From NCBI GenBank assembly GCA_963555755.3, contig OY820905.2, positions 1,024,001-1,088,000 on the forward strand: 64,000 nucleotides of DNA, in the 5' to 3' direction. Below are positions 1 through 64,000 of this stretch, in pieces; the first letter of the stretch is position 1, and each line of letters starts with the position of its first letter. Position numbers and translations under genes: made by a program. The stretch is from Nitrospirales bacterium. GTDB lineage: Bacteria; Nitrospirota; Nitrospiria; Nitrospirales; UBA8639. Below the pieces are notes generated by a model. That model worked only from the letters and a program-made list of their open reading frames with translations. It was not told where the DNA came from and did not search any database.

Positions 1-304
1 TTGCTCCCGTGCTGTCGCTCTCACCCCGCCGGAGTGGTCAGGCGTCTCAGCCCTATTTCGCCTGCCCATGCGGTCTTCGTCCTACGGTCAGGGACTCGAC
101 CTCCGAGGTTCCGTACTTTCGAGGCTACCTCTGCGTTCACTTGCGTTACGGCCCGGGAACTCGCTCACCATCCTCTACGATGGCTTTGTCGATGGGCTTC
201 AGCGTCTCGGTTTCTCTCCACGCTGCCATCCAAGCTACAGGGCTCAGGCTCTTACCCTGGTGGGCTTGCTTCCCACTGAACAGTCTCGCCTTACCTGGAC
301 ACAC
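1..304 (-). mobile_element. Group II intron A, 5' part (domain I); remainder lies upstream of the window
   Basis: Minus strand starts GTGTGTCCAGGTAAGG (GUGYG consensus) at 304; an EBS1-like loop GACCGT (84-89) is complementary to the 5' exon end ACGGTT. Confidence 0.85.
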
Positions 305-406
305 AACCGTACGTGCGGTTCTCCCAAGCCGTTCACTTAATCTGTTGACACAAACCAGCAAACAGACATAAACAGCGCTTGTTTGCTGGCTTTCTTGTTT
401 TGGATC

Positions 407-2203
407 ATGCAGAAAAAATCTTCCGCAACTTCTACGCTGAAGCACCCTCGGATACCGCTCGAGTACGGTGGCTTCCAGATCAACCACTGCAAGTCTCCGG
501 TCTGCTCGAACTACGGCGTTCCGCCAGAACAAACATCGGTGCGTGGAAAAAATAGCTACACTCTGGATTCACGCAACCAAGGCATTTCATCCTGTATCTG
601 CACGTCCTGCGGCGAAGGATTCCCTCTCAAGAGCAACCTCGGCATCGCAGAAGAAGTCGAGCGCATGTCGGCCTACCTGTCGCCTCGTGAGGTGGCGTTC
701 TGCCGTAACGATGCCTGTACCAACCATACCGGTCAGGTGCCCGTAGGTACCGCTGGGGCATATGCCTCGTTCGGCAAGACCGCGATTGGCAGCCCCCGCT
801 GGCGCTGTAGCGTCTGCGGTAAGACGTTCTCACAGAACACCAAGGCCACCGCCCGGCAGCGGGAACATCACAAGAACAAGACCATTTTCAAACTGCTGGT
901 CAACAAGCTGCCCGTGCGCCGAATCATCGAAGTCGCCGACATCCACCCCAAGACCTTCTACCACCGCCTCGACTTCCTCCATCGCCAGTGCCAATCATTT
1001 GCCGCCCACCGCGAGCACGCCCTATCCACCCTCCCCATTCGGCGACTGTCCCTCGGCGTGGACCGGCAGGACTACCTTGTGAACTGGATGGTTCGCAAGG
1101 ACAAGCGCAACATTCAGCTATCGGCCATTGCATCAGTGGACAACGAACACGGTTACGGCTTCGGTGTCCACCTTCACTTCGACCCTTCTCTGGACAGCGA
1201 AGCTGTCCAAGCCGAAGTCGAGAAGAGCGGCGACCTTGGCATGCCCTATCCGCATCGTCGCGTTGCACGTCTGTGGCTCAATGCAGACCATGAGCGAGCC
1301 AGTGCCAAATCCCTACGCACTTCGCGGCGCAAACCCGGACTGCCAACGCAGATCGATGAAGCCTATGCCGCAGCATTGATGCGTGACGATATCGAAAGCC
1401 CCGATGCGCCGTCGCCCGTAGAACGACTTCCTGAATACGGGATGCAAACCCATGGCGAGTACACCATGTCTGGGCATTTTTTCTTCCTCAAACGCCTGCT
1501 GGGCAATATCCAAAAGTGGCGCTTCTTTATCGACCAAGACCCTGGACTGCGAGCCGCGTGCCTATCGGCGTTCCACGACGAGATCCGAGGCCGCACGGCG
1601 GATGCCTTCTCTGTTCGCATCACCAAAGATCTGACGGTGGACGAAACGCGTCAAAAATACAACGAAGCGAAGATGCTGTTCGTGCACGCAGAACTCGCGC
1701 ACCCAAAGATGAAGCCGCAGGAGGTCAAGTTGCTGCTGATCAAAGAGCGTCTGGCCTGTATGACGCCGCACGGGAAGTGGCAGGATCGGTGGCTTGACCA
1801 TCCTTTCCCGACCATGAGCGAGCCAGAGAAGACAGTGGCCTCCCTCACCAATCTGGGCGACTACGACGAAGAACACAAAGCTTGGCTCTACAACAAAGCG
1901 AGCTTGCATGGTGTCGATTCGTTCTTCAACCAAGTGCGTCGACGGCTCTCCCTGCTGGAGCGTCCGATCCATTCCAAATCCAACAATGGTCGGATATGGA
2001 ACGGATATTCTCCATATAACCCGGGTAATGTTGCAAAAGTACTCGACATCATGCGCACGGTGCATAACTACATCCTGACCGGCAAGGATGGCAAGACGCC
2101 AGCTGTGCGACTTGGATTGGCCCAAGCGCCGCTGGACTACGAAGACATTATTTATGGCTCCTCCGAAGAATTTGTGGGTACTTCTCAGGTAACTCCTAAG
2201 TAA
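407..2203 (+). CDS. Large transposase with N-terminal Cys/Zn-ribbon motifs and an IS1-like C-terminus; last residues replaced by MITE sequence
   Basis: Cys clusters, RWRCSVCGKTFS, HTH-like segment, GVDRQ / IDQD / GVDSFFNQVRR acidic motifs, KTPAVRLGL tail; fills the TIR-bounded element. Confidence 0.8.
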   Translation: MQKKSSATSTLKHPRIPLEYGGFQINHCKSPVCSNYGVPPEQTSVRGKNSYTLDSRNQGISSCICTSCGEGFPLKSNLGIAEEVERMSAYLSPREVAFCRNDACTNHTGQVPVGTAGAYASFGKTAIGSPRWRCSVCGKTFSQNTKATARQREHHKNKTIFKLLVNKLPVRRIIEVADIHPKTFYHRLDFLHRQCQSFAAHREHALSTLPIRRLSLGVDRQDYLVNWMVRKDKRNIQLSAIASVDNEHGYGFGVHLHFDPSLDSEAVQAEVEKSGDLGMPYPHRRVARLWLNADHERASAKSLRTSRRKPGLPTQIDEAYAAALMRDDIESPDAPSPVERLPEYGMQTHGEYTMSGHFFFLKRLLGNIQKWRFFIDQDPGLRAACLSAFHDEIRGRTADAFSVRITKDLTVDETRQKYNEAKMLFVHAELAHPKMKPQEVKLLLIKERLACMTPHGKWQDRWLDHPFPTMSEPEKTVASLTNLGDYDEEHKAWLYNKASLHGVDSFFNQVRRRLSLLERPIHSKSNNGRIWNGYSPYNPGNVAKVLDIMRTVHNYILTGKDGKTPAVRLGLAQAPLDYEDIIYGSSEEFVGTSQVTPK

Positions 2204-2266
2204 CTTCATGCTATCCTCCGTCGTCCGGGTGCGCCGCGCGCCATAAGGGCGCTAGGTACCTCCCCG

Positions 2267-2345
2267 CGTCATTCCCGACGTCTGTTATCGGGAATCCAGG
2301 TTCGTTCTTAAGATAGATCCCCGATAACCAACGTCGGGGATGACG
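2267..2345. repeat. REP-like palindromic doublet
   Basis: CGTCATTCCCGACGTCTGTTATCGGGAATCC ... GATCCCCGATAACCAACGTCGGGGATGACG. Confidence 0.65.
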
Positions 2346-2533
2346 GATTCAGGTTCACCAGACCTCGGCCTTTCTTCTCTCCTGTGCCTCCTCAGTTGCC
2401 TCACAAGTTACTTTCCGTCGTCTGGGTGGGCCGCGCCCCATAAGGGCGCTACTCAGGAGGTTTCCCACAAGGCCACATGCCATAGCCCCTGCACCGTAGG
2501 CTTAATCGGCTTGTGGACCCTGAGGGAAACTTC

Positions 2534-2769
2534 GGATCAATCGCAATTTTGGTGGAGTGAGACTCGCGTCTTGAGTCAGACCTTCCTTGACAGAATCCGT
2601 TCGCCCTGAGCTTGTCGAAGGGTCAGAAACTTCAATGTGTACCATTCATGGTTCGACAAGCTCACCACGAACGGAACGGGATTGGACGCCTAAATCAGAA
2701 CAGGAGCCCCTCGCATAGTATGTCCGTCATCGCCATAGGCCTCGACTCCACCAAAATTGCAACTGATCC
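2534..2769. mobile_element. 236-bp MITE (GGATCAAT family) nested in the 746-bp MITE
   Basis: IR GGATCAATCGCAATTTTGGTGGAGT / ACTCCACCAAAATTGCAACTGATCC; 8-bp TSD GAAACTTC. Confidence 0.9.
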
Positions 2770-2965
2770 GAAACTTCCCCATGAGTCAATTGAATATGAG
2801 CATCGAAATAAAACCGGTCCCCGGTGGGAAAATTCGTTGGTTTTTCAGTGCCTTGGAAAGGATTCGTTAGGTGCTCGACCCACAAATTTTCCTGAAGAGC
2901 CTTATTTATTTTGCATCAACAGATTAAGTGAACGGCTTGCAGTTCTCCCGCATACGGCTCTCCAG

Positions 2966-4327
2966 TCAGTAGGTTCCTATGGAGTGGACGAAACGAATAT
3001 GGGCATCATTCAGGCTCGTGAACCCATGATCCGCAAAGAAGGCGTTCGGCCACCGTTGATTGCGTGCGAGGCGTTGTCGATTTCTTCGGTTCCTTTTCAG
3101 AAGCATCCGGCGCAACCGCCGACGGATCATTCCCTCGTAGGCCTTGAAGATGTTCCAAAAACAGTGCCGAAAGTAGTTGAACCACCCTTGCGTCGAGCGA
3201 GTGAGCCGGTGGAGAATTACCGCCAGCGAGTCGCCCGATTTCTGCGGCGTCAGCTCGCGGATGCGGGCGATGAACTTTCGGTGGCTCTTCGCCCGTGGAA
3301 ACCGCAGCCGGCCTCGGAACGAATAGCCCAGAAACGAAAAGCTCTTCTCCCGCGAGTCCACGATGTGTGTTTTCTCGGGATGCCGTGTCAGCCCATTGGC
3401 CTCCACCCACCGGCGCACCTCGGCCAGCGCCGCTTCGGCTTCTTCCGGCGTGCGACACAGGATGACACAGTCATCCGCGTAGCGCACCATCTGAAATCCG
3501 AGATCGGACATCCGATGGTCCAGGGGCTTGAGATAGACATTCGACAGCATGGGAGACAGCACCGCGCCTTGCGGCACACCGGCTTCCGGCGTCCACTCCC
3601 GCAGTTCTTCCAGAATCCCCTGGTTCAGACACTTCTTCACCAGGCCCACCACACGGCGATCCGAGATCTTCTGTTGCACTCTGGCCACCAGTCGATCTTT
3701 CGGAATCGTCTCGTAGTACTCCTGCACATCCGCGTCGACAACATACACATACCCGGCGTCGAGCCATTCCTCGACGCACCGTAGGGCATCATGGCACCCG
3801 CGTCCGTGGCGAAAGCCGAAGCTTCGCGCATGGAACATGGCGTCCATAATCGGCTCAAGCACGTGGACCACTGCCGTTTGCACGACGCGATCCCGCACGG
3901 TCGGAATTCCCAACGGGCGCTTCGCCGACCTGTCGGGTTTGGAAATCCACCGCCGCCGCCCCGCTGCCGGACGATAGGTTCCGTCACCCAGTTCGGCTTG
4001 CAACCGATCGAGTTCCGCCCGCTCATGCTCGGCGAACTCCGAACACGTTTGCCGGTCAACGCCCGCAGCCCCGTTCTTGCCCAGGACCTTCTTGGCCGAG
4101 CAGGACAGGTTCAGGCTGCCAGACACCTTATCCCTCAACGTGTGCCATTTGCCTCCTCTCACTTTGTCTGCCATCAGTGTCGCCACCATGCGATCTGTCC
4201 ACACCGCTCGATGAGCCCACTGGTCGATCCCAGGAAGCTCCCCAGCCGGGGTAGCCGAACACGGCACTGTGACGGGGATGTCATCTCGACGCGGGGTCGA
4301 GGCTTGACGTGTCGGCGGTTGAGGCAT
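2966..4327 (-). CDS. ltrA: Group II intron reverse transcriptase/maturase without an endonuclease domain, probably decaying
   Basis: RPLGIPTVRDRVVQ, GVPQGAVLSP, RYADD, GWFNYF maturase motif; several atypical residues (DADVQEYYETI, YADDC). Confidence 0.9.
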   Translation of the reverse strand: MPQPPTRQASTPRRDDIPVTVPCSATPAGELPGIDQWAHRAVWTDRMVATLMADKVRGGKWHTLRDKVSGSLNLSCSAKKVLGKNGAAGVDRQTCSEFAEHERAELDRLQAELGDGTYRPAAGRRRWISKPDRSAKRPLGIPTVRDRVVQTAVVHVLEPIMDAMFHARSFGFRHGRGCHDALRCVEEWLDAGYVYVVDADVQEYYETIPKDRLVARVQQKISDRRVVGLVKKCLNQGILEELREWTPEAGVPQGAVLSPMLSNVYLKPLDHRMSDLGFQMVRYADDCVILCRTPEEAEAALAEVRRWVEANGLTRHPEKTHIVDSREKSFSFLGYSFRGRLRFPRAKSHRKFIARIRELTPQKSGDSLAVILHRLTRSTQGWFNYFRHCFWNIFKAYEGMIRRRLRRMLLKRNRRNRQRLARNQRWPNAFFADHGFTSLNDAHIRFVHSIGTY

Positions 4328-5078
4328 TGCACATCTACCTTCCTGCTCCCCTTCGCGCCACCGCGTTCTGGTGCACGGCTTCCCAGCTATTATGAGAGCT
4401 CTGACTTCTGTCGAGCCGCTTCATCCAACGTCATCGGTATCGCTTCGTTCGTTCCCCTGCGGCACGCGATACGGCACCGAGGGGCCTGGGCCATTGATCA
4501 CGCAGCGTCCCCCACTGCGAATGGTCACGACACGGCGTCCACGTCCTTCACCCGACAGATCTCCCTGCTTAGCTCGTTTGACCTTCCGACCATTCCATCT
4601 CCAACCACCACCTTGCCATTTCGCCACGGTCGCTTTCCCACGTTACGTCACCGCCGTGACTTGCCGCGTCTATCCCCCGGGCAGACTCTTAGGTCGAAGG
4701 GATCTGCCGTCGCGCGATCAAGGGTTCGGACATCGCTAGGAGCCTCCCCGACAGGCTTGGCCGAATCGAGTTCCCGTACGTTACGGACTGGTCGTTCGTC
4801 TCAGATTGCTCTCCACCCTTCCTCACGGAAACGCAGTGACCACTGTCGACTTCAGGCTGGTAACGTTCGCCTGAGAGGGACTTGCACCCTCCTGATCAAA
4901 CGCCTTCACAGGCGCACTCGCTGCAGCATCTCATGCTGCCTCTTCCTGGCGTCAGAGCCCCTTGGTCCGTGGGAAGAGGGCACGATAAGATCGTGCAGCG
5001 ACACAAGCAAGAAAGCTCACAGGAAGCAACGCCATGGCCAAGAAACTCCATGTGGCCAGAATTGGATGGCGGTAGGAT

Positions 5079-5102
5079 AGAACCAGATATTCTGTATGAT
5101 CC
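5079..5102. repeat. Orphan right end of a GGATCATAC-family MITE
   Basis: AGAACCAGATATTCTGTATGATCC matches the ends of the MITEs at 11491 and 16659; no partner end in the window. Confidence 0.6.
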
Positions 5103-5551
5103 CTAATCCCTCCCCGGATTCCGGTTCGGTACCCGAACCGACACTCCCCCTTTGCCCGTTTCCACCCTACATGCCACGAGCAAGCCACAGATTTGGCATA
5201 ATCCCTGGCAAAAGGGCCAGGAAGCCCCGACTCACCGGATGCACTCCCGCCTTTCAGACGGCGAAGTGTGCGGATGGACCCCTCACCGCGTTCTTTGGTG
5301 CGTTGCGGTCTAGTCAAAAAGGCCTTTTGAATTTCCTATTCCCGACTGAAAAAATCGGTGCAGGCATGCCACGCGCAGCGAGGCCAGAATGATCATCTTC
5401 GGTTTTATCGAACGGTTCTCTAATCGCAGAAAGTGGCATGGATCGGCCGATGGTTTGGCACCACTGGGGGCGGATGCGCAAACGGGCAAAGACTTCTTAA
5501 CGACGGGTCAGTGAGAATGGAGTCAAGGCGAAAAGGGGGGAACGAAAGAAA

Positions 5552-5944
5552 ATGACGCACACAACCAAAATATGCGCAATTGGGGCTTTATTATTTTACT
5601 TGATGCTGGCAAGCATGCCAGCCGTTGCCGCGAAGATCGTACTGAAAAGTTGCATTCACAAGGAAGTCAAGGTCTGCAGCTTCGACAGCAAGCAACTATG
5701 GGATGCAGTACCCACCGGGGCATACAATTTAAGTAATAATAAGACGGAAAATTAACAATGTCATGCCAATTGCGTCTTCCAAATCTCCAAACCTAATGAT
5801 TCAAAATGGGGGAACAATGGCAAGTGGATCAATCATTCGTGGGGAGCTGGCACCTATCTTCTGGTTGGGCTCGAGAAATCAGAAGGCGGCCAGTACAAGA
5901 GCAGCAATCTCCAGAAAGGTACCACGTGCCAATCGGCACAATAG
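5552..5944 (+). pseudogene. Small secreted Cys-containing protein (~130 codons) with an in-frame TAA at 5753-5755
   Basis: Signal peptide ending AVAA; the frame continues after the stop as QCHANCVFQ...TTCQSAQ*. Confidence 0.6.
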
Positions 5945-5967
5945 CCTGACGGCGGTACACTTCGTTT
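5813..5967 (+). repeat. 155-bp inverted repeat, copy 1
   Basis: Reverse complement of 10826-10980 with 6 mismatches. Confidence 0.95.
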
Positions 5968-6116
5968 TAGAATATGGGTCACCCCAATAAAGATCCCCGT
6001 GGCAAGACCACGGGATATTCAGAGGAAAAATGTAATTATAAAATCCCCCTACCCCCCTGTTCCGAAGGGGGGACCTCAAAGGCCCCCCTTCGCAGAAGGC
6101 TGGGGCATACCCGGAT

Positions 6117-9100
6117 TTACGGATTCCTATGGACCGGATATTCGGTCGCGGTCCCAAAGTCCCAAATCGCGGTATCCCAGGTGGCATAGATGCCTGTATT
6201 GCTGGTGGGCGATTGCAACTCGACTGTCGTCTTGCCCTCCCCCGCCGCGCTGGTTGTGGTCTCACTGGTGTTCGTATCCCAGTAATTGGCGGTGGTGGCG
6301 GGGACGCCATACCTTTCCGGCAACCCCCCAAGCAGACCCCCCACAATCATGTTCCCACTCTCATTAACCCTCACCGCCCCAATAGCGTAGGTATGAGTGA
6401 GGGTGTTAGTCGCTCCATTATCCATCCACCCGATCAGGCCACCGGCAGCCTGGCCAGCCGTCACCATGGCAGTGGAGTAACTGTCGGCGATCGTGGAATA
6501 CTGCGAGGCGGCGCCCAGGAAACCGCCTGCCGCTCCTTGCGCGGCGGTGACTCCCGTCGTGTAGCTGGCCGAAATGCTGACCTCCTTACCCAACGTACCA
6601 GATATAAATCCGGCCAGCCCACCGGCATAATATTTCTCTGCTGTCACGTCTCCCTCCACTGAGACGTGGTCAATCTCACTGTCATCTAGTATCCATCCTG
6701 CAAGGCCGCCAACATAGTTATAAGCCGTGATGTTGACGTGGATCAGCACCAGGTTCCGAATCTCGCCATTCCTCACCACACCGAACAGACCTTGCCAATC
6801 TTCAGTAGGTCTGTTGATAAAAAGATTGTTGATGGTATGACCATTGCCTTCAAACACGGTTTGAAATTCTTGACCAGAGGAATATTTTCCAATACGTAAC
6901 CACCCCTTCCCGCTATTCCAAAAGGCATCGTTGGAATCGATGGCGCCATCGTCATTGGTGTCGAAATTGAGATTGGCGATGAGTTCGTAGCCGGAGCAGG
7001 TCACGATAGCCCCGTCACCCCCACACCCCGTCGTCACATCCTCAAACCCGTCATTGTATCCCGTGCCCGTGAGGTTGTTCCTGACATGATCCAATTGCTC
7101 CAAAGTCGCAATTTCAATGAGGCCATTGCCATCGTCGTCGATGTCGTTGACATTCACCACACCATCGCCATCGGTATCGAGGTCAAACTTCGCCGTGACC
7201 GTATACGGTTGATTCATCGTCAGGTGACAGTCTCCTGTCCCGCTACAGGCGCCACCCCATTCCGTGAAGACGGAGTCAAGATCGGCCACCGCCGATAGGT
7301 CCACTGCAGTCTCACTGGCAATGTCCTCGGTGCAGTCAGAGGGGCAAGATATTCCGGCTGGGCTGCTGGTGACAGTGCCACTGCCATCCCCAACGACGGT
7401 CACAGTGAGCGCGAAAAGCGGGTCAAACGTCGCCGTCACGCTTTGCACTTGATCCATCGTCACCTGACAGTTTCCCGTCCCGCTACACCCTCCTCCACTC
7501 CAGCCACTGAAGACGGAACCCGGATTGGCCGCGGCCGTTAAGGCCACGGTACTCCCACTGGCAATGTCCTCGGTGCAGTCAGCGGGGCAAGATATTCCGG
7601 CTGGGTTGCTGGTGACGGTGCCACTGCCTTGCCCGACGATGGTCACGGTGAGCGGGAAGAGTATGTCAAACGTCGCCGTAACCGCGTTCGCTTGATCCAT
7701 CGTCACCTGACAGGGTCCTATCCCACTGCAGACTCCGCCACTCCAGCCACTGAAGACGGAACCCTGATTGGCCGCGGCCGTTAAGGCCACGGTACTCCCA
7801 CTGGCAATGTCCTCGGTGCAGTCTGAGGGGCAAGATATTCCGGCTGGGCTGCTGGTGACGGTGCCATCCCCAACGACGGTCACGGTGAGCGGGAAGGCCG
7901 GGCCAAACGTCGCCGTGACGCTTTGCGCTTGATCCATCATCACCGCACAGAGTCCCGTCCCGCTACAGCCGCCGCCACTCCAGCCACTGAAGACGGAGCC
8001 CGCATTGGCCTGGACCGTCAGCGTCACCACCGTCCCCGGGTCATACACTGCGGCACAGTCATTGCCACACATGATCCCCGCAGGCGTGCTAGTCACCGTC
8101 CCACTCCCCGCCAGGGTGACTGTCAGCAATGGACTGCACCCCACCGTGCCACAGTGGGCCACTCTGAGGGCGCCATTCGTGGCGTCATAATAGCTGATCA
8201 CCGGGTACCCATCCGTCCCGATGGCCAGTGAGCTGGACCGCCCCACAGAGCCATTGTTGTCCACCGTCGTCGGCGTCTGAGCCCCGCTGCAGGCCGCATT
8301 GGTACAATGGACCACCTTGAGGTCATCATTCGTGGCATCCCAATAGCTGATCACCGGATTCCCATCCGTCCCGATGGCCAGTGAGCTGTACCGCCCCACA
8401 TAGCCATTGTTGTCCACCGTCGTCGGCAAGTCAAAGTCCATGCACGTCGCATTGGTGCAATGGACCACCTTGAGGGCACCCGGCCCCCCGTTATAATAGC
8501 TGATCACCGGATTCCCATCGGTCCCGATCGCCAGCGAGGTGTGCCATCCCATAATGCCGCTGCTATCTACCGTCGTCGGCGGGTCAAATTCCGTGCAGTC
8601 CGCACTCCTACAATGGACCACCTTGAGGGCACTATTCGTCCTGTCATAATAGCTGATCACCGGATACCCATCCGTCCCGATGGCCAGCGAGGTGTACGCT
8701 CCCACATCGCCGCTGCTGTCCACTGTCGTTGGTGGGTCAAATGCCGCGCACTCCGCATCGGCACAATGGACCACCTTGAGGTCATCATTCGTGGCGTCAT
8801 AATAGCTGATCATCGGATACCCATCCGGCCCGATCGCCAGTGAGGTGTCCCACCCCACATCGCCGCTGCTATCCACCGTCGTCGGTTCGTCAAATTCCGT
8901 GCACGTCGCATTGGTGCAATGGACCGCCTTGAGGTCATCATTCGTGCTGTCATAATAGCTGATCACCGGATACCCATCCGTCCCGATCGCCAGCGAGGTA
9001 TGCAGCCCCACATTGCCGCTGCTGTCCACCGTCGTCGGCGGGTCAACAGTCGTGCAGTTCACACTGCTGCAGTGTTGCACCTTGAGGGCAGTATTCGTGG

Positions 9101-9434
9101 CATCAAAATAACTGATCACCGGATACCCATCCTCCCCGATGGCCAGCGAGGGGAAGTCCCCCACATTGCCCTCCGTATCCACGGTGGTGAGAAGGATTTG
9201 GCCACTGTTATCCACCGTGATCGTGATGGCTGAGGTCGTCCAGAGATTATCAGCCGCGTCGATGATCTCGGCATCAATGCTATGAGACCCTTCGGGCCCG
9301 TTCCTCGTCTGCCACGTGCACTCGTAGGGCGCGCTGGTATCGATCGGACAAGGCCCAGCATCCCCATCAATCCGAATCTGCACGCTGGCTACCGCAATAT
9401 TATCCGCGGCCTCCACGCGGATACAGTGGCCCAA
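6117..9434 (-). pseudogene. 5'-truncated large surface protein: partial Ig-like domain, 7 beta-propeller-like repeats, 4 InlB-B-like repeats, Ca-binding DxDxDG motif, GLUG-type C-terminus
   Basis: 7x SLAIGxDGxPVISYY...LKVVHC; 4x GTVTSxPAGIxC...FSGWSGG; DTDGDGVVNVNDIDDDG; VGGLAG repeats; no signal peptide or credible start. Confidence 0.75.
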
Positions 9435-10743
9435 TCCTTCTCACTACCGTGGACGACGCCGGCAATGTGGGGCAGTACAGCTCACTGGCTATCGGGACGG
9501 ATCACTTCCCGGTGATCAGCTATTATGACGGCACGACTAGTGCCCTCAAAGTGGCCCACTGCACGAATGAGGACTGCAGCGGGGTGAAGACGCTGACGAT
9601 GGTGGATAGCGCTGACAATGTGGGGCAGTACAGCTCACTGGCCATCGGGGAAACATATGGCTACCCGGTGATTAGCTATTATGATGCCACGAATCAAGCC
9701 CTCATGGTGGTCCATTGTACGAGTGTGGACTGCACGGAGTTTGACCCGCCGACGATGGTGGACGACGCCGGCAATGTGGGGCAGTACAGCTCACTGGCCA
9801 TCGGGACGGATGGGTATCCGGTGATCAGTTATTATGATGCCACGAATCAAACCCTCATGGTGGTCCATTGTACGAGAGCGGACTGTACGGAATTTGACCC
9901 GCCGACGCTGGTGGACGACGCCGGCAATGTGGGGCAGTACAGCTCACTGGCCATCGGGGGGGATGGGAATCCCGTGATCAGCTATCGGGATGCCACGAAT
10001 ACGAGCCTCAAGCTGGTCCATTGCACGAATGGGGACTGCACGAGCGTTGATGCGCCGATGACGGTGGACAACAGCGGCAATGTGGGGCAGTACAGCTCAC
10101 TGGCCATCGGGACGGATGGGAATCCCGTGATCAGCTATCGGGATAGTACACAGAAGGACCTCAAGGTAGCCCACTGCACGAGTGTGGACTGCAGTGGGGG
10201 GCAGACGCTGACGGTGGTGGACAGCGACGGCAATGTGGGGAACTACACTGCACTGGCCATCGGGGGGGATGGGAATCCTGTGATCAGCTATCGGGATGCC
10301 ACGAATAGGGCCCTCAAAGTGGCCCACTGTACGAATAAGGACTGCAGTGGGGGGCAGACGCTGACGATGGTGGACAACGACGGCAATGTGGGGAACTATA
10401 CTGCCCTGGCCATCGGGACGGATGGGAATCCCGTGATCAGCTATCGGGATAGTACAAACAAGGATCTCAAGGTAGCCCACTGTGGCACGGTGGGGTGCTG
10501 ACGGTCACTCTGGCGGGCCATGGCAGTGGGATGGTGAGTAGCGCTCCTGCAGGGATCACATGTGGCAATGATTGTGCCGCAGTGTACGACCTGGGGACGG
10601 TGGTGACGCTGACGGCTGCGGCCAATGCGGACTCCGTCTTCAGTGGCTGGAGTGGAGGAGACTGTGATGGAGCAGGGACCTGTGAGGTGACGATGGATCG
10701 CGCGCGCGCAGTCACGGCGAGGTTTAATGTTGGAGCCCCGTGA
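9423..10743 (+). pseudogene. 5'-truncated, frameshifted paralogue of the surface protein (7 propeller repeats and 1 InlB-B-like repeat)
   Basis: Same repeats; a 10-bp deletion (AGTCCATTGC, present in the paralogue) near 10498 shifts the frame between ORFs 9449-10501 and 10495-10743. Confidence 0.75.
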
Positions 10744-10825
10744 CCTTGTTGGCGAGCGCGGACCGCGACGTTTCGAAGGAATTGATGACGAGACGGCGTC
10801 ATGTCCGTTCATCATGTAGGAATCG

Positions 10826-10980
10826 AAACGAAGTGTACCGCCGGCAGGCTATTGTGCCGATTGGCACGTGGTACCGTTCTGGAGATTGCTGCTCTTGTAC
10901 TGGCCGCCTTCTGATTTCTCGAGCCTAACCAGAAGATAGTTGCCAGCTCCCCACGAATGATTGATCCACTTGCCACCGTT
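10826..10980 (-). repeat. 155-bp inverted repeat, copy 2 (3' half of the small secreted gene)
   Basis: See copy 1. Confidence 0.95.
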
Positions 10981-11013
10981 AGTGGTGATGCGCTGGGCCG
11001 GGTGGGGTAATCG

Positions 11014-11382
11014 ATGCTAGTGCCCAAGGATGGTTATCTGCTCAGAATTTTTATCGGTGAACGGGATAAGCATGGCCATTTGCCGTTGTATGAGTGGATC
11101 ATTAAACAAGCCCGCGAACATGGGCTTGCCGGAGCCACCGCGTTTCGAGGAATCGAAGGCTTCGGGGCTCACAGTCATTTGCACACCTCCAAAATCCTGC
11201 GCTTAGCAGACGACCTTCCCATCCTCATAGAAATTGTCGATACCAAAGAAACAATCGAATCCTTCCTGCCCATCATCGACGAAGCCATTTCCGAAGGCCT
11301 TGCCACCCTCGAAAAAGTTGAAATCCGGTTGTACCGAAGGGCCCCACCCCCTGAGCCACCTCCCGACGAACCGGTCGCGTAA
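11014..11382 (+). CDS. DUF190 family (PII-like) protein
   Basis: LRIFIGERDK, GLAGATAFRGIEGFG, ILRLADDLPILIEIVD. Confidence 0.9.
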   Translation: MLVPKDGYLLRIFIGERDKHGHLPLYEWIIKQAREHGLAGATAFRGIEGFGAHSHLHTSKILRLADDLPILIEIVDTKETIESFLPIIDEAISEGLATLEKVEIRLYRRAPPPEPPPDEPVA

Positions 11383-11490
11383 CAGATTGTTTACAACTCA
11401 TGCGGTGAGACCCCAGAGAATTCCCCCTGACCCCTTTGCAAAAGGGGAGAAGGGGGAATGATTACTGGTGGGGGGCAAGGAGGAATTTAT

Positions 11491-11818
11491 GGATCATACC
11501 GAATACATGGTTCTACCCATACCGATTCACAATCCTGACCACAATGGTATCAATCCCATGGTGGTGGAACCGTTGGTCCTTTTTTGCCCCCTTTTGCAAA
11601 GGGGGGTAGGGGGGATTTGAGGCGGGCCGGGTGACCTCACACCACCTGCCTGGCCCGAGGTGCACGGGAGAAATCTCCCCTCACCCCTCTTTTTCAAAGA
11701 GGGGGATCTCTTCACTTGGCGAAGGGACATCTGTGCGGTTCACCCTGGCGGATATTCTGCGGCTTAGGCCCCTTCCCCCAAGATTTCAAATGCTAGAACC
11801 ATAATTTCTGTATGATCC
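11491..11818. mobile_element. 328-bp MITE (GGATCATAC family)
   Basis: IR GGATCATAC.GAA..ATGGTTCT; 8-bp TSD GAATTTAT; near-identical inverted copy at 34604-34931. Confidence 0.9.
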
Positions 11819-11906
11819 GAATTTATCCCAAAGGAGAGACCATTCGATAACACTCAGGACAGCCCTCAAGGTCACCCCCCTGTTCCAAAGGGGGGACCTC
11901 AAAGGC

Positions 11907-12531
11907 TAATACTGTTGAATTAAGTAAATTTCCTGTATAATACCCCTATGTTCGCCACGGATAAATTCTCAACTTTGGAGGTTTTTATGGCACAGAATTT
12001 GGTTTGAAAAATCATGCCAACTTTCCACCCTGCTCGAGGCTTTTCTTGGCCTCATTCCTGCTCGACTTCCCTCAACAGACTCCTCGCCTCCCTCCAAAGC
12101 CTTTACTCGTCGGCGGAAGCTGCCGTTGCCCACCCTCTTTGTGGTGCTGCTCTCACTGACCGCCAGCGGGAAGCACCAGGGCGTGGACGGCAAAGTCGGG
12201 GCGTTGTTTCAACAGGCGCGACGCAGCGGGCTCTGGCCCCACGCTCACGCCGTGCATCGGAGTGCCGTAACCAAAGCGCGAGCTCAGCTCTCCTGGAGTG
12301 CCTTTGAACAGGTCCATCAGGAAGCGGTGAAGCTGGCCTACGAGGTCTGGCCCACGCGTGAGGCCGACACTTGGCACGGGCTGTCGGTGTTTGCCATTGA
12401 TGGCTCCAAGTACACACTGCCTGCAGCCGATGCCGTCCGGGCTGCCTTTGATCCTCACAGCGGGTTAGAGCATCCCGGGAAAGGGCATTATCCGCAATGC
12501 TTGGTGTCCACGGTCTATGATGTGTTTCGCC
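11907..12531 (+). mobile_element. IS4-family element, left part only (truncated transposase)
   Basis: IR TAATACTGTTGAATTAAG; FTRRRKLP, SAVTKARAQL, AIDGS, HYPQ motifs; cut by IS6. Confidence 0.8.
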
Positions 12532-13324
12532 GGTATTGTCAATTTAACTCTGGTTTGGCAGACTGGGCAGCATGAAAAAGCCAACACCCAGCTACCACCG
12601 TCACCGTTTTCCCTCTGAAATTATCAGTCACGCCGTCTGGCTGTACCATCGTTTTTGTTTGAACTTCCGTGAAGTGGAAGAACTCCTCGCCGAACGAGGC
12701 ATCACTGTCACCTATGAAACCGTTCGCCAATGGTGCCAAAAGTTTGGGTCGGCCTATGCGAGGAAATTGAAGAAGCGTCAAGGTCGTTTAGGTGATACCT
12801 GGTATTTGGACGAAGTCTTTATCACCATTCAAGGGCAGCGCCAGTATCTGTGGCGTGCGGTTGATCAAGACGGCGACACGATTGATATCCTGGTGCAGCG
12901 GCGACGCAACAAGAAAGCGGCCGTGCGCTTCTTTCGCCGTCTCCTCAAAGGCCAAGGCCGTGAACCACGATGGCTGATGACCGACACACTCAAAAGCTAT
13001 GACGCCGCTCATCGAGCCGTGATGCCGACGGGAGAACACCTCAATCACGTCTACGCCAACAACCGAGCCGAAGTGTCGCATCAACCGACAGGACAACGAG
13101 AATATCACATGCGCGGCTTTGCTTCATCGACTCAGGCTCAACGGTTTCTGACGCTCCACGGGCTGACACAAAACCTGTTTCGTCTGGGCCGCCACCTCAT
13201 GCAGGCGGTCAATTATCGAATATTACGAGCACAGGCGTTTCAGGTTTGGAAGGAAGTGGTCTGTGCATAAGGGATTGTGCTAAGCGGTTTCATTGCGCCC
13301 TTCGGCAGTTAAATTGACAATACC
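12532..13324 (+). mobile_element. IS6-family insertion sequence
   Basis: IRs GGTATTGTCAATTTAACT / AGTTAAATTGACAATACC; no TSD. Confidence 0.95.
12572..13270 (+). CDS. IS6-family DDE transposase
   Basis: RHRFPSEII, WYLDEVF, YLWRAVD, NNRAEVSHQ. Confidence 0.95.
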   Translation: MKKPTPSYHRHRFPSEIISHAVWLYHRFCLNFREVEELLAERGITVTYETVRQWCQKFGSAYARKLKKRQGRLGDTWYLDEVFITIQGQRQYLWRAVDQDGDTIDILVQRRRNKKAAVRFFRRLLKGQGREPRWLMTDTLKSYDAAHRAVMPTGEHLNHVYANNRAEVSHQPTGQREYHMRGFASSTQAQRFLTLHGLTQNLFRLGRHLMQAVNYRILRAQAFQVWKEVVCA

Positions 13325-13392
13325 CTTTCAACCTATCTACGACACTTGTCCTGCCTATCGTGGTTTCCTTAAAATGGTCCAAGGATAAATGT

Positions 13393-14625
13393 ATGACGCT
13401 AGACGAAGCCCGTTCCTACCTCAACTATCTCTTAACCTTAAGTCTCCGCCGCGAAGATGCTTTTGGGCCACTGGCCCTGACCTTCCTTCGCGAACAGGAT
13501 CTGACTCAACTAGGCATTCTCCCGGAAGAACAATTCAGTTTGCTCCTGGCTACGATCCAAGCCTTTGCCTCTGAACCCAAACGCTACACCCACAAGCTCG
13601 AATTGTTGCAAAAGGCTCGACAACTTCTGCCCAACACCCAACATTTTGACCCTGAACTCGCGCAACAACTCGATCATGATATCAAGAAAACCGGAGCCGA
13701 GTTAGCCATTTACAACGAGGTCATGAAGGGGTCTCGGACTCCCACCTTGGATAAACAACGGTTGATCGTCGAATCCGACATTCCGGAATATTTTTTGGAC
13801 CTGGCGCAAAAACGAGCGGCCGCGTACTACCAAGCCAAATATCGCTTGAGCAAAGAATCCAAAACCGCTCAGCACTTTGGCGGCACGCCCCGTCGATTTG
13901 AACCGGACAACGAAACCGTTCACAAAGAATTTCCCGGCGCCTGTGCCCCGTTTATGTCGGCTCGGACAAATGCGTTTCATCTCATGCTTCCGTTTGACCT
14001 CAAAATCAGCCGAACCCCTGAAGATCCCCTTGATGCCGGTGTCCGAATCTTCTATGCGAAAATGGGCTATTCCTTTCCTCTTCGGTATGAAATGGGAAAG
14101 CTTTGCAATTATCATGATGGACAAGTGAACGATATCGCCCTGGATGATCCCAATCTTCTCTTTGTTTCGATGTCAGCAGTCAAAGACAGGGATTTTCCGC
14201 TTCAGGCACCTGCATCTTCATCCGATGTACCCCCCGAATATACGTATCCCGTGGCGGTATTAGAACATACCGGAAGTTTGGGGCCATTCATTCAAGTTAG
14301 TTGTAATTTCAAAGTCTGGTTCGATGCTTCTATGGTTTCATTATTGATCCAGGGCGCACCGGATTTGCACGAATACGGATTTCAAGGCGGCTCCGGACTC
14401 ATGACCCGGTCCTATGCCTCAGATAAGGTCAACACCTATGCCGAAGCTCAATCACAGCCCTGGCAAGAGGGGCTGAGCTTTAATTTTGTCAATCTGCACT
14501 TGTCTCTCAGTCCTGGAACCAATTCCGCTCTCGTTCCCCACAGCACCCCTATTTTTTCACTCTATCCCATCCTGGCCCGGCAATGTTACAAATTCGAAGA
14601 CCAACGAACTTTAGGGCACCTCTAA
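13393..14625 (+). CDS. Hypothetical protein; stop codon supplied by a MITE
   Basis: Long ORF of protein-like composition with AAGGA upstream of the ATG at 13393. Confidence 0.75.
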   Translation: MTLDEARSYLNYLLTLSLRREDAFGPLALTFLREQDLTQLGILPEEQFSLLLATIQAFASEPKRYTHKLELLQKARQLLPNTQHFDPELAQQLDHDIKKTGAELAIYNEVMKGSRTPTLDKQRLIVESDIPEYFLDLAQKRAAAYYQAKYRLSKESKTAQHFGGTPRRFEPDNETVHKEFPGACAPFMSARTNAFHLMLPFDLKISRTPEDPLDAGVRIFYAKMGYSFPLRYEMGKLCNYHDGQVNDIALDDPNLLFVSMSAVKDRDFPLQAPASSSDVPPEYTYPVAVLEHTGSLGPFIQVSCNFKVWFDASMVSLLIQGAPDLHEYGFQGGSGLMTRSYASDKVNTYAEAQSQPWQEGLSFNFVNLHLSLSPGTNSALVPHSTPIFSLYPILARQCYKFEDQRTLGHL

Positions 14626-14754
14626 AAACCGTCCTTTTCCGTGATGGCGGCGTCAGCCGCGTGCTCACATCCTCATGTATTCGCCCATACACTCCGGTTT
14701 TCCGCGCGCGGCTTCCTTGCCCTCACAAAAAATGCCGGGGTTTTAGAGGTGCCC
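14614..14754. mobile_element. 141-bp MITE (GGGCACCTCTA family), copy 1
   Basis: IR GGGCACCTCTAAAA / TTTTAGAGGTGCCC; TSD TTTA. Confidence 0.9.
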
Positions 14755-15257
14755 TTTAGAGTTGAACACCCCCTTCAATACTCCAGCTTGGCATTTTTCC
14801 CTTATCAGCCTCTACTCCTAGGAGGGAACTCTTTCCACAAGGAGGTTGTCCGAAATGAGGTTGATCTATTGCGGTTGCCAGGATTTGGCCAGATTTTCAG
14901 ATCCTTTGCCCTACATCAACACCACTATTCACCTCAAACGATCGAAAAATCTGCCTCAAACCGACATAACCTCGTAACAATCACTAATATTGGACGACCT
15001 CCGAGCCATTTCCAGAAATATTATTTCCAATTTTTTTTCAGTTGCATGGACTCAGATCCTATGCTAGGCTTATGAAATCGATGGATGACGACGGTCCCAG
15101 ACGAGGTTTTCGTCACCAGTTTAATGACCTTCAACCACCTCCCTCACGATTTCTCTACTTTTTTCCCACGACATGGCTGCCATTAACCAAAGGGCTTTGT
15201 TTTTCTGCACATTTTTGCCCTCCTGCCTTTGAACCACCTCGCGTTTAATCTGAATAT

Positions 15258-16541
15258 ATGGAATTCATTGCCATCCTGATTTGTTTAATCCTATCTGGGC
15301 TGTTCTCAGGGGCCGAGATTGCGTTTTTCTCAATCACCGAAAGCCGTTTGCAAACGATGGTTGATGAAAAAAAACGAGCAGCCTCAATGGCTCTGTTTCT
15401 CCGCCAAAATCCGCAAAGATTGCTCTCTACTATTTTGATTGGAAACAACGTCGTCAACCTGACAGCAGCATCATTGGTATCGATCATGGCTTTTCAGTAT
15501 TTCGGGTCAGTGGGAGTAGCCGTCGCAACAGGACTCCTCACGATTATTGTGCTCTTGTTTGGAGAAATTGTTCCCAAAACCCTTTGTGCCAAACATTCTG
15601 GCCCTGCCGTCCAAATTCTCTCACATCCCATCTATTGGGTCCAAAAATTGTTCTCCCCTATTCTGTACCTTCTCGAACCACTCATCTCAAAAATGACCGG
15701 AGGCCGAGGCCTGACCGTACCCTTTGTTACAGAAGAAGAACTCATGATCATGCTGGAGGCCGGAGGCAAAGCCGGGGTACTGGAGACAGAAGAAGTCAAG
15801 ATGATTAAAAATGTTTTTGAATTTACGGATCTCACGGCGGAAGATGTGATGACGCCACGAAATTATATGTTTGGATTGGATAACCACCTCACACTCGGCG
15901 AGGCGAAAGAAGAGTTGTTCAAAGCCAAGTATTCTCGAATTCCGGTGTATGCTAACGATTTGGACAACATAACCGGCATTCTCTATCGTAATCACGCGTT
16001 GAAAGAACTTGCTCAAGGCAATCAACACAGCGTATTAAAAGATCTTTCACGACCGCCGCTCTTTGTCCCTGGCGCGAAACCAGCAGATGATCTCCTCAAA
16101 CAATTTCAAAAGGAGAAACGACACATCGCCATGGTCGTGAACGAGTTTGGTGGCGTAATGGGCCTCGTCACTACGGAAGATCTGTTGGAAGAGGTTGTCG
16201 GGGAAATTCTCGATGAGACGGATGTTTCCGAAGAACTGATTAAACGAATCGGGAAAAATCGGATCCTCGTCCACGGCCGAACCGAGGTTCGAAAAATCAA
16301 CGAGTTCCTCAAGGTCGAACTTGATGATGAGGAACAAAACACGATCAGTGGGTTAATCCAACAAGAGTTGGGTCATATTCCATCGGTGGGTGAAGAACTT
16401 CATACGGATGGATGTCACCTGATCGTCCGGGACGCCGATGAAAAAACAATTAAAAGCGTTCAAATTGAAAAAGTCGAAGAGCCCACTCTCGAAACTCCTG
16501 AAGAAGATACTGAATCTTCCCCTGCCCTGCCTCTAGAGTAA
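15258..16541 (+). CDS. Hemolysin-family CNNM/CBS/CorC-HlyC protein (TlyC-like)
   Basis: SGLFSGAEIAFFS, LFGEIVPK, DVMTPR, YSRIPVY, VVNEFGG...EDLLEEVVGEI. Confidence 0.95.
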   Translation: MEFIAILICLILSGLFSGAEIAFFSITESRLQTMVDEKKRAASMALFLRQNPQRLLSTILIGNNVVNLTAASLVSIMAFQYFGSVGVAVATGLLTIIVLLFGEIVPKTLCAKHSGPAVQILSHPIYWVQKLFSPILYLLEPLISKMTGGRGLTVPFVTEEELMIMLEAGGKAGVLETEEVKMIKNVFEFTDLTAEDVMTPRNYMFGLDNHLTLGEAKEELFKAKYSRIPVYANDLDNITGILYRNHALKELAQGNQHSVLKDLSRPPLFVPGAKPADDLLKQFQKEKRHIAMVVNEFGGVMGLVTTEDLLEEVVGEILDETDVSEELIKRIGKNRILVHGRTEVRKINEFLKVELDDEEQNTISGLIQQELGHIPSVGEELHTDGCHLIVRDADEKTIKSVQIEKVEEPTLETPEEDTESSPALPLE

Positions 16542-16658
16542 TTCCCAAGCTCGAATATCGAAATCCGAAGCAATGACAAATAGCTAAACTGAAAATTTAG
16601 GATTTTGGATTTGTTTCGACATGAGACCTACGTGTTTCAAGTTTAGGGAACTTTTTGT

Positions 16659-17299
16659 GGATCATACAGAAATTATGGTTCTAGGAGTCGCATTCGGATC
16701 AATTGCCCAATGAGTGGCGTGAAGCTCAATCCTCGTTTTTCGAGTCCCGGCCATTGCCGGTAGCCAAAGACAAAAGGCTCTTCGCGTCACCGGGAGGGTG
16801 AATGGGTTGAATAATTCCCCGCCTGTTCCCCCCTTGGGAAAAGGGGGGCTTGGGGGGATTTTCTGATCCGGAACAGGCAAGTTCTGCACATTTCTTGCCT
16901 CCCACAAAGCGGGTTCCCCCGGCGTGGCTGCCGATCCAACCGAAGGGGCAAAGCGGGTGCCGGCACCAACGGCCCCCATCCTGACTCGGGGGCGGCCCTA
17001 GTCGCTCAGACAGTGCAAGCTTGGTGTGTGAGGGTATGGTTATCGTAAAATCCCCCCTCCCCCCCTTTTCCAAAGGGGGAACCTCCCGAGCACCGCTTCC
17101 CAAGGGATGTTCTTCCATCACCTGCAGAGGAGAATCCGGCCAACCGACCGATACGGATTGATGAAGCCCCAGAAAAATCTAGAAACCCGGATGGCTCGCC
17201 CATGAGCTCCTTTGGGGTCTAGTGGCCACAGATGGGTCCTCTATTATTGGCACGGGGTTCCTACAAAATTCATAGAGAACCATAAATTCTGTATGATCC
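16659..17299. mobile_element. 641-bp MITE (GGATCATAC family) with different cargo
   Basis: IR GGATCATACAGAAATTATGGTTCT / AGAACCATAAATTCTGTATGATCC; TSD CTTTTTGT. Confidence 0.9.
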
Positions 17300-17342
17300 C
17301 TTTTTGTGATTGATTTTAGTCTTTTCTAATTCCCGATTGAAT

Positions 17343-17531
17343 ATGATTGACCTTCTTTTGGAAATCTTAGCAAACTCTGTTTTTATGGCTGCAACTGGTC
17401 ATACGGTGTTAAAAGTAATTGGAATAAAAACTAGGGAAGATGACCCTTTTGCCCTTGCCGCAGGTGTTTTTGTATGGGCATGTCTAATCGCCTTGGCGGT
17501 TGTTTGTGTTATTTGGATATTCTCCAAATAA
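17343..17531 (+). CDS. Small membrane protein
   Basis: Two hydrophobic segments; convergent with ligA. Confidence 0.5.
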   Translation: MIDLLLEILANSVFMAATGHTVLKVIGIKTREDDPFALAAGVFVWACLIALAVVCVIWIFSK

Positions 17532-17532
17532 A

Positions 17533-19557
17533 TCATTCAACAATTTTTACAAACTCTTCTTCATTCAAAATCTCAATACCTAACTTCTTGGCCTCATCTA
17601 ATTTTGATCCTGGGTCAGTTCCGGCAACGACAAAATGGGTCTTTTTACTCACACTTGATGTCACGCGACCTCCGAATTTTTCGATTCGTTGCTTGGCATC
17701 TTGTCGGGAAAACCCATCAAGACCACCCGTGAGAACAAAGATTTTTCCAGCCAACGGTTTGGTTTGTGTTCCTTCATCAAGAGGAAGTTCTTCAACATCA
17801 AGGCCTAATTCCTTCATGCGATTTAGAACAGCCATGTTTCGAGGCTCGTGAAAAAAGGTCACGACACTGTGGGCAGTCTCAGGACCAATTTCATGAACTT
17901 CTAATAAGGTTTCCTCCGTCGCAGCGATAACATTTTCTAAGGACCCAAATTGATTCGCCAGAACTGTCGCCACGTGACTGCCCACATGGTAAATGCCGAG
18001 GCCAAAAAGAAAGCGCTCTAAAGAAGGAGTTTTACTTTGCTCAATGGCCGACAGTAATTGCGTGCCGGACTTTTCCGCAAATCCTTCGAGAGTGAGGATT
18101 TGCTCTTGGGTTATTCGATAGAGATCAGACAAATCCCGAACGAGATGTTGGTGCACCAGTTGTGCGACGGTTTTTCTTCCAAGGCCTTCGATGTTGAGCG
18201 CGTTCTTGGAAGCAAAGTGTTCGATACCGCCTTTGAGTTGGGCAGAGCACACAGTTTGACCAGTGCAATAATACATGGGGCCTTCTTGCACCACGGCAGA
18301 TTCACATACCGGACAGTGATCGGGAACAACAAATGGAGCATTCCGTGTTTCATTGGGAATAGGTACTCGCTCCACGATATCGGGAATCACATCCCCTGCC
18401 CGTTCAACCTTTACGGTATCGCCGACTCGCACATCTTTGCGCGCCACTTCTTCCACGTTGTGCAATGTGGCACGACTAATCGTCACGCCGCCGACTTCAA
18501 CCGGATCCAACAACGCAATAGGGGTCAACGCACCGGTTCGGCCCACCGACACCACAATATCTCGCACCTTCGTCAATTCCTTGCGAGATGGAAATTTAAA
18601 GGCAATCGCCCATCGAGGACTCCGGGACTTTTCCCCCAATCGGTCCTGAAAGGAACGGTCGTTGACTTTGACCACAATCCCATCAATTTCAAAAGGCAGG
18701 TGATCTCGCTTCTCTGCCATGTCTTGATGAAACACCATGACCTCGTCGATAGAGACACAGAGCTGTCGAAGAGTGGGAATGGGCAACCCCCAAGTCGCTA
18801 AAGTCGACACGGCTTCCCAGTGAGATGAAAACGGTTCGCCAGAAGAAACCATGAGGTCATAACAGGTCACCACAAGCGGGCGCGTAGCGGTCAGGCGAGG
18901 ATCAAGTTGCCGCAATGATCCCGAGGCCACATTTCGAGGATTGGCAAATGTGTCTTCCCCACGTTCCGTCAACCGACGATTGAGTTCCTGAAAATCAGGA
19001 AGGCGCAAATATACCTCCCCGCGCACCACGATTCGAGTCGGCAATGTTGGTTGAGGTTGAAGGTGCAACGGAAGCGATCGAATCGTACGAAGATTGACGG
19101 TTATATCTTCGCCCATCACGCCATCTCCCCGCGTCGATCCACGCACAAAAATCCCCTCTTCATACACCAATTCTACGGACAACCCGTCAAATTTTGGTTC
19201 AACGGCATACTGAACCTGATCCGCCTCAAGTTCGCGCCGCATGCGCGTATCAAACGCCTGCACATCATCTACATCCAAAACCGAATCCAAACTCAGTAAG
19301 GCCCGGTCATGTTTCACCTTTGAAAATTGGTCGATGGGAGAACCTCCAACCCGTTGGGTTGGAGAATCAGGGGTCACCAAGGCGGGATATTGCTCTTCTA
19401 ATTCTTGAAGCTCTGTAAAAAGCCGATCGTATTCGAAATCTGAAACTTCAGGTGTGCTGAGAACGTAGTACAGGTGATCATGATGTCGAATTTGCTGGCG
19501 CAAGTCAGCAAGTCTAACCTGAATGTCAGGAGGAGAATCAAATGGCAACCTACTCAC
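17533..19557 (-). CDS. ligA: NAD-dependent DNA ligase
   Basis: EPKFDG adenylation motif, FANPRN, RWAIAFKF, Zn finger, BRCT domain. Confidence 0.98.
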   Translation of the reverse strand: MSRLPFDSPPDIQVRLADLRQQIRHHDHLYYVLSTPEVSDFEYDRLFTELQELEEQYPALVTPDSPTQRVGGSPIDQFSKVKHDRALLSLDSVLDVDDVQAFDTRMRRELEADQVQYAVEPKFDGLSVELVYEEGIFVRGSTRGDGVMGEDITVNLRTIRSLPLHLQPQPTLPTRIVVRGEVYLRLPDFQELNRRLTERGEDTFANPRNVASGSLRQLDPRLTATRPLVVTCYDLMVSSGEPFSSHWEAVSTLATWGLPIPTLRQLCVSIDEVMVFHQDMAEKRDHLPFEIDGIVVKVNDRSFQDRLGEKSRSPRWAIAFKFPSRKELTKVRDIVVSVGRTGALTPIALLDPVEVGGVTISRATLHNVEEVARKDVRVGDTVKVERAGDVIPDIVERVPIPNETRNAPFVVPDHCPVCESAVVQEGPMYYCTGQTVCSAQLKGGIEHFASKNALNIEGLGRKTVAQLVHQHLVRDLSDLYRITQEQILTLEGFAEKSGTQLLSAIEQSKTPSLERFLFGLGIYHVGSHVATVLANQFGSLENVIAATEETLLEVHEIGPETAHSVVTFFHEPRNMAVLNRMKELGLDVEELPLDEGTQTKPLAGKIFVLTGGLDGFSRQDAKQRIEKFGGRVTSSVSKKTHFVVAGTDPGSKLDEAKKLGIEILNEEEFVKIVE

Positions 19558-19588
19558 TAATAAGACTCCTTGCCCTATCGCCTACCAC

Positions 19589-21484
19589 CTACCCTTGAAT
19601 AAATTGACTGGCAAAGCTCCGAATTTCGTGGCCGTTTAGAACATGAAAGTGGCGCAAGCGGTTGACGGTTTGGCCGGAAAATCGTGAAAGGGGAATGGGG
19701 ATAAGTTGGCGATCAAATTTTCTGGCAATCTTTTTCCAGCGGGACAAGAGCGGGATGGGACTCACAACCGCAATATGTCGCTCCGTTGAATGCAACGCTG
19801 CCCCAGCAATCAACCGATCTTCCAAGGATTGAGCAAAGTCCAACCTCGAATCATCCCATATGTTTGGAATCGATCGTGGAGGAAATTGAAATAACGACCC
19901 GCCATATTGCGACTGACCGATACCCGGTCCAACCATATTTTCAAGAAAGGGCGTGGCATAAAAACATAACGTTGATTCCTGGCCATGCTCCGCATACCAC
20001 GTAGCCTTCCAGGAAAATTTAGCTGGGTCCGCCGGCACTTCAAATAAAAAGACCACAATCTCCACATGGCCACGAGATGGTGGAATATCCTTGACATAAA
20101 TATCGCTCAGCTTCTTTCCACGTTTGGGATTCCAATTACGCAAAGTTTCGCGCATGTCGATTCCATCACGAATTGACGTAGTGAATTTATCAACGCGTGC
20201 AAGATCAGCCCCTAACACGGCCCTGGCTTGTTCACGAACATGAGCGGTAAAACCTTCGATGCGATCGTCCTCTGGTGGCCACGAACATTGGCCAAAGGGG
20301 TTCCACCGATAGGCCCATTGTTGTTTTTTCTGCCGCGTCGGCGTGGGTTTGAGAGATAAAGAACGCCAGGACGATGCCGCCCCCTGCAACCGATTTTTCG
20401 CTCGAGAAACCTCCCCATCCGGTGATTCAAGTTGCTCAATCCCAACCGCATACGGTGGCAATCCAACACTCAACGATTCCGTGTCTTGAAACACATATGT
20501 TTTCGCGGTCTCCAACAAGGTTATGGCGAATTCATCCCCTGCCATTTGCTTGCTGGCCACTACAAGGGTGTATAGATCAGGAGTCAATCGACGTTCAAGC
20601 AAGGTCAGATTTCGGACATACTGCAAAAACATTTGCAGCAGTTGCGGAGTCACCCAGTTGGCTTCTTGAGCATAAGTCGGGGATCGTTTCGCCAACCAAC
20701 GTGTGCGGGATTCAATCAAAAGCTCTTTGATCCCATCAATCGAAAGATGTTCATCGGACCGGGCTTCCAGCCTTCGTTGCTCAAATAATTCGGTCATGAA
20801 TGGCAATTCACATAAAGCAAAATACAAGGTGGATGGCGCCACGGTACACAAAAAGGGAGTATCCGCCAACGGTTCGGGTGAGGTATACGCCCACCGTTGT
20901 TGATACGCATCCCGCAACCAAGGCCAATCTTCGATCGGGCACAGGCAGACGATCGAGGAATAGTCGAGTTCTAATTCATGGAGTTTAAACGCCATCCACT
21001 TGATACGCTCATAACGCTGGCTCTGAGGCTTGGGATACGGCATGAACGGCAGCAATGCGCCAGCAAAGGTTGGCAGAGAAATTTGCTTCAGGGCATACGG
21101 ATCAGGCGATGGAAATGACAGGGGTTCAAATACGGTGACATCGCGATCGATATACTGTCGATCAATGCCTTCCCCCTTCGCCACTCGAAGTGCCATGATC
21201 GTCGGTTGGCATGGATCAATCGGTATATAGCTGCAAGTCGGCTGTTCCTGTTGATCAGGCTCCGGAAGCACCACGAGGCTAATCTGGGGAAGTCGTTGGA
21301 TTCCCTGCTCAACCAATGGCTCAACCGAAGACGGCAACCCAACGGCCAGACAATCGGCTCGTTGCGACAGAAAGAGTTCCCGGACTTCCTGCGCCACATC
21401 GCTACTGGCATGCTGAATGGGGAGGATGCGAATGTGTGAGGACAGTTCGAGAACGGATTCAGCAGTGGGAGAGAGGGATTTCAT
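19589..21484 (-). CDS. Conserved hypothetical protein, probable MoxR partner
   Basis: 631-aa ORF co-oriented downstream of the MoxR gene; DGIDMRETLR motif. Confidence 0.75.
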   Translation of the reverse strand: MKSLSPTAESVLELSSHIRILPIQHASSDVAQEVRELFLSQRADCLAVGLPSSVEPLVEQGIQRLPQISLVVLPEPDQQEQPTCSYIPIDPCQPTIMALRVAKGEGIDRQYIDRDVTVFEPLSFPSPDPYALKQISLPTFAGALLPFMPYPKPQSQRYERIKWMAFKLHELELDYSSIVCLCPIEDWPWLRDAYQQRWAYTSPEPLADTPFLCTVAPSTLYFALCELPFMTELFEQRRLEARSDEHLSIDGIKELLIESRTRWLAKRSPTYAQEANWVTPQLLQMFLQYVRNLTLLERRLTPDLYTLVVASKQMAGDEFAITLLETAKTYVFQDTESLSVGLPPYAVGIEQLESPDGEVSRAKNRLQGAASSWRSLSLKPTPTRQKKQQWAYRWNPFGQCSWPPEDDRIEGFTAHVREQARAVLGADLARVDKFTTSIRDGIDMRETLRNWNPKRGKKLSDIYVKDIPPSRGHVEIVVFLFEVPADPAKFSWKATWYAEHGQESTLCFYATPFLENMVGPGIGQSQYGGSLFQFPPRSIPNIWDDSRLDFAQSLEDRLIAGAALHSTERHIAVVSPIPLLSRWKKIARKFDRQLIPIPLSRFSGQTVNRLRHFHVLNGHEIRSFASQFIQG

Positions 21485-21636
21485 GTGGGAAACTCTATAT
21501 CCGAAGCACCAAATCTCAAACACATTCAAAATTCGAAGGTGGGAAAGACCAAACCCTCTAATCAAATTTGGAACATTGAAATGTTGATTATTGGAATTTG
21601 TTTAGAATTTCGATTTTCGTGCTTGTTATTTCTCCC

Positions 21637-22584
21637 CTATCGATCAGGATGCAAGGGGTCCTCCGGTTCAAAAAAGAAATCGCCAAGCCCACGAGGCAAG
21701 GCCTGTTCTCCTATCGCACGTTTTCGTTGGCGGGAGAGTCCCTCCAAATCCAAGGCCTCCTCCCCAAGCACTTTGATGAGGGCCTCACGCCACATACCAT
21801 CGCGTGAAATCGGGTGGGAGGAATCTTGCGCTAACCGTTTGACCGCATATTGGAGAAGATGCATGCCATCCCGCACGGAAAACCCTAAATCCAGTTGATG
21901 GGCCTTCTGCAAAAAATCCACGGTGAGCAGCAGGATATCCTGCGGTGCAAAGGGCAAATGATATTGCAGGATGGCCAACTCATGTTCCCTGGTGGGAAAG
22001 TCCAATTTCAGGGTGGGTTGAAGACGGGATAACATGTAGTCGGGCACTTCATACGTGGAGGCATCTTCATTCATCGTGACGCAACAGCGAAAGTCAGGAT
22101 GCGCTTGGATTTGAATGCCGGCAATCACGGATTCCACACACCTGCGGTGATCCAGGAGGGGTGCCAACGAGGCCCAACTCTTCTCATTCATGCGATTGCC
22201 TTCATCAAGCAAGCACACACTTCCGTTGAGCATGGCTGTGACTAACGGTGAGGCTTGGTAGGTAATCGTCCCACCTTCGGCAATGACCGGGGTAATCAAC
22301 AAGTCTTCTGGTCGAGTATCGGCCGTGCATTGATAAATATACATGGCCTGCTTCCGTTCATGTGCCGCCGACATGGCCAAGGTGGTCTTACCAATGCCAG
22401 GCTGACCAATCACACGGGGGCACAGGGGAAGATCTTTGTCCGCGACCACCAACCAACAGGCCAGGAGCTGTTGCAAGATTTCACGGTCGCCGATCCACTC
22501 TTGCTCAGAATGATTGGGTTGGGCTACGCGTAGGGAAATACCTTCAACTTCTACCTGTCGCGGAGATTTTTGATTGGCTGTCAT
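21637..22584 (-). CDS. MoxR-family AAA+ ATPase
   Basis: Walker A GQPGIGKT, Walker B LLDEGNR, HPDFR..TMN. Confidence 0.9.
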
Positions 22585-22824
22585 CTCACCTCGGAATCAC
22601 ATATTTTGAAAATTCTGTACATATTTTTACCAGAAGACGAAGGTAGCATAGGCCCTACAGCCGGTCAATTGAAGGGATGGACCTACCGTATCTTGGGCCG
22701 GGATCCAATTTGACATTCAAGGATTCTCAATCTATTCTGTCACCCGGTCCCAGTCTTCCAGGGAAGAGTACACACCAATTGAGAAATGATACGTCCACTG
22801 AACAATAGCGGAGGGAATTTGACC

Positions 22825-23445
22825 ATGACCAAATCTCATCATGCAGATGTTACGAAACGTGATCACTCATGGCGAGTCAAGCACATCATCTGCTTGTCGA
22901 TCATCTGCCTCCTGAGCAGTGGTCTGTTTGCGGGCTGTGTCAGCTCAGAAAAATACGAAGCGGAAAAAGCGCGGGCCTTGAACTTTCAACGCCTGTTAGC
23001 CCAAGAAGAAAAGCGCACCGGCGAATTGAATACCCAAGTCCAAGGAAGCAAACGCCAGCTCGCTTCCATCGACGCTCAAAATAAAGACCTGACGATTGAA
23101 CTCGATGCCCTACGGGATCAAATGAGTCGGCAAGACAAAAATATGGACAGCATGGGATCAGATTCGGGGCTATCCGATCTTTCCTCAGGATCGGATTTAA
23201 CCTTATCCGAACCCTCACTGTCGGAATTTGGGCTGAGTGACCTGTCGTTTGATGAATCGGATTTTAGGGATTTTGGTGAAGTGAGTGGAGGCGGAGAGTC
23301 AACGTCGTACACGGTCGTACGAGGCGATACGCTCTACGGAATCTCTAGACAGTTTGGAGTCACCGTGGGGCAACTCAAAAATTGGAACAATATTTTCGGC
23401 GACACGATTTCCATTGGCCAACGGCTCACCGTCAGTGAACCCTAA
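22825..23445 (+). CDS. Coiled-coil LysM-domain lipoprotein
   Basis: Lipobox FAGC; C-terminal YTVVRGDTLYGIS...LKNWN. Confidence 0.9.
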   Translation: MTKSHHADVTKRDHSWRVKHIICLSIICLLSSGLFAGCVSSEKYEAEKARALNFQRLLAQEEKRTGELNTQVQGSKRQLASIDAQNKDLTIELDALRDQMSRQDKNMDSMGSDSGLSDLSSGSDLTLSEPSLSEFGLSDLSFDESDFRDFGEVSGGGESTSYTVVRGDTLYGISRQFGVTVGQLKNWNNIFGDTISIGQRLTVSEP

Positions 23446-23625
23446 GGACCTGAGAGAAAATAACTTGAACAATTTCGCATCCAATCTTCGGGCCATCTTT
23501 GAACGGGCCTCAATCGAAACACCCTCAACATAGCTGTGCTATGCCTCGGGTGTTTCTCAATCGTTCCGTCCAAATCCAACCCAAATCTAGGCGCGAAATT
23601 GTTCAAGTTATTTTCTCTCAGGTCC
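23446..23625. mobile_element. 180-bp MITE (GGACCTGAGAG family), copy 1
   Basis: Long IR GGACCTGAGAGAAAATAACTTGAACAATTTCGC; flanked by TAA/TAA. Confidence 0.9.
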
Positions 23626-23656
23626 TAAGCCTTCCCCTTGGTTTCTTTCAACTACA

Positions 23657-23797
23657 GGGCACCTCTACAAACCGTCCTTTTCCGTGATGGCGGCGTCAGC
23701 CGCGTGCTCACATCCTCATGTATTCGCCCATACACTCCGGTTTTCCGCGCGCGGCTTCCTTGCCCTCACAAAAAATGCCGGGTTTGTAGAGGTGCCC
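23657..23797. mobile_element. 141-bp MITE, copy 2
   Basis: Same sequence as 14614; TSD TACA. Confidence 0.9.
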
Positions 23798-23875
23798 TAC
23801 AGTCTGTTAGCGAAATGGTCTTGGAAAAAATCATTTTCTTTGACTGGTGAGAGAGGGACCGAGGATTTCAGCTAG

Positions 23876-24035
23876 GAGCCTGTCCGAGATTAGCAATCGT
23901 CACGAGGGTGTGCGGGTTTGAGTCAGATGTTTCGATCGTTTGAGGCGAATAGTGGGACTATTCAACAAAAAGGATCGGAAGATCTGGCCAAATCCCGCAC
24001 ATCCGCAGTAGATTCGGCTAATCTCGGACAGGCTC
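23876..24035. mobile_element. 160-bp MITE (GAGCCTGTCCGAG family, IS5-like)
   Basis: IR GAGCCTGTCCGAGATTAGC; TSD CTAG. Confidence 0.9.
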
Positions 24036-24239
24036 CTAGGCCGAGGTGTTAAATTTTGCCGCGTCTATCACGGACCATAAATGAATGATCCAGCCAAGAA
24101 GCACAAACCACAATGCCGCAGCCAAGACAAACTGAATAGCCGCTCGTCCTAAGCGCCCTTGCAACAGTTGCCCCAATCCCGGAATAAAAAGACTACACAG
24201 TGCTGCGAGTACATTTCCCCCAGATCCCTGACCAGACAT
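24036..24239 (-). CDS. Small membrane protein (67 aa)
   Basis: AALCSLFIPGLGQL motif; GAGGAG RBS. Confidence 0.8.
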   Translation of the reverse strand: MSGQGSGGNVLAALCSLFIPGLGQLLQGRLGRAAIQFVLAAALWFVLLGWIIHLWSVIDAAKFNTSA

Positions 24240-24271
24240 TGCCGACTCCTCTCCACCCACCAAACCCATTA

Positions 24272-24412
24272 GGGCACCTCTAAAAACCGTCCTTTTCCGT
24301 GATGGCGGCGTCAGCCGCGTGCTCAAATCCTCATGTATTCGCCCATACACTCCGGTTTTCCGCGCGCGGCTTCCTTGCCCTCACAAAAAATGCCTGGTTT
24401 TTAGAGGTGCCC
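24272..24412. mobile_element. 141-bp MITE, copy 3
   Basis: Same sequence; flanks ATTA/ATTG. Confidence 0.9.
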
Positions 24413-24493
24413 ATTGCATGCAGCAACAAAGGGTACACCGTCTTTTTCCATTAGCACTTCCGCACTATCGCATGTTTAACAATCAATATCTAG

Positions 24494-24896
24494 GAGCCTG
24501 TCCGAGATTAGCGATCGTGAAGAGGAGGTGCTGGTTTGAGTCAGATGTTTCGATCGTTTGAGGCGAATAGTGGGACTATTCAACGAAAACGGGAAATGTT
24601 CAAAAAGCATGCCCTCGCGGAGGCGGGGGGCCGTCCAGCAAGGCCGCAGGGCTTCCCGGCCTTCGTAGCCAAAGGCTACTTCGACGGAGTAGCCTTGGCA
24701 CGCGGAGCGTACACGGAGTACGTGAGCACACCAAAAGCCCGAGAACGCAGCTGGCTTGTCTGCCGTAGCCTTGGCGAAGGCTGGCGGCCCCCCGCCTCCG
24801 CGAGGGCATGCTTTTTCAACATTTCCCGAAAAGGATCGGAAGATCTGGCCACATCCAGCACACCCGCAATAGATCAGTCTAATCTTGGACAGGCTC
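24494..24896. mobile_element. GAGCCTGTCC-family MITE with a nested 239-bp MITE (24590-24828)
   Basis: Outer TSD CTAG; inner IR CGGGAAATGTTCAAAAAGCATGCCCTCGCGGAGGCGGGGGGCCG with TSD AAAA. Confidence 0.9.
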
Positions 24897-25085
24897 CTAG
24901 TGTCCTGACTTCAGAAATTCCATTACATTCCGTTCGTGGTAAAAGTTTACCCTGAATGCTCAGGACATGCTTCTTCACCATTCCGGTAAATTTTGGCTAT
25001 ATTCTTCTGGGTGATCGTGCCATAGTACCCCATCAACTTTCGCCATTTTTAACACCCACCATCAGGCGGCAATTACTCCCATCCT

Positions 25086-25661
25086 ATGACGATCTCCCTC
25101 GCCACCGATCCGCAAAAAAAACTGTTGTACATCATAGCATTTTTCGTCGCCCTCTATCTCATGATGGAGATAAGCGGCCTACGATCACAGATCGCGCCTG
25201 GAGCCATTAAAGAGATATTTCTCCGGCACACGGTTTTGGGGTTGTTCTTTTTTTGTCTGGCCTACAGTGTTGGCAACCTGGTGTACATACCAGGTTGGAT
25301 ATTTTTGGTAGGGGCCGTATTTGCCTTGGGGAAAGAATGGGGAGGAATGGCTACTTTCCTGGCAGCACTGTGCTCCGCCTCTATAAGTTTTTTCCTTATC
25401 CGATCAGTTGGAGGAACCGCTTTACGAAGCCGCAAAAACAAATGGGCCGATCGTATTTTTTCACATTTAGATCAACGTCCCATTATATCCGTCGCCATTC
25501 TTCGCTTACTGTTTCAAACTCTGCCTGCCATAAACTACGCGTTGGCTCTAACCGACCTACGATTTCGACACTACATGATTGGCACCCTTATCGGGTTGCC
25601 CCTGCCCATCTTTTTGTACTGCTACTTTTTTGAAACTATTTTCCAGTACCTGCTGAATTGA
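25086..25661 (+). CDS. TVP38/TMEM64 (DedA/VTT) membrane protein
   Basis: Hydrophobic; IPGW...GAVF, LRLL...INYAL, YMIGTLIGLP. Confidence 0.85.
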   Translation: MTISLATDPQKKLLYIIAFFVALYLMMEISGLRSQIAPGAIKEIFLRHTVLGLFFFCLAYSVGNLVYIPGWIFLVGAVFALGKEWGGMATFLAALCSASISFFLIRSVGGTALRSRKNKWADRIFSHLDQRPIISVAILRLLFQTLPAINYALALTDLRFRHYMIGTLIGLPLPIFLYCYFFETIFQYLLN

Positions 25662-25695
25662 ATCACGCCGAGCTACCACGAGAACTATTGCTCCA

Positions 25696-26637
25696 ATGAT
25701 TACCGAATTTGTCATCACCTCAGGCGAAACCCGGAAACGGCTCGATGTATTTCTCTGCCACCGCGAACCGGATATTTCACGTACAGGGATTCAGCGATTA
25801 ATTGAGTTGGGCCGAATCCGACTGAACACCTTCGTCGTCAAACCAAGCCACATCATCAAACCAGGCGACCGCATCACCATGGACACGCCCCAACCAGAAC
25901 CCTTAACCATCGATGGAGAGACGCTGCCCCTTGATATTCTTTATGAAGACGACACGGTACTCGTCATCAATAAACCAGCAGGCATCGTCGTGCACCCAAC
26001 TTCTGGAAATTGGTCAGGGACCTTACTGAACGCTCTCCTTTCACACTTTCAAAGCAATGAAGCAAACCAAAGCGCTAGGAAGGAAACACCCAAACCGGGA
26101 TTGGTTCATCGGTTAGACAAACATACATCAGGGGTCATGGTTATTACCAAAACGGCCGCAGCCCATCGTTCACTCACTTCCCAGTTCGAGCAGCACACGA
26201 TTACTCGGGTGTACGAAGCGTTGATTTGGGGCAAGCCCAAAGACAAAACAGGGGTGATTCAGTTGCCAATCGGCCAAGATGTGAAAAACCACAAATTAAT
26301 CTCACCACAAACCGATCAGCCGAAGCATGCCATCACGGAGTATCACGTGATACAACATTTTGAGGAAACAGCATCGCACGTACGGCTCTCCCCACGAACA
26401 GGCAGAACCCATCAACTGCGCGTACACATGGCATCAATCAATTGCCCAATCTTAGGAGATACCACCTATGGCAGAGAAAAGGTGAGCCACATAGAAGGGA
26501 TTCCCATCCCTCGTGTCATGCTCCACGCACGAATACTAGGCTTTCATCATCCTTCTCTAGGAACCTTCCAAGAATATTCAGCGGACTTGCCCTCTGATAT
26601 GCAGCAAATTGGTCAAACATTAAAAAGCCAATCCTAA
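25696..26637 (+). CDS. RluA-family pseudouridine synthase (RluD-like)
   Basis: S4 domain, NKPAGIVVHP, HRLDKHTSG, TGRTHQLRVH. Confidence 0.95.
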   Translation: MITEFVITSGETRKRLDVFLCHREPDISRTGIQRLIELGRIRLNTFVVKPSHIIKPGDRITMDTPQPEPLTIDGETLPLDILYEDDTVLVINKPAGIVVHPTSGNWSGTLLNALLSHFQSNEANQSARKETPKPGLVHRLDKHTSGVMVITKTAAAHRSLTSQFEQHTITRVYEALIWGKPKDKTGVIQLPIGQDVKNHKLISPQTDQPKHAITEYHVIQHFEETASHVRLSPRTGRTHQLRVHMASINCPILGDTTYGREKVSHIEGIPIPRVMLHARILGFHHPSLGTFQEYSADLPSDMQQIGQTLKSQS

Positions 26638-26748
26638 AGCTATCATTTACTGACGACTGAAACATTTCAAAGCTCCTTCGCCCCTGTGGGGAGAGGGTTG
26701 GGGTGAGGGGGCATTTCGCCAAAAGGTTACAACACGAAAATAAATGAC

Positions 26749-27705
26749 TTAACTACCAACTCGTTTAGGATGGTTTGAAACATTATGATGGGGATTCCCA
26801 CGCAAGCTCGAATGCTCAAATCGCTGACCCTTGACATCAACCTTCCAGTGCCAGAATTCGCCGTTCCCCGTTGAGGAAATTTCCGCAAGGATGCGATTGC
26901 CTCGATCCACCGTTACTGGTTTCTCAAGCGGAAAGAACGCCAACCCCCAATGAGAACCTTTATCACTAGGTCCATTCGATATTCGTAACCCAGGCATCAG
27001 GTCGGCATTGAACCAACCAGCCAACCCATGGCACCGTCCTCGGCGTGAGGCATAGAACGAAACCTTGGTGTCAATTTCCGCGTGTTTCGTCTCAGCAAAC
27101 ACAATAGGTTCCACCCGGACAGGCTCACTCAGAAAGGTTCCTTCATGCAACTTCAAAGGATGGAAGTTGTTCACGGTCAGTTCCCGGATTGGAGAGAAGT
27201 CAAACCCTTGGCAGCCATTGATCCAAAAATCGACCACATGCTCATAGAACTGTGGCATCTCAACCGGGACTAAAAATAACTCCACACTATGGGGAATTAG
27301 CTTACCGCCTGGTTTAAGAAACCGATCACGCGCATCGGCCAGTGAACCCAAAATGCCTTCCTCGAATCCGAACGTCCCCATGGTCTCGGTCACAATCACG
27401 TCAGCTTGTTCGGGTAGCTCAACAGCAAAGGATACGTCATTGAAAAAAGTGATTTTATCTTGGAACCCATTCTTGGCAGCGACAAGTTTGGCCATCTCGA
27501 TCACGGCTTCGCTCTCAATGGCATACACATGTCGTGCCCCCGCACGGCACGCCAAAAACGAAAGAATGCCCGATCCGCAACCAATATCGACAACCACATC
27601 TCCTGCCCTAACAACCCTAGAAATCGCCTGACCATAAGAGCCAGTCCGAACATCATCCACCAGCATAGACAGGTGGTAATTAATAAAATCCGTATACTTG
27701 GTCAT
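26749..27705 (-). CDS. PRMT-like SAM-dependent methyltransferase
   Basis: MLVDDVRT, VDIGCGSGILS, double-E loop TETMGTFGFEE, GWF, SHW. Confidence 0.8.
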   Translation of the reverse strand: MTKYTDFINYHLSMLVDDVRTGSYGQAISRVVRAGDVVVDIGCGSGILSFLACRAGARHVYAIESEAVIEMAKLVAAKNGFQDKITFFNDVSFAVELPEQADVIVTETMGTFGFEEGILGSLADARDRFLKPGGKLIPHSVELFLVPVEMPQFYEHVVDFWINGCQGFDFSPIRELTVNNFHPLKLHEGTFLSEPVRVEPIVFAETKHAEIDTKVSFYASRRGRCHGLAGWFNADLMPGLRISNGPSDKGSHWGLAFFPLEKPVTVDRGNRILAEISSTGNGEFWHWKVDVKGQRFEHSSLRGNPHHNVSNHPKRVGS

Positions 27706-27910
27706 AGACGTTCAACAACTCGTGTGGTAGCCCATTGGGTTCCGGACGCAGTCACCCAAGCCTAACGCCTGCTTTGACGCGAAGGCAAGTTACACTTCTT
27801 CCTGTTCAGAGATTATTTCAGATAACCCGGTCAAGGTTGGTTTGACGTATAGTAATAAAAAATGGGGTCAGACTCGATTAAAATGTTAATTCTCCCTCAG
27901 CCATTCTTTA

Positions 27911-29134
27911 TTATTTACCGAGTATTACATACGCCAATTTCCCAACCGCCTCAACAAGTTCTTCATCTGTGGTGAGGATGTCGGGACATATTCGAATGAG
28001 TCCGTCTCTGGCATCGACGATAATCTTGAGTTTCTTGAGCTGAGAGGCGACCGCATCTGCGGATTTATCTGCAATGGCGAGAAATGCACCTCGCCGATCC
28101 GCTTGGCCGATCGGTTGTATGTAGTGTTCTTCCAACAGCTCCATAAGCCGTGCCTGCAGTTTGCGTGAATAGGCTCGTAGTCGATCGACGCCCATCGCTA
28201 AGGTAAACGTCAACCCGGCTTTGGCGTGATAATACGGTAAGATCGGCGGTGTCGACTCAAGAAAGGCATTGCCCCCCTCGGCAAACTGTGCCACCTCAGG
28301 GCGCAGAAATTCAAATGGCTTGGGTTGAGCAAACCAGCCAGTATCGAGTGTCATCAGGGAACCCGTGAGATGGCGGGGGTGCACATACAACCAACAAGCG
28401 CCGGGTCCTCCGCGCAGGTATTTATAACACCCACCGATGGCAAAGTCTGCGCCTAGCGATCCAATATCCACTGGGATCACACCTACGGCATGATAAAGGT
28501 CAACTAACACTCGTGCACCACGTGCCTGTGCTTCGCTAATCAATTGGGAAAGCTCGATTAAATACTGACCAGTGGTGAATAAAACCATAGACACGACGAC
28601 TAATGATGTATTCTGCCCAACTGCCGCGAGAATATCTTCCTCATGATACACACCATGGTCATCAGGCCCGACACGAATCAATTCAATCCGATCACGTTGG
28701 GCATAGACTTTGAGGATATGATCGATGGAGCCAAACTCGGCGGTCGTCGTGACGATTGGGATCTTTTCGTCGTAACAATTCAGGATGGCGCGCAAACCTT
28801 GACCGGCACTGCTCTTAGGAATAATGCAGTCTTCGCGTGGTGCATGAATCAGTTGGGCAATCCGCCCGCGAAACGATTGAATTTCAGCGAGCCAGTTATC
28901 CCAGGCCCCGTCCATATTTTCGTACCAAAGGTCTAGCGCCTGTTGAACATCCGTTGCGGTTTGGTCCGGTGGACGCCCTAAGGAATGATTGGCAAGGTAG
29001 ATCTCTTCACGTTGTAAGACGCGTGAAAACAAGGGATGGATAGACTGAACCAGGGCACTTTCTTCTAAGGGCCCTGACCCAAGTGCAGCCACATGTTCCT
29101 GAATCCCCTCACCCGCCGATTTCAGTACGGACAT
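27911..29134 (-). CDS. kynU: Kynureninase (class V PLP enzyme)
   Basis: [28 protein letters not shown]; overlaps the TDO gene. Confidence 0.8.
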
Positions 29135-29966
29135 CGAAGAGCTCCGGGAAAAAAGTTATATCGAGGGCCTGTTTGAGATATCCGACACCTGAGGACCCGC
29201 CAGTCCCACGCTTATAACCGATGATTCGCTCCACCGTCTTTAAATGACGAAAGCGCCACAGGTGAAAGTTTTCTTCTACATCGACCAACTTCTCACACAT
29301 TTCATACTCGCTCCATTGGTCTTCCGGGTGATCATAGATCTGCTTAAAAACCGGGACGAGCTTCGGATTACGGACATGCGGTTTGGACCAATCCCGCTCC
29401 TGGCATTCTTCAGGGATAGGATACCCGCTGCGAGTGAGGTATCGTAGAAATTCATCGTAAATGCTGGGCTCATGCAGGATCTGTGTAATCTCTTGGTACA
29501 AGGAATCGCTGTACCGAAACACCTCAGCCACTTCCGCGTTTTTATTTCCGAGCATAAATTCAATTTCCCGGTATTGAACCGACTGAAATCCGGAGGCATT
29601 GGCCAACACCTTCCGAAACTGGGCATATTCATTGGGCGTGAGTGTCTCCAATACCGCCCATTGTTCGAATAATTGTCTTTGAATCTGTTTGACACGAGAC
29701 AGGATCTTAAAACACGGGTCGAGATTATCCTGTTGAATATATCCGATGGCGGCCTGCAGCTCATGCAGGATCAGCTTCATCCACAATTCTGAGGTTTGAT
29801 GCTGAATGATAAAGAGCAGCTCATCATGATGAAGAGGATCACTCAGGGGCTTCTGAGAAGACAACAACAGATCCAGTTGGAGATACCCCTCATAGGTCAG
29901 TTGACCACGGAGATCGAGTTTGATCCCCTTTTCAAGACCTGGATTACTTTTCTCAGAATCACTCAT
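29109..29966 (-). CDS. kynA: Tryptophan 2,3-dioxygenase
   Basis: [35 protein letters not shown]. Confidence 0.97.
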
Positions 29967-30144
29967 TCCATCTTTTCCGGGAAAGCCAAATTCGCTTACG
30001 CTGCTCAATTTATTTTGTGATAGCTGGGAACACTTCAGCCCATGCAGTCCCTTCGAAGGTAGAATACCTCAGGCGTCTTATTAAACCAATCAAATACGCA
30101 TTAGACGTCATGTCCATGTATTGCCCCTTTCTGAAGAGTAAACC

Positions 30145-30499
30145 GGATCAATCCCAATTTTGGTGGAGTAAGGCGAAACCCTATGACACTCCGCCCGTAT
30201 CACCCCTCGTCCATTGTCATTTTGACCCTTGGGAGAACTCTCCCCCATTCCCGCCCGGGTCACGTTCTTTCGGGCCAAGAGATTTCTCCTTGCACTCGAA
30301 ATGACAGAAGGAAGCCTTCTAGTTGTTCATCCAACCAGACTTGCTCCTTACCACTTCCGCCTCTTGTCATTTCGACCCTTGGGAGAAATCTCGCCATTCC
30401 TGCCACGCCTGAGCAGGCTGTTCACCCCTCAACACGGTCCCCATGACCTGCAGCGGGCCATGGAATAGGTCCCAATTCCACCAAAATGGCAACTGGTCC
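30145..30499. mobile_element. 355-bp MITE (GGATCAAT family)
   Basis: IRs; TSD AGTAAACC; near-identical to 34233-34587. Confidence 0.92.
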
Positions 30500-30609
30500 A
30501 GTAAACCCCTCACCCTACCCTCTCCCCTCAGGGGCGAGGGAAAATTTTCAACTGATGAAAGAAAAAAATTTCCAATGGCGCCAAGACAACATCTCGGCCC
30601 AAAAATCTG

Positions 30610-31443
30610 TTACCCGTCGAGCACGCTGGATATGGGCTGAAATAGGTCACCCTCATAGCCAGTCGTTAGCTCAACGTGGCCTAAGTGAGGGTTGGCTTGT
30701 TGATGACGTGTTTCAATGTTGAAGTTGGCAGGAATATGATATTCGGTCATGAGAAAGTTGGCTAATTCCACACGCGACACAGCACGAGTCGATGCGACAT
30801 GGCGGATCCCTGTCTCCTCGCTTTGAGCAAGTTGCATGACACGCGGCGCTAAATCGCGCTGCCAAATAACAGATCGATATTCATCTTCAATGATCGTGAT
30901 GGGCAGATTACGTTTGGTACGATAACGCAACCAATCCAAATGTCCGGTGCGTCCATCTGGGGACTCACCAATCCCAAGCCCCGTACGAATCACCAAAGAC
31001 CCTGGCCTTTTCAACACCAATTGCTCCGCTTCGACACGGGTTCGTCCATACACACTTATGGGCGAAGGGATGGACTCTTCTGAATACACGCCATCTCCAC
31101 CAAAGACATGATCGGATGACACATAGACCAACCGTGTGTGCCCGGGCAAAGCCGCGATCACATGATCGAGTTGCTGCACATTCATCTCATACGCCCAACC
31201 AGGCGAAGCCTCACACTTCGACACATCACACACCGCATGACAATACCACAGAACGTCTGGTTGCGTTCGCTGAAACACCTCAGCAACCCAGACTAAATCA
31301 TGAAGTTGAAGTGCAGGCCACTGGCGAACGGCTTTCGCCGTATTACCGGGAGAGATAAATGGCAGCACCGTCTTGGGAAACATCGTGGCAAGATGAAAGC
31401 CAAGTAACGATGTTGCACCAAATAGAAGAGATGGGGAAAACAT
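30610..31443 (-). CDS. RmlD-like SDR / sugar-nucleotide-binding protein
   Basis: GATSLLG, VSSDHVFGG, YGRTR..AE. Confidence 0.8.
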   Translation of the reverse strand: MFSPSLLFGATSLLGFHLATMFPKTVLPFISPGNTAKAVRQWPALQLHDLVWVAEVFQRTQPDVLWYCHAVCDVSKCEASPGWAYEMNVQQLDHVIAALPGHTRLVYVSSDHVFGGDGVYSEESIPSPISVYGRTRVEAEQLVLKRPGSLVIRTGLGIGESPDGRTGHLDWLRYRTKRNLPITIIEDEYRSVIWQRDLAPRVMQLAQSEETGIRHVASTRAVSRVELANFLMTEYHIPANFNIETRHQQANPHLGHVELTTGYEGDLFQPISSVLDG

Positions 31444-31519
31444 AAGGCCAATTCATCAGGAGGAAGGAAACTATCAGGAAGGTAATATTTTTGTAAAGAA
31501 AAGGCAATGTGTCATTTTA

Positions 31520-31684
31520 TCCTAGAAACGCCAGTTGGGCGCAAAACAGCCGTGTAAGATATTGGTGGGCATGGTGAAATACAAAAAGTCGTGGTCACCT
31601 TGGTGGTAATAAGACATTTTTTTATTTTGCCAGGTGCATCAAGAGCTTGCGCGGACTTTTGTGATCCAACTGCCGTTTCTAGGT
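31520..31684. mobile_element. 165-bp MITE (TCCTAGA family)
   Basis: IR TCCTAGAAACG..AGTTGG; inverted homologue at 54434-54598. Confidence 0.85.
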
Positions 31685-31762
31685 TGAGTAGCATGCTCCT
31701 TTTAGAATGAAAAAATAAGGAAAAGAATTATCTTACCCCCGTTTCACAAATCCCCTTTGGTC

Positions 31763-33244
31763 TTACTTTAGAATCTCCTCATGTTTGGGAACACGTCGAG
31801 CCATGCCCGTTTCCTGCGCGGCATTGGCGACGGCTTTGGCGATGGCAGGGACCACCTTTTTATCAAAGACGCTTGGAATAATATAATCTTCATTGAGCGC
31901 ATCATCGGAAATCACGTTCGCCAATGCTTCAGCCGCGGCCAATTTCATGGCCTTGTTGATTTCTTTGGCCTGCACATCCAATGCCCCACGGAAAAGTCCG
32001 GGAAAGGCAAGAAGGTTATTGCTTTGGTTCGGATAATCCGATCGTCCACTCGCATAAATGCGGCATTTTTTTGATGCGGCTTCTGGCGAAATTTCTGGCT
32101 CAGGATTGGAAAGGGCAAAGACAATGGCATCAGGCGCCATAGGATTCAAATCGTCGGACTTCAGAATGTTTCCGGTGGAAAGCCCAATAAACACATCTGC
32201 ATCTTTCAAGGCATCTTGCAACGTCCCGGTTGGCTGATCGTAGTGAATGAAGTTGGTAAGATGATCATGTGTCGATCGAAGAACATCCATGCGTTCATCC
32301 AAAACCAACCCTTTTATGTCGCATCCCATGACCTGCCCCACACCGGCGGAAATTAACAACTGGCAACACGCCGTACCTGCAGCACCCAAGCCGTTGACCA
32401 CCACCTTGGTCTGATCGAGCTGGCGGTTGGTGACTTTTAACGCGTTCCGTAACGCCGCCAAAATCACGACCGCGGTACCATGTTGATCATCATGCATCAC
32501 GGGAATATCGAGAGTGGCCTGCAACCGTCGTTCAATTTCAAAACACCGAGGGGCGCTGATGTCTTCGAGATTAATGCCCCCAAATCCTGAAGCAATGTTG
32601 GTAATGGTCTGAATAATCTCATCAGGGTCCCGCGTACTGAGGCAAATGGGCCACGCATCGATTCCCGCGAACTGTTGAAACAGCATCACTTTCCCCTCCA
32701 TCACCGGAAGCGCGGCTGCAGACCCAAGATCCCCGAGTCCTAAAATAGCTGAACCATCGGTCACGACAGCGACGCAATTACTTTTGATCGTGAAGCGATA
32801 CGCCAAGTTTGGATCTTTGGCGATGGCTTGCGACACGCGACCGACACCAGGAGTGTAGGCCATGGAAAGCGTGTTCCGGGTGGTAATTTGAAACTTGCTC
32901 CCCATTTTAATTTTTCCACCAAGGTGTAACATGAAAATCCGATCCGACGCAGAGAGCACTTTGACGTCAGGAAGTTTACCAAGCCGGTCAAGCACTCGCT
33001 GTGCATGCTCTTCACTTTTAGTATCCAGCGTGATGTCTCGCACCACCTTGGTCTTGGTGGCTGACACCATATCCACAGCCCCAATGCTTGCGCCTTCTTC
33101 GGCCAGGAGATTGGCCAGTATGGCAAACACGCCAGGTCGCTGCGTGAGTTCGAGACGAACGGCTAACCGGTAATTGAAATAGGGACCAATATCTTTTTCC
33201 GGACGATAGGAATCTTTACTGAGACCAAGCCAACGCCAAATCAT
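31763..33244 (-). CDS. NAD(P)-dependent malic enzyme with N-terminal ACT domain
   Basis: AYTPGVG, VTDGSAILGLG, PVMEGK, HDDQHGTA, SGRSDYPNQ. Confidence 0.95.
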   Translation of the reverse strand: MIWRWLGLSKDSYRPEKDIGPYFNYRLAVRLELTQRPGVFAILANLLAEEGASIGAVDMVSATKTKVVRDITLDTKSEEHAQRVLDRLGKLPDVKVLSASDRIFMLHLGGKIKMGSKFQITTRNTLSMAYTPGVGRVSQAIAKDPNLAYRFTIKSNCVAVVTDGSAILGLGDLGSAAALPVMEGKVMLFQQFAGIDAWPICLSTRDPDEIIQTITNIASGFGGINLEDISAPRCFEIERRLQATLDIPVMHDDQHGTAVVILAALRNALKVTNRQLDQTKVVVNGLGAAGTACCQLLISAGVGQVMGCDIKGLVLDERMDVLRSTHDHLTNFIHYDQPTGTLQDALKDADVFIGLSTGNILKSDDLNPMAPDAIVFALSNPEPEISPEAASKKCRIYASGRSDYPNQSNNLLAFPGLFRGALDVQAKEINKAMKLAAAEALANVISDDALNEDYIIPSVFDKKVVPAIAKAVANAAQETGMARRVPKHEEILK

Positions 33245-33606
33245 AGCTCTCCTCTATATTGAAGATGAAACTCAGCTTACCGTCTGTACGTATGTTTCTT
33301 GTGACTTACGGAAGGGTAAGTAGTTCTGTGGATAACGAATAAAGCAGGTACTGGTATGGAATAATTAACAACGAACCTGACCAGAACTCCGGGTCTTTGT
33401 CAAGGACACAGAAAAGAAGAAAATGGGATCACCCCTTACCTTCAACATTCTACATGTCCACTATTCGTTGTGGAGTTAACTCGTTGTCCAGAACCAAAGG
33501 ACTGGACATATTCCTCCAGACAATACCTCTGTGGAAAGTATCCCCGGAGCCTTTCTCACCGGCAAAAAATTTCTCTGCTTTCCTTTCACGTCAATAAATC
33601 CTTCAT

Positions 33607-34059
33607 TTAGGTATTATGGCCTTGGGAGAAAAAAAGCCCTCGATTCACATCTCCCATACTAATCATTCCCACTAATTTGCCGTTTTCTTCGACAGGAATT
33701 CGGCGAAAGTGTTTCAGGCCCATATAGGATGCCGCTTGGAGGATGGGATCGTGTGGAGCAACCGTCAAGGGATTCTTGGTCATAATATCACCAACAGGTT
33801 TCTTCATGACATCCGGATATCCCTCTTCCATTTCTTCGAAGTCTCGACTATGAACATTGTCGTGAATGTAATCCCCGTAATTAGGATATAATGGGATCAT
33901 GACGTCCCGAACAGCCACTAAGCCCAGCAGTTTACCTTCATCATCAACGACGGGAATCGCCCCACAATGTCGGCTCAGCATTTTGCCTACCACCGAACGT
34001 ACCGTGTCTGTAGCTTTAGCGGTAACGACACCCGTAGACATAACATCTCCTACAATCAT
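33607..34059 (-). CDS. CBS-domain pair protein
   Basis: VGDVMS...IPVVDDEGKLLG; VGDIMT...IPVEENGKLVG. Confidence 0.9.
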   Translation of the reverse strand: MIVGDVMSTGVVTAKATDTVRSVVGKMLSRHCGAIPVVDDEGKLLGLVAVRDVMIPLYPNYGDYIHDNVHSRDFEEMEEGYPDVMKKPVGDIMTKNPLTVAPHDPILQAASYMGLKHFRRIPVEENGKLVGMISMGDVNRGLFFSQGHNT

Positions 34060-34232
34060 ACCTTTCTCCTCTTCACTCCGCTCCCCATGGAACTAGTCAT
34101 GTAATATGAAACCCATAAGGCCGCAAGAATAACAAGACCCTCTGACCAGAGCAACAGGCTCTATTGACTTTCATGAAACCAAACTAGGAATGGGGGATGC
34201 GGCCAGCAGGCCACCACTACCGACGGGATGAC

Positions 34233-34587
34233 GGATCAATCCCAATTTTGGTGGAGTAAGGCGAAACCCTCTTACACTCCGCCCGTATCACCCCTCGTCC
34301 ATTGTCATTTTGACCCTTGGGAGAACTCTCCCCCATTCCCGCCCGGGTCACGTTCTTTCGGGCCAAGCGATTTCTCCTTGCACTCGAAATGACAGAAAGA
34401 AGCCTTCTAGTTGTTCATCCAACCAGACTTGCTCCTTACCACTTCCGCCTCTTGTCATTTCGACCCTTGGGAGAAATCTCGCCATTCCTGCCACGCCTGA
34501 GCAGGCTGTTCACCCCTCAACACGGTCCCCATGACCTGCGGCGGGCCATGGAATAGGTCCCAATTCCACCAAAATGGCAACGGGTCC
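34233..34587. mobile_element. 355-bp MITE (GGATCAAT family)
   Basis: TSD GGGATGAC. Confidence 0.92.
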
Positions 34588-34603
34588 GGGATGACTAAAA
34601 AAC

Positions 34604-34931
34604 GGGTCATACAGAATTAATGGTTCTAGCATTTGAAATCTTGGGGGAAGGGGCCTAAGCCGCAGAATATCTGCCAGGGTGAACCGCACAGATGTCCCTT
34701 CGCCAAGTGAAGAGATCCCCCTCTTTGAAAAAGAGGGGTGAGGGGAGATTTCTCTCGTGCACCTCAGGCTAGGCAGACGGTGTGACGTCACCCGGCCCGC
34801 CTCAAATCCCCCCTACCCCCCTTTGCAAAAGGGGGCAGAAAAGGACCAACGGTTCCACCAACATGGGATTGATACCATTGTGGTCAGGATTGTGAATCGG
34901 TATGGGTAGAACCATGTATTCCGTATGATCC
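34604..34931. mobile_element. 328-bp MITE (GGATCATAC family), inverted relative to 11491
   Basis: TSD TAAAAAAC, directly abutting the previous MITE's TSD. Confidence 0.9.
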
Positions 34932-35050
34932 TAAAAAACGTATACTTACCTCAGGCTTGTTCCATTAGCGCCACACCGTTCCAATTTGTGCCGGAAAGAT
35001 CACGTCTCAGTTTCTACCAAGCCACAGAGTCAAAAAGTCAGTGGTCCCTT

Positions 35051-36868
35051 TTAAAAAGGCAACTTGAAACCGCCAGGGAGTGTGTCAGGTAGTCCTTTGG
35101 GTAACCCTTTTTGGGGAAGCCCTTGTTTAAGCAGACCGTTGAGGAGGTTATCTTCTTTTCCCAAACGGCTCGTGAGATCGCCGCCGATGGAGTCCAGCCC
35201 ACTAAAAGAACCGGTGAGACTTTTGAGGGGTTCAGCCACCCTTGCAGAAATGGCGGACTGCAGATCCTTGCCAAAACTGGCGGCGAGGTTCTTCACCATT
35301 TTGCCCGCCGCGTCTTTCAATACGCGATCGAGCTCTGAACGAATCTGCACATCATACTGCTGAAGTGTTCCCGTCACGTCGGCTTGCACCGAAAGGGTTG
35401 AAATATCGGAGACCGCTCCACTTAATGCTTTGGTTAACGGGTTGGCATCGTCAGGCTTCCCTGCCGAAACTTGGAGTGATGACAACTCGGTATTCCCGGT
35501 AGCCGTAATCGCTTGGCCGCGCAGTTCCGCATTCACCGTCACATCAGCAAATCCATTCTCTACCGTCACTGGCCAATCGGGTTGTGTGGATAGGGCCACC
35601 GGCCGTACTCGATACCTATTCGCGCGGAATTTCATGGTGTCTGTGGGATGAGCCGAGTCACGATGATCCAGTACTCCCTCAATGGTCACACCCTGAAGAC
35701 CTTTCAACTGCTCTCCGGCAAAAGCATAAGTAAGCGGCCTGCCAAGGGTAGCTGGATCCGGGGTGATATTCTCGATCGTGCCCCTCAGTTCACCGATGTC
35801 CAAGAGCAACGATATCTTGGCTAAGCGAATTAAAAACTCAGGTAAAGGTTCATGTTCTTGAAAGTGAATGTCCTGGCCCTCGCCCCGTGTCGGACCGGCT
35901 TTTTCACTAGTCGAACCATGGCCAGCCTCCATCCCTTCAAGATACGGCTCGAGCATGTCATACCAACCAGCAGCCTCCTTAAGTTTCGCGCCGATGTGTT
36001 TTCCCAATAAGGTTTGGCCAAGGTTGGCCAGCCCTTTTGGAGATAGACTATATTTCTCTTTCAGCCGTTGCACATCACGCTGTGGGGCGGTCTGGATTTG
36101 GACGAAACGCTGATTGAGCAACGCGACCTTTTCGCCGAACTCTTTCCGAGCCATTTTCAGGTTGGCCAGGTCTTGTTCGATGTCTTTCTTGATGGTGTTG
36201 AGCTCATCCACGCCACCAAGAATGCCACCAATCCCTCCTTTGGTGGAATTCTTCAAGCCCTCAATGCGTTTCTGATATTTGGCGAATTCCGCTTTACCTG
36301 GCAGAGTCTCCAGTCGTTGTTTCCACACCTCGCGTTCCCGCTGAATATCGGTCTGAATGGCTCGAATGAGTTTCAACGTTTCCAGGTCTTCCTGCTCCAA
36401 GATCCGTTGAACATTCGGCACTTCAAGAGGAGGCAAGGTAAACGTCGAATCATCTTGCGATGTACCAGGGGTACCACCCCGCGCTCGATCATCAATCGCC
36501 CCTGATGTCGATCGAGCAGTCCCAAACTGCACTCCGTCTACCTGCATCTCATCAATAATGACTTTACGCCCCAGCAACTGTAACCCATCTAGATTCATGG
36601 TCAGGCGCGCGATTTCGACCGAGTTCGTCATAGGCTCATCGGGATTCGTGACTTGAAGACGCGTCAGCGTCAAGCCAGTAGGGAACAACGTCAAATCGGC
36701 AGCCTCGAGTTCCACTTTCGCGCCAACCGCGGCAGTTCCCTCCTCTTCAATCTTGGCTTTCACCAACCCATCCACGACCAACAGCCACAACAAGGCAAGG
36801 CCAGCAACGAGAACGAGGAAAACGCCTAATCCCCACCAGCGAATCAACCCTGTTTTCGGCTGGGTCAT
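35051..36868 (-). CDS. TIGR03545-family protein
   Basis: IRWWGL membrane anchor, VGAKVE, coiled coil, RGxDIHF; paired with a TIGR03546 gene. Confidence 0.85.
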   Translation of the reverse strand: MTQPKTGLIRWWGLGVFLVLVAGLALLWLLVVDGLVKAKIEEEGTAAVGAKVELEAADLTLFPTGLTLTRLQVTNPDEPMTNSVEIARLTMNLDGLQLLGRKVIIDEMQVDGVQFGTARSTSGAIDDRARGGTPGTSQDDSTFTLPPLEVPNVQRILEQEDLETLKLIRAIQTDIQREREVWKQRLETLPGKAEFAKYQKRIEGLKNSTKGGIGGILGGVDELNTIKKDIEQDLANLKMARKEFGEKVALLNQRFVQIQTAPQRDVQRLKEKYSLSPKGLANLGQTLLGKHIGAKLKEAAGWYDMLEPYLEGMEAGHGSTSEKAGPTRGEGQDIHFQEHEPLPEFLIRLAKISLLLDIGELRGTIENITPDPATLGRPLTYAFAGEQLKGLQGVTIEGVLDHRDSAHPTDTMKFRANRYRVRPVALSTQPDWPVTVENGFADVTVNAELRGQAITATGNTELSSLQVSAGKPDDANPLTKALSGAVSDISTLSVQADVTGTLQQYDVQIRSELDRVLKDAAGKMVKNLAASFGKDLQSAISARVAEPLKSLTGSFSGLDSIGGDLTSRLGKEDNLLNGLLKQGLPQKGLPKGLPDTLPGGFKLPF

Positions 36869-37386
36869 CCGCCACCTCCAAAGTGTGGAAGAGATTGGTA
36901 GAGGTGGTACACCTTGCTGGCTTTGAAGAATTGCATCAGCCGGGTCTTTTCGATCCAGGCCAACACATGCTCACGGTAGCGCAGAATCAAACCGTTGGAG
37001 AGGAAATACAGTGGAACGAAGAACGCCAACGAAAAGACCACGCTTCCCATAACGATGGTATTATTGAAACGAGCAAACCGCCAAAGCGTGGAGTTATACA
37101 GCGAGGTCCACAGTCCTTCGAGTGCAGGGGCCGTGAGAATTTGAACCCCATTCCAATGGAACACCGGGTCCAGGAGATACGCCATCCCAGAGAACACCAC
37201 TAGTCCCAGCAGAAAAGCCGAAAGGTTCACGCGAAGGATCAAAATGAGCAGGAGCACGACCAGGTTATGCAGACCGACCAACGGAGTCAGCCCCGCAACC
37301 ATGGCAAAGCAAAAGCCCAGTGAAATCTGGCCAGGATTCGTTTCAGAGTTCAGAACTCTGAGCAATCGTGCAATTAAGCGAAGCAT
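36865..37386 (-). CDS. TIGR03546-family membrane protein
   Basis: LNSETNPGQI, RFNNTIVMGS. Confidence 0.9.
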   Translation of the reverse strand: MLRLIARLLRVLNSETNPGQISLGFCFAMVAGLTPLVGLHNLVVLLLILILRVNLSAFLLGLVVFSGMAYLLDPVFHWNGVQILTAPALEGLWTSLYNSTLWRFARFNNTIVMGSVVFSLAFFVPLYFLSNGLILRYREHVLAWIEKTRLMQFFKASKVYHLYQSLPHFGGGG

Positions 37387-37529
37387 AACCTGCCTAATGT
37401 AGAGAGGATATGAGGAGGAATCTGACTATAAACAGCCAAGCCAAAATGTCAAGGTGAGTTATCGTTCGAACATAAGGGACTGGTGAATCTCGTTATTCCC
37501 CGGTGCTTTGCGACGGGGTTACCATTGCG

Positions 37530-37920
37530 GTCCCCCCTTTGGAAAAGGGGGTTAGGGGGATTTTCAAATAATACAGTTTCCTCAAAATTCCCCGTTGCTT
37601 GCTTCGGGGTGACCTAATGAGGTCCCCCCTTTGGAAAAGGGGGATAGGGGGATTTTCCAATTATTTAATCCTCTAAATACCCCGTAGTCTTGCTGCAGGG
37701 ATCTTTATTTAATCGATTCTTCCAAGTTTTCCGTCGGTAAACCCTGTATCACTGATTTGGTTTGCCAGAGAGAGCCAATTAGTAATTCCTCCCCTTTGTA
37801 AGGGGAGGCAAGGTGGGGTAGAATCCCCGACGTATCGGGTAAGATTGAAGTTTTCATTCACCACTCCCCTACAAAGAGGCTACCTCCCCTCCGTCCCTCC
37901 TTACGAAGGTGGGGGACTCA
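37530..37920. repeat. Cluster of CCCCCTT-N-AAGGGGG hairpin repeats (also at ~6045-6095, 11421-11458, 11870-11906 and inside MITEs)
   Basis: Repeated CCCCCTTTGGAAAAGGGGG.TAGGGGGATT units. Confidence 0.75.
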
Positions 37921-37975
37921 AGGACGATCAGCCAAGATTTTTACCCATGCTCATGTCGGAAGAGCCAATTTTTCC

Positions 37976-39553
37976 ATGAACACAGCTAAGCAACAAAGCT
38001 GGCGGCAGTCATTACGGGCCTTCGCACACCCTCGGGTGATCACCATGTTGTTTCTCGGCTTCTCCGCCGGAATTCCCCTTCTGTTAATTTTTTCATCTTT
38101 GTCCCTGTGGTTGCGTGAAGCGGGAGTCGAACGAGCAGCCGTCACTTTTTTCAGTTGGGCCGCGCTGGGCTATTCCTTCAAGTTCGTGTGGGCGCCGCTC
38201 GTCGATAGATTGCCCATCCCCTTCTTGACACAAAAGCTAGGGCGGCGACGTGGATGGATGCTTCTGGCCCAATGCTCCATCATTGCGGCCATTGCTAGCA
38301 TGGCCCTCATTGATCCCGCCAGTGGACAAAACAGCCTCACGCTAATGGCCATAGCTGCCGTGCTGCTTGGATTTTCTTCCGCCACCCAGGATATCGTGAT
38401 TGATGCCTACCGGATCGAATCGGCAGAAAGATCGCTCCAGGCCATGATGTCATCCACCTATATCGCGGGCTACCGCATCGCAATGCTGGTCGCGGGGGCA
38501 GGCGCCCTGTTTCTGGCCAGTGCATTCGGGTCCGTCAAAGGCGCCTATAGCTATCAGGCCTGGCAAGGGGCCTATTTCATCATAGCCAGTGCCATGCTGG
38601 TGGGCGTGATCACAACACTCGTCATTCCAGAACCAACCACCAATCGAACAAGTATGGCCTCTTATTCGCCCAAGGAATATGCAAGATTCTTATTCATGTT
38701 TGTCGCCGCGGCCACCGCCTTTATCTTGACCTTTTACTATTCAGCCGAGCTGTCGGATCACATCACCAAAGAATTCACAGACGTGGTTGGCACCAAACAG
38801 TTAGCGGGTTTTGTCGTAGAAACAGCAAGGCTGATCACAGGGGTCTTCGTGGCATGGCTTGTCGCAACTCTCATTATTCGAGCGGGTGTCGTAAGTCGGA
38901 GCATGATGCAGGAAACGTACATCGCCCCAGTGAAAGATTTCTTTGGACGCTATGGGAAAAAGTCAGCCATCCTGCTTTTGGTGCTGATTGGGGTGTACCG
39001 CATTTCCGATATCGTGCTGGGTGTGATTGCCAATGTGTTTTACCAGGATATGGGATTCACCAAAGTCGAGATTGCCAGTGTGGTGCAAACATTTGGATTG
39101 TTCATGACCATCGCCGGCGGCTTTTTGGGAGGCATTCTTTCCGTACAATACGGCGTGATCCGCATACTGTTCGTAGGCGCCCTACTATCGGCAGCGACAA
39201 ACCTGCTATTTATGGTGCTAGCCTCAATAGGACATGATCTCAGCATGCTCTACCTGGTGATATCAGTCGACAACCTTTCGGCAGGATTAGCCAGTGCCGC
39301 CTTTGTCGCGTTCCTCTCCAGCCTCACGAATATCCAGTTTACCGCCATGCAATATGCCATCTTCAGCTCGCTCATGACCTTATTCCCAAAAATCCTGGGG
39401 GGCTACTCGGGAACCATCGTAGACAGCATCGGCTATTCAAGTTTCTTCATCATGACGGCGTTATTAGGCATTCCGGTACTCTTCCTCGTGTGGCGTGCCG
39501 GAGGTTTTGTAGAAATCCAGCAATCCGCCAAAGCCCTCAAAGAATTAAAATAG
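37976..39553 (+). CDS. ampG: AmpG-family muropeptide MFS permease
   Basis: LGFSAGIPL, KFVWAPLVD, SATQDIVIDAYRIE, TAMQYAIFSS. Confidence 0.93.
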   Translation: MNTAKQQSWRQSLRAFAHPRVITMLFLGFSAGIPLLLIFSSLSLWLREAGVERAAVTFFSWAALGYSFKFVWAPLVDRLPIPFLTQKLGRRRGWMLLAQCSIIAAIASMALIDPASGQNSLTLMAIAAVLLGFSSATQDIVIDAYRIESAERSLQAMMSSTYIAGYRIAMLVAGAGALFLASAFGSVKGAYSYQAWQGAYFIIASAMLVGVITTLVIPEPTTNRTSMASYSPKEYARFLFMFVAAATAFILTFYYSAELSDHITKEFTDVVGTKQLAGFVVETARLITGVFVAWLVATLIIRAGVVSRSMMQETYIAPVKDFFGRYGKKSAILLLVLIGVYRISDIVLGVIANVFYQDMGFTKVEIASVVQTFGLFMTIAGGFLGGILSVQYGVIRILFVGALLSAATNLLFMVLASIGHDLSMLYLVISVDNLSAGLASAAFVAFLSSLTNIQFTAMQYAIFSSLMTLFPKILGGYSGTIVDSIGYSSFFIMTALLGIPVLFLVWRAGGFVEIQQSAKALKELK

Positions 39554-39880
39554 AGCCGAAATTCCCTCTGTTGATTTGCCGTGTTAGAAATCACCTAATT
39601 TTACGGGGCCACTCACAAATATTCTTCGATCTCTTTTTAAAAAACGTTTCGGTCAGGTATGTGTCTCTACGCCGCCACGGAGCAAGGGTACCAAGGGGCG
39701 AAAAATAAAAAAGTCAATACTCATGCCTGACCCCATTTCTGACCCCAAACGCTAAAACACGCGTACCGGCCCCCATATGACCCCCCTATACTATACTTTT
39801 CCAGAGCCTCACTATTCGGTGTGCGAGATTTTGATATGGCGACAACGTTGATATCCAGATCCCCTCAATGCCGAACCTTC

Positions 39881-39908
39881 TTGACAATAGTATCAATAGT
39901 GATATTAT
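39881..39908 (+). promoter_or_regulatory. Sigma70 promoter with palindromic operator for hicAB
   Basis: TTGACA-N16-TATTAT; AGTATCA-atag-TGATATT dyad between the boxes. Confidence 0.65.
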
Positions 39909-39914
39909 TCTAGG

Positions 39915-40172
39915 GTGGCTCGAATTGAAGATATTGTCGCCTCCATGCGGAGAAATCCGAGCCAAGTTCGGTTCTCTGATCTTTCAAGGGTTTGTGATTT
40001 CTACTTTGGGAAAGCCAGGCACAAGGGAACAAGCCATAGGATTTATAAAACAACGTGGTCGGGCGACCCGAGAGTCAACATCCAAAACTCGAAGGGGAAA
40101 GCGAAGAGATATCAAGTCAAACAAGTTCTCTTGGCAATTGAAAGGATACATTATGAAAGTGCGAAGCAATGA
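39915..40172 (+). CDS. hicA: HicA-like toxin
   Basis: NPSQVRFSDL, GTSHRIYK, KAKRYQVKQV. Confidence 0.85.
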   Translation: MARIEDIVASMRRNPSQVRFSDLSRVCDFYFGKARHKGTSHRIYKTTWSGDPRVNIQNSKGKAKRYQVKQVLLAIERIHYESAKQ

Positions 40173-40485
40173 TCATTATACCTACCGAGTGACTTGGTCG
40201 GAGGATGACCAAGAATTTGTAGGTCTTTGCACAGAATTTCCAAGCCTGAGTTGGCTGGCATCTTCGCAAGAAGCTGCGCTTCGCGGTATTCGGGCGGTAG
40301 TGGCTCAAGTGATCGTTGATATGAAGAAGAATCGTGAATTAATCCCTGAACCGTTGGCCAGCCGCCCATTCAGTGGCAAATTCATGGTCAGAGTCCCTCC
40401 GGAGATTCATCGCCGTCTTGTTGTGGAAGCCGCAGAGTCTGGGGTGAGTCTTAACCGATTAGCGAGTGCAAAGCTTTCTCACTGA
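40153..40485 (+). CDS. hicB: HicB antitoxin
   Basis: YRVTWSEDD.EFVG..EFPSLSW; FSGKFMVRVPPEIHR..SLN. Confidence 0.9.
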   Translation: MKVRSNDHYTYRVTWSEDDQEFVGLCTEFPSLSWLASSQEAALRGIRAVVAQVIVDMKKNRELIPEPLASRPFSGKFMVRVPPEIHRRLVVEAAESGVSLNRLASAKLSH

Positions 40486-40541
40486 AAAGATTCGAATCGA
40501 ATAAGGAGTGCGCACTTGCCTTTTTATGGCTTCGAGAAGCT

Positions 40542-40771
40542 TTATTCATGGGGTTTCTTTCCATGAAGGGCACGGAATATGCGGAGTTGGCCGTAATCAC
40601 AGAGGTCACCGAGAAGTTCTTTGGCGCCGGTTAAATTTCCAAACCCGGTTTGGGCAAAGGCCGCGGCGATTTGAGCCTGTTGGTCAGGGGGTAACAGTCG
40701 ATTGATGCCCACTGGTTCACCGGCTTGGATGGCTTGTTCTAGGTGCCCATAGATGGTGCTGTTCACCAATC
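40542..40771 (-). pseudogene. C-terminal fragment resembling the RecQ-associated HTH domain
   Basis: STIYGHLEQAI...AKELLGD.CDYGQLR; 5' part replaced by an IS remnant. Confidence 0.55.
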
Positions 40772-40894
40772 TGGTCTTGCCCCGGTTTCGTGGACAGGTT
40801 TGTAAAGAGTAAATAAGCTTTTTGAATGGCATGACACACCTCCTGGCGCATTCTCGCGCTTTTCAGATGTGTCCACCAAATCGGGGATAGACCA
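40772..40894. mobile_element. Internally deleted IS3-like mini-element
   Basis: TG...CA ends TGGTCTTGCCCCGGTTTCGTGGACA / GTGTCCACCAAATCGGGGATAGACCA; RBS and ATG remnant inside. Confidence 0.65.
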
Positions 40895-41343
40895 GTTTTT
40901 ATAACAACCACCGGCACCATTCAACACTGGGCTCCTCAGCCCCAATGATGAGTTTGAAGCCCAGGCGAGGGAGGCTGTAAAAACGCGTGGGTGAGAAAAG
41001 GGAGGGATCTTGGATATGGGTCGCGAGGCGATCGTGGCGTGTGGGGCAACCTCGAACGAGAGTATTGCCGGTCACCACAGGGAAATCGGGCCGGCGGCCC
41101 CAAACTAGGAGACACGCTTTACGGAGAGCCAAGCGGACTGAACCCGGTGTCCGTTTTCATTGAACCAATATAAGTGCCCCCTGGTACAAATCGTATCATC
41201 CATGGTGATTTGGTTAAAATCAGCGCAAGGATCTATAGATTTCAACTTTGGGTTGAAGATGGGGGATGGAAGGAGGCGGAATTGCTCCAACCTCCTCCAC
41301 AGAGTCACGCAAACCGGAGGGCACTTTCTTATCCCTTCAAAAA

Positions 41344-41808
41344 TCAGCCACCGATATGCGCTTGCAAAATGCCTGAGTCTTTTATGCTTGGATTATCCGG
41401 GGCGAGGTCCAGGGCCATTTTGAAATGATTCGTAGCCTCACCATGGTTTCCGAGTTTGTCTAGCGTCAACGCGAGATTATAGTGAGCCTCCGCGAGTTTG
41501 GCATTCGCCGCGATGGCCTTTTGAAAATGTTCCTGTGCCGCATCCCAATGGCTTTCTTGATAATGACTGACTCCCTCCTTGTTGTCTCCAGCCCCAGCGG
41601 CATCCTCAGGTGCGAGGAGCGCCACAGGTTCTGTTGCTGGAGCCGCGGTATCCATTTTGGTATCCACTGAAGTTTCTGCAGAGGATTCAGCTTCACTCGT
41701 TGCAGTTGGTTCAGACTTCGATGGTTCTGAAACTTGACCTGAATCGCAGCCACTTATTAACCCAACGATCGATACAACTAGCACTAACGCGAATACTTGC
41801 CGCTTCAT
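41344..41808 (-). CDS. TPR-containing lipoprotein
   Basis: Lipobox ISGC; AEAHYNLA TPR motif. Confidence 0.85.
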   Translation of the reverse strand: MKRQVFALVLVVSIVGLISGCDSGQVSEPSKSEPTATSEAESSAETSVDTKMDTAAPATEPVALLAPEDAAGAGDNKEGVSHYQESHWDAAQEHFQKAIAANAKLAEAHYNLALTLDKLGNHGEATNHFKMALDLAPDNPSIKDSGILQAHIGG

Positions 41809-42111
41809 AAGATTTCTCCTTCTTTGGATGGTGATCGAAAATTCTGGAATTTGGCAGGCCCAGGAATTGTGAATTGTCCGAGATACTCTTCTCGGTGCAA
41901 TGAGCATCCCAGTGGGGATAGTCCTCCATAACGGAGCCCGTCATTATCCCAACCCTGAATTAGTTGTCTTGTCAACCCTAATGAAAAGAAAAATAAGGAA
42001 TGAATGTGAGCGTGCCTGCGTGAAAAGGACTTTAGAGCAAGAAGCTTGTACCTATTCTCCGCGAAACTGTCAAGCCCAAGAAGATAATGGCATTTCACAA
42101 AATTGGGGCCA

Positions 42112-43123
42112 TATGCCTTCCCATTTAACTAAGGTTGCTTCAGTTTATTGAATCCCAAGGGTTTTGAGCTGCTGGTCAGGATTTTCAACAAACTCTGGAA
42201 GGTACTCATTGGAGTCTCACGGCGGTTATAGCGAAAGACAAACTCATCAAGATAGTGTTGCAGGTATTTTGAATCCACTCCATGGTGAATCCCGTTCAGC
42301 CAGGTCTGCAGATTGCCGAACGCTCTATGGATGTGTGGAGCGTGCTTCCCAGCACTTGCTGGGTCACCCTGGGTCCGTCTCAGGTGTTCGTATCCTGCCA
42401 AGGCTTTTGCCGAGTATCCCTTCCAACCATCGGACTTGATCTTACTGCCCTCAGCGACATGGCTATTGAGGAATGCTTTGACCTCGTTCTCTCCAGCGTC
42501 TTGAAGAATCGCTAATCGTAAACGCCCTGCTTTCTCTCGAAAGTGATCCCCTTGTGTGTACGTGACAATTTCTACGGCTCCGGCTATTAACGTCTTGGTT
42601 TTCGCTTTCGCGACGCCACGGCCCGTTTTGCCTTTTACCGGTCCACCGATATGGGTTTCATCGGCTTCAACTGTTCCTGCGAGCCGTTCACGGTTCTGTC
42701 GTACCATTCCTCGTCGCAATCTGTGGAGCAAATACCAGGCGCTATCCACCTTCTTGATACTGAGTTGACGCTGCAATTGCACAGCACTGATGCCAGGTGT
42801 GTGCGTGGAGACGAAATAGGCAGCCCAAAACCAAAGCCGTAGCGGCAAGTGCGATCTATGCATCACTGTGCCGCTTAGCGGTGATGTCTGTCTATGACAC
42901 GACGAACACTCAAACCGGAAATATTTTTTGAGCCACCAACCACCGCGATGACCGCAAGCTGGACACATAAACCCGTCTGGCCACCGAATCGCCCGCAAGT
43001 ACTCGAAGCACGCTTCTTCGGTGTGGAACCTAACAGAAAAATCCAAGATATCAGCAGCATACCCTGTGTCCATAGTCCAGCAGACTAGTCTAGGGACTAA
43101 CCTTAGTCAAATGGGAAGGCATA
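42112..43123 (-). mobile_element. IS1595-family insertion sequence, intact
   Basis: IR TATGCCTTCCCATTT(A/G)ACTAAGGTT; 8-bp TSD TGGGGCCA. Confidence 0.93.
42129..43073 (-). CDS. IS1595-family transposase
   Basis: RWPDGFMCPAC Zn ribbon, VEADETHIGG, SDGW, YLDEFVFRYNRR. Confidence 0.95.
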   Translation of the reverse strand: MDTGYAADILDFSVRFHTEEACFEYLRAIRWPDGFMCPACGHRGGWWLKKYFRFECSSCHRQTSPLSGTVMHRSHLPLRLWFWAAYFVSTHTPGISAVQLQRQLSIKKVDSAWYLLHRLRRGMVRQNRERLAGTVEADETHIGGPVKGKTGRGVAKAKTKTLIAGAVEIVTYTQGDHFREKAGRLRLAILQDAGENEVKAFLNSHVAEGSKIKSDGWKGYSAKALAGYEHLRRTQGDPASAGKHAPHIHRAFGNLQTWLNGIHHGVDSKYLQHYLDEFVFRYNRRETPMSTFQSLLKILTSSSKPLGFNKLKQP

Positions 43124-43279
43124 TGGGGCCATTATCACGAGCACGCGTCCCACGAAGAATGAAGGTCGAGCACGATTTCTTGTGGTGCTTTTTGGGCACC
43201 TGTGGTTTGGAAGTGACAAAAAATGTTATCTGAACTTACTGCACGCACTCATCCCCCAAACCAGCGTTGAAAAAATAAA

Positions 43280-43352
43280 GGGGTCAGACTCGATTAAAGA
43301 GGGAATATTGTGTATGGAGATGCGCAATTTCATTTTAATCGAGTCTGACCCC
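43280..43352. repeat. REP-like inverted pair downstream of secA (single copy also at 27864-27883)
   Basis: GGGGTCAGACTCGATTAAA ... TTTAATCGAGTCTGACCCC. Confidence 0.7.
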
Positions 43353-43427
43353 ATTTTCCACGCTCTTTTTCGGACTGGTTTAAAGAGTGAGGAAACGTTT
43401 CTTGAAAATGGCTGGATTGGCTTTCAC

Positions 43428-46130
<2,703 letters not shown>

Positions 46131-46519
46131 AGAATGTTCACAGGGTTCAGGGGAACATAGGCAACATGTTTCGCGATCGGCTTTCCAAAGTAGTATACCT
46201 GAAAGGATTCTTGAATCAACAGGATAGGGTTGGCGAAAGAATAACTTCTGGAAAAAATTATCAGATGGTGTCGGGGTTGATGAGGTTTGATGAGGGTATG
46301 GGTCCTATGATAGCCTTAAAGATCTCCATTGCGTTCTTGGGTCATTCTGAAACAATTGACGATTTTTCCATCAACAGTTCCTCCTAGATAGACAGGCCTT
46401 GTATCCCGTATGGCCTCCCCAATGACACTGATGCTACATCGCACTCAACCCTTTTGGGCATTCCGTGATCGAAAGCGCCATTCAGTTTTTAGGTTTTTGG
46501 TCTTAAGCCGTCTATAGTT

Positions 46520-47119
46520 ATGATGGTCTATTGTAAAGTGTGGGGTCATTCTCGCCTTGGTATTATCATCTGCTTGCTGCTGACCACTTTCTTTGTAGCC
46601 ATTCAGCATGGTCAGGCAGACGATTTCCTTGATGAACCAGTGGACACACTCGACACTATTGAGGTTCCAGCTACGGCCCTCATTCAAGAGGAACGAACCA
46701 TTTCAATCCCGTTTCCCACCATGACTGACTTAGCTCCCCTTCCCTCGGCGTATATGATTCCCTTTCATCCTAGGCAACAAGTCACGCCACAAGGGGCCTT
46801 AGGAAAAGTGGCCCGCGATCCCATTGCCGACGTGAAAGGAAAACGGACACCAGTCAGGCCTGCCAAGGCTGAACGTCCCCCCTATCCGCACATCGCGCGA
46901 GAACAAGGATGGGAGGGCACCGTGGTGCTGAGAATCAAAGTGAACCGGGGAGGGTCCGTTGATGCCATCACAACACGGAAAAGTTCGGGGTTTCCCATTC
47001 TCGATGACAGCGCCCTCCAATCAGTCAAAAAGTGGACATTTAAACCAGCCAAGGATGGAGAATTTCCCATTTCCGCAACGGTCGATCTTCCCATTCGCTT
47101 TGACCTGGATACACCATAA
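46520..47119 (+). CDS. tonB: Short TonB-family energy transducer
   Basis: PPYPHIAREQGWEGTV...SSGFPILD. Confidence 0.85.
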   Translation: MMVYCKVWGHSRLGIIICLLLTTFFVAIQHGQADDFLDEPVDTLDTIEVPATALIQEERTISIPFPTMTDLAPLPSAYMIPFHPRQQVTPQGALGKVARDPIADVKGKRTPVRPAKAERPPYPHIAREQGWEGTVVLRIKVNRGGSVDAITTRKSSGFPILDDSALQSVKKWTFKPAKDGEFPISATVDLPIRFDLDTP

Positions 47120-47154
47120 CGAGATTTAATCATCCCCTTACGATCAGAGGCATT

Positions 47155-48213
47155 ATGAGTCCACGATTATCTGTTTTTTACACCATTCGGATCACACTGT
47201 TCTCGCTCTTGATAGGACTAAGCTTACCTTTCTCGAGTTGGGCTGATGAAGCCCAAGATCTGTATAACCAAGCGCTCTCCCACGTGCAACGCCAAGATTT
47301 TCAGCAAGCGGCCCAGTCACTCCAGCAAGCTGTCCAGATCTTCCCACGGTTTGCAGTCGCGCACCACTTATTAGGCGTCGTGCTGTTTACCGGATTGAAT
47401 CAATCTGACCAAGCCATTCAGCATTTGGAACAAGCTGTCACGCTACATCACAATTTTGCCCGCGCGTACCTCGACCTCGGTCTCGCGCATCAACATGCCG
47501 GGAACATGCCCAAGGCCAAACTCGCCTTACAAAAAGCCGTGGAGATTTATCCACGATATGCCGAAGCCCAACTCAATCTGGCTTTCGTGTATGACCAGAT
47601 GCAGTCCCCACAACACGCCATTGACGCCTACAATGCCGCACTGAAGCTTAACCCGAAACAACCCGCGGCTCTGTATAACCTTGCCACCCTGTACGACAGC
47701 CAAGGGAACACCACCCAGGCCAAACAGTATTTAGAAAAATTGATCAAGATCGATCCCAAGCACGCCAATGCCTGGTTAACGTTGGCCCAACTGGCGGAAA
47801 AACAGAACCAAACGAGTCAAGCCATTCAGGCCTACCAACGAGCCTTGAACGCAAACAACGATTTACTCGAAGCTCATTATGCGTTGGGGTTTTTGTTCCA
47901 GGCCCAAGACCAATCCCAAGAAGCGGCGAAACACTTTACGCAGGTCATCCGGCTCGATTCTCAACATGCTGAAGCCCATTTGAACCTTGGCGTCCTCTAT
48001 GCCAATTTGGACCTACTTGACCAGGCTGAGCACGAATACCAATCCGCCATCTCCCTCAAACCCAAACTGGTCGAAGCCTACTATAACCTTGGAGTCTTTT
48101 ATGAATTCTACCGAAAAGATACTGGCCGGGCATTGACCCAATACCAAAAATATGTCCAACTTGGCGGAAATGACGAGCGAGTGAAAAAGCTACTCAAGAA
48201 AACCAGTCAGTGA
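47155..48213 (+). CDS. Exported TPR protein
   Basis: Signal peptide ending SWA; about 9 TPR motifs. Confidence 0.9.
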   Translation: MSPRLSVFYTIRITLFSLLIGLSLPFSSWADEAQDLYNQALSHVQRQDFQQAAQSLQQAVQIFPRFAVAHHLLGVVLFTGLNQSDQAIQHLEQAVTLHHNFARAYLDLGLAHQHAGNMPKAKLALQKAVEIYPRYAEAQLNLAFVYDQMQSPQHAIDAYNAALKLNPKQPAALYNLATLYDSQGNTTQAKQYLEKLIKIDPKHANAWLTLAQLAEKQNQTSQAIQAYQRALNANNDLLEAHYALGFLFQAQDQSQEAAKHFTQVIRLDSQHAEAHLNLGVLYANLDLLDQAEHEYQSAISLKPKLVEAYYNLGVFYEFYRKDTGRALTQYQKYVQLGGNDERVKKLLKKTSQ

Positions 48214-48222
48214 CCCACTGAT

Positions 48223-49131
48223 ATGAGAATGGTTCTGCCACATCCGCCGTTGATACCCTTCTGGGCATGGTCTACACTCCTTCATGTTGGGACCATCGCA
48301 CTGTTCAGTTTCATCCATTTTTCAAATACGATCGAGAACACAGCATCTGTGGTTCAAGTCACCTTGGTCGAATCAGCCACGCCGGGACCGACACCCGCCC
48401 AGGCTCAACCGGAGCGGGAGAAGGTTTCTCCCAAAGCTCCTCCCCTCCTACATGCACGACGACCTGCTCCGCCTAGGCTTCACCACACGATTCCGACTCT
48501 GCAACCGCTCAAGACTCCAACCGCACGAACAACCATTGCCCAAGTGGCTGCTCCCTTGAAACGTCAAAAAATGGTCACGTCTCTACAACGGCACGTGCTC
48601 CAGGATAGCCGTGCCACCGACCACCTACAACTCAAAAATTATTTCAAAATGGCCCAACGTGCTCCAGCTTCACGAACGACTTCACAACCCATGAAGCCGC
48701 AATTAGATGTTTCGTCATCGTCTCCTTTTCTTCCAACCCAGATGCCTACTCGCACCCTGGCAACCTTGACTTCCCGAGCCACACCGGCCATACATCGTTC
48801 GCTAACACCGCAGGTACTCAAAGCCAGGGCACCAGGAACCAGTGGCATTTCCAAATCCAAAGTGGATTTTGGCCGAACCATTCCCCCTGTCTATCCGAGA
48901 ATTGCCCGAGAATCGGGTTGGGAAGGGACTGTCCTTGTCCGCGTCGCGGTCCAACCGGATGGAAGCCCTGATTCCATTAAAGTTCGAAAAAGTAGTGGAC
49001 ACCCCGTGTTAGATCATGCGGCGATTGACGCGATTAAAAAGTGGAGATTTTTACCCGCAAAAGATGGGAATATCCCAATCCGCAGCATCGTGGAAATCCC
49101 GATCAATTTTGACTTGAGAAAACAAGGATGA
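48223..49131 (+). CDS. tonB: TonB-family energy transducer
   Basis: TM SxxxH motif (STLLH), Pro-rich linker, YPRIARESGWEG. Confidence 0.9.
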   Translation: MRMVLPHPPLIPFWAWSTLLHVGTIALFSFIHFSNTIENTASVVQVTLVESATPGPTPAQAQPEREKVSPKAPPLLHARRPAPPRLHHTIPTLQPLKTPTARTTIAQVAAPLKRQKMVTSLQRHVLQDSRATDHLQLKNYFKMAQRAPASRTTSQPMKPQLDVSSSSPFLPTQMPTRTLATLTSRATPAIHRSLTPQVLKARAPGTSGISKSKVDFGRTIPPVYPRIARESGWEGTVLVRVAVQPDGSPDSIKVRKSSGHPVLDHAAIDAIKKWRFLPAKDGNIPIRSIVEIPINFDLRKQG

Positions 49132-49150
49132 TCCACAAGGATGTCACCCC

Positions 49151-49792
49151 ATGATTGAAATCCTCATCGCCGGCGGATGGATGATGATTCCCATCGTCCT
49201 TTGCTCCCTCATCGCCGTAGCCATCATCCTTGATCGGGGATGGCATTTTTATCACATGCCAACCAATGACAATGCGGATCACATGGTGAGGCTGGTGGCC
49301 AAGGGCAAATTTACGGACGCACTGGCCTTAAACGAACGCGAGCCCCATTCCCTTCTCCGCGTATTGAGCGCCGGCATTCATTCGCGTTCCTCCGGCCCGG
49401 AAAAAGCCATGGAAGCTACCGGCATCGCGGAGCTCACCCATCTGAAACGCGGCCTTCCCGCATTGGATACGATCATTACCTTAGCCCCACTCCTTGGCCT
49501 CCTGGGCACGATTATCGGCATGATCGATTCCTTCGGGATCATGGCAGATCAAGGAATTGGACAGCCGCATGCCGTGACCGGTGGGGTGGCGGAAGCCTTG
49601 ATTTGTACCGCCGGGGGCATCGTTGTCGCGGTCATCGCCCTCGTCCCCTACAACTACTTTCTCGCTCGCATCGAACAACACTCCGAACTCATTGAATACT
49701 ATGCCACACGCATGGAGTCAGCCCTCAAAGAAACTACGGAGAACACCACAAGTGCGACTGCCAGCCACCGCAAAAAAGAAAGCCCGAATTGA
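49151..49792 (+). CDS. exbB: ExbB/TolQ proton channel
   Basis: APLLGLLGTIIGMI, GVAEALICTA. Confidence 0.92.
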   Translation: MIEILIAGGWMMIPIVLCSLIAVAIILDRGWHFYHMPTNDNADHMVRLVAKGKFTDALALNEREPHSLLRVLSAGIHSRSSGPEKAMEATGIAELTHLKRGLPALDTIITLAPLLGLLGTIIGMIDSFGIMADQGIGQPHAVTGGVAEALICTAGGIVVAVIALVPYNYFLARIEQHSELIEYYATRMESALKETTENTTSATASHRKKESPN

Positions 49793-50156
49793 GATCATTC
49801 CCATGATCGACACCATGTTTTTTCTACTGGTGTTCTTTATGATTGCGACGCTCTCGATGACCATGCAAAAGGGCATACCGGTCAACCTTCCCACATCCGG
49901 CTCGGCAACGGAGATTGTTCCCGAAGAGGTTTCCTTGACTCTTACGAAGAATGGACAATTATTCTTTAACAAAGAACCCATCGGGATCTTGGATCTTGAA
50001 CCCCGACTGCAAAATCTGGTACATAAAGGAGGAGAGCCGTCTGTCGTGATCAATGCCGATGAAGCGGTTTCCCATGGCCGAGTCATTGCGGTGATGGATT
50101 CCGTAAGAAAAACCGGCATACACACTATGGCCATTGCCATCAAACCTGACCACTAA
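49752..50156 (+). CDS. exbD: ExbD/TolR
   Basis: IEIIPMIDTMFFLLVFFM, VINAD. Confidence 0.92.
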   Translation: MRLPATAKKKARIEIIPMIDTMFFLLVFFMIATLSMTMQKGIPVNLPTSGSATEIVPEEVSLTLTKNGQLFFNKEPIGILDLEPRLQNLVHKGGEPSVVINADEAVSHGRVIAVMDSVRKTGIHTMAIAIKPDH

Positions 50157-50166
50157 CCAGGTCCTT

Positions 50167-50475
50167 ATGCAACGGATCTTCACTACACGAACAGTCTTCT
50201 CGGTTGCGGCAGGCGTCGTTGTCAGTATTTACTTCTCGCTCGCGTTAGTCGCCTTCTTTTGCGCCACGACCCATGCCAGCCATCATGGTCATCAAGCCCC
50301 CCATTCATCGTTATGTACTTGGGCGTGCCAAGCCAATAATTCCGTTAGCCTGGTATCCCTCGCCATCCCTCTTCTGGCCATTCTGATTTCGGTTGTGATT
50401 TTTGAACGTGAATTTTCTGCCTCTCTCACCCCAACCAGAGTGTTCCACACACCTCGCGGTCCTCCTCGGATTTAA
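50167..50475 (+). CDS. DUF2946/CruR-like putative arrest peptide 1
   Basis: TM segment, HASHHGH, CTWAC, C-terminal PRGPP. Confidence 0.7.
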   Translation: MQRIFTTRTVFSVAAGVVVSIYFSLALVAFFCATTHASHHGHQAPHSSLCTWACQANNSVSLVSLAIPLLAILISVVIFEREFSASLTPTRVFHTPRGPPRI

Positions 50476-50586
50476 CTTTCCACCATTATTTCTTCAGTCA
50501 AAAACCGTAGGTTGTAATCCGTCGTTCGTATTTCGTGAAAGAACAATTTTCGAAATACACAGTCGATTCAGAGAGTGGAGGCAATC

Positions 50587-51132
50587 GTGACATCTTTGAT
50601 AGGGAGACTGTTCCTTGGACTTGTCGTCGTGGGAATTGGAACTGCCTTGTGCGTGAGTGTATGGGGCATGGGATCGCGTGTCCCGATCCAAGGCACCACA
50701 GCCACTGAATTCGAATTAACCGACCTTCAGGGTGGCAACCATCGCCTTTCACAATATCGAGGAAAGGTCGTGCTTCTCAATTTTTGGGCAACGTGGTGTG
50801 TCCCCTGCACCAAAGAAATGCCCGCGATGCAGGCAGCCTATGATCGCCTCAAGGACAAAGGACTCGTCGTCCTGGCTGTAAACGAATTGGAAGATGTGGA
50901 CCAAGTGAGGGCTCACATCGAAGAGCATGGCCATACGTTTCCCGTTTTACTCGACCCCAACAACCAGGTGGCGAATCTTTATGGCGTGTACGGACTTCCT
51001 GTCACGGTGTTCATTGATCGACAGGGAATCGTTCAGGAATACCTGAAAGGTGGGCTGTTAACCAAAGAACGAATTCATCGGATCTTTGAACAACTCACAA
51101 CGGATCGACAGAAATTGGCATTGCGAAAATAA
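50587..51132 (+). CDS. TlpA/ResA-family thiol-disulfide oxidoreductase
   Basis: LLNFWATWCVPC, GLPVTVFID; GGAGG RBS before GTG at 50587. Confidence 0.92.
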   Translation: MTSLIGRLFLGLVVVGIGTALCVSVWGMGSRVPIQGTTATEFELTDLQGGNHRLSQYRGKVVLLNFWATWCVPCTKEMPAMQAAYDRLKDKGLVVLAVNELEDVDQVRAHIEEHGHTFPVLLDPNNQVANLYGVYGLPVTVFIDRQGIVQEYLKGGLLTKERIHRIFEQLTTDRQKLALRK

Positions 51133-51158
51133 TAATAATAATAAGGATCAGGACATTC

Positions 51159-51479
51159 ATGATTCGACAAGTCGTGACATTGACCGTGCTGGGGTGCCTG
51201 CTGGCACTCAACGGTGCGGCGTTGCCCCAAGTGGTCATGCATAGCATGCACCATGACCACCACTCTTCCTCTACCCACAATTCTCCCATCTGTTTCTGGG
51301 TGTGTACCGCGGGACAGATGGAAGAATCAACGACTATCCTGCCTATTCAAATCACGCAGATCATCGACATCATTGACCCTCAACTTTTTTCGTTTCATCC
51401 TACAGCGGCAATTGCCTACCAATACGCTCGTGGCCCTCCACCATCATTTCTCGCGAGATTGACTGCAACAACACTGTAG
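51159..51479 (+). CDS. DUF2946/CruR-like putative arrest peptide 2
   Basis: Signal/TM segment, HSMHHDHH, CFWVC, ARGPPP. Confidence 0.7.
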   Translation: MIRQVVTLTVLGCLLALNGAALPQVVMHSMHHDHHSSSTHNSPICFWVCTAGQMEESTTILPIQITQIIDIIDPQLFSFHPTAAIAYQYARGPPPSFLARLTATTL

Positions 51480-51623
51480 AACTCTTCTCAATTCAGCATT
51501 GAACCCCTTCCGATTATTGAAGGGCCATCGGGGATTGGAGAGCTGTATCTCCGCACGTCAACTAATCAAGGGATGCTGACGCCGAGAATGTATTTCCATT
51601 CAAGGAGCAAGGAGTTTCACGAA

Positions 51624-52691
51624 ATGAATATGCGCTTTTCGACTATAGGTTTTGCCATTGTGGCTGGATGTCTCACGATTTTGGTTTCAGGCCAACCAAT
51701 CATGGCCTCATGCGGGTCGGCAAACTGTTTCATGGTCATCGGGTCGCAAGCGGGCATTCCACAAAGAGGAACCGTGACAACGAACATCATGTACACCAAC
51801 ATTAATCAAGGGGATCTCCTTGATGGGACAACCGGTGTCATCCCTGCGGTCGAAGTCGATGACCGGAAAATCGTGCTTGGCGAACACCGGGAACGCTCAA
51901 CCCGAACGCAAATCACCACCGTTGACATCAACGTGGGTATCACGGACCGAGTCGCCTTTCAGGTCACGGTCCCAATTGTAGACCGCTCTCACCTCCATCA
52001 AATTGAAATTGATACGCCCGAACAAGCAGATGAAACATTTAATGACACGGGACTTGGCGATATTCGCCTCACGGGGAAATACAATGTCTTGACCTCCCTT
52101 CAGAACTTGGTCATCCTGGGCTTTGGCATTGATCTCCCTACAGGAAAGGCCAGGTCAAATGCTGATGGCAAGCAAAAAATACAGGAACCGGGCCTACAGC
52201 TTGGCCGAGGCAACGTGGGACTCATTGGCTCAGTGTACCAGGCGCACCAAATTATTCCACAAGTCCTTGGCCAGTTTTCCTCTGCCTCCTACCGACATAC
52301 TTTCCGGAATGACGCCGGTTATCAATTTGGAGACGAGTACATTCTCAGCGCCGGACTGAATTGGCAGACCTTCACCTGGTTGGTGCTCACGGGACAAGTC
52401 AACTGGCGCTATTTGGTCCATGACAATTTTAGTGGGTCCGTACATTCACATCCTGGTGGTGTCGTGATTGACGCAGCAATCAAAGACCGACGCGTCCCAA
52501 CGACCGGTTCGACCACTTTAATGTTTACCCCAGGCATCACGGTGCAAAACCTTCCCTTTGCTCCGAACACGGCCGCCTATGTTAATGTTCAAATCCCGGT
52601 GGCTCGCGACTTCAACAACAACCTGGCGCAGGATGTGAGTTTTATTATTGGCATTTCCCATTTCTTTAACCTATTTGGCGATAACGCGTAA
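51624..52691 (+). CDS. Putative outer-membrane beta-barrel transporter with N-terminal CxxxxC
   Basis: Signal peptide followed by SCGSANC; GLGDIRL, LPTG, alternating strands, GISHFF near the end. Confidence 0.7.
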   Translation: MNMRFSTIGFAIVAGCLTILVSGQPIMASCGSANCFMVIGSQAGIPQRGTVTTNIMYTNINQGDLLDGTTGVIPAVEVDDRKIVLGEHRERSTRTQITTVDINVGITDRVAFQVTVPIVDRSHLHQIEIDTPEQADETFNDTGLGDIRLTGKYNVLTSLQNLVILGFGIDLPTGKARSNADGKQKIQEPGLQLGRGNVGLIGSVYQAHQIIPQVLGQFSSASYRHTFRNDAGYQFGDEYILSAGLNWQTFTWLVLTGQVNWRYLVHDNFSGSVHSHPGGVVIDAAIKDRRVPTTGSTTLMFTPGITVQNLPFAPNTAAYVNVQIPVARDFNNNLAQDVSFIIGISHFFNLFGDNA

Positions 52692-52894
52692 AAGGAAGCA
52701 ACGAAGTATCAGGCATGGATACGCACCTCTTTCCAATTTGAAAAGGCTCTATGAAACATGCTGGTCTATTGATGGTGTTAGCCTTTGGACATTCCTCCAT
52801 TCACTTCAGTGTAGCTTTCACTAGCTGAATCAGTGCATAATGTTCTTCACTCATAGATGAGCTCTGTGAAATTTCTTGGTCGCGGTGAAACAAC

Positions 52895-53491
52895 ATGAAA
52901 AAAATTCTTATTATTGGAGTAATTTCAGCACTTGGGTTGCTCATTGTCGTAATGTGGTTGTTACCTGGAGCTTTTAGTGCCAAGGGCAAGCCCCCGGAAT
53001 GGGAGATCTCGATGGCCAGATTCGCTCGACACCTGGCGACACCCAGTCAATGGAGTGATGCCAAAAATCCGGTCGAGCCCTCTCCTGAAATTTTAGCAGA
53101 GGCTCTTCATCATTTTGCGGATCACTGCGCCAACTGCCATGCCAACGATGGGAGTGGGAAAATCCCAAATGGACCAAACTTTTATCCACCGGTTTCTGAC
53201 CTTCGTTCTGACACCATTCAAGCCATGTCAGATGGTGAGTTGTTTTACGTGATCCATTTTGGTGTTCGATTCTCGGGCATGCCTTCCTGGGGTGATGACA
53301 ATCCGGAAAAGGATACCGAGAGTTGGACATTAGTCCATTTCATTCGGCACCTCCCCAAAATCACACCAGAGGAAATTGCCCAAATGAAAGCCATGAACCC
53401 GATGACCACTCAGGAACGTGCCGAGCAGGAAGCCATGGATGCATTCTTAGCCGGAGAAGATTTCGAACCCACAGCCGGGAGTCATCATTAA
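52895..53491 (+). CDS. Membrane-anchored monoheme c-type cytochrome
   Basis: CANCH, SDGELFYVI..G...SGMP.W. Confidence 0.9.
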   Translation: MKKILIIGVISALGLLIVVMWLLPGAFSAKGKPPEWEISMARFARHLATPSQWSDAKNPVEPSPEILAEALHHFADHCANCHANDGSGKIPNGPNFYPPVSDLRSDTIQAMSDGELFYVIHFGVRFSGMPSWGDDNPEKDTESWTLVHFIRHLPKITPEEIAQMKAMNPMTTQERAEQEAMDAFLAGEDFEPTAGSHH

Positions 53492-53508
53492 CTACATAAG
53501 GATATGTC

Positions 53509-53820
53509 ATGAAACGATTTCTTGCACTCACCATTCTCGTTGCCATTCTTGCTTGTCCCCTCTTCGTTGGCGCTCACGGGAATGATGCTCATGTCCTTGG
53601 CACCGTGGCGGAGACCACCCAAGATCAGATCACTATAAAAACGCTAAAGGGGAAATCCATCACACTCGCCATCACCGCAGATACGACCTTTCAACACAAC
53701 GGGATCGCAACCAAGGAAGCACGACCTCAAGTCGGGAATCGGTTGATTGCAGAAGCGGAAAAAGATGGAGACACATTTATAGCGAAACACATCAAATTTT
53801 CCTCACCCAAATCAAAGTAG
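53509..53820 (+). CDS. Small periplasmic OB-fold-like protein with N-terminal His (putative metal binding)
   Basis: Signal peptide followed by HGNDAHVLGTV. Confidence 0.7.
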   Translation: MKRFLALTILVAILACPLFVGAHGNDAHVLGTVAETTQDQITIKTLKGKSITLAITADTTFQHNGIATKEARPQVGNRLIAEAEKDGDTFIAKHIKFSSPKSK

Positions 53821-53998
53821 GACCTGAGAGAAAATAACTTGGACACTATCGCGCCAAGATTTGGGTCGGATTTGGACGGAACGATTGAGAAACACCCGAG
53901 GCATAGCACAGCTATGGTGAGGGTTTTTCGATTGAGGCCCGTTCAAAGATGACCCGAAGATTGGATGCGAGATGTCCAAGGTGTTTTCTCTCAGGTCC
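53820..53998. mobile_element. GGACCTGAGAG-family MITE, copy 2 (inverted)
   Basis: Homologous to 23446-23625; flanked by TA/TA. Confidence 0.9.
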
Positions 53999-54111
53999 TA
54001 AGCCCGTTGCTGTTGGGTTCACCACATCCCTTATTCAGGGAAACCGGCCTTGTTGTCTGAACCAGGTGGTCTATTTTGACAGTTTCGTCAACCCTGAATT
54101 AGAAGCCATTA

Positions 54112-54294
54112 TCCTAGAAACAGCAGTTGGCTCACAAAAGTCCGCGCAAGAATACCTTCCCCTGTTTGGGCGTCGATCCATCCCGTCTGGCGGCGTTGTT
54201 CGTCCTTTCCATACGAGGAGTATGGGCAGTCCTCGCGCCTTGCCAGACAGGTGTCCCAGCACCCAAACATGCGAAGTTATTTTTGCGCGAGCCC
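54112..54294. mobile_element. Chimeric MITE (TCCTAGA left end plus GGGCTCGCGCAAG-family body)
   Basis: Switches family at CGCGCAAG; TTA on both flanks. Confidence 0.75.
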
Positions 54295-54405
54295 TTACCG
54301 TAAACCCTATTTCCGCCGATACAAATTTGGCACATCATGATCACGATGCAATTCTCTGACAGTCCGAATTGTACAACCTTTGAGTTTTGGTATAATGAAC
54401 CCGAT

Positions 54406-55188
54406 ATGGCTTTGATATTTTCTCAACGCATTATCCTAGATACGGCAGTTGGATCACAAAAGTCCGCGCAAGCTCTTGGCGCACATGGCACAATAAAACA
54501 ATGTCTCATCACCTCCGAGGTGACCACGACTTTTTGTATCGCACCATGCACACCAATATCTTACACGTCTTTTTTGCGCCCGACTGTCGTTTCTAGGATT
54601 ATTGCTGTTTTCTTTGTCTGTCTGTTCTGGATACCCAGCCAGGAGGCGTTCGCTGGAAAAGCCTCTGAAACCATCATGCACCTTCAGGAGACGATAGTGA
54701 AAATCATGAAGGAAGGGGACACGTTGGGATACCAGGGTCGCTATAGGGTTATCACCCCTGTCATTGAGCTTACCCATGACCTTTCTGTGATTGCACGCAT
54801 TGCGATCGGAAGACATTGGAAAAAACTGACAAAGGAGCAACAGGCAGGATTTACCAGCACCTTTCAAGAACTGAGCCACTCGACGTATGCTGATCGATTC
54901 AATAGTTACTCCGGGGAACAGTTTTCACTGATTTCCGAAAAATCTCTCAAGCGAAATCGCAAGCTCGTTCAAACACGATTTGTGAAAGCCGATGGTGAGG
55001 AAATACGATTTAACTACATCCTCCACCAAGTTCAGGATCAATGGAAGATAATAAATATTATGGTGAATGGCGTGAGTGATTTGGCCCTCAAACGAACCGA
55101 ATATGGGAGCATTTTGAAAAAGGATGGCTACACGACCCTCATTGAAAAATTACGTGCCCAAATCAAAGAAAGTGCGAATGGACTATAG
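54406..55188 (+). CDS. MlaC/HpnM-family periplasmic lipid-binding protein with an in-frame MITE in its signal peptide
   Basis: IARIAIGRHWK, TYADRF, WKIINIMVNGVSDL...RTEY. Confidence 0.85.
   Translation: MALIFSQRIILDTAVGSQKSAQALGAHGTIKQCLITSEVTTTFCIAPCTPISYTSFLRPTVVSRIIAVFFVCLFWIPSQEAFAGKASETIMHLQETIVKIMKEGDTLGYQGRYRVITPVIELTHDLSVIARIAIGRHWKKLTKEQQAGFTSTFQELSHSTYADRFNSYSGEQFSLISEKSLKRNRKLVQTRFVKADGEEIRFNYILHQVQDQWKIINIMVNGVSDLALKRTEYGSILKKDGYTTLIEKLRAQIKESANGL
54434..54598. mobile_element. 165-bp MITE (TCCTAGA family) inside the CDS
   Basis: IRs; TSD TTA; 165+3 bp = 56 codons with no stop. Confidence 0.88.
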
Positions 55189-55255
55189 TGTCAGTTGCTG
55201 GTAGGATAACTAAACGAAAAACAATGTGCTGCTTTCCTGGTCTTTCATAAAAGCT

Positions 55256-56128
55256 ATGTCAACCGATTCTCACAAATTACCCAATTGGCTGCTGGTTTTT
55301 GCTGTTATCGGAATAGTAACAGTATTCCCCAACACAACCTTGGCTGTAGACTCTCAGGATGACCCGTTTGAAGTCGTCAATCGCCCTGTCTATCAGGCCA
55401 ACGACCTTCTGGATCAATATGTGGCGGGACCGGTATCCCAAGTGTATATTGACTTTACCCCTGAACCCCTCCGTTCAACCGTCTCCAACTTCTTCGATAA
55501 TCTGCTGTACCTGAACGTGGTGTTGAACGACTTTTTGCAAGGCAAGGGTGAACAGGGACTCGCCGACTCAGGTCGATTCCTCATCAACAGTACATTTGGC
55601 GCCTTGGGGCTCTTCGACGTGGCAACGCCACTTGGTCTCAAACGGCACGACGAAGACTTTGGGCAAACTCTCGCCGTGTGGGGCATCGGGCAGGGATCAT
55701 ATTTAGTCCTCCCGTTTCTTGGGCCAACAACCGCACGAGATGTCCCAGACATCGGCGTCAGTGCCGTCACAAACATTCTTTTCTATGTCAGCAACCCAGT
55801 GATAGCCCCAGTGGCAATCCTGGGCTTTATCGACCAACGATCCCGTTTTGATCAGGCCATTCAAATCAGAAATGAACTGGCCGTCGAACCCTATCTCTTC
55901 ACTCGTGAAGCCTACATACAACACCGTAATTTCCTAATTTATGACGGAGACCCGCCGATCGACGACGATGATTTGTTCCTAGATGAATCATTTGCGGAAC
56001 TTGATCTTGAAGAGGCCGACCCTGTCCAGATCGAAGACGAGCCGGACCTAAAAAACCAAGAAATTGATCCACAGGCCAATAGCACCGACCCCTCCGACAC
56101 TCCATCGCGGACGGTGTCAATCCGCTAA
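55256..56128 (+). CDS. MlaA/VacJ-family protein
   Basis: DPFE..NR, RFLINSTFG, EDFGQTL..WG, YLVLPFLGPTT.RD. Confidence 0.92.
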   Translation: MSTDSHKLPNWLLVFAVIGIVTVFPNTTLAVDSQDDPFEVVNRPVYQANDLLDQYVAGPVSQVYIDFTPEPLRSTVSNFFDNLLYLNVVLNDFLQGKGEQGLADSGRFLINSTFGALGLFDVATPLGLKRHDEDFGQTLAVWGIGQGSYLVLPFLGPTTARDVPDIGVSAVTNILFYVSNPVIAPVAILGFIDQRSRFDQAIQIRNELAVEPYLFTREAYIQHRNFLIYDGDPPIDDDDLFLDESFAELDLEEADPVQIEDEPDLKNQEIDPQANSTDPSDTPSRTVSIR

Positions 56129-56173
56129 CCACCTTTTTCTCATTTCTTATCCCACTGTTTAAAAAGGCTCGGC

Positions 56174-58834
56174 TCAGGTATCCTTCCACCAACCTCTGGC
56201 CTCCAACTCTCCAATCAAAGCCGGCAGAACAACCAACGCACAAAGAAGCGCCAAACTTAATGTCAGCGCCAGCAACATACCCAAACTCGCCAGGCCTTGA
56301 TGGCGAGAAAATCCCAACGCCCCAAAGGAAGCCATGGTTGTCAAGGCGCTAAACAACACGGCTTTGGAGGTACTACCCTGTAGGACCTGAGCCATCGAAG
56401 ACCCTTCACGTTTTCGCAGGACCAGATAGATCCCGAACGCAATACCCAGCCCCAACACTAACGGGAGCGCGACGACGTTGGCAAGATTCAGGGGAACATC
56501 CAAGAGACGAGAAGCCGCCACGGTGAGGACCATGGTCATGACGAGGGGTAATAGCACCAACAGCACTTCCCCGGGCCGTCGGAAAACCATAAACAGCAGT
56601 ACCGTAGAAGCCAGAATGGCCACCGTTGTGGCCTGCAAGCACGCATCTATTATCGCCTGCCCTCCCTCGACAATCCCTACTGGAGAACCAATGGCTCGCG
56701 GGGCAATCTGCTGAACACCTTGGGTAAACTGCCGCAACTTCTCGTTGTCATTCCCATTAAAAACGGGAAAGACCTCAATCCGTGCTCGACCATCCTTGGC
56801 GATATAATGATCCTTGAGTTGCTGAGGTAAACTCTCAAGCGCCACAGGACTCGCGTTCATGAGTTTTCTCAATCGGTCGAGCCATGTGGGAAAGTTTCCA
56901 ATCAGTCGTGTACGAAGCTCTTGCAACGCGTCAGGGGCCCATCCAGAACTGGTTCCAAAACGATCCAACGATGTTGCCAGAGTTTCTACGCTAGCCACAA
57001 AATCCTGCCCCCAAATTGGTGTGGCCTGATCAACCAACCGTTGTTTGAAATCTTGAACGACCTGAACTTCTTCTGCATGCTTGGGAGGTGGAAGAGGATC
57101 AACTGGTGTGAGAACAGGATCAAGCACTAAGGCCATATCATCGATAATAGTCAACTTTTCCTCTTGATCGTCCGGTACAAAATTGGACAGGGTGAGCGCA
57201 CGATCTACTACATCCAATTGTTTCAAGCGAGCCGCCAACTCATTGGCTTCCGCCAGATTTTGAGCCACCACCTGGATGACATACGGTGACGTATCCGGAT
57301 CTTCAAGAAGCTCTTGAAATGTTGAGACACCTTCGGTGTTTGGATCCCGAAGGTGAAGAGGATTGAAATCAAATCGAAGCAATGGGAGCGCAGCGACGGC
57401 TGCTAGGGTGATAGGAGCCATCAGGAACAAAATAGGTCTTCGATAGCGAAGGACAAAAGGGACCTGTGTCCTCACTTCCTTCTCCGATTGATCACGGGAT
57501 TTTTGAGATTGGGATCGTGGAATGGGCAAGACCGTTAACAACGCGGGGAAGAATGTCACGTTGGCGAACAAGGCCAAAAACATTCCTCCACCAGCAATCA
57601 ATCCCAGCTCCGCAAAGCCCCGGTAAGCCGTGGGCAAAAATGAGAAAAAACTCAGGGCGGCAGCAATGGCCGAAAGGGTGAGTGCCCCCCCTACCCCACC
57701 CGCTGCTTGACGAAGCGCGACATCGTGAGCACCTAAGCGATCAAAGGCTTCCCGATACCGCATGCCAAATTGAATACCGAAATCAACACCAAGCCCAATG
57801 AACAAGACCGGAGCCGCAGCAGAGATAAAATTCAATGATCCAATGGCAAACACCGCAAAGGCCCCGGTCCAAATCAATCCCACAATTAGGGTCGCCAACA
57901 TCGCGCCTACAAGCCGGACCGAACGTAACCCAAGAAGCAAAATAATACAGACCATGGAGATCGACATCATTCCAGCGAGGCTCGCCCCCTGCGAAAGTGT
58001 CTCACGTTCCTCGGTCTCAATGGGAATGGTGCCGGTCATCCGAACACGGACCTCAAATATTTCTTCCAATCCCTTGCTCTGCTGCCGGATAAATTCCATT
58101 GGCCCACCCGCCCCCTCCATCGTCGAATAGTCGAGACGGGGTTTGGTCAGCAGAAACCCTCGCTTAGGATCGCCGTGTTTCGTCACATCATCAAGCATGG
58201 CTTCTTTCCAAGACGACGAATTTGGTTTGCCAGCAATTTGCGCTTCAATGGATTCACTCAGCAAATCAAAGACCTTGGCCAACACCATTTGTTCATCGGC
58301 ATTCGGCTGTTCATCTAATGCCAGGGTCAGCATGGAAAAAAGCCCACGAAGGCTGGGATCATGCACGAGAGTACCCAAAAAGGGTTCCCATTTACTGAGG
58401 CGCTCATCTAAATTCCAAAGCTCATCCGTATTGAGATAGAGCAGCCCATAGGTATCAAAAAATTCTCCTTGTGCGGGATCGTAGACTGACGAAAATAACG
58501 CCGGTTGGCCCCTAAGATCTGCCGCTAATTGGCGAACAGCATTTCTCACACCGTCCGTTGTTCCTTGATCAATGACAACCACAATCAGATTGTCCAGTTC
58601 AGGAAAGGCCGAGACAAAGTCTTCATCTAAATGCCGAAAGGGAAGATCGGGGTCCAGCAAATTGAGAGGATTGGTATCAAGCGTCAGATTGTTTACGGTA
58701 TACACGAAGAGAAGCCCGGTGACGATCAATAGGCCAATGACTACCCAGATCGCCAATCGACGACAAAGATCCACAAGTTGCACTAAAAACTGTTGATAAA
58801 CCACCGCAACGCGATCAAGCAGAGAACTCATCAC
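56174..58834 (-). CDS. hpnN: HpnN-like MMPL/RND hopanoid transporter
   Basis: IGLGVDFGIQF..RYRE, DFNPLHLRDP.TEGV, DDQEEKL, LVLGLGI. Confidence 0.85.
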   Translation of the reverse strand: MMSSLLDRVAVVYQQFLVQLVDLCRRLAIWVVIGLLIVTGLLFVYTVNNLTLDTNPLNLLDPDLPFRHLDEDFVSAFPELDNLIVVVIDQGTTDGVRNAVRQLAADLRGQPALFSSVYDPAQGEFFDTYGLLYLNTDELWNLDERLSKWEPFLGTLVHDPSLRGLFSMLTLALDEQPNADEQMVLAKVFDLLSESIEAQIAGKPNSSSWKEAMLDDVTKHGDPKRGFLLTKPRLDYSTMEGAGGPMEFIRQQSKGLEEIFEVRVRMTGTIPIETEERETLSQGASLAGMMSISMVCIILLLGLRSVRLVGAMLATLIVGLIWTGAFAVFAIGSLNFISAAAPVLFIGLGVDFGIQFGMRYREAFDRLGAHDVALRQAAGGVGGALTLSAIAAALSFFSFLPTAYRGFAELGLIAGGGMFLALFANVTFFPALLTVLPIPRSQSQKSRDQSEKEVRTQVPFVLRYRRPILFLMAPITLAAVAALPLLRFDFNPLHLRDPNTEGVSTFQELLEDPDTSPYVIQVVAQNLAEANELAARLKQLDVVDRALTLSNFVPDDQEEKLTIIDDMALVLDPVLTPVDPLPPPKHAEEVQVVQDFKQRLVDQATPIWGQDFVASVETLATSLDRFGTSSGWAPDALQELRTRLIGNFPTWLDRLRKLMNASPVALESLPQQLKDHYIAKDGRARIEVFPVFNGNDNEKLRQFTQGVQQIAPRAIGSPVGIVEGGQAIIDACLQATTVAILASTVLLFMVFRRPGEVLLVLLPLVMTMVLTVAASRLLDVPLNLANVVALPLVLGLGIAFGIYLVLRKREGSSMAQVLQGSTSKAVLFSALTTMASFGALGFSRHQGLASLGMLLALTLSLALLCALVVLPALIGELEARGWWKDT

Positions 58835-59167
58835 GATCTCAACATTCCTCCAAATACCGAAGCCTGTTTCATCCTAAAAACGATCATGACATGTAAGGGT
58901 CCGTCACCCATCGAGTGAGAGTCCATTCGCCCTGAGCGCCGCAGCTCCCGAGGCAGTCGAAGGGTCCGGAAATCGCCAACCGCCGGTTTGAGATTCATCG
59001 ACAACATCCGGCTTCAACAGATTCACATCCTTTGCCCAGAACCAATTGAAGCCTCGCACCCTCATGGTATCCCGTAAGAGAGTGACATTCTTTGCCCAAG
59101 AAGGCCAAACGCATCGCGCAATTTTCAAAGCCGTCAAATGTGAATGGTGAAAGGAGTTAACCGGGGA

Positions 59168-59324
59168 GGGTTCGCGCAAGAATAACTTTCTCTGTTTGGG
59201 TGCTGAGACGCCTGTCTGGCAAGGCGCGAGGACTGCGCATACTCCTCGTATGGAAAGGACGAGCAACGCCGCCAGACAGGATGGATCGACGCCCAAACAG
59301 AGGAAGTTATTCTTGCGCGAGCCC
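59168..59324. mobile_element. 157-bp MITE (GGG(T/C)TCGCGCAAGAATAAC family)
   Basis: Terminal IR; homologous to 54143-54294. Confidence 0.85.
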
Positions 59325-59459
59325 TACGTAGAACAGGCATGCGATCTCGGATTATAAACAGCGACCTAAACATTTTTCCATTTATTGAAAATACGCTTCA
59401 CGACTGTTGAGATAGTGTACCACACAATAAAAATTTCTACATCCCAGGCCCAAGACGAT

Positions 59460-61362
59460 CAGGGCTATTTCATATTAGAGTGTAACTTCATAAATAATAA
59501 GGAATAATCGATTTAGGCTGGCTTTTTCTTTTCGTTTGAGGCATACTCTTTTTCATGCCAGACGAATCCCCAAGCGGACAGCCGGACATCGATCTGGGGC
59601 AAGTGGTGGTTCGCCCAATTGTCCGGGACGAGAAGGACACCTTCAAGACCCTGCTCGACAGACATCACTACCTCGGGTCTGCCCCGCTGATTGGCCCATC
59701 GATCCAATACCTCGCCTGTGTGCAGGATCGCTGGCTGGCCTTGCTGGTGTTTGCGGCGGCGGCCCTCAAATCGAAACCGCGCGACCACTGGATCGGCTGG
59801 CCCCCCTGTTTTCACTGGCAACGCCTCCATTTACTAGCCAACAACACCCGGTTTCTCATCCTGCCGGGCTGTTCGCAAAAGAACCTTGCCTCGAAAGTCC
59901 TGTCGCTCTGCACGAAACGGATCACGGCTGATTGGCAAATGTGCCACGGCTACCCCGTGCTCCTCTTAGAAACCTTCGTCGATCCTGCCCGCTTCACCGG
60001 GACCTGCTATCGAGCCGCCGGGTGGCAGGAGCTCGGGCTGACCCGAGGGTTTCGCAAGGCCAATACGCGGTATGTTCCGCATGACCGCCCCAAACGAATT
60101 CTGGTCAGAAGTCTGCATCCCCAAGCCCGAGCGATCCTGGCCCGCCCGATGTTGGAGCCGCTCTATCAGAAAGGAGAGGTACCTCAGATGCGATTGAATG
60201 CCAAGCAGACGAACTCCCTGTTTACCTATGTGGTGCAATTGACCGATCCACGCAATTTGCAAGGGCAACGACACACCCGACGCGCCCTCACCGCGATCAT
60301 GTTCTGTGCCACCTTGTGCGGCGCCGATGGCTATGAAGCGATCTCGGACTGGGCCCAGCAGTTATCTCAGACGATGCGCAAGCGGCTGGGATGCACCAAA
60401 CGAGGGGGCCGCTACCTCGTCCCGAGCCGCAGCACACTCTACCGATTTATCTCGGCCGTCGACCCCTGGGAAGTCGACACCCTGCTCGGCCGGTGGCTGG
60501 ACACCTTTGGGGGGGAGGATCAGGGCATCGCCATTGATGGCAAGACCATGCGGGGGACTTCGAAGGTCCCGAGCGAACAGACCCATGTCCTCAGCGCCGT
60601 CACCCATGACGAGGGGCGCCACCTCACCCCAAAAAAGTCGACACCAAGACCAATGAGATCCCCTGCGTGCGTCCCTTATTAGATGAGCTGGAGATCGAAG
60701 GGAAGGTCATCACGGCGGATGCGCTCCTCACCCAGAAAGAGATCGCAAATTACCTTGTGCAAGAACGCGGGGCCGACTTCGTCTTCACCGTCAAGGGGAA
60801 CCAGCCGACCTTGAAGCACGACATTGAGGCCTTGGATTTGACCGCACAACGATGTGATGATGAGACGACCGATAAGGGCCATGGGCGAATCACGATCCGC
60901 AGGATCTGGTGCGACGACTCCCTGAATGCCTCTGTCACCTTTCCCCATGTGCAGCAAGTCTTCTGCATTGAGAGGGAAGTCGCGCATCTCAAGAAGGGCA
61001 TCACGACGGTAGATACCGTATGCGGAGTCACAAGTCAGTCACCAGCGAAGGCCTCGCCGAAGAAAATCCTCTCGCAAAACCGGAAGCATTGGAGTGTGGA
61101 GAATAAGCAGCATTATGTGTTGGATGTCACCTTTGATGAAGACCGGAGTCAGATCCGACGGCTCAATGGCCCGATGGTCATGACCTGTCTGCGACGCTAT
61201 GCCATCAGTCTCTTACGCGTGAAAGGCCAAACCAATATCGCGCAGGCGTTTCGATGGCTCTGGGCCAAGCCCCATGTAGCCATCCGCATGGCTCTGCCCT
61301 GAAAAAGTGATCAAAAAAAACTCATGGAATCCCTTGCTTATAAAAAGAATGAAATGGCCCTG
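59460..61362 (+). mobile_element. ISAs1-family element with DUF4338 fusion
   Basis: IRs CAGGGCTATTTCAT / ATGAAATGGCCCTG; no TSD seen. Confidence 0.85.
59555..61302 (+). CDS. DUF4338-ISAs1 transposase, two ORFs joined by a -1 frameshift at 60631-60637
   Basis: HHYLG, NNTRFLILP, LETFVD..RF.GTCYRAA.W; DPR, IAIDGKT; TNEIP, ITADAL, VKGNQ, HWSVEN..H..DVTF.ED. Confidence 0.85.
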
Positions 61363-61647
61363 CCTTCCTATTGTGTGCCCGGGACAAAGTGAAGGCATGA
61401 GGGGGTTAGCCTCTTCATTGGGTATGAGGGAGACTTCATCTCATGCGAATTCCAGCCACGATTTCGGAACTACCTTATTATCCCAGTTCCCAAGAATACG
61501 TGACCAATACAACTGTCTTGAAATTCAAAATAGGGAACTTCCGACGTTCCTTCCTACTCATGCCTCGCTAAAAGATCTTTTCTTCAAAGTCATGGTCTTA
61601 TATTGGTCTCCAATAGAAGATTGCCTGGCTCTGATGTACTCTTAACG

Positions 61648-62067
61648 TTAAAAAGGCCAAAAACCTACTTTGTCTGTTTCATTGGACGGAGGAAAGTTCA
61701 GGTCTTGGGTGACCCACTTAGGGTCAAAGGCAATCAACAATACATCCGTACCAGCATTACTTTGGCCAATACTCAGAGGAGGAGACACAGGGCTCCAAAG
61801 ACGAAGCAACACCCCAAAGTCAATTCTTAAAAACTTTGTTGTCTTAAAGTGGTACTGAAACCAAAGATGGTCAGAGGTCCCCAAAATTTCATCGGGGGCG
61901 CCCAATTGGGACACGACTTCTTGCATTGTAGTCTTGCCAGACTTGATAAAGGCCACGTCTTCTGGACGGATGGGATCATTGACAACGACTTTTCGAAATT
62001 CACAACCTATAAGAAGTGAAGGCAGGAGAAGACATCCAATAATTACTGAGAGACGATTCATGTGCAT
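61648..62067 (-). CDS. Lipoprotein with SmpA/OmlA (BamE-like) motif
   Basis: LIGC; IKSGKTT.QEV..LGAP. Confidence 0.75.
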   Translation of the reverse strand: MHMNRLSVIIGCLLLPSLLIGCEFRKVVVNDPIRPEDVAFIKSGKTTMQEVVSQLGAPDEILGTSDHLWFQYHFKTTKFLRIDFGVLLRLWSPVSPPLSIGQSNAGTDVLLIAFDPKWVTQDLNFPPSNETDKVGFWPF

Positions 62068-62074
62068 GACTAAC

Positions 62075-62503
62075 CTATTCCCCAAATGGCCATATTTGGA
62101 ATTGGAGATTGGGACTGCGTTTCCCATACACCAGTTCCTCCACAATCCCTTTTTCATTAAAAAATACATACACATGATCACTCGTGATATTCATCCGTGA
62201 TAAAAACAGGAAGTATCCTAATTTACTATCAAAGCGACGATAGTGAAAAATTTCATATCCGCTTACGTCCAGAATTTCTATGGGGGCGCCAAGGAGAATT
62301 GCCACACGTTCCCGGGTTGAACTCCCCTTATGGATAAGTGCGATATCTTCATCTTTGAAAGCTTCCCCTACATTTCCTCGAACAAATACACAGCCCGGGA
62401 GGAACAAGAAGGAAAGAATCAATGCCAAAACCAAGCAGGAATGGCGGGATGGATGGGGAAACTGTCCAGTACATAGGGAACTTCTAGTAAATTTTTTGTC
62501 CAT
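62075..62503 (-). CDS. Lipoprotein with SmpA/OmlA (BamE-like) motif
   Basis: LPGC; G.STRERV..LLGAP. Confidence 0.75.
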   Translation of the reverse strand: MDKKFTRSSLCTGQFPHPSRHSCLVLALILSFLFLPGCVFVRGNVGEAFKDEDIALIHKGSSTRERVAILLGAPIEILDVSGYEIFHYRRFDSKLGYFLFLSRMNITSDHVYVFFNEKGIVEELVYGKRSPNLQFQIWPFGE

Positions 62504-63256
62504 AAGATTTCCTTGAAAGTAAAAAAAGTTGCCACTATACCCTGTGTCTACATATCAGGGAAGTTACTGTTCCCCAAGAAAAACCCAAAAATTATGGCTG
62601 CCATTACCTCATAACTCAAAAATTAAGGCAAGGGCTAATTCTTTCATTTAGGAAGAGGTCCCATGAGATGCCCAAAGTATTCCCTCATGATTACACGGTC
62701 CCCTCCAAAAGAAGTTTTATGCCACTCACTCGCCAATTTCATAAAGAGGCAATGGCATACATCAAATATTTGGGGGTCTATATTGAGCACAAGATGAAAA
62801 TACTTTTGAGATTTTACAATGAATCGACTTCCTCAGAGGAAGAAAGATTATTGCCGAGGAGTGCAAATTTATGAGAAGGAAGGCTAGAGCCCTTCACGTA
62901 TAAAAGGGAAGCCTTGGTTTCAGCTGCCCGTTGGTTATCAAAAAACGGAGGCACAACAAATGAGTCAAATCTTGGCAAACAAGCCTTCACCTTTTCCGAA
63001 AAATTTGATAATAATGGTTACTTTTCCTCAGTATACACATTCGCAGTTTTTAGAATTGAAAAGAGAATCTTTTTTGCCAACCCGACTTTTTGGGTTTTTC
63101 ATTTTTGATTTCAGATGATATTTTTGGAACCACGCCAACATGATTTCCTTTGGACCTCTTTAAGTTGGCCTACGACCTCATGATTCTATCGATAACTTTG
63201 AAACCTACAAACTAAGGAAGCAGGGAATTTAGTAATGTGGTCATAAGGGGTGTATT

Positions 63257-64000
63257 TTGACTAGGCAACCATCTCCAGGCAATGGTCCCGGGAAGGCTAC
63301 TTCCGAGTCAAGGCCAAATCGCTTTGCCTGGGAATTAAGAAAGCCAGCTTTTTATCCCATTCAAGTCCGACATCTTGAGGTGTCCCAGGTTGCCGACATT
63401 TTGCAATCCCCTCAAAACTGCATTGCCGGACTTGTTTGCTTTGGTGAACCTCTTTCCTTTATTGGTCAAGAAACGGATCAGATTCCGGTAACAAACATAC
63501 CCCTGAGACCATTCAAGAAGGAGTCGATTGTTGAAGTGTGGTTGGGGGAGCATCCTTTTATGTATGTCCAAGAAAAGGGACTTCAAGTTGCCTGCAACCC
63601 ACATTATCTTTTTGGATCAGTGCAAGTATGGGAATCGTCAGCGCTCTCGCTAGAAGATCTCACTTGTGAAACCTATCAATTAATCTTGGATCAGATCTCG
63701 GAACTGGGCTATCCTCATCTTTTTCGTGTGTGGAATTACTTCCCAGAAATTAACCTCACAAATCATGGTCTTGAGCGATATCAGCAGTTTTGTAAAGGGA
63801 GGCATCGAGCCTTTTCCTACCGGACAAAGGAATTCCAAGCCATTCTTCCTGCAGCCACAGCCGTGGGAACTCCTAGCGGGTCTTTGCAGATTTATTTCCT
63901 GGCCGGCAAACAACCTGGCAATCATGTCGAAAACCCTCGCCAACTGAGCGCCTATGAATACCCTGACCTTTATGGACCGAAAAGCCCATCTTTTGCTAGA
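63257..64000 (+). CDS. FkbO/Hyg5 (XanB2-like) chorismatase-family protein, runs off the window end
   Basis: Manual translation: YPHLFRVWNYFPEIN, ERYQQFCKGRH, LPAATAVG, ENPRQLSAYEYP..YGPKSPSFAR; TTG start after AAGGGG. Confidence 0.85.
   Translation, partial: MTRQPSPGNGPGKATSESRPNRFAWELRKPAFYPIQVRHLEVSQVADILQSPQNCIAGLVCFGEPLSFIGQETDQIPVTNIPLRPFKKESIVEVWLGEHPFMYVQEKGLQVACNPHYLFGSVQVWESSALSLEDLTCETYQLILDQISELGYPHLFRVWNYFPEINLTNHGLERYQQFCKGRHRAFSYRTKEFQAILPAATAVGTPSGSLQIYFLAGKQPGNHVENPRQLSAYEYPDLYGPKSPSFAR

Follow-up and report, generated by a model that had tools for sequence, protein, structure and literature searches.

The window analysed here is a stretch of 64,000 nucleotides from a Nitrospirales bacterium (contig OY820905.2, positions 1,024,001 to 1,088,000). 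Near its start lies a nest of mobile elements: a group II intron, intron A, holds both a second group II intron, intron B, and an insertion sequence (IS), and the IS in turn holds a MITE. The features are listed in window coordinates, with the strand and the basis of each assignment.

1..304, minus strand: group II intron B, 5' part, starting with GTGTG at 304 (whole intron at C1:1022338-1024304); Rfam group-II-D1D4-4 match at 141-278
305..315, minus strand: 3' arm of intron A domain V (DV); match to the uninterrupted intron A DV, DV matrix score over threshold
316..324, plus strand: left 9-bp duplication (TSD) CGGTTCTCC, one change relative to the empty site; flank comparison with empty sites
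325..348, plus strand: left inverted repeat (TIR), perfect over 24 bp; inverted-repeat match
407..2927, plus strand: transposase gene, natively 588 aa; ORF, conservation, structure prediction, profile comparison
2148..2155, plus strand: left 8-bp TSD of the nested MITE, TTATTTAT; repeat match, MITE-free join
2156..2901, no strand assigned: nested non-coding MITE, 746 bp, GGCTC(C/T)TC ends, 5 genome copies; copies and join
2902..2909, plus strand: right 8-bp TSD of the nested MITE; repeat match, MITE-free join
2916..2939, minus strand: right TIR, perfect over 24 bp, containing the transposase stop codon (2925-2927); inverted-repeat match
2940..2948, plus strand: right 9-bp TSD CAGTTCTCC, the DV loop region; comparison with empty sites
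2949..2962, minus strand: 5' arm of intron A DV, with the AGC triad; DV comparison and matrix
2966..4327, minus strand: intron A RT/maturase ORF, 453 aa; TIGR04416 above cut-off, RVT_1, GIIM
4328..4917, minus strand: intron A 5' RNA domains, 5' end GTGCG at 4917 read by eye; sequence and paralogues

Intron B is inserted immediately behind the 3' arm of intron A's DV, so that DVI of intron A adjoins the far (3') end of intron B, outside the window. A DV 3' arm precedes 11 of 14 intron B 5' ends, and intron B shows the nesting of an intron into another element right beside the IS site. Full-length paralogues of intron A are 98-99% identical. An earlier note on this DNA, made from the letters alone, had stated that excision of the IS restores an intact DV; the two arms are indeed rejoined when the IS is removed, but intron B still separates DV from DVI.

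The IS spans window positions 325-2939 and measures 1,861 bp once the nested MITE is subtracted. The perfect 24-bp TIRs and the 9-bp TSD with one mismatch described in the earlier note were found again at 325-348/2916-2939 and 316-324/2940-2948, the TIRs reaching 30 bp with 2 mismatches when extended, and all the coordinates and residues given there hold. Two uninterrupted intron A copies (C1:1007632-1007710 and 4586855-4586933) carry the 9-mer only once, which proves an insertion with duplication; since these empty sites carry the right-hand form, the left TSD copy is the altered one. At C1:1251115 and 3058590 the 9-bp TSDs of the IS are perfect. With the MITE subtracted, the ORF from 407 encodes 588 aa ending in YEDIIYFASTD, with its TAA at 2925-2927 inside the right TIR. 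This native form, proposed earlier by removing the MITE from the sequence, is encoded by the three MITE-free copies of the genome (ending in YFASTD), and the same C-terminus is found in homologues such as P0002-P0007. The MITE is located in the last codons of the ORF, and in the window copy read-through into it gives 598 aa with a stop at 2201-2203, the last four residues being replaced by a 14-residue read-through. Of the 4 public runs examined, 3 contain the MITE-free join (2147>2902).

The four IS copies of the source genome are near-identical (8-18 differences per 1,861 bp). Non-coding DNA is limited to 82 bases at the left end, the right end having none. A search for a sigma-70 promoter at window positions 300-480 and a search for a transposase copy in 40 related genomes found none. 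No end-to-end (circle) junction was seen in four public runs, which were examined as contigs, a format that drops rare forms, and no empty allele of the exact window locus was found in a second set of public runs. One RNA-labelled public run contains pieces of the IS, which is in itself no sign of expression.

We then considered the protein. A phmmer search returned 1,554 clusters (50% identity) with E values no higher than 0.001, and for 396 of these E was 1e-30 or lower. The transposase comprises eight conserved Cys (residues 26-137), an HTH at about 155-206, the acidic residues D219, D376 and D504, the last followed by R511, and an IS1-like tail. In 108 diverse members, D219 is conserved in all, the second position is D in 103 and E in 4, the third is D in 95 and N in 9, and R511, seven residues after D504, is present in 107. 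All three acidic residues are kept in the three other genome copies. They are those put forward in the earlier note as candidate D-D-D residues, and they fit a predicted RNase H layout. The AlphaFold model (pLDDT 86 in full, 95 for residues 199-588) has the RNase H-type order of strands and helices, with D219 in strand 1 (E211-225), D376 ending strand 4 (E368-376) and D504 in helix H501-514; the predicted catalytic domain carries insertions after strand 3 and after strand 5. In RNase H-fold enzymes as described in PMC3942029, a D lies in strand 1, a second D in or after strand 4 and a D/E in or before the next core helix, and a K/R seven residues after the third acidic residue is described in bioRxiv 10.1101/2022.12.17.520857; both the layout and the K/R at +7 are seen in the predicted model. 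The best Foldseek matches were RNase H-fold proteins (ISCth4, Tn5, Mu, Transib, piggyBac, Argonautes and, first in the domain run, TdpAB), none at E 0.001: the best was TdpAB at 1.3e-3, ISCth4 following at 5.4e-3 to 6.6e-3 with a probability of 0.92-1.00. The fold assignment is based on Foldseek together with the secondary-structure order of the predicted model. D219, D376 and D504 are thus the predicted D-D-D triad of an RNase H-fold transposase, and the protein likely works like a DDE/D transposase, likely of IS1 ancestry.

No Pfam or NCBIfam family scored above its cut-off with the transposase, in agreement with the earlier suggestion of an unrecognised family, and a sequence search of the PDB gave matches at Zn-finger level only. 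When 81 family members were compared with Pfam and NCBIfam, matches were limited to the Zn-ribbon/HTH level. The best family model was that of IS1, NF033558, with 31 bits against a cut-off of 100 and over residues 123-195 only; it was weakly matched in 76 of the 81 members, and PF03400 in none. Annotated records name the relatives 'hypothetical protein' or 'insertion element protein'. Judged from these comparisons, the element is a recently mobile IS of a large family of the DDE/D kind, unnamed in the libraries searched (Pfam, NCBIfam).

Comparison with IS1 profiles recovered the IS1-like Zn ribbon and tail that the earlier note had recognized, with E values of 1.4e-6 for the Zn-ribbon/HTH and about 1e-6 for the C-terminal tail. 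The two catalytic strand blocks gave non-significant hhalign E values of 0.067 and 0.21 against a low-diversity IS1 profile (0.07-0.46 for shuffles). IS1 was the nearest named family in the ESM Atlas (0.88 and 0.82, taken as a lead only). The profile matches support an IS1 kinship of the HTH and of the C-terminal tail. Like IS1, the element has a Zn ribbon and an HTH ahead of the catalytic domain, a C-terminal YN...TPAM..G tail and a 9-bp duplication, that of IS1 being 8-9 bp. In contrast, membership of the IS1 family fails on model score, third residue, size and ends: the third residue is Asp/Asn instead of an invariant Glu (E202 in the IS1 alignment, a correspondence made by eye), the protein has 588 aa against about 280-315 in the aligned IS1 proteins, and the ends read 5'-(C/T)AAG (CAAG, CCAG or TAA(G/C) family-wide) where those of IS1 begin with GG. 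The element is set further apart by an additional four-Cys module at the N-terminus, by two large insertions within the catalytic domain and by a strong target specificity.

Other families were less close. With the Mutator-like elements (IS256, ISLre2, ISKra4) the transposase shares a helical insertion separating the second and third acidic residues, and ISCth4 was the top transposase match in both Foldseek runs, at an E value that was not significant. It differs from them in that their catalytic-domain models were unmatched in the 81 members, only N-terminal Zn models matching, that the C/D(2)H motif after strand 5 was not seen in the consensus (by eye), and that it has the IS1-type tail. Some Mutator-like families are described as target-specific (PMC3942029). 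The earlier remark that the ends resemble those of IS4 found no support, and IS4 kinship was rejected, the DDE_Tnp_1-type model of IS4 matching 0 of the 81 members. Membership of IS6/IS1595 was also rejected: there was no catalytic-domain match, a single member matched the IS1595 Zn ribbon only, and 588 aa with a 9-bp repeat compare with an 8-bp repeat and with IS6 transposases that PMC7986276 gives as 213-254 aa with a replicative pathway.

The earlier note used DV only as an aid in fixing the boundaries of the IS. The main point that emerges from the flanks is that insertion into DV is the recurring target of a whole clade. In the source genome, 4 of 4 IS copies lie at the identical position of a group II intron DV, in both orientations and in at least two intron families, among at least 35 DV matches. 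Intron A holds both the window copy and C1:3058590, in opposite orientations, and C1:1251115 is in the DV of a different intron. At C1:775532 the copy is flanked on one side by an intron A arm and on the other by the arm of another intron, which points to recombination or to a replicative event. Given the role of DV, an intron whose DV is split cannot home; intron mobility would therefore not have spread these IS copies.

We extended the comparison by a TIR scan of metagenomes, which gave at least 134 loci with 35 of the 64 parts of the collection covered. Together with genome and plasmid loci, this amounted to at least 175 end matches, 165 of them unique; 150 were used after duplicates and ends with a flank below 25 nt had been left out. 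The metagenome-derived ends are not fully independent. The TIR variant divides the ends into two sets: clade A, in which protein identity across the pieces that could be matched is about 61-100%, and all others, with 35-50%. We derived a DV matrix from 26 independent Rfam DVs and set its threshold to a 0.05% false-positive rate per half; it passed 35 of the 87 distinct clade A ends versus 1 of the 63 other ends, and this lone match, L141, is by protein a 74%-identical clade A element. Curation removed two false positives and added two missed arms with a scoring partner arm, so that 36 of 88 clade A ends are in DV; outside the source genome the counts are 29 of 81 for ends and 26 of 68 for loci. 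The curated DV ends contain 35 different target 21-mers. L031 and L087 were dropped, as their other flanks are not DV even though the DV 5'-arm matrix passed them. Among the 11 DV 5'-arm ends whose flank reaches 750 nt or more, 6 have a correctly oriented RT upstream, and none was found at the other 5, which include the dropped L031 and L087. Rfam D1-D4 matches were obtained for L007 and L035, and the Rfam search did not detect the split DVs, as expected.

The remaining clade A ends (52 of 88, about 60%) lie outside DV, and DV targeting is thus a preference. In the quick tree, clade A forms a single group (SH-aLRT 100) in which users of DV and of other sites are intermingled, and of the near-identical L006 and L007 one is in DV and the other in a non-DV site. 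The earlier note had proposed to look for similar TIRs and 9-bp TSDs among homologues. A 9-bp repeat is perfect in 19 of the 33 paired elements and has 8 matches in 3 more (22 of 33 with 8 or 9 matching positions); 2 have a 10-bp repeat and 9 are without a matching repeat. At least 11 MITEs of 162-196 bp have clade A ends, three of them in DV. Searches for TIRs around homologues L013, L014 and L020 found none, and L015 gave one end only; among viral contigs there was one TIR match, with an A-tract flank. Altogether, the flanking sequences indicate that the clade prefers group II intron DV.

Why DV is chosen can be read from the sites that are not DV. The non-DV ends of clade A show C-C-G at -18 to -16 (77%, 77% and 60%) and a repeat of the symmetric form SRRWWWYYS; the resulting symmetric motif, CCG-N6-[9 bp]-N6-CGG, measures 27 bp, with SRRWWWYYS at its centre. 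A symmetric matrix was trained on 47 non-DV half-sites alone, leaving out L029 (identical inverted flanks, likely an assembly artefact), L053 (off register), L023+, L007- and L076+. This matrix ranked the four occupied sites at 0-11 of the 4,609,711 genome positions, and 10 of its 12 top genome positions are empty DVs; with shuffled training sets the occupied sites ranked at 1.0-3.8 million. When the training set was purged of DV-likeness, the ranks became 2-28 (n=36), 19-978 (n=29) and 126-2,812 (n=27), so the top ranking may come partly from residual DV-like training sites, or DV may have extra determinants. DVs with a 10-nt centre and short DVs of the class C type ranked at 26,000 or worse and are unoccupied, as is the DV of intron B (CCC...GGG), with a rank of about 480. 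Since a 9-nt centre is found in only 6 of 26 reference DVs, only some intron lineages are exposed. Judged from these rankings, the motif that the transposase itself reads is likely matched best by DV.

Outside clade A, sister lineages have related ends, mostly 9-bp repeats and mostly terminator-like targets. At clade B ends, an A-tract occupies positions -22 to -14 and is followed by a GC stem from -13 to -8. A terminator rule, written post hoc after the flanks were seen, catches 23 of 62 clade B ends versus 2 of 88 clade A ends (background 1.5%), and the clade B matrix retrieves terminator-like hairpins from the source genome. A Pontibacillus relative (25% identity) has a perfect 9-bp repeat in the middle of a terminator-like hairpin. 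In a Marinobacter relative the insertion, flanked by a 9-bp repeat and with a clade B-like A-tract motif, breaks an IS3-type coding frame, and a Rhizobium relative appears, by eye, to interrupt such a frame with a 10-bp repeat. The dfrG element of staphylococci and enterococci (3,276 bp; ORFU1/ORFU2; Q4H3Y2) encodes a full-length homologue (23% identity, E 6e-30) and has related ends, TAAGTAGTTCAGTT. Of its four records, two have 9-bp repeats, a third 9/10 and the fourth none; the three readable sites (3/4 records) lie inside A-tract/stem/T-tract hairpins and not in DV, and the element differs in carrying passenger genes. The only two matches in phage records are both copies of it. PMC8544886 and PMC8638950 treat it as a putative mobile element whose ORFs are hypothetical or code for an 'insertion element protein', and give no IS family for it. 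The deep branches of the quick tree used do not separate; we infer that terminator-like targets are ancestral in the family.

Two known systems invite comparison. The ISAba32 subgroup of the IS1202 family, which targets XerCD dif/pdif sites (bioRxiv 10.1101/2022.12.17.520857; PMC10132070), also seeks a conserved site of another genetic element while its sister subgroups differ. In contrast to the present element, it has an IS481/IS3-related DDE enzyme of 400-500 aa, with TGT ends in two subgroups, and makes a 5-6 bp repeat beside the site, whereas here a 9-bp repeat is centred in the site in either orientation. In introns of the RmInt1/ISRm2011-2 type and in twintrons, one mobile element likewise nests at a fixed site of another, as when group II introns home into IS elements (PMC3522654); the direction is reversed here, a DNA transposase inserting into the catalytic domain of a ribozyme.

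We consider it quite probable that this recently mobile IS encodes a predicted D-D-D transposase, likely an enlarged IS1-type offshoot, which duplicates 9 bp on insertion and likely reads a 27-bp motif that the DNA of a short-stemmed DV fits better than nearly all other sites of the genome. A transposase multimer would bind both TIRs through the Zn-ribbon/HTH region, two symmetric halves would contact CCG 7-9 bp outside a staggered 9-bp cut, and D219, D376 and D504 would hold the metals. Insertion would split the catalytic hairpin, leaving the intron unable to splice or home, and the IS would come to rest in DNA likely not needed by the host. The wider family would prefer A-tract/GC-stem sites such as intrinsic terminators, clade A having moved the positions it reads about 6 bp further out, onto a motif to which DV conforms. 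The short MITEs (162-196 bp) with the same ends are likely moved in trans, and replicative events, or recombination from one copy to another, would be in keeping with the mismatched flanks of some copies.

DV and terminators are both inverted repeats, and the transposase might instead recognize structure, reading DNA that is single-stranded or extruded as a hairpin or cruciform (DV, terminator stems) and not a double-stranded motif. The folding z-scores of DV sites (-2.1 to -5.6, except for the chimeric L002) and of 3 of 4 clade B sites (-7.5 to -9.6) agree with such a mechanism. However, at nine paired non-DV clade A sites only 9 of 54 N6 positions are complementary and z ranges from -2.6 to +1.0, yet the CCG distance is kept; DVs with a one-base-longer centre fold equally well and are unoccupied; and the Marinobacter relative lies in an IS3 coding frame with its A-tract motif. 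We thus regard structure recognition as unlikely. Sequence read-out of double-stranded DNA is the best explanation because the non-DV paired sites have no hairpin beyond the motif, extra DV determinants being possible. A slightly less favoured idea, which we hold to be improbable, is that targeting is assisted, the transposase being recruited by the intron RT/maturase or RNA, or by RNA polymerase at terminators. Its precedent is the host-factor route proposed in PMC3942029 for promoter-targeting Mutator-like ISs (ISLre2/TnGBS), and after strictly non-DV training as many as 2,812 genome sites score equally well or better, yet 4 of 4 copies are in DV. Against it, the motif alone predicts DV well and both insertion orientations occur. 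A guide-RNA mechanism was rejected, since 82 non-coding bases at the left end and none at the right leave the IS no room for a guide RNA of its own.

Very improbable, in our view, is an effect of selection only, in which insertion would be loose and the copies in introns would survive because introns are dispensable. Bacterial group II introns are indeed mostly in non-essential regions, as described in PMC3522654, and the source genome offers DVs in number. But selection would tolerate any of about 2,000 intron positions, and all intron insertions seen are at one; the non-DV sites also share the motif. Pure selection was rejected on these two grounds. Returning to the motif-reading transposase, we give even chances to a broader proposal, that of an undescribed, widespread D-D-D family of IS1 ancestry reading symmetric targets of 27-40 bp, in which one clade would be a dedicated intron parasite and the rest, including the dfrG element, would seek terminators.

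Our searches of open-access literature brought up no report of an IS with a preference for the catalytic domain of group II introns; the reverse case, introns landing in IS elements, is well documented (PMC3522654). Such an element would silence retroelements and open a new front in the conflicts between mobile elements. It would also offer a naturally occurring transposase of one protein whose target is long and predictable, and the two sister clades with differing targets would make the basis of target choice directly testable. The unclassified dfrG element would gain a family, and the rule of a terminator-like hairpin with a 9-bp repeat may explain why dfrG turns up in plasmids, prophages and SCCmec. 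If the broader proposal is true, a small change in the way targets are read would have carried the family from one safe place of insertion to another, and the intron-parasite clade disables the ribozyme by inserting into its DV.

Intron B, the second group II intron, lies partly in the window and has 14 copies in contig C1 of G000, the genome that holds the window. Eleven of these copies are placed directly after the 3' arm of domain V (DV) of other introns; two follow intron B's own 3' end and one is found elsewhere. As indicated by this placement, DV is a landing site common to the intron and the IS, their positions being separated by 11 bp. In the intron B copy adjoining the window, no open frame exceeds 165 aa.

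1-304 (-): part of intron B in the window, one of 14 copies in G000 C1
2156-2901: MITE nested in the IS, 746 bp, 5 copies, ends GGCTC(C/T)TC, 8-bp AT-rich repeats

Within the nested MITE lie several shorter palindromic repeats (2217-2254/2414-2451, 2267-2345, 2524-2779 and 2596-2675), of a kind that occurs abundantly across the genome. Ends akin to its own were located at C1:560924/561244, 775321 and 796784; no parent transposase was found for this MITE. Adjoining intron A, which carries the IS, the window encodes a repetitive surface-type protein of 1,105 aa with beta-propeller-like and Ig-like repeats (6117-9434, -).

Another copy of the IS (L002, G000 C1:775532-777392) has flanks derived from two different introns, and to its right just 121 bp of intron A are left before another repeat. 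Two relatives with 35% identity, L016:2903-4945 and L017:2883-4768 (the latter read by eye), each interrupt an IS3-type gene. The ends of the IS family also bound non-autonomous MITEs of 162-196 bp (L023, L027, L031, L032, L033, L064, L071, L084, L087, L088, L091, L123, L137 and L143), several of which form a single sequence family of 174 bp. Family-type ends were likewise found on the trimethoprim-resistance dfrG element (L210:829-4104, L211:829-4093, L212:829-4104 and L018:2329-5604), which in three of these four records sits inside terminator-like hairpins, with repeats of 9 bp or 9 of 10.

With the matrix of clade A (the IS's own clade) insertion targets, an eight-copy repeat scored slightly under DV:

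G000 C1 790595, 1384640, 1408453, 1694336, 1804190, 2357215, 2551306, 2863091: eight-copy repeat

The CCG peak in the target flanks lies at -18 for clade A versus -12 for clade B. Bases 2-7 of the TIR (AAGCCG, 326-331) resemble the target consensus motif A(A/G)(G)CCG, and end and target might be read by one and the same domain.
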